Both the position numbers and the translations under genes were made by a program. The notes under the pieces were generated by a model. That model did no database searches, was not told the origin of the DNA, and saw nothing but the letters and a program-made list of their open reading frames with translations. Shown piece by piece: positions 1-64,000 of a DNA stretch of 64,000 bases (its first letter is position 1; each line of letters starts with the position of its first letter). The stretch is from Octopus vulgaris (lineage: Eukaryota), in NCBI GenBank assembly GCA_951406725.2, contig OX597816.1, positions 111,476,001 to 111,540,000 on the forward strand, in the 5' to 3' direction.

Positions 1-559
1 CAGTGAACAGGTAGCAATCTCAAAGCAACGAAAATATTTTGACAAATTAAATTTAAATGTTGAAGTGAATCTAACGGTTTTTGTGTATTTCTTAAATGGC
101 TTATAAACACTTTCCATGCTGCAATAGTATTTTATTTGACTTATAAAAACGTTTAATATACTTTATAGTACATTGTGGTTCCATAACGAAATACCACATC
201 CCTACAAATCATTAATATCAACACACTTCAGCTTCTAGTCTACATATGCATAATAACCTTATTTTACTTATTCTAGGTCTGATTAAAAACTACTTGACTT
301 GCACACACACACCCCACACCCCACTGCTACTTCAAAACTGTCTAGTTATGCACATATTTCACTAAAACCTACATAATACATCAGAATATATAAGTAATTA
401 CTCTTTTCTTATCTTGTAAATTGTATATCAACACCATAATTCAATGCCCAGCACTAACCACTATACCATTCTTATCTTTACAGACCATTTGGTTAGTCCA
501 CATTACTCTATAAGTAGCATAGGGCAGATTTCTCAGTTTCTCGGTAGATATATTCATGC

Positions 560-732
560 CAGGATGGAATGCCAGTCTGCCACAGGATTACTCATTTTTA
601 TCAGCTGAGTTTACTAGAAGAAAATGAAATGAAGTGTATCGCTCAAAAACACAATGCATTGCCCAGTCCAGGTATTGAAACTACAATCTTATTGTCATGA
701 GTCCAACACCCTAACCATAAGCCATGCACCTC
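560..732 (-). mobile_element. Degenerate tRNA-derived SINE (same family as 20606-20910)
   Basis: Reverse complement matches the head of the 20606 copy (ggttagggtgttggactcatgacaataagattgtagtttcaatacctggactgggcaatgcattgtgtttttgagc), with A/B-box-like segments. Confidence 0.6.
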
Positions 733-1008
733 TACTTACAGATCATTATTCCCTGGGAGTTCTCATCCTGCCAACTTCTTAGTTGCAGCTACTGATTCAC
801 AGATGTTTAAATTAACCACCAACATTATCACTCTCATCATTCTTGGAAAGCTTATAAAGTTATAGTCAGAGGATTTTTTCCTTTAAGTAAACCTGAACTA
901 AAATTGGCTGCATGCTTAAGAATTTGACTTTGCAACTACTTAATTTCAAATTCAATTTACTGTACTATACCCTGGGCAGCTGTCATCTCAACCTGAGACT
1001 GATCATTA

Positions 1009-1322
1009 GGGTGGAGTGAAAACAAAAAATTGTAAAATTGAAGATGCCTGAGGGCTAAAATGTAGCTATATTTGATTACTAGAAAGACACCAAATTTTCG
1101 TTGAGATCAAGCAATGGCATTTACTCCCTCAAGCTCCCTAAACTCCGAAAATGGGTGGGGTTTGTAAATTTTTTACAATAGTGGAGTTTGGAGGGGTCTG
1201 AGGAAGTAAATGATCTTGACTGATCTAAGCAAAAATTTAGCATTTTTCTAGTAATAATATATAGCAAGAGTTTAGGCCTCAGGCATTTTCAATTTTCACA
1301 ATTATATATTTTCATTCCACCC
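1009..1322. mobile_element. Foldback MITE, copy 1 (TA-flanked)
   Basis: TA|GGGTGGAGTGAAAA...TTTTCATTCCACCC|TA with long imperfect inverted arms. Confidence 0.8.
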
Positions 1323-1363
1323 TAATACATGTGTGTGTGGGGGTATATAGATTGTGCAATGTA

Positions 1364-1677
1364 GGGTGGAGTGAAAATTTATAAATTGTAGAAATTGAAA
1401 ATGCCTGAGGCCTAAAATCTTACTATGTATGATTACTAGAAAAATGCAAAATTTTTGCTTAGATCAGTCAAGAGTATTTACTCCCTCAAACCCCACAAAT
1501 TCCACTCTTGTAAAAAGTTTACAAAAATGCTCCGTTTTCAGAATTTAGTGGGGCTTGAGGGAATAAATGCCTTCAATTGATCTCAACGAAAAGTTAGCAT
1601 TTTTCTAGTAATTAAATATAAAAATATTTTAGTTCTCAGGCATTTTCAATTTTACAATTTAAAAAATGTTTCACTCC
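1364..1677. mobile_element. Foldback MITE, copy 2, inverted relative to copy 1
   Basis: Starts TA|GGGTGGAGTGAAAA. Interior is the reverse complement of copy 1. Right end is truncated at tttcactcc. Confidence 0.8.
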
Positions 1678-1729
1678 GATCATTGGCTTATCTGTAGTTG
1701 GTAAAAGAAAACTGGTCAAACGTTCATAG

Positions 1730-1764
<35 letters not shown>

Positions 1765-1776
1765 GTACATATATAT

Positions 1777-1823
<47 letters not shown>

Positions 1824-2504
1824 CATACATATGATAATTGTACATATGTATGCATGCGTTTTTTATTCCACCAGTTTATATTCCACTCAGTTGACGATTC
1901 ATATATTGTGGATACTTGGTGGCACACCAGTGCTAGTGCCATCTTTTAAGATGTTGGCATTAGAAAGGACATCTAACTGTAGACATAGAACCTGGCAGAG
2001 TCCTCCGGCTCATCTGCTCTTGTCAAATTGCCCAACCTATGCCAGAATGGAAAAAAAGACATTAAATGATGATGATGATGATGATGAGGATATGTTCTAA
2101 GCTCATACTCAGCTCCATGTGACTTAGAGTTTTGCTTGTTCATAGGACACATCCATCTCATCACATGTTCAGAGGAAGTGTGGAAGGTTGAAAGAAGTTC
2201 AAGGTTGCTTCTAGGTGTTTAGGCCACTATTAGTCAGCTAAGATTATATGGCATTAATGCAATGAAAGCTACTCCAGTTTAGATAACATTGCTTCAAACA
2301 AAGCATGCTACAATAAGTCCAAAAGCACACACATACACACACACACACACATATATATACACAGACACACACAACACACACACATATATATATACACACA
2401 CTTACACACACACACATAAATATATGCATGCATACAAAGATATACATACATACACATATATATGCTCATATATATGTATGTATGTATGTTTGTATGCATT
2501 TTTT

Positions 2505-2709
2505 AATTTCTTTTAGTCACTTGACTGCAGCCATGCTGGAGCAGCGTCTTTAGTCAAAAAAATTGACCCTAAGACTTATTCTTTGTAAGCCTAGTACTTA
2601 TTCTATCTTGCTGAACTGCTAAGTTATGGGGGACATAGACACACAAACAACAGTTATCAAGAAATGGTGGCAGGAACAAACACAGACACACAAACATATA
2701 CATATATAC

Positions 2710-2750
<41 letters not shown>
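2505..2750 (-). mobile_element. 3' part of octopus-type SINE with internal microsatellite
   Basis: Reverse complement of the tail seen at 30830-31030 and 41790-42000 (...gatagaataagtactaggcttacaaagaataagtc...gctccagcatggctgcagtcaagtgact). Confidence 0.75.
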
Positions 2751-2753
<3 letters not shown>

Positions 2754-2873
2754 TGTGTGTGTGTGTTATATATATATATATATATATATTATATATGTAT
2801 ATGTTTGTGTGTCTGTGTTTGTTCCCGCCACCATTTCTTGATAACTGATGTTTGTGTGTCTATGTCCCCATAA

Positions 2874-3091
2874 GAAGGCGGCGAGCTGGTAGAAACGTTA
2901 GCACGCCGGGCGAAATCGTAGCCGTATTTCGTCTGTCGTTGCGTTCCGAGTTCAAATTCCGCCGAGGTCGACTTTGACTTTCATCCTTTCGGGGTCGATA
3001 AATTAAGTACCAGTTACGCACTAGGGTCGATGTAATCGACTTAATCTCTTTGTCTGTCCCCTCTGTGTTTAGCCCCTTGTGGGTAGTAAAG

Positions 3092-3095
<4 letters not shown>
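2874..3095 (+). mobile_element. Young full-length tRNA-derived SINE
   Basis: gaaggcggcgagctggtagaaacgttagcacgccgggcg...gagttcaaattccgcc (B-box)...tttcatcctttcggggtcgataaattaagtaccag...gggtagtaaagaaa. CpG-rich. Another copy lies at 43227-43457. Confidence 0.85.
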
Positions 3096-3155
<60 letters not shown>

Positions 3156-3160
<5 letters not shown>

Positions 3161-3379
3161 GTAATATATGTGACAATTATTCGGTTGCCATAACAAGACT
3201 CTGAGTTTTGGATGTCGGAGCAGAAACCTCTGGCATCTTGTCAGTTATAGAACCAATCAAAAAGTGCATTTTCGATTGCCTCTATAACTGTCCAGATGCC
3301 AGAGGTTTCCACCCCAAAATCCAAAAGTCGGAGTCTTATCATGGCAACCAAATAATTGTCACATATTATATTACAGATA
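3156..3379. mobile_element. Palindromic (foldback) element in (TA)n
   Basis: tctgtaata-tatgtgacaattattcggttgccat...gaaacctctggcatct pairs with agatgccagaggtttc...atggcaaccaaataattgtcacata-ttatattacaga. Centre near 3265. Confidence 0.8.
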
Positions 3380-3654
3380 AATTCTTCTATTTACATAATA
3401 TCGAGGTCTCATTCATTCTTTTTTTGTCTTACCAATACTATTAATATATATATATATATATATATATAATAATAAATATTAGGGAATAAATCCAAATTTA
3501 CAGGGAAAATCAGATTTAGGATTGAATCCAATTTTATAGTAAAATATTATATAATATTAATTAGAGACAAAACCACTATTTTGCAAATCAAACAAAGAAA
3601 GACTTAATCCAATACATAAAAAAATTTTAATATAAATTAAATAAAATTATATTC

Positions 3655-3700
3655 GCACTACAATTGTTTCATGTCTCTTCTCAGGACATTCATCAGGTGG
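3655..3700 (-). ncRNA. Minimal type I hammerhead ribozyme (minus-strand copy)
   Basis: Reverse complement reads cCAC CTGATGA ATGTC ctgagaaga GACAT GAAA CAATTG TA GTGc. Stem I is reduced to 3 bp. Confidence 0.75.
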
Positions 3701-3800
3701 ATTTCAGATCTAAAAATAAATTGATAAATTTATATTATTTATAGTTTTAGTCATTTTAAATTTATATCTTAAAAATATTGATTATTTTTAGATCTGAAAT

Positions 3801-3846
3801 CCACCTGATGAATGTCCTGAGAAGAGACATGAAACAATTGTAGTGG
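3801..3846 (+). ncRNA. Minimal type I hammerhead ribozyme
   Basis: CCAC-CTGATGA-ATGTC-ctgagaaga-GACAT-GAAA-CAATTG-TA-GTGG. Stem I CCAC/GTGG, stem II ATGTC/GACAT, palindromic stem III, GUA triplet (cleavage after 3842). Confidence 0.85.
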
Positions 3847-4025
3847 CAAATATAATTTTATTTAATTTATATTAAAATTTTTATGTATTGGATTAAGTCT
3901 TTCTTTGTTTGATTTGCAAAATAGTGGTTTTGTCTCTAATTAATATTATATATATATATATATATATACACAAATAAATGAAAGAATGGAGTTGAACGAC
4001 GAATTAACAAAATTCCTTTATTTTA

Positions 4026-4106
4026 TTTTCGACATATGTTTTGAAGACTATATTCCTAATTTCGAAGGAATAAGGGGTGCATTATGCCGCCTTCTCCTCA
4101 GGAAAA
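4026..4106 (-). ncRNA. Hammerhead ribozyme copy with core mutation (probably inactive)
   Basis: Reverse complement reads TTTTC CTGAGGA GAAGGC...GTCTTC AAAA CATATG TC GAAAA. The GAAA core has become AAAA. Confidence 0.65.
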
Positions 4107-4230
4107 GTAAGGAACTTATGTCAGCATCAAGATGCACAAAAACAATCGGAAACCAACACCAATTCTCCAACACAGAAATACTCCCTTTAATGTAAATGGT
4201 AACACTCTGAACTATTCTAAGTAAAAAAAA

Positions 4231-5212
4231 AACTATATCTAGTTTGTCATTCCTTTCGGGAAACAAATCACGTCTAACCCCCCTTTACAGTTCCGTGAAG
4301 CCGTAGCCAGAAACTTTCCCAGAAATTCTAGGTATTACTCTACTATTATCTCGCATAAGGTAAAGATTGCATTCTCCAATACTAGAAATCTATCGCAGAT
4401 CATTGCCTTCCATAATAACAAGCTGCTAAATAAGGACTCATCACCGGGGAGTAGCGACACTGCCCTTACCAATTCCAACCAAACATACAATAATAATAAT
4501 AATAGAAATAGTATTGATAATAGCAACATTCATAGCAGTGTTGGCATTAACAATAGTAATATTAATAACAATATTAGTCGGATTATTAACAGTGGTAGTG
4601 TTAGTGGTAATAACGACAGCATTTATAATAACAGTGATAGTATTGATGATAACAACCCCAGCATTCCTATAGTCAGGGAAATTACCGACGATAGTACAAT
4701 TAATAGTAATGATAATAATATGAATAGTATTGTGGTCAATGCTAGCAATAATATTAACACCAATCATAACAATAAAAACTCCGTCTTAGTCTCGGACGTA
4801 AAACCCTAACAGATTAAAATTCTTATCCAGCAATTCCAAAATTAGAAATTCCATTTGCCAGTGCAAAATTTCTTCCGGTACCGATGTCTTCTTCTACATA
4901 GGGGCAACTACTTCCAAATTAGCTCACAGGATCTCCAACCATTATTCAACTTTCCGAGATAAGAGAAAACAACACAGCACAGGACTAAGTAAAATAGTTT
5001 GGCGTCTTAAGGACAGTAATACAACTTACAAGCTGGAATGGTCCATATTGTCTATATCCTTTCCGTTTGATAAAGGCAGAAAATTTTGTGGCGTCTGTAA
5101 TTCCGAACTTTTCCATATTTTATTCGCCAAAGTCCCTTTAATAAATACAATGGTCGAGAAATCCTATAGATGCATGCACTGGCAAAAACACACCTTTCAC
5201 TCATATGAATAA
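4231..5212 (+). pseudogene. Penelope-like ORF C-terminus: post-RT region, Asn-rich linker, GIY-YIG endonuclease
   Basis: Hand translation: NYI*FVIPFGKQITSNPP...NFPRNSRYYSTIISHKVKIAFSNTRNLSQIIAFHNNKLL, then an N-rich tract, a +1 shift at ~4801, then NSICQCKISSGTDVFFYIGATTSKLAHRISNHYSTFRDKRKQHSTGLSKIVWRLKDSNTTYKLEWSIL...FCGVCNSE...LIN...RCMHWQKH*. Confidence 0.85.
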
Positions 5213-5776
5213 TGATTAATATAGATAACCTCCTTGAATTTTAATAATATAGTCCCATTTATATATCACCCCCATAGTCAATTTTTGTACTCTTAAAGGA
5301 CTACTACCCAACCCATGGGGGTGTGTTTTTACCTTTGTCTCTCTAACTCGCCCTCCTCTCTCTCTCTTTCCCTCTCTCTATCGTAAGCACAATCAAACAC
5401 ACAGACACAAACCTGTCACTTCACAATTGTCTGTTTTTTGGCATCTACCCTTCCACACACACAATCACGCACACACATACACACACACATAGCCATTAAT
5501 GCAGTTATATACACACACATAGGCACTCATTCACAAAAGAAAACAACAATATCACCATTCATTTGACCTGCACCCTTTTACCTTCCTATTCTTAGGTCTC
5601 TCTCCTCCATCCTTGTTTGAACCCTTGAACCTTCTAGAATCTTCTACATTCAACCATTTTTGACGTCACTGTTTATAACGGAATATTTTAAAGAAACACT
5701 CATTATCACTATGGGCACCATGCGGGCAGTCATCTAAAAGTTTTTGTGCATCTTGATGCTGACATAAGTTCCTTAC

Positions 5777-5859
5777 TTTTCCTGATGAGAAGGCGACATA
5801 ATGCACCCTTTATTCCTTCGAAATTAGGAATATGCAGCCTTCGAAACATATGTCGAAAA
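5777..5859 (+). ncRNA. Type I hammerhead ribozyme with extended stem II loop
   Basis: TTTTC-CTGATGA-GAAGGC-[42 nt including TATTCCT/AGGAATA hairpin]-GCCTTC-GAAA-CATATG-TC-GAAAA. GUC triplet, cleavage after 5854. Confidence 0.85.
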
Positions 5860-6061
5860 TAAAATAAAGGAATTTTGTTAATTCGTCGTTCAACTCCATT
5901 CTTTAATTTATTTGTATTTAAAAAACACTCAAATTTCCACACGATAGCACGTGATCTCTGCCCTAGGCATGTAGCTTCAACCGTGTGTTTCTGACGTGAA
6001 TTTGCTACCCAGGTATCAGTTAACCAAATTATCCATAATAAGATAATCCATTCAACTACTC

Positions 6062-6099
<38 letters not shown>

Positions 6100-6103
<4 letters not shown>

Positions 6104-6345
6104 TGCCGGCGGCACATAAAAAAGCACCAACCAATCGTGGCCGATGCCAGACCCCTCTGGCACCTGTGCAGGTGGCATGTAAAAGCACCCACTACACTCA
6201 CGGAGTGGTTGGCGTTAGGAAGGGCATCCAACTGTAGAAACACTGCCAGATCAGACTGGAGCCTGGGGCAGCCCTGGCTCCCAGACCCGGTCGGTCCAAC
6301 CCGTGCTAGCACGGAAAACGGAGCGATGATGATGATGATGATGAA
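6100..6345 (+). mobile_element. 5'-truncated RTE LINE 3' UTR
   Basis: ggcatgtaaaagcacccactacactcacggagtggttggcgttaggaagggcatcc...(GAT)n tail. Same 3' end as the RTE coding fragment at 38283. Confidence 0.75.
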
Positions 6346-8601
6346 TGGACTTCTTTCAGTTTGTTTGGTCAGCTTGAGGCTATAGTAGAAGACACTTGCT
6401 CAAGGTGCCATGCAGGGGGACTGAATCCAGAACCATGTGGTTGGTTAGAAAGCTACTTATCTCACAGCCTATTGCATGTCTATATATGTGTATACACATG
6501 TGCTTGTGTTTACTTCTACAATTGTACAAAAGTGCAGCAGATGTTAGTTACTCCTATCCCCAAATCATCTGGGTTCTTTGTGCCTTTGAAGTAATGTGGA
6601 GTAAGTGACCCCTGAATAGAAAACCTAGCATGGATTAGTGCCTAGAAAGGCACCTGTTAATGATTCTGACATGCTTATCCAACCCATGCAAGCATCAGGA
6701 AATGGCTGTAAAACAAACAAATATTTATATGTGCAAGGAAACAAAAATACGAACACATCTATATGTGTATGCGTATATGAATGTGTATATGTGCATGAAA
6801 GTTTGAGTATGTGTTTGTGTTTATTTATCAACATTCATAAGCAATGTTGATTTGTTTATGCCTCTGTATCTTAGCAGTGCAACAAAATTAATTCAAATAG
6901 AAAAAGTATCAGAATTAAGGTAAATTACCAGGGCTGATTTCAGAAATGAAAATCCTTTAAGATAATATCCCAGTCTGGTTGCAGTCCAGTGACTGAAACC
7001 AATAAAAGAGATATAAAGTTGAATCATTAGCTAAAATGTTATCTTTTGTTCTCCAGAGAACTGAGAGAGAAAAAATCATCCTCAATGAGGTTTGAACTGC
7101 TAAATTGTGCACAGTAAACAAAATTGTTTATAGCATTTATCAATTCCAGCAATTTAATTACTGTTACATCAACTCAATAGCCAGCTTATTTACAAGTTTG
7201 TGAAATTAGAGCTAAATGATGTAGAATGTAATAGGCAATTAGAAATAGGATTTTAATAGCCCTTAAGCCCTTCAGTGAACTTCATTGATTATTAAATGTT
7301 ACAGTTTATAACATCTTAGAAAATATATTAAAATATGCTTAAGAAATAAGAGGTGAATCCGTACATGTTTAAAAAATATGCATTATAAATTATTTTAAAT
7401 GAAAGTATTTTAAACAAAATATATATATACAAATCATTATGAAGGTATTAATGTAAAGAAAGAAAAAACAATATTCTTTGTGTTTCTAGATGAAATTTGT
7501 ATCAATAAATTGTTAGATTAATGGGCAAATATTTCTGGGTTTATGTTCAGAAACATATGCAATGAACAGATTGGCTAATGTGCATATATGTGCAGTGCAT
7601 CTCACTGTCTGTCTCTGTCTGTTTCTCTCACTATAATACACACACACATATATGATTATACATATCCATATATAGAAATATACATATATATATATAGAAA
7701 TATACATATACATATACATATATACTATATATACATATACAAATGTACATATATTATATATATGCATACATATATGTGCATATATATTATGAATGTATAT
7801 ATGTATATATAAATGTATTCAAATAAATTTGTGTTTGAATATTTATATGTATGTGTGTATATGTATGTATATAAATGTACAATATATATGTATATTTATA
7901 TTTTATGTATATATACATACATACATGCATGCATTCATACATTTACACATACATAACCACACACACACATATAAAGAATATGCACAGGCACTTCTCTTTC
8001 TCTCACTTCATATATGTGTGCGTATGTAGCTATTACTCACTGGTTGTAATTGAATCTATCAAAACAACCTGATCAATCAATACATAGATAAAATATATTG
8101 TTTATAAAGATAAAAAGCGTTGATAAAAACATACAATATAATTGATATACGCAGATAAAATCTTGTATAAAGAAAGTATACAATGGTAAAATAAGAGATA
8201 CACATAAATAAATTTTTTAAAAATAATAATGCAACATGTTAGATGTAAAGAAACGATTTATATAATTCTGTAGAACTTTAAGTGGGTGTGAAAAAGTAAA
8301 ACTAAAATCTTGAACAAATGCAGCTTCTTCAAATTTTTATATACTTTCTATGTGCTATTCAAAATTCAGATAAGAATTATTTTTATGATCACATTAAACT
8401 ATTAGAATGAAATATATATATTTTTTATTATTATTTTTATTGTTGTATGATATTGCTTAACTCCTATTCAGTTGTGATAGGGCAGACCTGTGATCAAAAA
8501 TTGTTCTAGACATTGGAATTCTGTCTTTTCGTACATGCACAGATAGATATCACAGGAAGTGCTATCTACTGACAAATATGTAGTCATAGATGTGAACGAT
8601 A

Positions 8602-8860
8602 AGGCACAGACATAACTATGTGGTTAAGAAGTTTACTTCCTAACCATATGGTACCTTGTGAGTGGATTTGGTCGATGAAAACTGAAAGAAGCTCATTGTG
8701 TGTGTCTCGTTGTTTTGACATCATCTGATGGTTGTAAAATGATTGTCACTGTCATACAAGTAGTATCATTCATTTACAATAATCTGTGAAAACATGTCTG
8801 GTTATAAGGAAATATTACTTGCTTGGAAACAGATGAGAGTTGGTGACAGGAAGAGCTTAC
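8602..8860 (+). mobile_element. Old SINE (octopus-type tRNA head, RTE-like tail)
   Basis: Head resembles the 30487 family (gtggttaagaagtttacttcctaacca...gtgagtggatttggtcgatgaaaactgaaagaag). Ends in ggtgacaggaagagc. Confidence 0.55.
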
Positions 8861-9021
8861 TATTGGTCAAACAACTGCTGAATAGAGAGGCTCTCTCGAT
8901 TTCTTACAGCTGCAAGTTATTTTGCCTTAAAACATAAGATCAACATTTTCAGAGTGTGGAACAAACAGACAATTTCTTTAATGGTATATTTTGAGCATAT
9001 GCTAACTATATTACCTTCATA

Positions 9022-9818
9022 CGAGGTTCGTTCAAGAAGTATCCAACTTTATTTTTTCCATCCAAAAACTAATGCCACATGAGCAAAGTCCTTTGTGGAG
9101 GAAGAGACACCACCCTTCCTGGGCATGCAAGAAAATTTTTGCACATATAGGCCATGTCAGTTCCCGGCTAGTGTGTGCTTGTCAGATTTTCGTTTTCACA
9201 CCAGATGACAGAATGCATCAAGCAGAGAAAATAAACCCATGTCTCATCACAAGGGATGATGGTCTCTGTGAAGTCTGTGTTGTGGTTTGCCCAGTCCAGC
9301 ATGTTCAGAGTAATTTCCATGCAGAGTTGCTTCTGCTGCTCTGCCAGCACTATGGGGATGAATTTCACCAACACTATACACGTGTACAAATCCTCTGTTA
9401 AAATGGAATGCAGCGATCTTGTGCTTATTCCCACTTCATGAGCAATTTTCTGAATTGTTACATGATGGTCTTCCATAACTACCCACCAAATCTTCTCAAT
9501 CAGCTCATTTTGGTTAGTAAATCATCTGCCTGGGCATGCCTAGCTCTCCATTGGGGTGCGGTCATGGAATAGTCACCAAAGGCCTGCTGAATCTTCTGAA
9601 TGGTTTGAGCTGGAGTATCACCAAGCTTTTGGCAAAACATGGTACCATATTTCTGCTGTACTCTAAGCATAACCAGAAAGTGATGCAGCCTATCAGTACA
9701 AAAGTTTTTTTGGACATGCACAGAAAGGGTGGCATCATCTCCCATCCAAAGAATTGGGCCACACAGCATTAATTTTGGTGGAAAAGAATAAAGTCAGATA
9801 CTTTTTGAACATACCACA
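9022..9818 (-). mobile_element. Internally deleted mariner DNA transposon
   Basis: TA-flanked TIRs (cgaggttcgttcaagaagtatccaacttttatt / aataaagtcagatactttttgaacataccaca). Peptides QQKYGTMFCQKLGDTPAQTIQKIQQAFGD and TIQKIAHEVGIS...KFIP...IIPCDETWVY. Confidence 0.85.
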
Positions 9819-11752
9819 TACTTAGAAGTAAAAGTAATTTATCTTACTAAACTTAGACAGTTACATTTTCTGAATTTCATTCTTGAGATAAAACATATAA
9901 TGATAACACATATACAAGAGAATGTTGAATGGCAAAGCTTCATCTAATATTGCTGGAAAATATTTTGATATATGAAGTCAAATTTTGTGGCAAAGTCTAT
10001 AAATTTGGTGGAGATGATCCCTCTTCTGATAAATAAATGTTGCTGATAGAGGATGTATAGAAAGCAAAGCTAGATTTTAACTCTAACTAGAATTATTTTT
10101 GAGATGAAATATTAATGGCTAAAATTAGTAATCAATACTACATGTTAACTTTACCATTTTCACTTTACATACAGCAATCTATAATATATGAGTGGAACTC
10201 TGAGATTACATCATCTGACAGTATATCAGAGTAGCAGAGATTCAAACAACTAATCACAAACAAATTCTATATTTTCTCTCAAATCACAAAACTCAGACTC
10301 AGCTTATTCAATGATACTTTTCTTTAAACCTTCAAAAGTTGTTATTTAGAAGACAAAATATGCAGTAAGTCTTAGAAATAATCCACCTACATTCATAGGT
10401 GTAGACAGGAGTATGTGGTCAAAAAGAGCACTTTGCAGACTCTAGATTTCATTTCATTTTGTATCAAATTTGGTTCATGTTTTGCAGAATATTGTAGGTG
10501 TGAACAATATTTTGTAAGTGGAATTTGATTGAGAGAAAATATACAGAAGTCCAACACATATAAACACACACATCCACACTTACAAGCATGTTGTACATAT
10601 ATAATATGTGTGCATATCAGACACATACAAGCATGCATAGATGACAAACAGACAGACAAATAGATAAATGGATGGCTGGATGGACGGATGGTCACATGAT
10701 TGTGAGATAAAAGGTTTGCTTCCCAGCTACATGGTTCTGAGTTGAGTCCAACTGTGTGGTACTTTGGGCTAGAGTTTTCTCATGTAAAATTCGTGCTTAA
10801 AAGTTTTCAGAATTGCTGATACATTCAGGGTAAAAAGGTTTTCGATTTAGTTGTATTTAGTATAACTTCACTTATTTATGATTAGATTTTATTAAATCTT
10901 CATTAGATAAAAATAATTTCTGTATCACATTGAAAGCTTACAAAGTGTTTGTGTTGTTTATGATAAACTTTATTTTACATTTCTTGCCCACAAGAGACTA
11001 TATCCGATCTTTAGCATACTGCTGTATGTCTACTCAAATCCCGATCACAGGAAAAGTTGTTGATAAGAGTTGCCAACAAAAATAAAGCTGATAAATATGC
11101 ACAGGTATTGCAAATTAAGTTTAATTACCAATAAACATCAGGTTGCATGACACTTTACTCAACTGACAGAGGAAGGTAACCAATCAAACTGATTATGTAA
11201 ACAGAATTCATTTCCACCTATTCTTCTTGGAACCTTTGATCCAGAGTATCAAAATTTTAATCTCTTTCACACTTATAAAATGTCAAGCAAACTTAAAAGT
11301 TTGCCATTACCATTATTGTCAGTATGAGCAGAACTTGTGAATCAATTACTGTGAAGGAGAAATTGAATATGTGCTCCATTGCGATAGGCAGAAATTCCAA
11401 ACAATGTAAGATATGGTCCAGACTGTGTTTACCAGCATGAACATCAGACTTCAAAGACTAATTAACCATTTAATGGTTTTAGTAAATTTATACAGAAAAA
11501 GTAAGCATTATACCATCCAGCATAAATAAAAGCCAACTTCATTATACATATTTAAGCCATAATTTTTTCTGTAAAAACCTGTTCTGACATTAGATGAGTT
11601 AACTTCCAGTATAAATTTTTACGTTATGTATTGTCTTTTTACAACAAAAAAAATTTCACAAAATTCTGGAAACGATCTACTCGTAATTTATGCACCCGCT
11701 AAAGTTTATTTTTATTTTTGCAGAAAAAAGTGCGTAAATTACATGGGATTTT

Positions 11753-11795
<43 letters not shown>

Positions 11796-11844
11796 AGTGG
11801 GGTGCATGTGTACGAATTTGTGCCCTCTTGTCATGACAGTTGTC

Positions 11845-12700
11845 CACAAGCTGGCTGTGGATAAATGTACCACCATGCATTTTGAGAGGAGAAACCCAGC
11901 ATCCACTTACTCCCTCCACAACACTAATCTCAAAAAGTCTTCGTGTGAACGTGACCTGGGTGTTATTGTCGACAGTGATTTGCATTAGACAAAACACATC
12001 GCTAAAATTGCCAAGAAGGCTGAGGGTGTCTTGGCATCACTCACCAAGTCCTTTGTGAGCCGCTCTCTGGCTATCTATCTGCGGCTTTATATAGCTTTGG
12101 TAAGACCTCACCTGGAATTTGCATCACCGGTCTGGAACCTCTATCTTGCCCAGGATATTAATTGTCTGGAAGCCATTCAGCGACGTGCAACCAAAAGAAT
12201 ACCCTCCATCAGGCATTTGCCATATTCTGAATGCCTTACTTCCCTGGGCATGGACACATTGAAACTCCAACGTCTGGCAGCTGACTTGGCAGACACCCAT
12301 AAAATTATTAACCATCTTACAAACAATAACTCTGAGCACCTTTTCAAACTCCATCCGTCTAACACCCATGGACCTATTTACAAAGTCAGAAAACAGCACA
12401 GCTCCCATGACTTTAGAAACATTTTTTCACGCTGAGAGTTGCTGAAGCATGGATCAAACTGCTGGCATCAGTTGTTAGTTGTTGGAGCACTGCATCCTTC
12501 AAAACTTCCATGCTTTCTGAGATTCACCAACACTACACCTGATTTTCTCCCCTCCATACACACACAAGCATGTATCTGACTCATACATTGTTCGCTTTCC
12601 AGACATTTGTACATTACTGTATATACTTTATACGCACTTTCTGACAAGTTGTGGTGCACCTGAGCACTGTATACAATAATTTAATTATTATTAAATTATT
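11845..12700 (+). mobile_element. CR1-like LINE 3' fragment (RT C-terminus plus 3' UTR)
   Basis: ERDLGVIVDSDL*...LYIALVRPHLEFASPVWN...EAIQRRATKRIP...LPYSECL. Ends in an ATT-rich tail. Confidence 0.85.
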
Positions 12701-13699
12701 ATCACTGTGATATAAGCAGTGTCATTCATTTCTAATATTCTGTGACATGTTTAGCTATGGAGAAATAAAACCTTGCTCAGAAACAGTTGAAGGTTGGCAA
12801 CAGGAAGGGCATCTGATCAAAGACAATCTGCTTCACATTCCATCTGATCCATGCAAACATTGAATAGTGAATGCTAGTTGATGATGATGAAGCAGCTACT
12901 GTGGCTGTCACTTGCAATCAAGGATGACTGAATACCATGAATCAGTCTTTTCACTTATTGCTTTTGATACCTACATAGTTGTTAGCAGACATAAACCACA
13001 CTCTCACCTCAACTCCATTGAAACATCTAAAATGTGACAGCTAGAGGGTGAGAGGGTTGCACCAACTTCTAGCTGGTATCCTTTTCAGTTGAGTAGGCTG
13101 GTGCAATACAGAGTGAAGTACACTGCACAGGGACACAATTTGCTCCATGGCCAAGGAATCAAATCAAAAATCATAAATGTGTAATCACAAGTCTAATGCC
13201 CTTAGCATTAGGCCAAATACTTTCCCTTACACTCACACACATATTGAGTACATGAGTGTGTATGTGTATAAACATGCATTCATGTATGCATACATACATA
13301 TACGCATGCATAAATACTTACATAATTATGAAATAAACTGAACAATGACATACATACTTACATACATAATCATGAAACTGAACAATGATATACATACATA
13401 CGTAGATACATACTTACGGACATGATTGCCTCATCTTATCGAGTGATAGCTATTTAACATTAAATTATAGTGAGACATCTGTATATCGTTGGATTTAAGT
13501 GAGACAAGCTTGAACAAATTTTGCCACACTCTCAATCATCATAGCAGATTTCAATGACAATCATTGCAAGACGATTGATACAATTCTGGTGGCAAGTTTT
13601 ATGTATCAAAGTATCTTTCTCTTAAAAGAGCTGCCTTCCCATGACTTTGACAAAAATAATGGGAGCCTCCTCTACTCCTGGGAAATCTATTCAACCCAC

Positions 13700-13852
13700 G
13701 GATGGGAACCTGACAGGTACTGCCATTCTGGATCAGATCAGGCCTGGGAATGATGGTAATTAAGGGGCTGACTCCACACTTCCAAAAGATTCCAGAACTC
13801 AAAAACTGGAGCCTCACCACCAGTTGTAGTTTAATATCATAGCCAGGACACA
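13700..13852 (-). mobile_element. Retroposon (SINE-like) fragment
   Basis: Reverse complement gtgtcctggctatgatattaaactacaactggtggtgaggctccag...gtgtggagtcagcccc looks like a dispersed repeat body. Family not assigned. Confidence 0.45.
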
Positions 13853-14024
13853 TAGCTACCTACCTACCTACCTACCTAAATAGATAGATACATACATACA
13901 TGCATCATATATACATACATATATACATACACCCATACATACGTGTATGCGTGCATACATCCATACATCCATCCATCCATCCATCCATCCATCCATACAT
14001 ACATACATACATACATACATACAT

Positions 14025-14930
14025 ACAAGTAAGAAACCACAGTATGGTAGACGCCATAGTCAGTCATAATAAAAAGGCGTACTGGTGGAATGTTCCAATG
14101 AAAGCATCAATAAAATGTAAGCTCAACAGACCTGATATAAGGATTTGGGATAGAGAAGAGAAACTGTGCACAGTTGTGGAAATCAGCTGTTCAACAGATG
14201 TTAACATAAAGCTGAAGATCAGTGAAAAAGAGAACACCTATGCTAAACTATTGAGAAATCTGCATTTACACTATACAGATTACAAGTTCAGGCTTATACA
14301 TATATTTATTGGGGCCCTGTGATATGTAACACACTGCCTAAATACCAATCTTGAGAAATTAGGCTTCTCAAAACCAAAAAAGAGATTCGAAGACTACAGA
14401 TCCAATCCATCACTGGAACTGTAAAAATCTGTAAAACTTTCCAGAAGTTTATCATTTAAGTATATATAAGCATGTCAAGATGTGCAACTATATGTATGAA
14501 AATACTTACATAAAACAAAACATATGAATCTGCATGTATACAAACATACATACATACAAAAATACCCGGTTGATTCGTTGAAATTTCAATGAAAGAGTCT
14601 TGCATCTAGGTAAGAAACCAGCACTTTCTTTATTGGTTAGAAATCTTGAAATAAAACTGAATGACATACATACATACATACATACATATGTACATACATA
14701 AATATATATGAGTATGTTTAGATATTTAGATATGCAACTATGTGCGTGAGAATACATATATAAAATATACATATCTGCACATACACATACATACATACAT
14801 ACATACAAAAATACTCTGTTGTTGATGTTGAAATTCCAATGAAGGAGCCTTAGATCTATGTTAGAAACCGGTTCTTTCTCTATTGGCAAGAAATCTTGAA
14901 ATAAACTGAATAATGATATACATACATACA
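14025..14930 (+). mobile_element. R4-clade-like (REL endonuclease) LINE 3' fragment with duplicated 3' UTR in (ATAC)n
   Basis: YWWNVPMKASIKCKLNRPDIRIWDREEKLCTVVEISC...ENTY...IFIGAL carries RPD..E REL motifs. Two 3' UTR copies each end in aaatcttgaaata(a)aactgaat followed by (ATAC)n. Confidence 0.75.
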
Positions 14931-16049
14931 TCTGTAAACACATGTGTATATTTATGCCTATCTATATCTGTGTTTGCACCAGTTCAAAATCCTGTGGTTT
15001 TTAATTTTGTTCTTCATTGTGACCTGTAACTTAGTACAGGAATTTCCATTCCTTTTCAGTCTGCTGCAGGTTGAATATTGCACTGAAAGTGTTATGGTCT
15101 ACCACCAGCTTTCTGAAACTGCTATTACTGAAAAGAATCAGTAGTAAAATACTTTTGAAGTAATGATGGAAGCTCATATTGCACTTTGTTGCCAAGAAAC
15201 ATATATGCATCTATATGGTGCATTGAAAAAACAATCAGGTTTTCTAAATTTTTTTCACAGACTTCAAAAACTTAATGTAAACCTGTGGACTAAACATGGC
15301 AAACATGTGTACCCAAAGTGTGGTTAAAATCCTCTAGCATAGTGTTTTGATAGAGCTTTATAAAATTAGTACCAGAGAAAATAAGTACTGAAGTTTATAT
15401 GGTTAACTGGATTCTGTCAATGAGTGGAGCCTGTACTAGAATATTGGTTTCAAATTTTAGCACAGGAGCAGCAATTTTAGGGGAGGGGTAAGTCACTTAC
15501 ACTAAACCCAGTATTCAACTTGTACTTATTTTATTGATCCCAAAGGGATGAAAAGCAAAGTCAGCCTTAGTAGAGTTTGAATCCAGAACATAAGTATTGA
15601 CAAAATGCCACTAAGCATTTTGTCTGATGAGCTAACAATTCCGCCAACTCACTGTCTTAGTATGTAGAAAAATAATGATAATGAATTACTTAATCCTGGT
15701 CTTAAAAAATATCTGCATTTTAGCAGGATCACATAAAGATAACTAGTTAATAAATGCATGCTTGTTAGAGACTACATTTTAATGATTACGTATATGGTAA
15801 TCAACAAGGGAAGCACCCCTATAAATGCAGAGATGTATTAAACTGAATACTTAAGTTTTTCTTATCTTTCAGTCAGGAGGTAAGGAAGTGTTCATAACCT
15901 TTTTATAGGGTCTTTGAGATAGGTAGGAGTGAGGGAGGGATGAAGATATCCTCAAAGTAGAAATTGGTGTGAATGCTTGCTGTACAGTGGACTCCTCAAA
16001 AGGCAAATCAGTTTCCAGGTGGTGATGCAAAAGTGGGTGATGAATTCTT

Positions 16050-16553
16050 GCCTGGCCCCCGTGCCATTGGCACGTAAAAGCACCATCCTCCCGTGTCTGT
16101 TGCCAGCCTCGCCTGGCCCCCGTGCCGGTAGCACGTAAAAGCACCATCCATTCGTGTCCATTGCCAGCCTCGACTGGCCCCCATGCCGGTAGCACATAAA
16201 AGCACCATCCGTTCATGTCCATTGCCAGCCTCGCCTGGCCCCCGTGCCAGTAGCACGTAAAAGCACCATCCATTTGTGTCCGTTGCCAGCCTCGCCTGGC
16301 CCCCGTGCCGGTAGCACGTAAAAGCACCATCCGTTCGTGGCCATTTGCCAGCTCTGTCTGGCACCTGTGCAGGTGGCACGTAAAAAGCACCCACTACACT
16401 CACGGAGTGGTTGGCGTTAGGAAGGGCATCCAGCCGTAGAAACACTGCCAAATCTGACTGGGCCTGATGAAGCCTTCCGGCTTCACAGACCCCAGTTAAA
16501 CCGTCCAACCCATGCTAGCATGGAAAATGGACGCTAAATGATGATGATGATGA
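16050..16553 (+). mobile_element. RTE LINE 3' UTR with ~60-bp tandem repeats
   Basis: About 5 units of cctggcccccgtgccggtagcacgtaaaagcaccatccgttcgtgtccattgccagcctcg, then the family tail and (GAT)n. Confidence 0.8.
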
Positions 16554-16768
16554 TTGAAGTGAACAACATCAGGATTTGAACTCAGAATGAGTTGGAACAA
16601 ATACTGCAAGACATCAAATCTAATGTTGTTACACTTCTATCAATCAATGGCCCCAGTTTGGTATATTTTTATTAATCTCAAAAATATAGAAGTCCTAGAT
16701 GACTTTGGCAGGATTTGAGTTCAGAGCATCATAGAAAGTGGGAATAAAAAGCACAAGGATCACAAAGC

Positions 16769-17278
16769 TGTCTGTAGCATTAGCAGGGCAGTCGAATTAC
16801 TTCGCCCCAGCATAGTAGCACACTGGTGCTGCATTCCACCGTTCTTTAAAAGCTAACAGCAGAGGAAGACACATGACGACTTCTGCCCAGAGTAACAGCG
16901 CGCTTTTTAAAGTCGCTGTCTAAATGCTGGACCGTTAACATCTGGTCCCTTTCATCGCTGCTTTACTTTATCCCATTCAGATGTAGACACTAATCTATCA
17001 ATGAGCTTGTGGTTCGTCTGGCTCAACACGCTGTTGGATTTCTGCCTCATCTCACTACCACTTCAACTTATTGGATATTTTAGATTTGCTGCCAAGTACT
17101 GCAATTAACTACTCTGATGTGCATTAGGTTAGGGAATTAACTTATGCCCCCTACACCCTATTGTCTTGTACACTTATCTCTGTTGTGCCCGATACTTCAT
17201 GTGTGAGCAAGGAATAAATTATGTTTGTTAATCAAAAGCATTACCTTCTGATTTTTATCGTTACTTTTGTGTAAAACA
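16769..17278 (+). mobile_element. Putative solo LTR
   Basis: TGT...ACA ends, ~510 bp, CpG-richer than flanks, AATAAA near the 3' end, imperfect aagc/agc flanking duplication. Appears to interrupt an old SINE. Confidence 0.4.
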
Positions 17279-20200
17279 AGCATTTATGCATTTCAAACCT
17301 TCTTACGTGCACACATCTAAATATACTTCCAAAACTGGCAAAGCCCAACTCTTAATTTACTTTTTGTTATCCAACACCAGACAACTCTGCCTATTCCTTT
17401 CCTAACCTCTATTACTTGCTTTATTTGTGGATCCAGCTTTCTTAACCTATAAATGTATTTGTGGTTTCTCTTTTACCTTTTCACCATACTCTTTCACAAG
17501 TATCCAATGTAGATGAAATTAACTCCTCAAAATAGAATATCTGAGGTTGTTCATAACTGATTGAACAATTAATTAACATACATTTCATTAAAAAGAAATG
17601 GGATCGATGCCAGCCAGAACTTAATTACTGATCTAACTAGACTTTTGGTAGCAAATTTACAGCAGATGGTGTCTTTTACTCATCATGGAAGCTGAACGTC
17701 TATTAACACTTATATGATCATTGTCTGACAGGTAATTAGTTATCACTTATAGAAATAGCAAACTTATTCCTATATGTTCAGTGAGATCTAACAAATACAA
17801 GAAAGAGAAAATTATACTTGAATACAATGATTTTGAAATTATAAATAATTTATTTTGTTCTTTTTCTTTTCTCATTTGAATTGCTCTGATCACATTCTAA
17901 ATACAGATGAGCAATGCAGAAGTTGACTAATAACTTTATATTAATAAATAGTTAATATGTATGAGAAATAAAGTTGTCAATCAAATATTTTTGTGAAGAC
18001 TGAAAACACAATAAAAAAGTTTTTTTTTTTTTTTAATGAAGGATCTTCATATTAATTTGCTTTACACAAACTCATGTTTTACATAAATACCCAATATTGC
18101 TACGAGCAATATTTTCCATTTGCAAAGTAATATTTTATTTATAATATGAAAAATCTAAAGAATAGATATCAATATGAAAAGGCAACTTTATTACTGATGT
18201 AAAATTTTCACTTAATATAAAACAAATTACAAAAAAAAAAAATGAACGCAAAATATTTTATTCAAAAATCGCAAAATGTGAAAATATTCTAAAATACGAG
18301 AAAATGAATCTCTATACTCTAAATAATACAAAATCTACACAAATTAAAGAAAGATATTTGAAAATAATTAGAAAAACTTTCAGCACTTGATTACTGCTAC
18401 AATTTTTATTTGCTCCCTGTATATGATGTGGTTTAGTTTAATATGTATCTTGTTTGTATCTGTGTGTAACATCTTAATCTAAGATATAGAACTGAGTGCT
18501 AGACGTAAATATTTTACAAGCAGCTTAATTTCCTGGTGAGAGATTCAAGGAAATTGTTAGATCTCAGTTTCTCATAAATAGTTTAGTGAAATATTTCAGT
18601 TACTGGAAAAGAACTAAGGTTAAGAAAGAGAATTTTCTTTTGGCTTATTCACTTTAGAAGGTTAAATTCCAGTTTACATTTTTGTTTATTCAGTTTGTTA
18701 TTTATTTTAAGCTGTAAGTTTTCCAGAAATATCTTTTACTGATGCCATCATCATCATCATAATCACCACCACCACTACCATGAGCAATTGCAGCAACGTC
18801 ACCACAACCTCCACCATCCATCATCATCATCATCATTTAACATTCTGAGTTCAAATCTCACAGAAATTGATTTTGCTTTTCATCTTTCTGAGGTTAATAA
18901 AATAAATACCTGTGCATAAAATGAGGAAATAAGGAAAGGGTTGATGTAATTAGCAATATCTCCAGAAGGTGTGACTCCATCATTGTCCTAGTCCAAGGAC
19001 AAAATTCAATAAAGTGACTAATGACGAATCTAAGTAAGGAAATTACTTAGATTCTGCTTACTTTATTTCAGATAGCCAAGGATATTTAAGAGAGGTGAGA
19101 GTTTCTTTTGACTCAGCACAAAGTTATATGTAAGAAATTTAGATAAGACGAAATGAGAACCAGTGGTGCTCAATTCTTTCTCGTGTTATTAGAGATGTAA
19201 ATTTTAAAACGTTGCAACTACAAAATGAAACCTTGCTTTAATGTTTAAAGTTTCTGATCTGTAACATCCCTGAGGCTATAAATAAGATGAAAAAGCCAAT
19301 GTCTGAAACCTTTCCTGATTGTTTGACCTATAACAAGAACCATCTAAATCCTTCTTTAATCCTACTTTGCCACTTCAAAGGAAGACCAGCAAATGTTGAA
19401 CAATGTAGTCTTACATATCTTTAAAAAGACAATGTAATTTTACATCTGCATAATCAGAGCCATCTTAAAGTTAAACAAATTGTATTACCATTATCATTTA
19501 ACGTCTTTGTTCCATGTTGGCATGGGTTGGATGGTTTGACAGGATCTGAAGTGTCCAAAGACTGCATCAAGCTCCAATGTTTGCTTTTGCATGATTTTTA
19601 TGTCTGGCTGCTCTTCCTAATGCATTACAATGAGGACTGGACCCTTTTTCATGTGACCTGCACTATTGACATTGCCATGCAGTTTGTGTGTGGGGGGGAG
19701 GTAGGGGATTCAACTTCATGCTAGAGGTTGAGGAGGGATCTGTATGGTTGATCACATCAATGTGCATTAGAGGGAAAATAATGTAAAAATACTTGAAAAA
19801 GGAACAGATGAATAGTTTCCTTCTTGTTAATGACTCAACTATTTATAAAGGAAAAGAAAGTATCAACAAGTTATTACATTCTACCATTCAAAATGAAAAT
19901 ATTTGCAAAAACACTATGGTTAAGAAGACCAGAACACAACCACTTGGGTTTGGGAGTGACTCCATTGCATAGCAGCTTTGGCAATTGTAGCTTAAGCTAA
20001 CCAATATTTTGTAATTGGAATGTGGTAGGTGGAAATTGTTTGGAAGCTTGTTGCTATGACGGATAACTTAGCAGTTTGACAACTATTGAATCCTGAAATA
20101 AATACTAGAATTGATGAAACCCTCCAAGATGCTGCCCATGCATTGATAAAATCTAATAATTGACTGAAACAAGTAAAAGATTATAGAGCTGGACAGGTTA

Positions 20201-20605
20201 AAGGTTATAATTTAACACTACCCCCGAAGATAAAGGTTTTATATTCTGCAGTAATCCTAAAATTTAAGAACTGCATGGTGCAATATTTGACACAAGATAA
20301 ACAGTAAATATTTACATTTGTGTCAGAGAAGCCTTAAAAGTACGTATGGATGATTAAGAGAATCAACATTAAAATAACAGAGTAGTACATATGGTTATTA
20401 TTACAATCGGAGAGATAAGGAGAGAGAGTATAAAGTGTAATAAAACAAGTTGATCTTGTTAATCCTTCATTGTGTAGCATATCTATAATGCAAAGTGATA
20501 AGAAGTTATTTTGATGTTATATCTAGTAGAGGTAGCAAGCTGGCAGAATCATTAGCACACCAGACAAAAAAGCTTAGCAGCATTTTGTCCTCTTTATGTT
20601 TTGTG

Positions 20606-20910
20606 AAGGCACAGGGCTCAGGGGTTAAAGTGTCAAGCTCACAATCATGAGGTAGTGTGTTCAATTCCTGGACCAGGCCGTGTGTTGTTCTTGAGCCAGA
20701 ACATTGCTCCAGTTCACCCAGTTGAAGAAATGAGCAACAACGTTACTTTGCCTTTGCTTCGGATAATATTGGTGGCATGGAGAGGGAAGGCTGGTTTTCA
20801 TGGGAGACTGCCGGTCTTCCATGAACAATCTTGTCGGAACTTGTGCTTTGGAGGGAAACGTTTTAGGTGCAATCCCATGGTCATTCATGGCCGAAGAGTG
20901 TCTTTACCCT
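20606..20910 (+). mobile_element. tRNA-derived SINE
   Basis: ggctcaggggttaaagtgtcaagctcacaatcatgaggtagtgtgttcaattcctggacc (A/B boxes), followed by the body. Confidence 0.65.
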
Positions 20911-21069
20911 TTTTTTTATCTAGTAGATTGAGTTATAATGTAAAGATTCCTTTGATTAGGAAAACATGAAATTGCTGCTATTTAACTCCCAAGTCAGCTC
21001 TGATTGAACATATCTATGAGTAAAAGTGATTCAGCTATTATCATCATGTTATTTTGTATATCTAGGACT

Positions 21070-22130
21070 ATGTGCTTTCAATTATCTAAGATGACTGTGA
21101 GTAATTTGATGAAGATCATTTTGAGGAATTTTTTGAAAGATGCAATATTCTGACAGCTAATAACTGTTGTATTTAGTTCATTCCATGCTTCAACAATTTG
21201 GGGTATCAAAATTTTCCAAAAGTCATGGATTCTAAGATAGTTTTTGATTTTATAAGAATGCCCTTGGATATTGAGTTCAAAAAAGCAGGTATTTTTGCTA
21301 CTGAAAATGTGGTAGATAATCTTGTGGATTTCTACAAAATCAGCTGCCAGAAATTGAAGTGTTATGTGTTGATGTCCAGTGAATCAAGACATTCAAGATA
21401 AGGTGAGTGACAGATGGAGATATTTGTTTAGTTGTATTGGAAGCTGAACAGCTTCCAATAGATTGATATTCTAGACAAGATGGGGGATTTAGGTTGAAGA
21501 TGCAAACTATGTGAACATGCCACAGCTTCATATATAGCTTTAAATAATTAGCTGGTGAACAGCTGACGCTTTTCACCTTTTTGATGAATTTATTAATGAA
21601 GTTCATCTAATGAAGATCATTGTTGACAATAATGTGGTCGTGTTTACCAGCAGACTTTTTTAGGTTAGTGTTGTAGAAGGAGAAGGTAAATTCTGAATAT
21701 TTGGATTTGTCTACAGCCTGCTTGAATTACCAGTCACTGCTGCATTACAGGTAAGTGTATAGGAACATAGTAACTTGTTTAAGTTGGAATCTGTTTTGTC
21801 ATTATATACAACATGAAACGGGGGAACCATGAAAATATCCTTGCAGGGCACTAGATGTAATTGCAAAGGATGCTATTACCATGACTACCTCTTTTTTGAC
21901 CAAGAATGGAACATTTCAATCAATCATAAAGATCAGCCCTCATGCCCGTTGCGGATTAGGTTTGTCATTAGTCATTTGTGAGACACAGAATTAAAAACTT
22001 TGTCAAAGTCAAAATCGATAACATCCACCCATTAAAATGTCATCTGTGATTCAGATGATATCTTCAAGAAATTTGATTAGTTGGTCATAGGAGTTGGAGT
22101 TAGAGATAAGATGTAGATTAATCTCTTCTG
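21070..22130 (-). mobile_element. Highly decayed CR1-like LINE (RT region)
   Basis: Reverse complement gives TNLIKFLEDI..VDVIDFDFDKVF and a GVPQG..LGP..F.LYIND-like segment. Nucleotide similarity to the 11845 copy (caacactaacctaaaaaagtct). Confidence 0.6.
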
Positions 22131-22799
22131 GTTTCTGCCCTCAGATGCTGTCGTCCAGCTTTAAGTATCAACATCAACTCACTTCATGTTATGTGTATCC
22201 ATAACCGTGCACCTCAGCCAAGATCTACCTTAATTTCTCATATCCTATACAACCATTAAACTAGATGTAGAAACTTAAAATTATGAGGTATAAACTAAAA
22301 TATTTTAAAATTTGCCCACTGGCTCTCTACCTTCTGCACTGTTTCCAGCTGAATTTTAAATATAAAACAGCCATGATTTTATTCAGTAATTTTGTGTGTG
22401 TTTCTCTGTGTGTGCCTGCATGTGTCTATGTGTATGTGTGTATATGAAATGGAAAATGGAAAACATTTGGCGATTTCACATTTAGTTTGTTAAAGTAAGG
22501 TGAAAATTGCCATCATTATGCATATTAAATTATACATGTTTAATGAAGCAGTGGCTGAATAATTGATGAAGTCATCAGAGAATTAAGCAATGAGACATCT
22601 GGAGCAGAGAATGATGGAGTGAGAGAGGAAGAGAGATTGTCAGATTGATTGATGTCTTTAAACGATGTATAGAGTTGGGGATGAAGTAGGACAGATAGAA
22701 ACCTAGACTCATTGTGACTGAAATAAAGTGGAATATATAGCAAGGGTGAAACAGAAATTTAGTGAGTGCATGAATGAACTAAATAGTAAGAGAAATTTA

Positions 22800-23042
22800 G
22801 TGAGAAAAAGAGCTACAAACAGAGATAAATAGATAGATAGATAGGTAGGTAGTAGGTAGGGAGGGAGGGAGGGAGAGACGTAAGTAGACAGACAAACAGA
22901 AAGAGACAGAAAGACAGACAGACAGGTAAGTTGATAGATAGGTAGGTAGGTTGATAGGTAGGTAGGTAGGTAGGTAAGTAGGTAGGTCGATAGGTAGATA
23001 AATAGATAGATAGATGGATAGATAGATAGATAGATAGATAGG

Positions 23043-23081
<39 letters not shown>

Positions 23082-23165
23082 ATAGACAGACAAGCAAACA
23101 GAGACAGACAGACATAGATAGATGAAGAAATACATATATTAATAGACACACAGGTAGATAGATAT
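22800..23165. repeat. (AGAT)n/(AGGT)n/(AGAC)n compound microsatellite
   Basis: Directly visible. Confidence 0.95.
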
Positions 23166-23724
23166 GATCATACATATAGCAGTATTTACCAGAGGTTCCC
23201 AACATTTTCAATGCCAAAGTTCCACTTTATTGAAATGAATCTTCCCATAGACTCCTACATTTGAAAAGTCTGTCTACTTCAATAAGCCAGTTTTATTACT
23301 TAAAAACGAACTAGTTTTTCCAGTTTCATCACCCAGTTGAAAGACACATGTAACTAATAGTAATATGCAGCTAAGGATGTATATATATTATGCTTCCGAT
23401 TTTTTGATTTTCTAACACTAGTCATACACATGAAAACTTTTATGAACCATGAGGAGTTTGCAAACCCCAAGATAAGAGCTGCTTTTATATAGATGTTTCA
23501 ACTATATTACTAAAAGAAAATAGCTCAGAGTGTGTTCTGCATACAAATACAATTGCAATACGGTTTCACATTATACAATATTGCGAGTCATGACACTTCA
23601 ATCACCTGATATTATCCATGCATTTAATAAAGAAAACTCGCTTTAGGCATGTTTGAAGTTTAAAATGCAAGATTTCAGAATTAAGAATATATATATGCAT
23701 ATAAATACATACATACATACATAC

Positions 23725-23782
<58 letters not shown>

Positions 23783-23819
23783 GCACAAACATACATATAT
23801 ATAGATAGATAGATATATA

Positions 23820-24300
23820 ATAATAATATGGGGGAACATTATTCCAAACTTACAGGGAAAATTCAATTTAGAAATACTAAATCAAATTTCACAAAACATA
23901 ACATATATATATACATATATATACACATTAGAAAAAAGCCATCTTTTATCAATTGAATAATGAAAAAATTAAATTATACCATTTAGAAAAATTACATATT
24001 ATAGAAAGATTAAATATAAGATAAAATATATACCAATGATTAAGTAAAGAGCAAAATAATAAATAAAACGTATCATTAATGCTAGATATATTACTACTAT
24101 TATAGTAGGCTTTCCATTCAATCCTAGTAATAAAATCTTTAATATTATGAATAAGTTTTAAAATATATTCCTTTCTAGATGGTATAGGAATATCCTTCAA
24201 AGAAGAATTCCAAAAAAGTGGTTCTATTTTACCTGTAAATTTCATAATCGGTGAAAATGAGGATAAATACACTCAGAAACGTTAGTTATAAATATAATAC
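23820..24300 (-). mobile_element. Non-autonomous Penelope-like derivative carrying the ORF N-terminus
   Basis: ORF 23949-24272 contains SLKDIPIPSRKEYILKLIHNIKDFITRIEWKAYY, like the SLKNIP..Y..LI....FI.R.RWKA N-terminus of PLE proteins. Terminal ccaaacttacagggaaaa motif. Confidence 0.65.
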
Positions 24301-24306
24301 AACAAC

Positions 24307-24356
<50 letters not shown>

Positions 24357-24357
<1 letters not shown>

Positions 24358-24599
24358 CAATAACCTGCTTCCCTACTACCAATAACCTGCCTCCCTACTA
24401 CCAATAACCTGCCTCCCTACTACCAATAACCTGCCTCCTTACTAACCAATAACCTGCCTCCCTACTACCAATAACCTGCCTCCCTACTACCAATAACCTG
24501 CCTCCCTACAACCAATAACCTGCCTCCCTACTACCAATAACCTGCCTCCCTACTACCAATAACCTGCCTCCCTACTACCAATAACCTGCCTCCCTACTA
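24357..24599 (+). repeat. 22-bp minisatellite x11 derived from the LINE 5' truncation point
   Basis: (ccaataacctgcctccctacta)x11. The last unit reads in frame PITCLPT-MFKAFTAVI into the RT. Confidence 0.95.
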
Positions 24600-26656
24600 T
24601 GTTCAAGGCATTTACTGCAGTGATATCGCAAAGGCTGAACAAGCACCTGGACGAAAACAAACTGTTCCCAGAAGAGCAGAAAGGATGCCGCAAGGGCTCA
24701 TATGGCTGTTAAAGATCAACTAATGATTAATAAAGCCGTAACTGAAGACAGCCACAGAAAGAAGAAAGGCCTCAGTATGGCCTGGATTGACTACAAAAAG
24801 GCGTTTGATAGCATCCCCCACACATGGATCCTCGAAACACTAGCCATTAACAAAGTAGCACCAACAATCATAAAATTCATAGAGCACTCTATGAATAAAT
24901 GGCAAACAGTCCTACACCTCCAAACAAAAGAGGGACTCATGAAAACCAAAGACATCCCCATTAGAAGAGGAATATTCCAGGGAGACACGCTCTCTCCACT
25001 CCTTTTCTGCTTGGCACTGTCACCTCTATCTGATATGCTAAATAGAACTGGATGCGGATATAAATGTTACGGCAAAACGATCAGCCACCTTTTATATATG
25101 GATGACCTAAAACTATACGCTGCAAATGACAAACAGCTGGAAACACTATTAAAGACAGTTCATGGATTTACCAAAGAAATAGATATGAAATTTGGATTAG
25201 AAAAATGCGCCAAAGTAACCATGAAAAGAGGAAAACTAGTTAAGAGTAACAACATCACACTAGATAAAACCAATGAAATAAAAGAATTAGACCAAAGCCA
25301 AACTTACAAATACTTAGGAATCCATGAACTAGATAAGACACAACACACACAAATGAAAGAGAAAATAAAAAAAGAATATTATAGACGAGTTAGATCAATA
25401 CTAAAAACAGAGCTCAATGCTAAAAACAAGATAATAGGTATCAACACTTTAGCTGTCCCAGTTATAAGTTACAGCTACAATATCCTTAACTGGACACGAA
25501 ATGAACTGTCCAAAATAGATAGGAAAACAAGAAAAATACTGACAGGATCTAGGATGCATCACCCAAAATCTGACATAGAAAGACTATATATACAACGTAT
25601 AGAAGGTGGTAGAGGCCTTATACAGCTGGGAAACTACTATAAAATAACCACCATAGGACTGCAAAAATACCTACTTCAGAAGGAAGGAAAACTGATCCAG
25701 ATAGCAGCAAAACACGAGCAAAACAAAAAACTGTTCTCAGTATTTAAGGAAGCTGACAAATACAAACAAGAAATCATACCACCTAATAAACACAAAGAAG
25801 AAGAAGAAGATGATGAAGAAACAACAAAAGCTATAAAACAAATGAAATCCAAACTAAAAATAGAACAGCAACGAGCCATGATAAAATGATGACAAGAAAA
25901 ACCCCTTCATGGTTAATACTGCACTAAACTAAACGCAAAAGAAATAGACAAAGAAAAATCCCAGCAATGGTTGAGAAGCTCAGGACTCAAAGCAGAAACA
26001 GAGGGATTTTTAATTGCAGCACAAGACCAAAGCCTCCCCACCAGAAATTACCAAAAACATGTAATGAAAAGAAATATTACAAGTAACTGCAGAATATGTG
26101 GAGACGGACAAGAAACAATAAATCATATTATCTCTAGCTGCCCAGTCCTGGCTAAGAAGGAATATATTCACAGACATGACAGAGTTGGAACCTACATACA
26201 TTGGAAGCTATGCCAACATTATGGAATAACAACAGAAAAAAGATGGTATAGGCACACACCAGAAAAGGTCACAGAAAACGAGAAAGCAACCATACTCTGG
26301 GATATGCCGATACACACAGATAGAGAAATTAAGGCCAACAGACCAGATATAGTTGTCAGAGATCATGAAGAAAAAAATGCTTTCTAATTGATGTATCAAT
26401 ACCGGCAGATGACAACGTGTCTCTAAAAGAAATGGAGAAACTCTCAAAATACAAAGACCTGGAAATAGAGGTAACTAGAATGTGGAACCTGAAAACAGAA
26501 ACAATTCATATCATAGTAGGTGCATTAGGCATGATAAACAAATTTTCAGACAAATACATAACAAAAACACCAGGACTTACAAACACATATAACATACAGA
26601 AAATTGCACTACTAGGCACTGCACACATCCTACGCAGAACACTTTCCATACAATAA
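24578..26656 (+). pseudogene. Disrupted RT-CCHC-REL endonuclease ORF
   Basis: Frameshifts near 24710 and ~26375, stops at ~25887-25916. Pieces correspond to track ORFs 24702-25889, 25971-26387 and 26417-26656. Confidence 0.9.
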
Positions 26657-26750
26657 CCATCAGAGCATCACAACAAATCACAGCACATACCCAAGGCACA
26701 CAAAGCTGCGCTCGGTAGTGAAGTGAAAGCACGCTAAAATAATAAAACTA

Positions 26751-26794
<44 letters not shown>

Positions 26795-26802
26795 TAATAA
26801 TA

Positions 26803-26834
<32 letters not shown>

Positions 26835-26842
26835 AATGATGA

Positions 26843-27058
26843 TATGAGGGAATATTATTCCAAACTTACAGGGAAAAGTTCAATTTAGAAATACTTACTA
26901 TAATAGTAGTAACATATCTAACATTAATGATACGTTTTATTTATTAGTTTGCACTTTACTTAATCATTGGTATATGTTTTATCTTATATTAAATCTTTCA
27001 AAAAGATGTAATTTTTCTAAATGGTATAATTTAATTTTTCTTTATTGAATTTTTTCTA

Positions 27059-27062
<4 letters not shown>
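26843..27062. mobile_element. Rearranged PLE-derived fragment (terminus plus inverted internal piece)
   Basis: gagggaatattattccaaacttacagggaaaag..., then the reverse complement of ~23930-24107. Confidence 0.6.
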
Positions 27063-27102
<40 letters not shown>

Positions 27103-27249
27103 ATCAGCAAGTCTTAGCTGTATATATATATATTTCTATTCGGGTTATAAAGGTATCAATATATAGTAAAATAATTTATATATAGAAGGATACATGCATG
27201 TTCATCAAGAGAAATCTTCAGGAATGCTGAAGCTCTTAGCTGAAACTTT

Positions 27250-27299
<50 letters not shown>

Positions 27300-27309
27300 T
27301 ATATATATA

Positions 27310-27959
27310 TGAAGACAGTGCTATCTGAGGACATGGTCCGAGAGTGATAAAAATCAAACATCCAGTCAACATCATAGTATTTGGAGTGATAACTAGTGAT
27401 GGTGACGTTATGTCTCCATCTTTTTACATGGCCTCACACTCAACACAGGGGCCTATATGAAGTGCCTGGAGGAGGTAGTGCTGCCCTGAGTCAAGAGGGT
27501 GGCTGCAGGAAGAGCCTATGTCTGGCAACAGGACTCCTCTGCACCATGCCACACAAGTAGGAGAACACAGTCAGGGCAGTCAGACAATTTCTGCAACCAC
27601 ATCAACCCTAAAATTTGGCAGCCTAACTCCCCACACTGCAACCCCCTTGATTATTATGAGTGGAATGCAGTTGAGTGAGAGAGCAACAAAACTCCTTGTA
27701 ACACCAAAACTGAATTGAAGGCAAGGATTATGGCAGCATTCACCAACTTAAACAAGGAGATTGTCCAGATGAGTTGCAGGAGGTTCCAAAGTCATTTAGA
27801 GGCCGTGGTTGAAGCTAATGACGATTTTATTGAATAAATTTTTTCTTTAGTATTTCAAAATGTTTTTCTATAATTTTAGTAAATATATCTGTTAAAATGA
27901 GATGTCAGTGTTATTTTTATTTTTGCATAATTTAGACAATATATTCACTGCACCCTGTA
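27310..27959 (+). mobile_element. Tc1/mariner (maT-like, DD37D) transposon 3' remnant
   Basis: KHPVNIIVFGVITSDG...YVWQQDS..PCHTSRRTQ...WQPNSPHCNPLDYY...LEAVVEANDDFIE*. Ends gcaccctg|TA. Confidence 0.85.
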
Positions 27960-28200
27960 TTTATAAATATATAACGACCTTGAACTCACAAGAGTAAACA
28001 AGAGAGACAGAGACAGGCAGTAACAAGGAAAATGCCACTTGTATTTGAACACTATACAAATATTCTTTTAAAAAAACTTTTTTAATTTTTCTAAATTTAA
28101 TTATTTTCCATACTTAAAGTTGAAAAAGGCTCAATGACTGAAACCAGTACTGAAATGTTTTTATAAAATTATTTTAGCATTTTCTATTTTGACTTTTTTT

Positions 28201-28248
<48 letters not shown>

Positions 28249-28384
28249 ATTTCCATTTGTTTCTCTCATTGTTCACATATCAAAGTTTGTCTCTGTATTT
28301 CATGTTGTTTACATTATGTGACGTCCTGTACCCATATATGCATATGTATATATACATGTATATGTATGTATGTACATATATGTA

Positions 28385-28453
<69 letters not shown>

Positions 28454-28711
28454 AGAGAGAGAGAGAGAGATATGTACATACATACATATACATGTGTGTA
28501 TATATATATACATACATACGCACCATACACACACACACATATAAATATACATATATATGTAAGTATATGTATACACACACCACTTTATCTCATTGAAACC
28601 ATGCAAAACCAATATGCTGATGAAAGATATGTTCCCGCAATCTGTCAGAACCTGCCAAACCCTCTAGTATATATTCAAGCATGTAAAGCAGATGCAAAAT
28701 GATGATAATAC

Positions 28712-28741
<30 letters not shown>

Positions 28742-28743
<2 letters not shown>

Positions 28744-29140
28744 GCAAATATTCTGCTCAATAACACAAATTTGCTTGTCAGTTGTTTGACCATAACCGGT
28801 TAAGCATGTCGCTTAGTGGCTGACGGTATGTGCATATCTGATCACAAGCAGAAATAGTGGGGGAGCATCATAACCGTGTGTTGAAAGGAATTCTTAGATA
28901 GAGGTTTGGATAATTCACCTTTGGAAACAGTGGGGCTACTCAACCAGAAGAAAATTCTAACTGGGCCCCACCTGCAAGGACAAACTCTGTTTATCTTGAT
29001 ATAAGATCATGTTGCGCACATATGGTTATGATGCATGTGCCTGGTGTACCCTTATCAGACGGGTAGTAATAATGGGTATACAGGGCTTTGTATATTTTAC
29101 CCCAGTGTCACTTTGATGGCATGCACTGCTCTCTCACTCA
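28742..29140 (+). mobile_element. Non-coding retroposon 3' fragment flanked by (TAA)n
   Basis: Discrete ~400-bp block bounded by (AAT)n tracts, ending gcactgctctctcactcaat. Family unassigned. Confidence 0.45.
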
Positions 29141-29699
29141 ATGATAATAATAATAATAATAATAGTAATAATGATGATGATAATGATGATGATGATGACG
29201 ACGACGATGATGATGTATATTAGACAGAGAGACTCTAGGAGATTTGTAAATATATAGAGTATGCATGTGTAGGAAATAGAAAATAAATGCAGAGAGGGCC
29301 AGCCAGCAAGAAAGAGAGAGAGAAAGTGATATATTGCTATGGCTCTTAGCTAAACATATTGATAATGACAGATTATTCAAGACATTTCTATGAATTGTGA
29401 AGATGTTATTTTCAAAGATGAGGTCTCTCCTATGAATATATATTGCAGTGGATGTTTACACAATAACAACTTCGCTGTCACTTTCTGTAATCTATCTCAC
29501 AAATGTTTCAGAAAGAATTATAATTGGAATGTGTCTGTGGCTATTGCTAAATTTACTGTGCTTTATTTTAACTTTGTTTCCTTATAAATTATTGTATGAG
29601 ATTTCTCTATATTCAAGTTAATTTTTTTTTTTTTTTTTGTGGTCATCATGACACCAACTGCAGTGAGTGGTTATAGTGGGAATAGCCATAACGACAATG

Positions 29700-30220
29700 A
29701 AGACAAAAATGATGATGATCATCATCATGGCAAAAAAAAAGAAGGAAGAGATGGAGCCGGAGATAGAGAATGTGGACAAGGAGGAGGAGAAGGAAACGGA
29801 AAGTATCGGTGATGATGATGATGATGATTAGGTGGAGGAGGAGGAGGAGGAAGATAATGATGATAAGTCTCATGATGATGCTTATGGTTTTGATAGTAAT
29901 GGGGGTAATAGTGACTGTGATACCGAAGATGATAAGGGGGATGATGATGACAACGACAATATGGTAGTGATTATGGTGGTGAGGGTGATGCTGGTATGGG
30001 TTGGGCTAGTGCTCGTACTGGTGATAATGATGATGATGATGATGATGGTGAGAAAGTGGAGGAGGAGGTAGAGGTGGAGGAGAAGTTAAAGCAGGAGATA
30101 AAGAAGAGGACGTGGAGGAGGCAGAAAAGAGGAGGAGGAGGAGGCAGAAAAAGTGGAAGAGTAGAGATAGAGAAGAGTAGGAGGATGGGGAGGAGGAGAA
30201 GGAGGAAATGGATAGGATGT
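29700..30220. repeat. Purine-rich low-complexity (GAT/GAG/GGT)n tract
   Basis: Directly visible. Confidence 0.9.
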
Positions 30221-30486
30221 TATTGATAATGCACCTGGTGACAATTGGAGATCAAAACCAATAAAAATGTAATAGAAATGAAAATTTTATCAATAAAGCT
30301 ACAATTACTTGTATTAGAAAGTTATATCTTAAGAAAAGTTACATCTTTAGACAATTTTTACTCTAAATGTGTAAAAAGACAGAGATGTTTCTTATGTATT
30401 TCTTTCAATCATACTGTTCTCAAATCCAGTGTAGTTTTCCAGCAAGGTGAGCACATAAATTCTTGCAGAAGATAGGTCAGAAACTT

Positions 30487-30734
30487 AGAGGTGCAGGAGT
30501 GGCTGTGTGGTAAGTAGCTTGCTTACCATCCACATGGTTCCAGATTCAGTCCCACTGCGTGGCCCCTTGGGCAAGTGTCTTCTACTATAGCCCCAGGCTG
30601 ACCAAAGCCTTCTGAGTGGATTTGGTAGATGGAAACTGAAAGAAGCCTGTTGTATATATATATATTTATATATATATAAGTAGTGGTGGGTTGACAAACA
30701 AAGACAGACACACATGCACACACACACATATATA

Positions 30735-30777
<43 letters not shown>

Positions 30778-31030
30778 TGTGTGTGTGTGTGTGTGCATGC
30801 ATATGTGTGTGTGTCTGTATATGTTTGTGTGTCTGTCTTTGTTTGTCCACTCACCATCACTTGACAACTGATGCTGGAGTGTTTGCGTTCCCGTAACTTA
30901 GTGGTTCGGCAAAAGAGACTAATAGAATAAGTACAAAGAATAAGCCCTGGAGTCGATTTATTCGACTGAAGATGGTGCTCCAGCATGGCTGCAGTCAGAT
31001 GACTGAAACAAGTAACAGAATAAAAGAATA
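30487..31030 (+). mobile_element. Full-length octopus-type SINE with internal microsatellite and CR1-like tail
   Basis: gtggctgtgtggtaagtagcttgcttacc...ggttccagattcagtcccactgcgtggc head, (TA/TG)n core, tail ggtgctccagcatggctgcagtcagatgactgaaacaagt. Confidence 0.85.
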
Positions 31031-31885
31031 AACTGAAGAAAGCCATTAAGGAGACAGGGACAGCAGCTGAAACTAGCTCAGGTTGGCTATGGTTGATAAG
31101 AGACTGCGAATGGACCCCTTCCTTAGGTGAAGACAAGTTCAGTCCTCACTGCCCCACTCAGGTAAAGCATACAGGCTGATGAGTAAACTGCTTGAGATGC
31201 CTCCCTGTTAATAGTGCAAAATGATTTCCAGCATTGCAATGGATTTAGAAAAGCTTGCAAAACCTTTGAGTAGCTGCTGCAGTTTCTACATGTGACAAAG
31301 CATCTCTGATGTTTATTCAAACTATATATATGTGTGTGTGTGCTGTGTGGTAGGTAGCTTGCTTCTTAAACACATGGTTCCAGGTTCAGTCCCACTGCAT
31401 GCCAACCAAAGCCTTGAGAGTGGATTTATAATTTACCCTCTAATATAGGATATTATGTTATATAGTATAATGTGTTACATTACATATATTATATGTTATG
31501 TATTGTGTTATGTGATGTATTATATCTAATATTATGCTATGGTAACTCCTACCTAGTTAGTCTGGTTTCATCTTCTTTGGTGATTACACTATTCTTTCCT
31601 TCTATGAATTGCTACCCTATCAGTCATATTAAGTATATTTGTAATGATTTTGAGATAGTAAGTCCTCCTTGACTAAATCCTATACCCACAATCATACATG
31701 TAATTGCACCTGTAATATTATAATTTATAAAACCACTTCGGTATGAATACCTTAATCTGTCCTCATTACTTCCATACTTATTACCCTTTTTTAGTTTACC
31801 TTTATCTTATTAACATCTTTATATTATTATTATTGCTATAATTATTAATATTGTTGTTGTAATAATAATAATAATAATAATAATA

Positions 31886-31942
<57 letters not shown>

Positions 31943-32714
31943 ACAATAATAATAATAATTATAGTAATAATAATAATATAAAGGTGTTCATTAAAATTGT
32001 GTGGGAAAAATGGCTGTGAAATTTCACAGTCATATTCCAGAATATTTGTCATGTTTTGTGACAGTTTTCAAGAATATCTTTATTATTTATTTCCTATCAT
32101 AACTCATTTTGTTTTTATATCTATATATTGGCAAATTAATATAACAAACCCCTTGATAATGTCTGTGAATGTATTCCAAAAGTGATTGACATAATCTGAT
32201 TAGTTTCTGATTTTCACAAATATTCTATATTTGCTATTATGCATTAAAAAATGGTTCACAAGCAGCTTTGAAAAAACTATCATGCAATTGTTGTTGGCAG
32301 AATTGCATTTAAAAATGGATTCCCTTTTCTGCATTTAACCCTTTACCTTGAAGATTGCAGCAGAAAGTTTTCATTAAAAAGAATCATATTCAATTGAGAT
32401 GAGTTATGCAACTTGCTTGCCTAGAGGGCATGATTTAAGTTATGGTTTTAATGTTTACACTCATGACCATACAATCTGGCACTTTGTTTATCAAGCTTGT
32501 GACCAAAATACACAGCAGCACTTGTTGCTGTCTTCTGACTTGCCAGTTCCTGTTGAACCATCCAACTCATGCCAGCATGGCAAACAGATGTTAAATGTGG
32601 ATTATCATAACAATAATGATGATCGTGACAATAATGTACTTCGCAATATATGCATATATAGGCCAAATATGATTCGAAGGTAGAGGGTTCAAAAGTGATG
32701 CATTGTAGAGATCA

Positions 32715-32945
32715 ACTTCCATGTGAATGTGAATGTCTCTTTGAAAATTAGGGAAAAAAACATCTGTGGAGAACTGATGAGAAATCCCCAATTCTTACAC
32801 CCAAGTTACAAGTTATTATTTGTTCCTGTTATCGTAGGTGCACTGAAACATACAACATCTTGTTTGCATAGAAACCTAGAAATGCTTGGGTTTTTCAAAG
32901 AAGAGAAGATCAGACTGATTTGTGTCCTCCACACAATATTGTAAC
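32715..32945 (+). mobile_element. Older REL-LINE fragment related to 14025-14460
   Basis: NVNVSLKIREKNICGELMRN...YKLLFVPVIVGAL...NLEMLGF. Confidence 0.6.
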
Positions 32946-34297
32946 TACAGTCACACACAAATACACACACACATTCATACAACCAATAACACAGATACAG
33001 CTGATATACAGACCTCCACATATTTGCACATGAAAGTATTAACTCATAGTTGATGCACATCTGCATACATGCATACACACACCCTGACAACTGCACACAT
33101 ATGCATCCCCAAGCTGATGGATACCATCAGCCCTTACCCACATGCTACCCCTCACCCACATGCCAACCCTCACCCACGTGCCAACTTACACATGCTCACA
33201 CCCTATACACACCCATGACTGACACATGCATAGACATCAGAATTACATCCACACACACACTCATACACCTAGTATATACACACACACCCTTGCCGGCAAT
33301 GTTCCTGTCAGCTTCCAAGTTCTTCAAAAGCCAGCCAGACACCAAGACTCCACCAGCTCCCTGTCCAGCCATGTGATTCAAGAAATTCTCTTTCCTAATG
33401 CATCTGTTGTTGCAGAAATACTGATGTCACTTCTAAAAACACCATGTAATCTGTCGTGACCAATAGCTGCCCGGATTCCAGTAGCCACCTTGGACTTCCT
33501 GTATCTCTTCATTCAGCTGTCTAAGCCTGAATGAGCTAGGTTTCTACCAGAAGCCTGTGAAACTTTAAGTTGCATGGAGCTGAATCAAAATGTTTTTGAA
33601 CAATAATATAAGTAACTCCTAATAAATGTATTGAGTGCTTTTTTCTTTCATAGCTACATCCTTCTGTGTGTTCTTCCTTTTATGAAACAATGAGATGCAA
33701 TTTGAAGGGAATTTAGCAACTATTTCTTGAAGATCAAACAACTATCTAAAAGGCTCCATCATTGACTCATATAATGGTTTTTACGCTTCTTTATCTCCGG
33801 AAAAGCGTTCTGTTGTTTGTATTACTTTCCCTAATTAAATTATGAAGCCTGTCATAATTTTCTATGAAATTATTTTGCTATCCTTTTGTAATTATTTCAT
33901 AGGATGAGCATAGCAATATTTTAACATCATCACTACCATCATTCTCATTGTAATCGTCTTTGCCCTCATCCCTGACGTTGTTTTCTCATGCCAATATTGT
34001 AACTACAGTCACCAATGTCATCTCTCTCTTTCTCTCCCCTTTTCTCTTTCTTCTCTCCCCCCCTCTCTCTCTCTCAAATACACAAACAACTAGATCTTGT
34101 GCCAAATCCTCAACTTTAATCTATGTAGCTTCATTTACAATACAAGAAGATACACTGCCTTCCTGGCGGTTTTCTGCTATCATATGTTGTTTCCTTGTGC
34201 AAAACTACTGTGGTGTCCATATCTACTGGTATATATGTATCTGTATACATATACATGCACACACACACTTGCATATATATATATATATATATATATA

Positions 34298-34487
34298 TGT
34301 GCAGGTGGCACGTAAAAAGCACCCAGTACACTCGCAGAGTGGTTGGCTTTAGGAAGGGCATCCAGCTGTAGAAACACTGCCAGATCAGACTGGAGCCTGG
34401 TGCAGCCCCAGCTTCCCAGACTCCGGTCGAACCGTCCAACCCGTGCTAGTGCGGAAAACGGACGTTAAACGATGATGATGATGATGA
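34298..34487 (+). mobile_element. RTE 3' UTR fragment
   Basis: Family tail ending cggacgttaaac(gat)n. Confidence 0.8.
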
Positions 34488-34604
34488 TATATATATATAT
34501 ATAAATATATACACACACACACACACATATACCTGAATACCTGATGTTTCTGCAGTTTTCACAGCTATGCTGCATTCAAAATGTGTGTATATATATATAT
34601 ATAT

Positions 34605-34778
34605 TTAATCTTTCTATAATATGTAATTTTTCTAAATGGTATAATTTAGTTTTGCATTATTGAATTGATAAAAGGTGGGTTTTTTTCTAATTTATATATA
34701 TATATTATACTTTGTGAAATTTGATTTTGTATTTCTAAATTGAATTTTTCCCTATAAGTTTGGAATAATATTCCTTCA

Positions 34779-34782
<4 letters not shown>
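34605..34782 (+). mobile_element. PLE-derived terminal fragment
   Basis: Reverse complement of ~23820-24015, ending ccctataagtttggaataatattcc before (ATT)n. Confidence 0.6.
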
Positions 34783-34838
<56 letters not shown>

Positions 34839-34840
34839 TA

Positions 34841-34872
<32 letters not shown>

Positions 34873-34910
34873 CTTTCTCCCTTCATTTTTTGTCTCTTCT
34901 GTCTGTCTAC

Positions 34911-34948
<38 letters not shown>

Positions 34949-35038
34949 TACACACTCCATTTGTATCCCTTCACCCATTGTTTCATTTAATGCATTTCAT
35001 CCTCTTTTACTTTCACTTTCTTTTCTTGCAGTATTGTC

Positions 35039-35170
35039 ACTTAGCGGTTCGGCAAAAGAGACCGATAGAATAAGTACTGGGCTTACAAAAGAATAAGTCC
35101 CGGGGTTGATTTGCTCGACTAAAGGCAGTGCTCCAGCATGGCCACAGTCCAAATGACTGAAACAAGTACA
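35039..35170 (+). mobile_element. 5'-truncated SINE tail
   Basis: acttagcggttcggcaaaagagaccgatagaataagtact...gactgaaacaagt. Confidence 0.8.
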
Positions 35171-35279
35171 AAAAAAAAATATATATATACTTATATTGCT
35201 CTATATTTACAAATATCAGATGACAATGACCAATGTTGCTCCATGTGATTTGAGTGAAAGGTGGAAGCTCAAAAAATAA

Positions 35280-35720
35280 CTAATTCCATTAGAAGACTGT
35301 AAGTTTGACAAAATGAATTAGAGGGTTTGTCATTCTTGTCATAATGCATGGTTTTCAGAATCATACCATTTAAATATATATGCCGTAGACATTCCTGAAA
35401 CTCATTACCTGTGACATTGAATTAGATTTGAGCAAACTTTGAAGTTTTATTTTTTGGAACTAATGATCTAGTCATGGGACAAACTTTTCCAAGTATATTA
35501 AATACAGGACTAAATTTTGAGGTTCTGTTTTGCTTGTAACTCAGAGAAGCCAATACTAGCATATTGTTATATGAACATTTATTTTTACTGAACCTGTTTC
35601 CTGTATAAGCAACATTGACGTACCTAAAAATATTTGGAGGGGTAGGATGGTGCTGCTTGTCCAGTTTTATCTTCCCTTCAAGGCAACACAGATAATTCAT
35701 TTCAGCAGACTATCTGTAAG
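35280..35720 (-). mobile_element. Helitron Rep/Hel N-terminal remnant
   Basis: ORF 35422-35700 reads CCLEGKIKL...SYNNMLVLASL...FSPVFNILGKV...SLVP...KFAQI*F, matching the CC..GK.KL / YN / F...G.VYH / FAQIYF pattern of Helitron proteins. Confidence 0.65.
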
Positions 35721-36488
35721 CATTGCAATGTAAACCAACATTGTTTAAGAGGATCCTGTTTGTTTACACTACTGCTAACGTTTGTATCTCACTATTATTT
35801 CCATGAAATATTTATCTGTATATCTTATCAATATGATGATGATTATCAACTGGTGCCAGACCATTCACAGACTGTGAAAGTTGGTTGAGTACATTGTTTT
35901 TCAAGATTATTCTCTTTTGGAGATACTCTGGCCAGTATATCATGTGCAGTAGAAACAGAATTATATTCCCAATATTCATGTGTGTATTCAGACATTTCTT
36001 TCAGTTGTTTTGGCCTAGCTTTCTCTGATTTAGTTACCTTTCTCTCCCTTTAGTGTTGTGGTTTTGCTACAATTCATTCTGTTTTAGTTCCATATTTTTC
36101 TTTGGATGATCCAAGTTGTATTGAAAAATTCTAATATGGAATCAGATAGTATAATATGTATATTGTAAACAAATATTTTAAGCCAAAATCAGCATGTGAA
36201 ACAATATATGCAAACTTAAGATAGGCATAAAAAATAACTGAAGAACCATGATTTACTAATTTGTGTATAACAGAATAAATTTGAAGTGAAAACTTTCTAA
36301 GTAATTTTGATATGATAAACTTTTCACAAATATTCTCTTATTTTTAAAGAAGCCAATTGAAGGGAGGTAAAAAGAGTGAAAGCAGAGAACCAGAGCGAGA
36401 CAATACTGCAAGAAAAGAAAGTGAAAGTAAAAGAGGATGAAATGCATTAAATGAAACAATGGGTGAAGGGATACAAAGGGAGTGTGTA

Positions 36489-36522
<34 letters not shown>

Positions 36523-36682
36523 GTAGACAGACAGAAGAGACAAAAAATGAAGGGAGAAAGATATTTTTAAAATCCTGAACATCAGAGTGAGAGGAAAATT
36601 TATGAAGATAAGAAAAGAGAAATATTAATACAAATAGAGATGGTAAACAAAGAAGAGATAGAAAGAGAGAACAAGAGAGAGG

Positions 36683-36744
<62 letters not shown>

Positions 36745-37082
36745 ATTGCCAGAAAATAGGGTAGAAGAAAAATATACAAATGTATGATGCTGAACAATGC
36801 TGTTAAAAATACATAAATAGTGGAATTTTTAAGAATTATCTATACAGTGTAGACTTCAAAGATTGCTTTCTTTTAGTAAAAGTTACACGCCCATAACTAA
36901 TTAATAAGCAGCTTTCTTTCTTATTGTACAGATGTAGATCAGCAATATGATAGAGATAGGTGGACACACAGACAGGTTGAAAGAGAGGCAGGCAGACATA
37001 CACACTGACAGATAAGCAAACAGACTAGCAGAGAGATATTAAGTGAGCAATAGATTGATAACTAGACAGACAAACAGACAGG

Positions 37083-37138
<56 letters not shown>

Positions 37139-37897
37139 TAGACAGATAAATAGATGCACTGATTGGTAGGTAGAAAGAAATTTCATCTCAGTTAAATTCT
37201 TTTCAATATATGTTGAGTTTCATCCTTGAAACAAAAAGGATAGCATCAAAGATTTCAGAATATTCCTACAACAGTAGAAAGCAAAACAAAAACAACAAAA
37301 ATGACCAAAACCCACTTGCATATTCCATTCAACATCGAGTTGTGTATTCTATCTATTGGAATGTAGAATATCTGATTATGACTATGTCTATGTGTGTGTA
37401 TTTGTGCGCATGTAATTGTGTGCTTGGGTGTTTGTGTCTGTATCTGTGTTTTTGCATGTGTGTGTGTATCGGTGGTTGTGTGTGTGTGTGTATATATGTA
37501 GAAGGGGGCTATAACAATAACAAAAAAAATTTTAAATCAAATTTCAAATTATGGACTCAAATAAGACCTTTATATTCATTTTGTTAATTACATGAGATTC
37601 CAAGGAATTTAATTAGCATTAATGTTGCTATATTGGTGGCCAGTATGTTTAACACATGTTTAACGCACCAACAAGTTGAGTAGATGATGCAGAGTAATGC
37701 ATGATCAATACTTGCAATACATCAGATATAGAGCTGACAAAACTTCATTTACACTTATTTATACATACATATATATACACACACACACATATATATATGT
37801 ATGTGTATATGTACGTATGCCTGTATGTGCGTATGTATAAATGTATATATGTATGCATATATATATAGCGAGAGATATATACATATGTCTATATATC

Positions 37898-37929
<32 letters not shown>

Positions 37930-38282
37930 TATATGTATACATACAAATATGTATCTATAAATATATGTATACATTCATATATACATATTTACATAAACAT
38001 ACAAACATAATATCCCTTAGACCCCATCTTTGCTTTCCCTACTTTTGCCTAGCCCACATCCCAACACCACCACACCACACCACACACCACCACACCACAC
38101 CACACCACACCATACACTACCACACCACTATACCACACCATATCACACCACCTCGCACACACTGACCACTTCCCAGCACCTACACCATCATCCACACACA
38201 TAAAAGACTTTCTCACTTCTTGAGCATTAAACTAATACATGTGTTTGTTGTTTACACACCCATATCCGCCTTTTGTTTTTTT

Positions 38283-39066
38283 GTAAGAGGGAATGCGTTG
38301 AAGAAGTAGACCCAGGAAGACCTGGGATGAGGTGGTGAAGCACAACCTTCGAACACTGGGCCTCACCGAGGCATTGACTAGTGACCAAGACCTTTGGAAA
38401 TATGTTGTGCTTGAAAAGACCCAGCAAGCCAAGTGAGATCATAACCCGTGGTCTATGGCAGCAGTGTAACAAGCCTACTTATGCATACCTTTCTTTCGTT
38501 GGACACTAAACTTTGCTTGCAGAGACCTGTTGAGGCAAGTAAAATCACAATTAAAAATCACAATCAAAATCAAATTCTCTGATATGGCCAATAACACTGC
38601 TTGATTGGCACCCGTGCCAGTGGAACATTAAAGCACCATCCGAGCGTTATTGTTGCCAGGACCACCGACTGTCTGCCATGCCAGTGGCACATAAAAAGCA
38701 CCATTCGAGCGTGACCATTACCAGCGTCGATAGACTGGCACCTGTACCAGTGACATGTGAAAAAGCAACATTCGAGTGATAATATTGCCCGTGCCGCTGG
38801 ACTGGCTCCTGTGGATGTGGCGCATAAAAAACACCATTTGAGCATGGCCATCACCAGTACCGCCTGACTGGCTCTCGTGCCAGTGGCACGTAAAAGGCAC
38901 CCATTACACTATCAGAGTGTTTGGTGTTAGGAAGATCATCCAGCTGTAAAAAATCTTCCAGATCAAATTGGAGCCTGGTGCAACCATCTGGCTCACCAGT
39001 CCTCAGTCAGACCGTCCAACCCATGTCAGCATGGAAAGCGGACGTTAAACGATGGATGATGATGAT
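38283..39066 (+). mobile_element. RTE LINE 3' end (ORF end plus repeat-containing 3' UTR)
   Basis: SRPRKTWDEVVKHNLRTLGLTEALTSDQDLWKYVVLEKTQQAK*, then gcac.taaaaagcacc repeats and a (GAT)n tail. Confidence 0.85.
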
Positions 39067-39067
39067 A

Positions 39068-39111
<44 letters not shown>

Positions 39112-39829
39112 CTGTCTTTAAACGATGTGTGGGGGTTCAACAATTTCTTACTGAACAACCACACATGATTTGATTATAATGATCAAGTGTTTGTGTAGAC
39201 ATAATCTCACTCCTTCCTTCAGATTGAGATTACCTATACATATACATATATGCACTACCTCAAGTCCCTGGGAATTCCCTATGCTTTGTTGTAGGTCCAT
39301 AGCTCATAAGGGTGCTCCATACTGGGCTAACCATCACGTACATAATTCATGTTGCAAGGAGTCCTTCACTTCTATACCATTATAAAACTTATAGGTTCTG
39401 TCACGTAATCTTCTCGTGTAAACATAAGTTTTATTCCACATTTGCTCATTACTCAAAATTTTATAATTTTTCCTAACTATATCTGGACCTTTTTACTCTT
39501 TCTCCAAATGTGTAAGTGCCAATTTTCCCTCGTATTCTTGTATATTCTCTTTTTCTGAACACACTTTCTTCTCTGCTACTGCCATTCCTGCTCCTTTACC
39601 GCAATGCTTATCTCTTCCTGCCTCTACGTCTAGCCAGTTGACATTCATAACTGATTTATGGTATCCTTAACATTATCTTTGCCATCTATGTTGTTTCCTT
39701 TCATTTGGTTGATTTTAATTTTATCTTCGCCTCTTCTCTCTCCGGTTCTATCTTTCTTCATTTCTTTTTATATTCTAAAAGTTGTCCTTCCTCTTCTTTC
39801 TCTCACTCTGATCTAGTTCTGCTTCTTTT

Positions 39830-40005
39830 CTTCGTTTAACGTCCGTTTTTCAAGCTAGCATGGATTGGACGGTTCGACCAGGGTCTGGGAAGCCAGGAGG
39901 CTGCATCAGGCTCCAGTCTGATCTAGCAGTGTTTCTACAGCTGGATGCCCTTCCTAACGCCAATCACTCCGTGAGTGTAGTGGGCGCTTTTTACGTGCCA
40001 CCGGC
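39830..40005 (-). mobile_element. RTE 3' UTR fragment
   Basis: Reverse complement of the family tail. Confidence 0.8.
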
Positions 40006-40119
40006 AAGGTCTCCTTGCAACATATTTTCTAATCTTATTCCGTACATTTTTGTGCTCCAAGTAAGTATATTTTTATCAAGCTTAACTGTGTTCATCTCCA
40101 TTGCTATCTCTATATATAC

Positions 40120-40170
<51 letters not shown>

Positions 40171-41454
40171 TACATATGTACATAGATATATATGCATGTA
40201 TATATATATTTATATACACACGCATGTATATATATATAGAGAGAGTGACAGATAGACAGACAGACAGACAGATACGTTGGTATGCGTATGTATGTATGTG
40301 ATATGTTAACACTTCCAGCCACAGTAAAGTACGTAGTAATTAAATATTACAGTCAATCAGCTTTAAAGTAGTCGACATTATTTACAATCTTTATCACCTT
40401 CAAAGGTGTAAACTACAGTAGTAGCTACAAGCTTTGGTCCTGGAAATCTTCTAAGAGATATTTGTTAGTTTATGTTCTGTGATTAGCACCATTGATGGTG
40501 GACAGCCAAGTTGGGTCCCTTGATAATATATGTAAAAATATTACAATATCAAGTATTGAAAATCTCCCAGACTGAAAAAGACTGGTTTTTACAGATATCA
40601 TATATTAGACTACTCACTATTTCACTCACATACAATCACAATTATACCTATGATTCATAATACAGTATGTTACTTGTAATTCTGTGCATGTGTATGTGCG
40701 CGTGCACGCATGCGTACGTGCATGCATGTATGACTGTGTGTGCACATGCACATGTCTGATGTATGTGTATATATGTAAAACCACCATGATCGAGTAACTA
40801 TTAGCTTTTGTCACAGCATCTCTCTAGGAGAGGGACACTGGTTTAAAGCTGCAGTTTCATATAATTTCAGGTCATTTCAGTTTGGCCTGTCACTAGGTAC
40901 TAATCATGGAGACTTCAAGAGTAACTGTCATGTTGTACAAGCATTTATCACTATAATTTAAGGATGATCAGATGTCTCTTTATGGTGATTTTATTCATCA
41001 TTCTATCAACTAAAAGTCTTATGACAATGGAAAAGTTGTGACATGTGCAAACCTAACCAGCTGGAAATACACAGTAAGTTACAACTTTGGTCTGTCACCT
41101 ATGCTCCAAATCATGCAGATCTGCAATAGGCCATGGACAGAAACTCAGAAATACTATTGACAGCAGGGAAGCACAGTGAGACAGCTATCATCTGTGTAGG
41201 TCAGTCATTATGTGTGTAAGTATGTACGTATATGTTTATATATATATATATATAGTTTATAGATGACATCCAAATATTTTCAGTATAGAGATTTAAATTT
41301 GAGTGGGTATAGAAGTGAATGTAAGGATAAGATATTTAGACAGATTAATATATAAAGTATATTAAATACATGAAATACAAAAATGTGTACATATATGTAT
41401 GTATATAAAAAGGTCCAATGTACACAGAAAACAAATGATATAGAGAATTAAAGG

Positions 41455-41614
41455 GATGTAATGGCTGTGTGGTAAGTAGCTTGCTTACCAACCATGTGGT
41501 TCCAGGTTCATTCCCACTATGTGGCACCTTGGGCAAGTGTCTTCTACTGTAGCCTCAGGCTAACCAAAACCTTGTGAGTGGATTTAGTTGACAGAAACTG
41601 AAAGAAGCCTGTCG

Positions 41615-41687
<73 letters not shown>

Positions 41688-42000
41688 ATATATATATATA
41701 TGTATATATATATATCTTTATATATATGTATATATGTATGTATGTATGTATGTATATATGTATGTATGTATGTGTGTGTGTGTCTATTTTTGTGTGTCTG
41801 TGTTTGTCCCCCCAACGGCGCTTGACAACTGATGCTGGTGTGTTTACGTCCCCATAACTTAGTAGTTTGGCAAAAGGGAACGATAGAATAAGTACTAGGC
41901 TAGGCTTACAAAGAATAAGTCCTGGGGTCGATTTGCTCGACTAAAGGCGGTGCTCCTGCATGGCCACAGTCAAATGACTAAAGTAAAAAGGAATAAAAGA
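41455..42000 (+). mobile_element. Octopus-type SINE with internal microsatellite
   Basis: Same architecture as 30487-31030. Confidence 0.85.
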
Positions 42001-42160
42001 GATCCTCTTTAATTTTCTATATCATTTGCTTTCTGTGTAAGCAGGACCTTTGTATATGTATACATTTATACATTTTTTTGTATTTCAAGTTTTTAATATA
42101 CTTTATATATTAATCTGTCTAAATTGCTTTTCCCTATATTCACTTCTGTTTACACACACA

Positions 42161-42232
<72 letters not shown>

Positions 42233-43226
42233 GTTAAAATGGTAGTAACATTGAACAACCATGTTAATGTGGAGATAAACATCACTTAAATATATACATG
42301 CATATGCATATACATACACACACACATATATATATACTTATGTGTGTGTGTGTGTATATATATATATATCCAAGTGAGTTGACTAACAAATGAAAGTGGT
42401 ATTTAATGCATTTGGTTCAAGCTACAGGTCCAGACTACAAACAAAACTTTAAGTCATATGGAGCTGAGTCTAACAGATATCAAATGTGTATGCAGGTGTG
42501 TGTATATGTGCATGCATGTGTGTGCATGTGTGTGTGCTTGTGTGTGTGTGTGTGTGTGTGCGTATGTATGTGTGCGCATGTGTGTATGTGTGTGTGTGTG
42601 CAATAGTGATAGGAGCATCTGGTAAATACCATGGCTAACAACTTTACTAATTAGCATGGACTACCACTGCTTTGTTTCCACTGCCAAGATTCTTGACGAC
42701 CAATGACGTAAGAGCTCACGAAACTCTCAGTAAGTATTGAGTGTGATATAGTTGAACTCTACAAACAGCAGTTGTTCTGTAGTTCACTGGCTTGCAGTTA
42801 CTACAGAACAACTGCATGCAATTGTCTATTGTTGCATCTAACAGAGACTATTTCTTATTAAACTGATTTTATTTTATATTTCAACTTGTGAACAATAGTT
42901 TCATTACTTACAGGATTTCAATTAGCTGACCATTGGTTCACTGCATTTCTGATGGTGAGATTAATGATGGAATGCAGAAAATGCAGGGCAAAAGATTCTG
43001 CTTGAAGAGTATCAGTTTTTCAATTTTCTTGTGCATTGGTAAAGGATATAATCACAGTTAGATAGGCAGACAGGCATTCAGACAAACAGACAGACATGTG
43101 GATAGATTATATAATGAGTTCCTGCACAGTTTCCATTTACCAAATTTCACTAACTAGATACAGGTCAATCCAAAAGTATGGTAAAAAAAACACTTGCCCA
43201 AAAATCTGAATATGGGAATCAAACCT

Positions 43227-43457
43227 ATCTCTTTACTACCCACAAGGGGCTAAACACAGAGGGGACAAACAAGGACAGACAAACGGATTAAGTCGATTAC
43301 ATCGACCCCAGTGCATAACTGGTACTTATTTAATCAACCCCGAAAGGATGAAAGGCAAAGTTGACCTCAGTGGAATTTGAACTCAGAACGTAGCGGCAGA
43401 CGAAATACTGCTAAGCATTTCGCCCGGCGTGCTAACGATTCCGCCATCTCACCACCC
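43227..43457 (-). mobile_element. tRNA-derived SINE (2874 family) nested in an older SINE
   Basis: Reverse complement of 2874-3095. Confidence 0.85.
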
Positions 43458-43774
43458 ATTCCTGCTGAATCAAACCATTAGCTTACTTAATTACAAAGAC
43501 ACAGAAACTAGATTAGTGCTGACTGTATTGATCTTTGTGAATTGGAAACATCTAGGAAGCCTACAAAAGTAATCAACATTCACAAATCCTCTAAGACAAT
43601 GAAATCAATACTTACAGTCATTATAAAATACAAAATATCAAGTTTCAAAATAGACTCTTAAAACTTCATATCAACCTTTTAAAATCACTTAGCCATATCA
43701 GCTATACACAAGAAAATTACTTGAAAATATTCACTTCCCTCCTCCATATGCCTTAGAAAAGAAAAATCACTTAC

Positions 43775-43928
43775 CAATAAACTCTATCTGTTTGTTACAT
43801 TAACTTTGCCATTGCTACAGATATAGTAAATAGCAAACAGCTGATACTGAGCTGTTTCTCCAATCACAATTATTCTGATGAACTTGTAATACAGAACAGA
43901 CCTAATGATTTTTGTGAATGTTATTTTC
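43775..43928 (-). other. Candidate non-coding exon (154 nt)
   Basis: Acceptor gtttgttttccttctctcag|G and donor TTG|gtaagt in sequence with no recognised repeat. Stops in all three frames. Confidence 0.35.
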
Positions 43929-45505
43929 CTGAGAGAAGGAAAACAAACAACTGCCATGCCTATTTTCTTGCAAAATTTCCTGCCATACCATGCTGCTAAC
44001 TGATCATACAGCAGCCTCTCAAACTTAGGATTCATAAAATAGAAGCAATGCATTATTCTTTCATTGTTAGACTTTAGTCATACTGATGTACGAGCTTCAG
44101 GGTTTTTTAGTCATTTCCTTTGACACTAGTGTTTATTTAACCTATGCCTGTTTCATGAATTTATAAGTTACATTCTTTTAACTTGATAAGATTTTTTGCC
44201 ACAAGTCTTATGACAATTACATGAACACAAATACAGAGAAACATACACTCACAGAAAAATGCACACATACCTTGCATGTGTGAGAAGATGCTTGACCTGG
44301 ATAGATCTTGTCAGCAATTTCTGACACCACCCCATATCAGTCTTGCAAGTCAAGCCTGAGTGTTGGTTGTCTTCAACATAGAATTATACCTGAGATCTCT
44401 CAGGTGATACATGTTTGTAACATGCTTCTAAGCAAAATGAGACAAAATGGTACCAGATGTTTTCTCAATCAAATATCACTGGAATGACTCAAAAGGAATT
44501 TATTTCTATATCCACTGTTACTACTGAAAGATCTTCAGGTACATGGGACATTATTATTGTCTTTTGAATCAGCAGATCACTGAATTAATTCAGTTTGAGC
44601 CTATAGTAGTATTGATCCTAGCATCACAATCCAATACAAACACTCAACAATTGATCAGCTGCATGGTCACTTAACTTGCTAAAAGCAGCATTTGACCTTT
44701 ATGGAACTGAATCAACCCATCTTAGACATACATGCATTAACAGACACAGAATCCTAGATATATTATCTTTGAAAATAGGACGAGCGTGTACATCACTGGA
44801 AAGTCATTCAATATATGTCTGGTCAATCTGTGTCAACATGGGGCTAAATTAAAAATGAAGATAATAACTGTTCTGGTATTATAAAATGCTAGGTATTATT
44901 GGCAACAATAAGAAAAGAAATGTAGGTTCTGCTGACTTGAATCCCAAACAGTAGTCCTTGGTTTCTTAGTAGGTCATCATTGCCAGTGGAGCAATTCAGC
45001 TAATACTGATATTTCATTAATGATAGAGTAGTTAACAACCATGCTATACTAATGGTAAATACTGTTCACATCACTTAACATTGCTTCATTAAATTCATTT
45101 TAACAAAATTCCAATATAAATATATTATACAAACAATTTCTTCTTAGCCAAGTGAGGCCTGCAAAGGCCTATGTCTTGTCTTCCGCTGTGCATAAGCATA
45201 TATAAGTGTCTTTATAGGTATGAACACAGAGCTGCACACACATAGAAATGTGCACATATGCATGCACACACACACACACACACACACACATGCTAATGCA
45301 TTTATGTCTGTTTAGATATTCATGAATGTCTATCTATATATAAACATATATATATATAGAGAGAGAGAGATGTATGCATATAAACATAAATATATAAATA
45401 TAAGCATACACAGATATATATTTGTGTGTATATATATCATCGTCGTCGTCGTCATCATCGATTAACGTCCACTTTTCATGCTGGCATGGGTTGTATGTAT
45501 ATATA

Positions 45506-45557
<52 letters not shown>

Positions 45558-46255
45558 CATACACACACACATACATAATATACAAATATTATAGATATAC
45601 ATACATAAATATATATATATATATGTACGTATTTCTATATATATATGTATAAATACATATACACACATATATATATCACATACACACAGACATATACACA
45701 TAGGTATGTATGCACATGCATATATATGTATATAATATTCATATATATTGATATATATACCTATATCTTATAACTCTGTGTGTGTATGTGTATGTGGTGT
45801 GTGTGTGTATGTGTGTGAGTAAATACATGTGCACGTATATATGGATAGCTGGATGTACTTATGTACATATGTACATACGCTTATACAAATATGGATCTGC
45901 AGACAAAGAGATAGATACAGATTACCCATATTTGATCAAGCAATTTGACATGTAATTAACTTTTGAGTAAATATCTCCGAGATGTGTTTCAAATTATTTA
46001 TTTTACTTTTGTATGGTTTCTTGATTTTTTTTTTTTTTGACTGTTTGATTTCAGCTTTCTTCTTATTTTTTTTATCATCATGACCCAGAACAACATCTAA
46101 TTGTTGCTACTAGCGGCATCATCATCTTTAGCAAACATCCTGACAGCTTCATCCAATTAATGGTAAAAGGAAGAATGGAAGAGTTTAGCATTAATTTTAT
46201 AAAAGCATTCATATATATGTAAATATATATGCACATGCATATATACATACATACA

Positions 46256-46347
<92 letters not shown>

Positions 46348-46532
46348 TACATATACATGTATACATACACACACACATATATATATTCATAATATATGTA
46401 TATATATATACATGATATACATATATATGCATATCTATATGTATATACATATATTTGTATAGAACATATATATGAATATGTAAATATATGTGTATATATA
46501 TATATATTTATATATGTATGTATAAGTATGTT

Positions 46533-46568
<36 letters not shown>

Positions 46569-47310
46569 TATATATGTATATATATATACACACACACACA
46601 CACATATATATATGTTCACATGTATGTGTGTGCATGCGTATATAAATGAGTGGATGTGTGTGTGGATATGTATTTGTGTTTGTATATATGTGTGTGTGTG
46701 CAGGTATACTTACACACAGAAACACATGCACACATATTAGTTTTCTGTACATTTATTTAAAAACACTGTACTATATTTATTTTCTCGTATATTCTCTATT
46801 TGTTTGGTTTTACTTATGATTGTTTGTGTCTTTTCTCCTTTTGTATCCTTAATTTGAGCAGTGTTTGCAAATCACTAAGACAATAAATAATGTTTTTGTA
46901 AGTTTAATGCCACTGATTCTTTTTATATGGCTCATAAATCTAATATTGGTTTCACACAATTTCTCTCTTACATATAGCTTCAGCTGCAGTGTGTTCATAC
47001 ACCACACACATACACAAACACATGCACAAAAACGCCCACGCACCCCATACATACATATGTACACTTATATGTATGTATATATATATGTATGTATGTATGC
47101 ATGCATGCATGTATGTATGCATGCATGTATGCATGTATGTGTGTAGGTATGCATATATGTATATATGTATGTATACATAAATATGTAAGTGTATGTAAAT
47201 GTGTGCATATTTATATATGTATATATATCATTGTATGCATATATGCATGCATATAATATGCCTATGTACATAACCACACACATGTATATACATATATATC
47301 TATATGTATG

Positions 47311-47350
<40 letters not shown>

Positions 47351-47547
47351 GGTATGTAGAAAAATACAACATGGACAAGAATGTATAACTCTTAGAAGAC
47401 GATACAATAAACACGGACAGGACATTCGAAACCCTCAGTCTTCAGTCAAGAACCGGATCATCGTAGTAATTTCGGCTGATTATACACACACACACCCATA
47501 TGCACACACCCATATGCACACACACATAAATAAATATATTCAAGCAT

Positions 47548-47905
47548 GATCGTTGCCACTGCTGCCTGACAGACTCCCATGCTGGGGGCACATAAAAAGT
47601 ACCATTCGAATGTAGCTGATGCCAGTGTCGGCTGACGGGTCCCATGACGGTGGCACATAAAAAGCACCATTCAAGCGTGGTCGTTGCCAGTGCTGCCTGA
47701 CTGGACCTCATGCTGGTGATACGTAAAAAGCACCTACTACATTCTCAGAGTGGTTGGTATTAGGAAGGGCATCCAGCTGTAGAAACTTTGCCAGATCAGA
47801 TTGGAGCATAGTCCAGCCTTCTGTCAAACTGTCCAACCCATGCCAGCTTTGAAAGCAGACGTTAAACAATGATGAGATGATGATGATGATGATGATGATG
47901 ATGAT
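47548..47905 (+). mobile_element. RTE 3' UTR fragment
   Basis: gcacataaaaagcacc repeats, family tail and (GAT)n. Confidence 0.75.
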
Positions 47906-48024
47906 ATAATCAACATACATACATACATACATATATTATACTTATATTTATGCATACATTTATAAGTATATATGTTTCCATATTTATACTCATATTTATA
48001 CATATGTGTGTGTGTATGTATATG

Positions 48025-48069
<45 letters not shown>

Positions 48070-48076
48070 GTATATG

Positions 48077-48120
<44 letters not shown>

Positions 48121-48399
48121 GAGAGAAAAAGAGCGTGGGAGTTAATAACTCTGCAGTTAAGGAGTTTTGTTGCACAACCATGTGATTGCAGTTTCAGCCT
48201 CACTTCATAGCACTTTAGGCTTCTACTAAAGCCACAGGCTAACCAATGACTTCTGAGTGGATTTGTGGGATTGAAACTGTAAGAATCCCATTGTGCATAT
48301 GACTAATTTCGTAATAAAATGCAGATGGCTAGCTGGATGAATCCTCTGAACTTTCAAAACGAGAGCGAAGGAAACTATGATAGTCCTTTGGAAGGCCTC

Positions 48400-48815
48400 A
48401 GTTACCACACAATATAAAATTCATGGTGGAACTCAAAGCAATCCAAGGAAGCTACTCGATGAAAATCATCTCAATGCAACATATCAGCTACTGAGAAAGG
48501 CTTAAAGAGTTCAAATCCTTCTTCCTGGAGCAAAGGTGGGAAAAACATGCAGTGGTGTACAGCTGGAAAATCCTGGAAGGCTTTGTATCAAACTTTAGCA
48601 TTGAAAGTTACACAAACAGCAGAATGGGGTGCCACTGCATTGTGCCAAAGATCCCAGCATCACCATCAAAATAGAGGACCAGATACTGCAACAGCATAAA
48701 ACTCCCTCATTCACCAAATGCTACATATAAAAAATATAAAAAGAGGTTTCAAATAATGGAGTAACACAGCCAACAGTGGTGCCCTAGCATGACCACAGCC
48801 TTAAAGCTGAAACAC
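48400..48815 (+). mobile_element. Decayed CR1-like LINE 3' fragment
   Basis: ELKAIQGSYSMKIISMQHISY*ERLK...WKILEG...IESYTNSRMGCHCIVPKIP. Tail ggtgccctagcatgaccacagccttaaagctgaaac. Confidence 0.65.
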
Positions 48816-48833
48816 TTTAAAGATTTAGCAATT

Positions 48834-48869
<36 letters not shown>

Positions 48870-49435
48870 TCCAACCAACTAAGGGATAACATCGATCCAA
48901 TATACTGCTGGTGGAATGCCCAATTATTAATACACAAGTGTTCTTTCATTGCATGGCAATTACATTACTGAATGTAATAAACGAGTGAGGGTAAAAAGTT
49001 GTTTCACCTTTAATTTAGACGGCAATAAGAAAATAAAGGAGATCAAGAGTTGGTATTCATCAACTTTTGGACATTATATTATGTCTATTTATTTATTTAA
49101 AAAAAAAACAATTATAACAATAAACATACATGTATAACATATTATGCTTTACATATATAAAAAAAATACCAGCAATTATTAAAATATGTAACATAGAACA
49201 TAGAAAGTAGAATAGTTTCTCACAGCTGTTTCAACCAAGAGGCCATAGTATCCCACTTTACTTCCATCCCTTCAGTGAACTGAAGTATTTGGTAGATAAG
49301 ATTAAGGTTTTTGGATGTGCCTCTGGGTTTTGTCAGAGAGTTTAGAAAGTTCATGAAGTTAAGTTATAAATATAAATACATACATATATACACACTTTTA
49401 CATATACATACATATACATAAATACATATCTATAC

Positions 49436-49469
<34 letters not shown>

Positions 49470-49473
<4 letters not shown>

Positions 49474-49617
49474 TCATCATCATCATCATCATTTAGCATC
49501 CGCTTTCCATACTAGCATGGGTTGGACGGTTCAACTGGGGTCTGTGAAGCCAGATGGCTGCATCAGGCCCAGTCTGATCTGGCAGTGTTTCTACAGCTGG
49601 ATGCCCTCCTAACGCCA
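49470..49617 (-). mobile_element. RTE 3' UTR fragment
   Basis: (CAT)n followed by the reverse complement of the family tail. Confidence 0.8.
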
Positions 49618-49795
49618 AAGGAATCAATTATTATCATTATTAGGTGTTTTATATTATTCTTATTAGATAAAGTATAAACAGAGAAAAGAGAAAATTATTG
49701 AAAGAGAAATAATAGTTGAATTTAAATAATCAATCTATCTTAAGATTATTGTAGTTATGTAGGAATGAAAAGGTATATAAATGAGGAATACATAC

Positions 49796-49826
<31 letters not shown>

Positions 49827-50574
49827 TACATACACATACACACATATATATATATATTTATGTTATATATATTTACGTACAAACATACCCATAGGTACAT
49901 ACATATTTCATGTGTTGAGAAGAGAGGATTACTGTAGTAGTTCGTATTTTTCTTTTTATATAATTATAATAATTATACACAAACATATATATACACATAT
50001 AAACATGACATATGTTTTCTATTGAGGGCTTGAGATAAAGGTCCACAATAAGTAGGTTACAGTTTAAATTAATACCTGTGATATTAGTCGGTACTAAAAA
50101 TAATAAATTTCTGGGTATTAATCAAGATACTTTATTAATTTTCTTTACTTTTTATTTATTGAGTTGCTGAAATCCTGCAGGAATTGGGGAGGGGGTTATG
50201 GTCAGTCCCGTAATCTAATTGGTCATCTATTGTTTTGAAAGGCCATGTCTTTGTTATGGTTGGTTAATGTATAACCGATAACATAAACAACAAAGTAGGC
50301 AAAAATATATAAATGTATACAAATAAAAAACAAATAATCCAAGGTTAACTATTAGTAGGTAGGATAGTAAAAGTCAATAGATATATAAATAAGGATAGTA
50401 AAAGTCTATATATATACATACACACATATTTTCTCTCCTTGTTTTTTATGTGTCCCTTTCTGTAGAAGAGAGTAGGCCCAAAACATGAAAGACTTTTTCT
50501 ATTCCTGAGTGTTATACTAATACATCTGTTTGTTTTGTACACCACCTGTCTTCGTCTTTTGTTTTTTTCGTAAA

Positions 50575-50619
<45 letters not shown>

Positions 50620-50620
50620 C

Positions 50621-50930
50621 ACGAGGTCTGATCAATAAATATCCAGACTATTGCTATAGTAACAAAGCTAAAGCACACAGATAAAGCTGTTTAGCACTGA
50701 CTGACCTTGAACTCTGCTGTGCACATGTACTAAATTTTATCATTCTAACTCACTTATGCTGCTTACAGCAGTGCTTGGAAGGAAGATGTATAGCATGTGA
50801 TCATCACATTGACCATGACAGAGAGAGTTGTCATGATGATACCTGCTCAGAGGCCTATGCAAAGTTGCAGAAAGTGTATGGAGAGGAGTGTATGAGCCAC
50901 ACACAAATGAACTAGTGGTTCAGATGTTTC
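50621..50930 (+). mobile_element. mariner 5' fragment
   Basis: TIR-like acgaggtctgatcaataaatatcc. Peptide DTCSEAYAKLQKVYGEECMSHTQMN*WFRCF. Confidence 0.7.
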
Positions 50931-50934
50931 ACTT

Positions 50935-51205
50935 GTCACACTTGTCATTGTTTCTGCAAGGCCCAACGTTTGAAGGGTGTGCTTCACTACCCCATCCCAA
51001 GTCTTCCTGGGTCTACCTCTTCCACAGGTTCCCTCCACTGTCAGGGTGTAACACCTCTTCACACAATTGTCCTCATTCATATGCATCACATGACCATACC
51101 AGCGCAGTCATCTCTCTTGCACACCACATCTAATACTTCTTACGTCCAGCTTTTCTCTTAGAACACTTACACTCTGTCATGCATGCACACTGACATTACA
51201 CATCT
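50935..51205 (-). mobile_element. RTE LINE coding fragment
   Basis: MNEDNCVKRCYTLTVEGTCGRGRPRKTWDGVVKHTLQTLGL. Confidence 0.8.
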
Positions 51206-51469
51206 TTTAAAAGACTGAAGTCAGGCAGTGGTAGCCACTGAAAGCCATCTCCTAAGAAATAATAGTAGTGAATGGAATCTCACAGAGTATTGTCTTGGGG
51301 TAACTGCTGTCCATAGTGGCTCCCACAGACATACCTTCAATTATACAGACAGCTATGCAGACAATACAAAAGAATCATAGGTGATAATGAACTCTAGAAA
51401 TACTATACATTTATAGCATAGTTTAAATATTATACATAAGTGGGCTTGAAGGAAATAAAATGCAATTTA

Positions 51470-52285
51470 ATGCTGAATATTAGCAAACCCTCTACTATCA
51501 GCATACCAAGTTAAATGTAATGCAAAAATACACTTATCAAGAAGAGCTACAATTCTAGAGACATGATCAGTAAATGACCTGAGCATTAACATGGGTAATG
51601 ATGCATCTTTTCATATGCATTTTTCTAAGATGACAATGTAATGTAGATGGCTTGTTTGATGTGTTCTTAGAACTTTCAGATAAAGAGATTAGGAACCCAT
51701 GATGATCTTCTGGGGGGACACACGTCCTAGGCTATCTATATTATTACTCCTTGTTATGTTTACCACAAAATTTTAAATTATTGATGGAACTTGAAGCAAT
51801 ACAACACTGCAACGCAAGGATTGTCTCAATGTAACAGGTCAGCTGATGGGAAAGAGCAAGAGAAGACACGTAGTAATATACGTCAGAATGATTCTGGGTG
51901 GACTTGCATCAAACTTTGGCATTGAAAGCTATACTAATCCCAGAACAGCATACCACTGCATAGTGTCAAAGATATAATCCTTGCCATTCAGATTTACGAC
52001 CAAATACTGCAATAGTTTAGGGTTCAAAGGTGCACAGCTTTTCAATATTTTATCAAAAGACTTAAACATACTTACATGGTATAGAGATCTTTAAAAAAGT
52101 AACTGAACCTTGTACTGTCTTAAATTACAAATAAACCTACATTGTGGTAAAACACACAATTGAAAACAGCAACTTCAAACTCCCTCACTCATCAAATGCC
52201 AGAAAATGGAAAAGGATTGATAAAAGAGTAGCAACACCAACAGTGGTGCCCAAACATGGCTTCAGCTTATAGCTGAAACAAACAA
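51470..52285 (+). mobile_element. Decayed CR1-like LINE 3' fragment
   Basis: Homologous to 48400-48815 (aactttggcattgaaagctatac, caaatactgcaatag). Same ggtgcccaaacatggc...gctgaaac tail. Confidence 0.6.
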
Positions 52286-52393
52286 AAAAAAAAGGATAAA
52301 TACGCACATGCACGTGTATCAATGTGCGTGAATGTGTATCAGTATGTGTGTTTGTTTATTTTTGAATGTGTAATTGCATGCATGTGTGATATA

Positions 52394-52493
52394 TATGAGG
52401 CAGTATCAAAAGGTTCCTGAACTAGTTATGTTCAATAAAAAGTAATTTATTTACCTACAGAACTAGTCTGGGGCCTTTTTGATACCACCTTGT
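52394..52493. mobile_element. ~100-bp mariner-type MITE
   Basis: tatgaggcagtatcaaaaggttcctgaactag / ctagtctgggcctttttgataccaccttgta inverted ends. Confidence 0.6.
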
Positions 52494-52508
52494 AGATATA
52501 AGTATGCA

Positions 52509-53025
52509 TACCGTAAATCTTTGAGTATAGTCTGCCCTTGAGTATAATACGCAGGGGATTTTTAGGGGGCTGTACCTCTGAAAAACCTAAACCTTGTGTA
52601 TAATACATTCTCCTTCTCTAACTTGAGTTGTGCATAATTAAGCCAGCAGCACCTAGTCGAACAAACACTTCTGCACATGCATAATACAATAATGGTAGAG
52701 TTCTTAACTGCTATATGGGAATGTAAATATGTTTGCAAATTGTTTTTGTTACATGTTATTCTGTGTTCTGAATACTTTTATTTTAATGAATGTTGCTTAC
52801 TGCAAGTTATGGATGATTCTTTTATGACTTCATTGTTTTCAGACTTAGCTTAAGGTATTTTCGCTCCCAACATCACAAAATTCATCATTGCTAGACAGCA
52901 AATAGAGACTTGGACGTTGCTTAGAAAATATTTTTCATTTTTAACCTCGTATATAGTACGCACTAGGGATTTTGACCTTTAAATTTTGTGGAAAAAATGC
53001 GGATTATACTCGAGGATTTTTGGTA
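52509..53025. mobile_element. pogo/Tigger-like MITE
   Basis: TIRs taccgtaaatctttgagtata / tatactcgaggatttttggta with subterminal gtata repeats. Confidence 0.7.
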
Positions 53026-53299
53026 CATGATTGTATGTTTGCATGACTGTGTATGTGTGTATGTGTGTGTGTAGGTATGTATGTACATGTGTGCTTGTTG
53101 ATGCTACAATGTTATACCTCAAAATCAAATATTTTAAGGAATGTCAAGTGTAGGAAGTAAAAAAGAAGTAATCAAGGGTCAAGCTACAGGTCTATTAATG
53201 AGGCTGAGTAATTAATTATATACACAGTATTGGAGATTGCTTTAGTCATAGATGGTATGCTAGTTACAGGTGTTTTGAAAGTTCTTTACATCTATAGAT

Positions 53300-53381
53300 T
53301 GTTGTTGATGCAGTCAGTTTTGTCGTTGTTGTTGCAGTCAGTTTTGTCGTTGTTGTTGCAGTCAGTTTTGTCGTTGTTGTT
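53300..53381. repeat. 24-bp tandem repeat x3
   Basis: gttgttgttgcagtcagttttgtc x3. Confidence 0.9.
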
Positions 53382-53554
53382 GGTGTTGTTATTGTCAGAG
53401 GTTGGCCCTGACAGAGCAAACTCGTGATCAAAAATATTCCAGCTATGACCATCATATATGGGTATTGGAGAGCATAAATATTAAAGTTGTATTTGAGAAA
53501 AAATTAGCTGACATGGAAGGCTGGTAGCCATCTTAATATTGTATCATGATAATT

Positions 53555-54085
53555 GGTACCAGGTATCAAAATGACAATATCATGGCTGTGCTCAATGCTC
53601 TATGAACATCGTAAAGGCTATAAGATGTAACATGGCAGCTGCAATGGAGACTGCAAAGCCATGACCAGTAAGAATGGACATAGCAGGTGTTCTGACTGTG
53701 TCCAGATGCCAGAGTTCATCCCTGCATCTTTGAACAGGGTCTTAGGCTCAATTCAGATGGTCATTTGAAGCTGCTGGGAGGCTATGTGTGTGGCAGCAGG
53801 ATTTGGCTCCTTACCATATCACCAGGAGTCAGAACTGGTTATCAGACAATTTTTATAATTTCACCAACCCCAGTTTCTGGCCTCCTAATTACTATATGTG
53901 GGGTGTAGCTGAGAAAAAATACCAACAACTCTGCCTGTAGCACAAAGGTTGATGGCCAAGTCCAAGGACATGTTCAAAGATGTTCCCAGGGATACAATGA
54001 TGAATACATGTACCAGATTCTGGAACCATCTTGGGTCCATGGTGGAAGCTGAGAGTGGCTACTTTAAGCAAACTGTTATTCTCCA
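53555..54085 (+). mobile_element. Decayed maT-like derivative
   Basis: VWQQDLAPYH...FWPPN-like segment. Homologous to 57880-58425 and 27310-27959. Confidence 0.55.
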
Positions 54086-54094
54086 ATCATAATC

Positions 54095-54450
54095 ATCATC
54101 ATCATCATTTAACATCCGTTTTCCATGGGTAGGATGGCTCGACTGGGGTCTGGGAAGCCAGGAGGCTGCACCAAGCACCAATCTAATCTGGCTGTGTTTC
54201 TACAGCTGGATGCCCTTCCTAACGCCAACCATAGAGTATAGTGGGTGCTTTTTACGTGCCAGAGGGGGCTGGTATCGACCACGTTTGGAAGGTGCTTTTT
54301 CATGCCACCAGCACAGGAGCCAGTCAAGGCAGCACTGGCATCAGCCATGTTTGGATGGTGCTTTTTACATGTCACTGGCACAGGAACCAGTGAGAACGAG
54401 AGGGCTGGCATCAACCACGTTCGGATGGTGCTTTTTACATGCCACTTGCA
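54095..54450 (-). mobile_element. RTE 3' UTR fragment with tandem units
   Basis: (CAT)n plus ggtgctttttacgtgcc repeats. Confidence 0.75.
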
Positions 54451-55463
54451 CTGTTCTTTTAAGATAATTTTGTTTTTGAATGGGATATTGTATTTTCTTT
54501 ACCTTTCATACAAACTGTCAAATTTAGTTCAAACACCTTGTATAAACTGTATTATCTGCTACGTCTTTTTTCTTTTCAAGACAACAAGGTATATCATGCG
54601 GAAAGTTTGATAGATTTTTGTAGTGTGACCATATAAAGACTCCTTTGTTATATCATTAGTAAGAGATAGCTGCCTGTTCACAGAATACTGTCACTCATAG
54701 GTCAATTACTGAGGCACATGCCCTACTAGCTTCAAGACATCTTATTATGCCTGTACAATATAATATTGGGGGAGGTACTTATGGATATTTAATTATTGTT
54801 ATAAGTGTAAATGTTGGTGAAGGGGATTATAACAACAATCTGAGAAAATTAAAATACCTTCAACAATGTTTTCCATAACACTAATAAAATACAATATTTC
54901 CAACTGGTATATTTTTATAAGTAAATGTGAAATTGGGTGGAAATTTCCAAAGAGAGTTAAGATTTGAGAAGTATCTTATTAATATGGGCCTAGAGACACA
55001 TAGCGTGCAGCCAGAATAAGGGAAATCTTTTATGAGAGCCAAATTCCAGAGTTTATAAAGGCTTGCTTAAAAACTTTGAGAATGTTCTTCAAGATATTTC
55101 AGTGCAAAAATCAACTTACCTTTTTGCCTGCCAGTGCTTATCAAAACTGACAACTTGAATGAGTGATTGGTAAAAATGAGAGAATGTATTTCTATAAATG
55201 TCAAGGATAAAGTGCAGATATATATTACCAAATAAGGCAATTGTAATTGCAAGCAGATTAAATTTTAAACCTAAATGTTCAAAATTAAAATCTGTAGAAG
55301 CTATTGGCTATGTATTTGTGTGTGTGTGTGTATAAATGGTACATTTCTAGAGTCCTTCACATTCATTATTAAGAAGTGGGTTGCATGACTTTATTGTAAC
55401 ACAAAGTATACATTTCTATGTGTGTATGTATACATATGTTTGAATTGGTGTTTTTGTTTTTTA

Positions 55464-55516
<53 letters not shown>

Positions 55517-55949
55517 GTGTGTGTAAATATCTGGTTGATGTTTTCACATATATTTACACAGATTTTAAAGTAAATATCTGTTACACACTAAGATGGACGC
55601 TTCTTAGAATTGCTGTTTTAGTTAAATAGAAAGCAGTGCAAATAATTAAAAGTGTGTTGTTTAGCTTAAAAGCATCATATTCTTAGGTGGTTCTTCTGTA
55701 TGAATAATTTGAGGTTTTGACAAGTTCACCTGTTACAAGTATTTGGATGTAACCAGAAATAATACGGCATTAAAAAATAATAAGCCATGGAGAAAATAAG
55801 GGTAGGGAAAATTAAGAAGAAAGAAAGATGTTGAATTCTATGATTCTTACAGGTTATATCTATAATTAGTAACAAAGTTCTATGCTATTTTTACTCACCA
55901 AAAAAAAAGTATCAGTTTTTAAGTGAATTACTTTTTTCTTTTTTTTTTT

Positions 55950-57799
55950 GAGCGGTGGTTCCAAAGAAATCAGTTTTGGGTACTCATGTCATGTTTTGCC
56001 TCAATCCATAATGTTTGAGATGATGAGAAGCTGGCAGAACCATAGGGAATATAAATTATCTTTGGTTCATTCATACAATACACTGTACACCATTGACAGT
56101 CATTCCTTCATATCCAATGTGAATATCTATTTTTTGCATAATCAGGATAGCATTACATATCTAAAAGAAAAAAAGAAAATATGATGTACTTTCAAAAATA
56201 TCTCAAGTATCTATATAGCACTTCATTTTAAATTCTCTCTTTTTTCCTTTTTCTCTGTCCTGAAGGGGGAAAAAACAAATGTCATACCTTCAGCCTTACA
56301 ACATGCTCTCATTTTGATTAGGTACCTAGCCTTATTTTTTACTATCCTAGAATGTCCTGGGGATAGAAATATTCTCTTCTCGTCTAAGATAAGTTCTATG
56401 ATGGTGAATTACAACCTAACAGATCCACCTTTTATTTCAAAGGAGCTAAATGTTATTTACACATCTTGAATTGAAGCAGTTAGTACAGAAATCTCGATTT
56501 GCCAAAAGAATTTGCTGAGTTACAGAGATCAATACTGAGGGAAAAAGTGAGTTATATGTTGGTATCTAAAACAAAATTCTCCTTTCACAGAAATAAAGAA
56601 AAAATATTTCAAATCAGAGGCTGATTCTGTTTTCTTCTATGATATCATTATTCTTTTAAAAGCAATTGGATATCTGTCGACTGAATGGATATACTTTATT
56701 GACAGTTCAAAGGTTAAAATGTGTCTTACATTACAACAAAAATAAAATGACATAAGTTATGATTAGTCCAAATAATTTGTTTTATTGAATTTGTAAAGAA
56801 TAAACTCAATATACTGAGAATTCTATACTTAAATGGATATATCGTTATAATATAACATTTACATTTTAAATTGCATCCAATAAGCCAATTTAGTATCTAT
56901 ATCGCCATTTTTATTTACAAGTTTGTGGTGTCATTTTCTTTCATGTTATCAAATGTGATGGTGGGGTTTTAAGCAATGGGACATTCTCACTGGTTGCTGT
57001 TGAAGTTAACATTCATCTTCCTTTGATATTTATTGCGTTTGTAACACAGCAAGTCCATAAGAGATACTGTCTCAGGACAAATAGCATAGTAACCTGCTGA
57101 CAGTGTGTATACATTTACTATGATACATAGAGAGAGTTCAGGCTATATTTGATGATATTTTATGCCCCCTTTTATCAGGAACAACTTAATGTATTGTTGA
57201 ACAATGAATGGTGCTAGAGAGCATGAAGATTAATCCTGTCAGACCTGTGCCCTTTGGTCTAACTTTACCCTCCATTAGGGCTCCCAAGCAAAAAAAAATA
57301 GATAGTAACGACTGCAGCAAACTAATGGACAGAATCACACATAAAAGAAAAATCAGGAGAATAACAATATCTCTCAACTACCATATTCATTCCTCATCAC
57401 TTTCACCAGTTTGATTGTCTGAATCACTCTCATTGCCAGCATAAGTGTAAACTCTTCATCTGAAGAAGAAATATCCTCAATGATTTCCACAATTGCAAAG
57501 AGTCTAGGCCTTGCTTGTTTACAAGACAAAGTGCTAGATTCGTCACACACTTGTTTCATTGTAAAATCGTTTTCCTTTTTTTTTTCAATTAAAAACAAAA
57601 GTAAACGACAGCTACAGGGGATACCATCAACAATGAATCATAAGCACACTTGACAACAAAGCTGCAATGTGATCAGTTGTTAATTTTAAGTATTTTATCT
57701 TCTTTTTCTAAGTGTGTTGTTTATTACTGCTTTAGGGGGAATCCAGAAGAGATGACATTTGAGCTATTCCTGCTATGAACCATGGCTTTACAGGGTTAA
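55950..57799 (-). mobile_element. Decayed piggyBac-like element
   Basis: Terminus GGG|TTAA at ~57793-57799, acidic N-terminal peptide (EIIEDISSSDEE), weak remnants further downstream. Left boundary uncertain. Confidence 0.4.
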
Positions 57800-57879
57800 A
57801 AGTGTAATTTAGAAAACGTTAGTTGACATGAAGACATGAAGGACTGGAAACCATTTGAATGTTGGAAAACAAGTTACCA

Positions 57880-58425
57880 ATATCATGATGATTCACACCA
57901 GGTATCAAAATGCCAAAATCATGACTGCTGTTCAATGCTGTGAACACTGCAAAGGCTGTATGACATAACATGGACAGCAGCAATGGAGACTATAAAGCCA
58001 TTACCAGTAGGAAGGAACACAGGTATTCTGATTAGACCAGAATTCATTCCCACACATTTGAACAAGGCCTTAGGCTCAATTCAGATAGCTATGTGAAGCT
58101 GCTGGAAACTGTGGACAATCCCTGGCTTGAGAAGATTGCTGCTGGAAGGCCATATATATGGCCTTACAGCAGTTCCTTGCCATACCTCTGGAAAAAGTCA
58201 GAAGTGGTTGTCAGAGTATTTCAAAGACTTTACTAGCCCCAGTTTTTAGCCTCTTAATTCCCTCAATTGTAATCCTATGGATTATTTTATGTGGGGTGAG
58301 ACTGCTAAAGACACAAACCACTCTGCCTGTAACATCAAGGCTGAGCTGGTAGCCAAGATGAAGGTGTTCAAAGATCTTCCCTGGGACACAGGAAGGAATG
58401 CATGACCAGCTTACCATCAACACTA
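57880..58425 (+). mobile_element. Decayed maT-like derivative
   Basis: AAGRPYIW...PLNSLNCNPMDYFMWG-like segment. Confidence 0.6.
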
Positions 58426-58799
58426 TCATCTCTCAAGCTGGCTGAAACATTAGCATGTTGGACAAAATACTAAGTGGTGTACAGAAAACCTTACATAAGA
58501 AATGAAACAAATATTAAAACATTTATTTAAACAGCTTGGCTATAACTTTTAGACAGCAATAACTGTAACACAATTAGTTTTGTGGGAGTAGCTCAAGAAG
58601 CATTTTCTTTAACATTTATATTGAAACATTTTGAATCTGATACATGACTAGGAAACTTGAATATAAATATGATATCTGTTTCAGTCTTAATCATCCAGCA
58701 TAATCAAGTCGTCCTGTTGTGGCCAAGGACATTTCCTAGGTTTTAACAAAGTTTCAGAACCAAGAACAATAAAAACAAAGTTCACAAAAGTACTTAAAT

Positions 58800-61488
58800 G
58801 GATACCAAACATGCAAACTCAAGGAAAAGTGACCTTGATGTAATTTCATCAAGTTTGTTAACTCCTACGGCTGAAACAAGCTAATTAAGTCCCAGTGAAG
58901 CCAATGATAGCACACGATCTGTGAGAGCAAGTTCTAGCAATTTTCAACCCACTGTTGACACTTCTGATACAGATGAGGATTATAGTGGGCAATATAACAA
59001 GATTGTAGTGGTACCATAGAACAAGAAGAGATAAATCTAGTAAGCTCAAACAATACAGCAGCCTTACAAACTCTATATGAAATAATTATTTACTGCAATG
59101 GGACCATAGCAGTAAATAATTATTTCATATAGAATTGTTTAATGCAAGAAATCAGTTCTTTTCAAAAAAAAAGATGATGAATAAATCAAATCTGGTTGGG
59201 TTTACTAGGAGCAAGCAAAACATTTATTTCTTAAATATTTTGAGAAAAGGATTGAAAAATTTATCAGATTCTGATGAGATCCTGCTTAGTTTACTCATAC
59301 GAATTATTTTCTAAATGCCAAACATCATTTGCAATAGATAGGTTTTATAACTAGAATGAATGTACACGGAATTCTGGAGAATTATGAAGATAGCATGGAA
59401 GATAAGAAGGCAATGTTTGAATAAATAACGTGAAAGATATATTAAAATACCATGGATCAAAAACTTAAAGAATTGATCAGGAAAGGACATACAGTAGAAT
59501 ACGGATGAGCAGAAGAGAGTTTTATATGTTGTAAAATTTTTAACTGAAAGAGGTTTGTCATTTAGATCACATGGGGAAACGTGGGGCTCATCTAATGGAA
59601 ACTTTATGGAGACTGTTGCAGAATATCTTGAGAATTTTAAGAATGAGAAAGTAAATACTGCTTATCTATTCAAAACTGTGTATGAAAAATTATTGGAAGC
59701 CATGGGAAATCATGTCCATCATGAAATCATCTATGAGATTAACAACCATGAGACCAAATACTATTATTGTTGCTTTGATGCTTGACCTGATATATGTTGA
59801 CAAGGTGATAGTTGTAGTTTGATATTATTATAATCAAAAACTTTAAAGATTTTACTGATAGAAAATAGAGAGATTACTGATAGAAAATAGAGAGACTCTA
59901 AAGATTTTATTGATAGAAAATCATCATTTGTTCATGAACTTGTTCAGCAAAATACAAGTGCTAAATGGACATATGTTTCAACTGAAAATACCCATAGATA
60001 GTTTTATGTTAATGGATTTAATATAACAATCTCAGAAAACAGAGCTACAAGCACTCATAAAAAACATTAGCATGTATACAGACTATGTGCAGCTCATTCA
60101 TTCACCCTGGTAGTATCCACTATACCTGATACTGTTGAATATTATGGCATTTTGCAGATGCTATTTGTTTTCTATTTTGATCTTCCTGATAGAAGGTTTT
60201 AAACACACAAAACAATCTAAACTTTACCCTGGTAGGTTTCAGTACAACTAGATGATCTATTAAAATAAACATATGAGTGTTTTACAAACTCTCAAACACA
60301 TTCGTGAAGATTCATAAAGAAAACTGGAATGTAAACATGAAGAATATATGCTATAAACCGGTAAATTTGGAATATGTAGTCTTAACACTAGCTTGGGAAG
60401 AAGTGCAGAAACTTTCTAACAATACATGTAAGAAACTGCAGACTCCTAGTTTTCATGTATTTGAAAGTTATCTTCCACTATGATCTTTTCTTTTGCTTGT
60501 TAAAGTTCTCTGAGAAAATTCAGATGAAAAATTGAAAGCAAAAAGTTTGTATGAATATATCGCCTCAAGTTATTCTACAGCTTCCAAGTGCATTCTTACA
60601 AAGAAATTTTCAGATGGAACAAGTGATGATACTTCTTTGATAAGAACTGAGTAATTTAGGTAAGAAGTTCTAAATCAAGTCTATGACTGCTTGGCTGTCC
60701 AGTTACATAAGATGATTGAACCTATATAAGCAGATTGCTAAAAAGGTTCAATTTCATCTCAGAAATGGGAAGCAATTCTGAAATTGATGAAAATAATATT
60801 AAATTTACTACATTACAAAGATGGTATTGACAAAAAGTTAGTAAATAAGAATTGTCAGTTCAGGTAGTATTTGCACCTTAGCAAATTCCTGACCTGCCAT
60901 TCAAAATGCAATGCACAGAAATTCTTCAGTCTACTTGTGAGCAATACCTAATTGAACTGTTTCCCAATATTACAACTGCACTTAAGCTGAACTTGACAAT
61001 ACCTATCATGTGTTGTGAAGCAGAAAGGAATTTCTCAAAGCAATCCTTTCTAAAGAACAAATTTTAATCTACCTTAACTGAGGAAAGCTTAAATGCATTA
61101 TGTATACTGTCTCTAGAAAATGGTATTGCAAAGATATTCTCATATGACAAAATTTTGCATGAATATATCACAAGAAAAAAACAGAAAAAATGTATTTTGT
61201 AAAATGTGTTTCATATAGTATGTATTTTCATAGATGTTTAAAATGAAAGATTAAATTGAATTTTGGGTTTACTATGCTTTATTTCATTAGCCTATGATGC
61301 AGCAAGCTTGTATATAAATAATCCCTCATTTTCATCGTTACCAACCACAAAATCTGTCAAGAAATAGGAAAATGTGTAGGTGTCCAAGTCTTCCAGACCA
61401 TGTTCGATATTTGTCTGTTATCAATGGTTGGGAAGAGTCTCCATAAAAATTCAAACTTCAGGGCCCTAAAAATGTAAGTTTGCCACTG
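58800..61488 (+). mobile_element. Decayed hAT transposon (ZMYM1-like/DUF4371 plus dimerisation domain)
   Basis: KFLTERGLSFRSHGETWGSSNGNFME, CAAHSFTL and LFPNITTALKLNLTIPIMCCEAERNFSK...STLTEESLNALCILSLE. Right end gccactg. Confidence 0.8.
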
Positions 61489-61867
61489 TTTTTAATATCA
61501 ATATACATTTCAGATTCCTATGAAGGAAGTATAAACAGGAGTATGAATGATAAGCAAAATATGCTATAAATACTCTGATTGCCAACTTCTGCATTCTGGC
61601 AGGAAAAGGGAAAATACAAAAAACACTGAAAAATCCACCAAATCTATCAAACAACTAAAAGTATCAATGAGATTAGAATCCCTTCACAAAAAAAATGCAT
61701 TGATTGAATTATATAAATTAACAAATCAAGGAGATAACAGAGTATTGCATCATCGTTCTTTATAATCTTGGTCATGTCACATCAAAGAAATTAACTATTA
61801 ATAGTAATCAAAAATTTACGATACTCTTTCGTGGTTCAGCCTTTTGTAACTAAACTGGAAACATTGC

Positions 61868-62098
61868 TTAAACCCTTTTGTTACCATACTTCTGTTGAGA
61901 TGCTCTGTGTTTCTTTCAATTAAATTTAAATGTAACAAAGAATTTAGTAAAATAACTGAGTTATCATTAAGCTAGTGTTAGGAACATAAATTGTGACTAT
62001 GGTTTGGTGGAAGATTTTAATTCAGAACTTTTGAAAACAAGACATTTGTACTACAGAGCCAGAAGCAGTTTCAGGTGGGTTGGTATCAAAAAAGTTAA
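61868..62098. mobile_element. piggyBac-type MITE
   Basis: TTAA(a)CCCTTTTGTTACCA ... TGGTATCAAAAAAG TTAA. Confidence 0.65.
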
Positions 62099-62616
62099 GA
62101 TTTCATTCTGATGTGTGAATGTTGGACGAACACCCTATCAGGACAAAAGGCAATACTGTCTACAAGGGCAGATGATGTCAGCAAGGAATCAATAACCATC
62201 CAACAAACCTACAAGTAGAGTAGGGACCAATTTAAACTTTTGAGTTTAGCACTGCAGACTTTTGCAACCCTTTTGCTAGGTGGTCTCTCTTGAATATACA
62301 TACTGGCCTTGCCTTTCCTCTGAACCAGAGGGTCCTAGGTAGCAAGAATAGCCTTTTAATAAGTGTGAGTACTTTCCATGGTTGCATAATCCAGCCCTTG
62401 AAAAATATATCATTGTTTATTCTTAACTAGCAATCACTTCCCTAACAGAAGAAAACTGCCACTGCAATTACTGATTGTTGATGACTTGATGCTGTTCCTG
62501 TCACTGACAGGACCAACAGATGCTTACTGTTCATTCAACAACGGATGCATACTGTACTACAGATACTTACTGTTCAGGAATAGCAGATGCTTACAGTGTT
62601 ATTTATTATGTCTTGT

Positions 62617-62830
62617 GAGCTGGTAGAAACATTAGCACATTGAGCAAGATGCTTTGTGGTATTTCATCCATCTTTACATTCTGAGGTCAAATTCTGCCAA
62701 GGTCAACTTTGCCTTTCATCCTTTTGAGGTCAATGAATTAAGTACCAGTCAAGTACTGGGGTTGATGTGATCAACTTTCTCCCTCACCCAAAATATTAGG
62801 CCTTGTGCCTCTAGTAGAAAGTATTATTCT
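62617..62830 (+). mobile_element. Older tRNA-derived SINE (2874-related head)
   Basis: gagctggtagaaacattagcac...gaggtcaaattctgccaaggtcaactttgcctttcatccttt...aagtaccag. Confidence 0.7.
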
Positions 62831-62899
62831 GTATAATATGAAAATGTTCATAGACATCTTAATATTAAATTTTCTGAAAGCCAATGTGAGAACCTAAAT

Positions 62900-63310
62900 A
62901 TGATACCTTAACCTACTAGAAATAGCAACCAAATTTTCCCCCAAACCCTCTTTAAGAATCAGATGACATTATATAATTAGACCTATATATCTTTAAAAAA
63001 GGATGGGTGCTTAAGGCTGAAATGCTTTTGACCACAGGTCTGCTTGATCAAGATTAATCGGAAGCTAAACAACAGAAATAACAACTGTGTAAACAGGACA
63101 ATAAAGGAACCTCTATGCACTCACTCAATCTGCTAAAAGTAGCAGCAGACGAATTCCCCTCAAACCTTACCTTGTCATTTTGAAACAGCAAATAGGAGAT
63201 ATTGGATTACTTAACATAGTTTTTAAATTAACATTTCATGAGTCATGACTGGGACACTTTGATCATAAGAATGCATGTTCAGATCTCAGCAACTGCTAAA
63301 CAACATTAAC
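62900..63310 (+). repeat. Two tandem copies of an ancient interspersed repeat
   Basis: ctactagaaatagcaacc...tttgaccacaggtctgcttgatca...gctaaacaac appears twice in degenerate form. Related pieces lie near 8440, 20960, 44660 and 53400. Confidence 0.5.
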
Positions 63311-64000
63311 CACAATTACTACTAATACCTTTATTATTACTATTTATGTTGCAGCTAATACTGTTGGTGCTTCTGTTGTTTAATATCAAAGCAAGGATAG
63401 TGGATAGTAAAGTGACAAAGAAACTTGAAATCCAAACTGAACATGGATCTAATAATGACTGATGTGATTGTTTGCCAAGATCAGAGTGTAGAAATTACTG
63501 AATATCAAGAGTTAGTTCTAGAATCACTTCAGCTATCTCAATCAAGTCAGACAATCAGAAATCCACTGTAGGGAATGAGATACATGAAAAGGACAGTGTA
63601 GGACTATACAGTACAATATTATGTGGGGCTAATTAAAAGTATGTAAACAGTAAAATAACAAAAACAAAGAAACCAAAACTTTGAACATGAAATAATTCCT
63701 CAAAAGGGAACTATTCCTCTTAGTACATTTCAAATGAAGCTGACCTCCCAGCTTGTCACTTTGTCACAGTTCTTGTGCAACTGGACATCTGGACTTAATG
63801 AAATCCCCAGCAATTTAACCAGTCCATCCAGCACTGATAGCATACATCTACCTCACTAGGTGTTGAGCTATAAACCCACTGACTTTCCTTGGTTAATTTT
63901 TGCTCTTGTCACTTCCTTGCATTCCCTTAGAGTCATGTTAGTCACCTCAATGTGCTTGGAGTCTTACACTATTACGGTGCTGTTACCTCCACATGCACAT

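What the first reader, a model, noticed from the sequence alone, without database searches (positions are those of the whole stretch)
3472..3952. ORF-less mini Penelope element: inverted pseudo-LTRs each with a minimal hammerhead ribozyme
Seen: ~170-bp inverted arms around a ~62-bp spacer. Each arm has CTGATGA / stem II ATGTC-GACAT / GAAA / CAATTG / TA, closed by CCAC-GTGG on +. Established: Penelope-like elements carry minimal type I hammerheads with palindromic stem III, thought to cleave as dimers. Inference: a ~480-bp non-autonomous, ribozyme-bearing (retrozyme-like) unit. A transcript from either strand would carry one ribozyme that can be sequestered by its own antisense arm.
Basis: partly seen in the sequence, partly recalled or inferred. 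Interest (0 to 1): 0.75.

Follow-up and report, generated by a model that had tools for sequence, protein, structure and literature searches.

The report
Truncated two-ended Penelope retrotransposon insertion
This 480-base mirror-image sequence is a one-off, likely dead insertion of two back-to-back ends of a known kind of jumping gene, each end carrying a predicted self-cutting RNA motif; its sister copies come with and without an intron, a likely clue to why such genes keep their introns.

Summary
The arms and both hammerhead motifs are real. The element is not a separate non-autonomous family. It is a 5'-truncated, head-to-head insertion of two pseudo-LTR ends of an ORF-bearing Penelope-like element (PLE) with Hydra-clade motifs, sitting in a (TA)n repeat. 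Its inner junction occurs once in the genome. The 62-bp 'spacer' is the 3' end of a ~1.1-kb GT-AG intron whose acceptor lies 9 nt before the ribozyme. This layout, including opposite-strand hammerhead pairs, is in print. The sister copies add something. Of 83 parsed young insertions, 57 carry the exact spliced junction and 26 keep the intron. Spliced arms stop within 35 nt of the donor (77 of 78), often with an extra G. A second donor joins the same acceptor in 4 loci. Head-to-head pairs never mix splice states (0 of 25). Copies that read through the ORF keep the upstream intron (19 of 20). This favours sense-RNA templates over the published antisense idea and suggests spliced products are dead ends. 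The scan reached a similar spliced fold-back reading before on other DNA (e1-9506236). Cleavage and RNA-level splicing are untested.

The parts
3445..3467 (.). (TA)n target repeat, left flank
   Evidence: sequence; 127 of 136 outer ends of parsed sister insertions abut TA repeats
3468..3547 (-). 'tail' extension of the pseudo-LTR, on the left arm only; in tandem parent copies it ends about 58 nt before the ORF's ATG
3548..3709 (-). left arm: pseudo-LTR exon 2, from the splice acceptor to the 'arm end'
3655..3700 (-). left minimal type I hammerhead motif; 1-nt loss leaves a 3-bp stem I; predicted cut after 3659
3710..3719 (-). last 10 nt of the pseudo-LTR intron, on the left arm
   Evidence: L001 - arm, U10
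3720..3791 (+). last 72 nt of the ~1.1-kb intron (the 62-nt 'spacer' plus 10 nt), ending in the acceptor AG at 3790-3791; the unique inner junction lies at 3719/3720
3792..3952 (+). right arm: pseudo-LTR exon 2 without tail
3801..3846 (+). right minimal type I hammerhead motif (stem I 4 bp, stem II 5 bp, palindromic stem III); predicted cut after 3842
3953..3968 (.). (TA)n target repeat, right flank

Best explanation
The element is a single, 5'-truncated, head-to-head insertion of two pseudo-LTR ends of an ORF-bearing Penelope-like retrotransposon with Hydra-clade motifs, likely made when both ends of a cut (TA)n site primed reverse transcription on an unspliced sense RNA. SHOWN: spacer, arm and tail are contiguous parent sequence; the spacer is an intron 3' end; the junction is unique; the parent has an ORF with RT and GIY-YIG-type motifs. 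INFERRED (about 0.6): one DNA end primed at the tail end, the other about 76 nt upstream at the arm end; both cDNAs crossed the hammerhead and the acceptor, stopped 10 and 72 nt into the intron, and were joined. INFERRED: the copy is a dead end (no ORF, no exon 1), and any transcript across it would fold into a ~170-bp hairpin that buries the ribozyme. The same process on the spliced, likely capped message gives the commoner 400-450-bp sister copies. Confidence in the identity alone is about 0.95; the figure below includes the priming mechanism.
For: Parent: tandem copies L076 and L078 read pLTR-tail-ORF-3'UTR-exon 1-intron-pLTR, unit about 5.55 kb. Intron: donor GTATGT in 11 of the 12 donor contexts that the script listed (GTGTGT in one), length 1078-1144 nt in three copies; a second donor (GTAAGT) is joined to the same acceptor in 6 of 18 pattern matches, in 4 loci. 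Architecture: 56 of 83 parsed insertions are head-to-head pairs; 51 of 56 have one tailed and one untailed arm. In 17 of those 51, the window included, the untailed arm reaches more than 10 nt further in than the tailed arm, so each arm holds sequence the other lacks; 21 are the reverse, 13 within 10 nt (two long pairs assigned by hand). Splice state agrees in 25 of 25 classifiable pairs, 21 spliced and 4 unspliced. Literature: in vitro a Poseidon PLE cuts and extends both target strands and starts at two internal sites that define the tail (PMC11167929); inverted 5'-truncated copy plus one-sided tail is the typical PLE layout (PMC8557442).
Against: Fold-back of one cDNA followed by trimming at the arm end would give the same pairs and explains the splice-state agreement directly; a 16-nt TA-rich palindrome straddles the arm end. 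No Pfam or PDB hit names the parent's RT; the two database homologues are unnamed; the assignment rests on motifs compared by eye with published Hydra proteins. No intact full-length ORF was seen; L076's is frameshifted, and it belongs to a more diverged subfamily (exon 2 about 87% identical to a young copy). The two-start-site result comes from a different PLE clade. No RNA evidence was obtained.
Confidence: 0.7

Rival explanations
1. Same parent, but the inverted arm is made by fold-back: one cDNA primed at the tail end snaps back on itself, the hairpin is completed, and one arm is trimmed at the TA-rich arm end before or during insertion.
For: No mixed splice states (0 of 25). Palindromic or microhomologous inner junctions in several copies such as L004, L008, L011. 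Arms of one locus differ less than arms of different loci (mean 1.8 against a median of about 4.2 substitutions, 26 pairs). PMC8557442 attributes the tail to endonuclease resolution of an intermediate.
Against: Plain fold-back cannot give the 17 of 51 pairs in which each arm has sequence the other lacks; it needs the extra trimming step. Of 27 solo copies, 12 end at the arm end and 14 at the tail end, as two start sites predict. Unrelated filler DNA lies between the arms in L043 and L089.
Confidence: 0.22
2. One reading: a non-autonomous, retrozyme-like mini-element that is mobilised as a 480-bp unit.
For: Short head-to-head copies with the same outer ends are common (18 examined; 56 of 83), and the tail-end 25-mer has 3792 exact matches.
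Against: Junction unique; inner junctions differ between loci; no direct tandem of ribozyme units; both ribozymes are predicted buried in a hairpin of about -261 kcal/mol; an ORF-bearing parent supplies every base.
Confidence: 0.04
3. Self-priming on an antisense RNA template makes the head-to-head arrangement and explains intron retention (hypothesis in PMC3846280).
For: The window copy itself is unspliced, so taken alone it fits. Palindromic junctions occur.
Against: 21 of 25 classifiable pairs are spliced in both arms. Spliced and unspliced copies both occur in each of three loop-II subfamilies, and the exon-1 marker travels with the subfamily, so splicing recurred. Spliced arms end near one point, and 10 of 15 arms that end there carry a non-genomic G against 14 of 62 other arms (Fisher p = 0.002). 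That such a G comes from the cap is recalled knowledge, and some of these G could come from the partner arm.
Confidence: 0.04

Closest known systems
Hydra-clade endonuclease-bearing Penelope-like elements, e.g. Hydra-1_Obim (Craig et al. 2021, PMC8557442; section 11 and passages of supplementary file 1 read)
   Same: C-terminal GIY-YIG-type domain, DKT, CxCx5C linker, CxxC and CxH motifs, no CCHH pair, (TA)n targets, hammerhead downstream of the ORF whose stem II also opens with an A-U pair.
   Different: A different family from Hydra-1_Obim by eye (different N-terminus and ribozyme). KWK in place of RWK. Unit about 5.55 kb because of a ~2.7-kb intron-bearing region after the ORF, against <3 kb described. 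Clear pseudo-LTRs, which that table says Hydra-1_Obim lacks. An Asn-rich insert in the ORF.
Dual opposite-strand minimal hammerheads of truncated PLEs; Drosophila virilis Penelope (Cervera and de la Pena 2014, PMC4209133, parts 1-2 of 4 read; Schostak 2008, PMC2377424, passages)
   Same: Pairs of minimal hammerheads 100-700 bp apart on opposite strands are described there as truncated PLEs. The Penelope intron ends at the 5' side of helix I and starts 46 nt after the transcription start; here 9 nt before stem I and about 27 nt after the inferred start.
   Different: Intron about 1.1 kb against 75 bp; a second donor; A-U or a mismatch in place of the conserved G10.1-C11.1 pair; here most young genomic copies are spliced, which the passages I read do not report.
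Metazoan non-LTR retrozymes (bioRxiv 10.64898/2026.07.22.740005, part 1 of 5 and passages read)
   Same: Non-coding, type I hammerhead, related to PLE pseudo-LTRs.
   Different: Retrozymes are direct tandem repeats with a ribozyme in each unit; this is an inverted pair with a unique junction and a coding parent.
Poseidon element PAc (Frangieh et al. 2024, PMC11167929, parts 1-2 of 4 read)
   Same: Two alternative 3' ends that define a tail; AT-rich targets.
   Different: Different clade; tail about 76-80 nt against 30-40 nt; here both ends lie upstream of the ORF's ATG, not inside the ORF.

Membership tests
EN+ Penelope-like element insertion | pseudo-LTR formed by partial tandem around one ORF in the parent | tested here: met
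   L076, L078
EN+ Penelope-like element insertion | inverted 5'-truncated copy plus tail on one end | tested here: met
   window; 51 of 56 pairs
EN+ Penelope-like element insertion | parent ORF with RT followed by GIY-YIG endonuclease | tested here: met
   RT motifs and VY..YIG..R..H read from L076 as it stands; tblastn to the window's neighbouring protein at E ~1e-21, whose Pfam GIY-YIG hit is below the curated cut-off (E 0.004). No profile hit for the RT.
EN+ Penelope-like element insertion | target-site duplication | tested here: inconclusive
   both flanks are (TA)n, so a duplication cannot be told apart
Hydra clade | DKT motif, CxCx5C linker, CxxC and CxH around the catalytic E/N, no CCHH, no GxKF/Y | tested here: met
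   against the definition; GxKF/Y searched only in the N-terminal piece
Hydra clade | RWK motif | tested here: inconclusive
   RIKWK in L076; RWR in the two homologues
Hydra clade | (TA)n insertion preference | tested here: met
   127 of 136 outer ends
Hydra clade | short element, generally <3 kb | tested here: not met
   unspliced unit about 5.55 kb; the form spliced at the second donor is 2.98 kb. The paper gives this as general, not diagnostic.
Hydra clade | placement in an RT phylogeny | not tested
   reference sequences were seen only as text in a supplement
Minimal type I hammerhead ribozyme | core CUGANGA, GAAA, NUH with stems I and II | tested here: met
   core invariant except position 7 in 18 selected variants; 95.7% of cells paired
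Minimal type I hammerhead ribozyme | palindromic stem III allowing a dimer | tested here: met
   cofold gives the dimer at -24.2 against 2 x -7.9 kcal/mol; A-U to G-C double change in 4 of 18 rows, all one subfamily, so probably one event
Minimal type I hammerhead ribozyme | conserved G10.1-C11.1 pair | tested here: not met
   A-U in 8, U-A in 1, unpaired in 9 of 18 rows; the published Hydra-1_Obim motif also has A-U
Minimal type I hammerhead ribozyme | self-cleavage | not testable with these tools
   needs an in vitro assay
Non-LTR retrozyme | direct tandem units each with a hammerhead | tested here: not met
   inverted pair, single unique junction
Spliceosomal intron | GT..AG ends and precisely joined exons | tested here: met
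   joined forms seen as genomic copies only
Spliceosomal intron | spliced junction in RNA reads | not tested
   no reads were laid

The most novel reading that the evidence does not exclude
The copies of this family are a genomic record that PLE reverse transcriptase copies sense RNA in three splice states, and that intron retention is a filter, not an avoidance of splicing. Starts inside the 5' leader of the capped, spliced message give tiny ORF-less copies. Splicing from the second donor removes exon 1 and the likely promoter. Only unspliced RNA rebuilds a promoter-ORF tandem. [quoted passage not shown]
Probability: 0.5. Interest if true: 0.65.

Novelty: new member of a known kind. Interest (0 to 1): 0.4.

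Why it matters
The element itself is ordinary PLE debris and should not be catalogued as a new retrozyme. Its family matters more. How PLEs keep introns is called unknown in PMC8557442, and PMC3846280 leaves open antisense against unspliced sense templates. Here a long intron with two donors marks the template of each insertion. That turns the question into counts that can be repeated in any assembly, and gives exact coordinates (start site, two donors, one acceptor, two cDNA start points) for RNA and in vitro tests.

Tried and rejected
Rfam scan: no hammerhead family among 68 matches; the miRNA hits reflect hairpins and microsatellites. My first clade call, Neptune, was dropped after reading the Hydra definition. 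My first model, that only the downstream intron is kept while the upstream one is spliced in the same RNA, was rejected: 0 of 20 ORF-start copies with an upstream core show the spliced leader, 19 keep the intron and 1 uses the second donor; 10 of the 30 loci had no core that my pattern found. L110 shows the first donor spliced with about 400 nt of upstream sequence, an exception to the short-leader rule. L092 looked mixed but its junction is explained by the partner arm and was left unclassified. L090 gave no BLAST parse and was dropped from the counts. Sequencing runs: no RNA holder listed; no reads were laid, so there is no evidence on expression. Pfam, PDB and the protein atlas did not name the parent RT. 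Six literature searches showed no paper reporting abundant spliced genomic PLE copies; Arkhipova 2003 (PubMed 12524543) is not held and may bear on this, as may subscription papers and supplements I did not read.

Full report
1. Observation. The arms 3548-3719 and 3782-3952 are 97.7% complementary around a 62-nt spacer. Each carries a hammerhead core (3805 on +, 3696 on -). The + copy has a 4-bp stem I, a 5-bp stem II and an 8-nt palindrome at stem III; two copies cofold into the dimer at -24.2 kcal/mol, while the monomer's best fold is not the active one. The - copy has lost one base of stem I. The left arm has an extra 76-80-nt tail, and both ends abut (TA)n. Folding the whole element on either strand gives one hairpin of about -261 kcal/mol that pairs the ribozyme with its antisense arm. 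Rfam gave no hammerhead hit.

2. It is a fragment, not a unit. The window lies in a 2.8-Gb genome, G000. In 9 of the 20 longer loci, spacer sequence, arm and tail follow each other on one strand, so all three are parent sequence. The exact inner junction matches once, at the window. Following the parent upstream reaches tandem copies L076 and L078: pseudo-LTR, tail, ORF, about 2.7 kb of non-coding DNA, pseudo-LTR. The ORF, frameshifted in L076, shows RT motifs, an Asn-rich insert, a CxCx5C linker, a GIY-YIG-type core, CxxC and CxH. These match the definition of the Hydra clade (PMC8557442 section 11) and, by eye, the Hydra proteins in its supplement. No profile search names the RT, and no tree was built. 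The tail-end 25-mer has 3792 exact matches; it may be shared by related families.

3. The spacer is an intron end. Long copies read exon 1, GT, 1078-1144 nt, AG, then 9 nt to stem I. Many short copies join exon 1 to exon 2 exactly. A pattern that accepts both forms has 114 matches. The first 100 listed fall in 84 insertions; 83 were parsed: 57 spliced, 26 unspliced. This sample covers only young subfamilies with an exact match. A second donor, about 185 nt after the ORF's stop, is joined to the same acceptor in 6 of 18 matches (4 loci) and unspliced in 12. Two donors meeting one acceptor make chance deletion unlikely (inference). The window copy is of the unspliced kind, with 10 and 72 nt of intron.

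4. What the sister copies show. (a) 77 of 78 spliced arms extend at most 35 nt upstream of the donor; the commonest length is 27 nt (15 arms), at an initiator-like site (the initiator label is recalled). Ten of those 15 are preceded by a G that the parent does not have there, against 14 of 62 other arms (p = 0.002). I read this as run-off at a capped 5' end; part of the G could be supplied by the partner arm. (b) Each of three loop-II subfamilies has both forms (31/12, 33/13 and 14/5 spliced/unspliced arms), and the exon-1 marker follows the subfamily in 68 of 72 scored arms. So splicing recurred and is not one ancestral loss. (c) 56 of 83 insertions are head-to-head; 51 of 56 have one tailed and one untailed arm. 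(d) 25 pairs can be classed in both arms: 21 spliced, 4 unspliced, none mixed. Independent templates would give 43% mixed (P about 8e-7), or 27% on the arm frequencies within these pairs (P about 4e-4, worked by hand); templates from one cell state need not be independent. (e) Of 30 loci holding the ORF start, 20 show an upstream ribozyme core: 19 keep the intron, 1 uses the second donor, none has the spliced leader.

5. Mechanism. Best reading: both ends of a cut (TA)n site prime on the same pseudo-LTR of one sense RNA, one at the tail end and one at the arm end, and the two cDNAs are joined head to head. In the window each arm holds sequence the other lacks (tail on the left, 62 nt more intron on the right); 17 of 51 pairs are like this, which plain fold-back cannot make. 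The in vitro behaviour of a Poseidon element agrees (PMC11167929). Fold-back with trimming at the TA-rich arm end remains open and explains point (d) directly. The antisense-template idea (PMC3846280) fits the window alone but not the spliced pairs. For intron retention: spliced-leader copies start upstream of the ATG and so hold no ORF; second-donor copies lose exon 1 and the likely promoter; long copies come from unspliced RNA. The promoter's place is inferred, not mapped; in Drosophila Penelope it is internal (PMC2377424).

6. Ribozyme. In 18 selected variants the core is invariant apart from position 7, loop II varies, and stem III keeps its palindrome through one double change. Most stem pairs never vary and so say little. 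The pair closing stem II is A-U here and broken in half of the rows, unlike the conserved G-C of the published consensus. Activity is untested; published minimal hammerheads cleave weakly.

7. What is known. Opposite-strand hammerhead pairs 100-700 bp apart were already described as truncated PLEs, and the Penelope intron was already mapped to the 5' side of helix I (PMC4209133). Inverted truncated copies with a one-sided tail are the standard layout (PMC8557442). I found no paper reporting abundant spliced genomic copies in six searches; the 2003 intron paper was not available. The scan's notes hold a similar spliced fold-back reading from another genome (e1-9506236); my reading was on record before I saw it, and a repeat by another agent is not independent evidence.

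8. Verdict. Real feature, known kind, new family member. Interest 0.4, carried by the family-level splice record and not by the 480-bp element.

Noticed in passing
window 3970-5915: A second, different PLE-type insertion right beside the finding, with the same layout at larger size: inverted end 3970-4143 and direct end 5740-5915 (95% identical), hammerhead cores at 4101 (-) and 5782 (+), an Asn-rich ORF piece 4243-4809 and a GIY-YIG-like piece 4802-5212.
   Followed up: partly
L180/L181/L186 (G000:C10:100769016-100772214): [quoted passage not shown] The two direct copies differ at 4 of 405 positions. Fits a spliced multimeric transcript or a circular RNA template.
   Followed up: partly
L068:1135-5813 (G000:C1:206238600-206243300): A 38-bp unit that contains the second splice donor is amplified into a ~4.7-kb tandem array at the 5' end of a family copy.
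   Followed up: no
L043:3600-3850 and L089:1555-1620: Unrelated filler DNA lies between the two inverted arms; its source was not traced.
   Followed up: no
L110:2440-3251: The only spliced arm with long upstream sequence (about 400 nt), paired with a short spliced arm.
   Followed up: partly
window 3133-3375: A separate imperfect inverted repeat of about 240 bp (81% identity) just left of the finding, next to a (TA)n run; possibly a small fold-back element.
   Followed up: no
L040:2645-4742 (minus strand): Another Hydra-like ORF (495 + 222 aa pieces, about 35-39% identical to the parent) inserted next to a family copy.
   Followed up: partly
window 24355-24600: A 22-bp tandem repeat of about 11 copies.
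   Followed up: no
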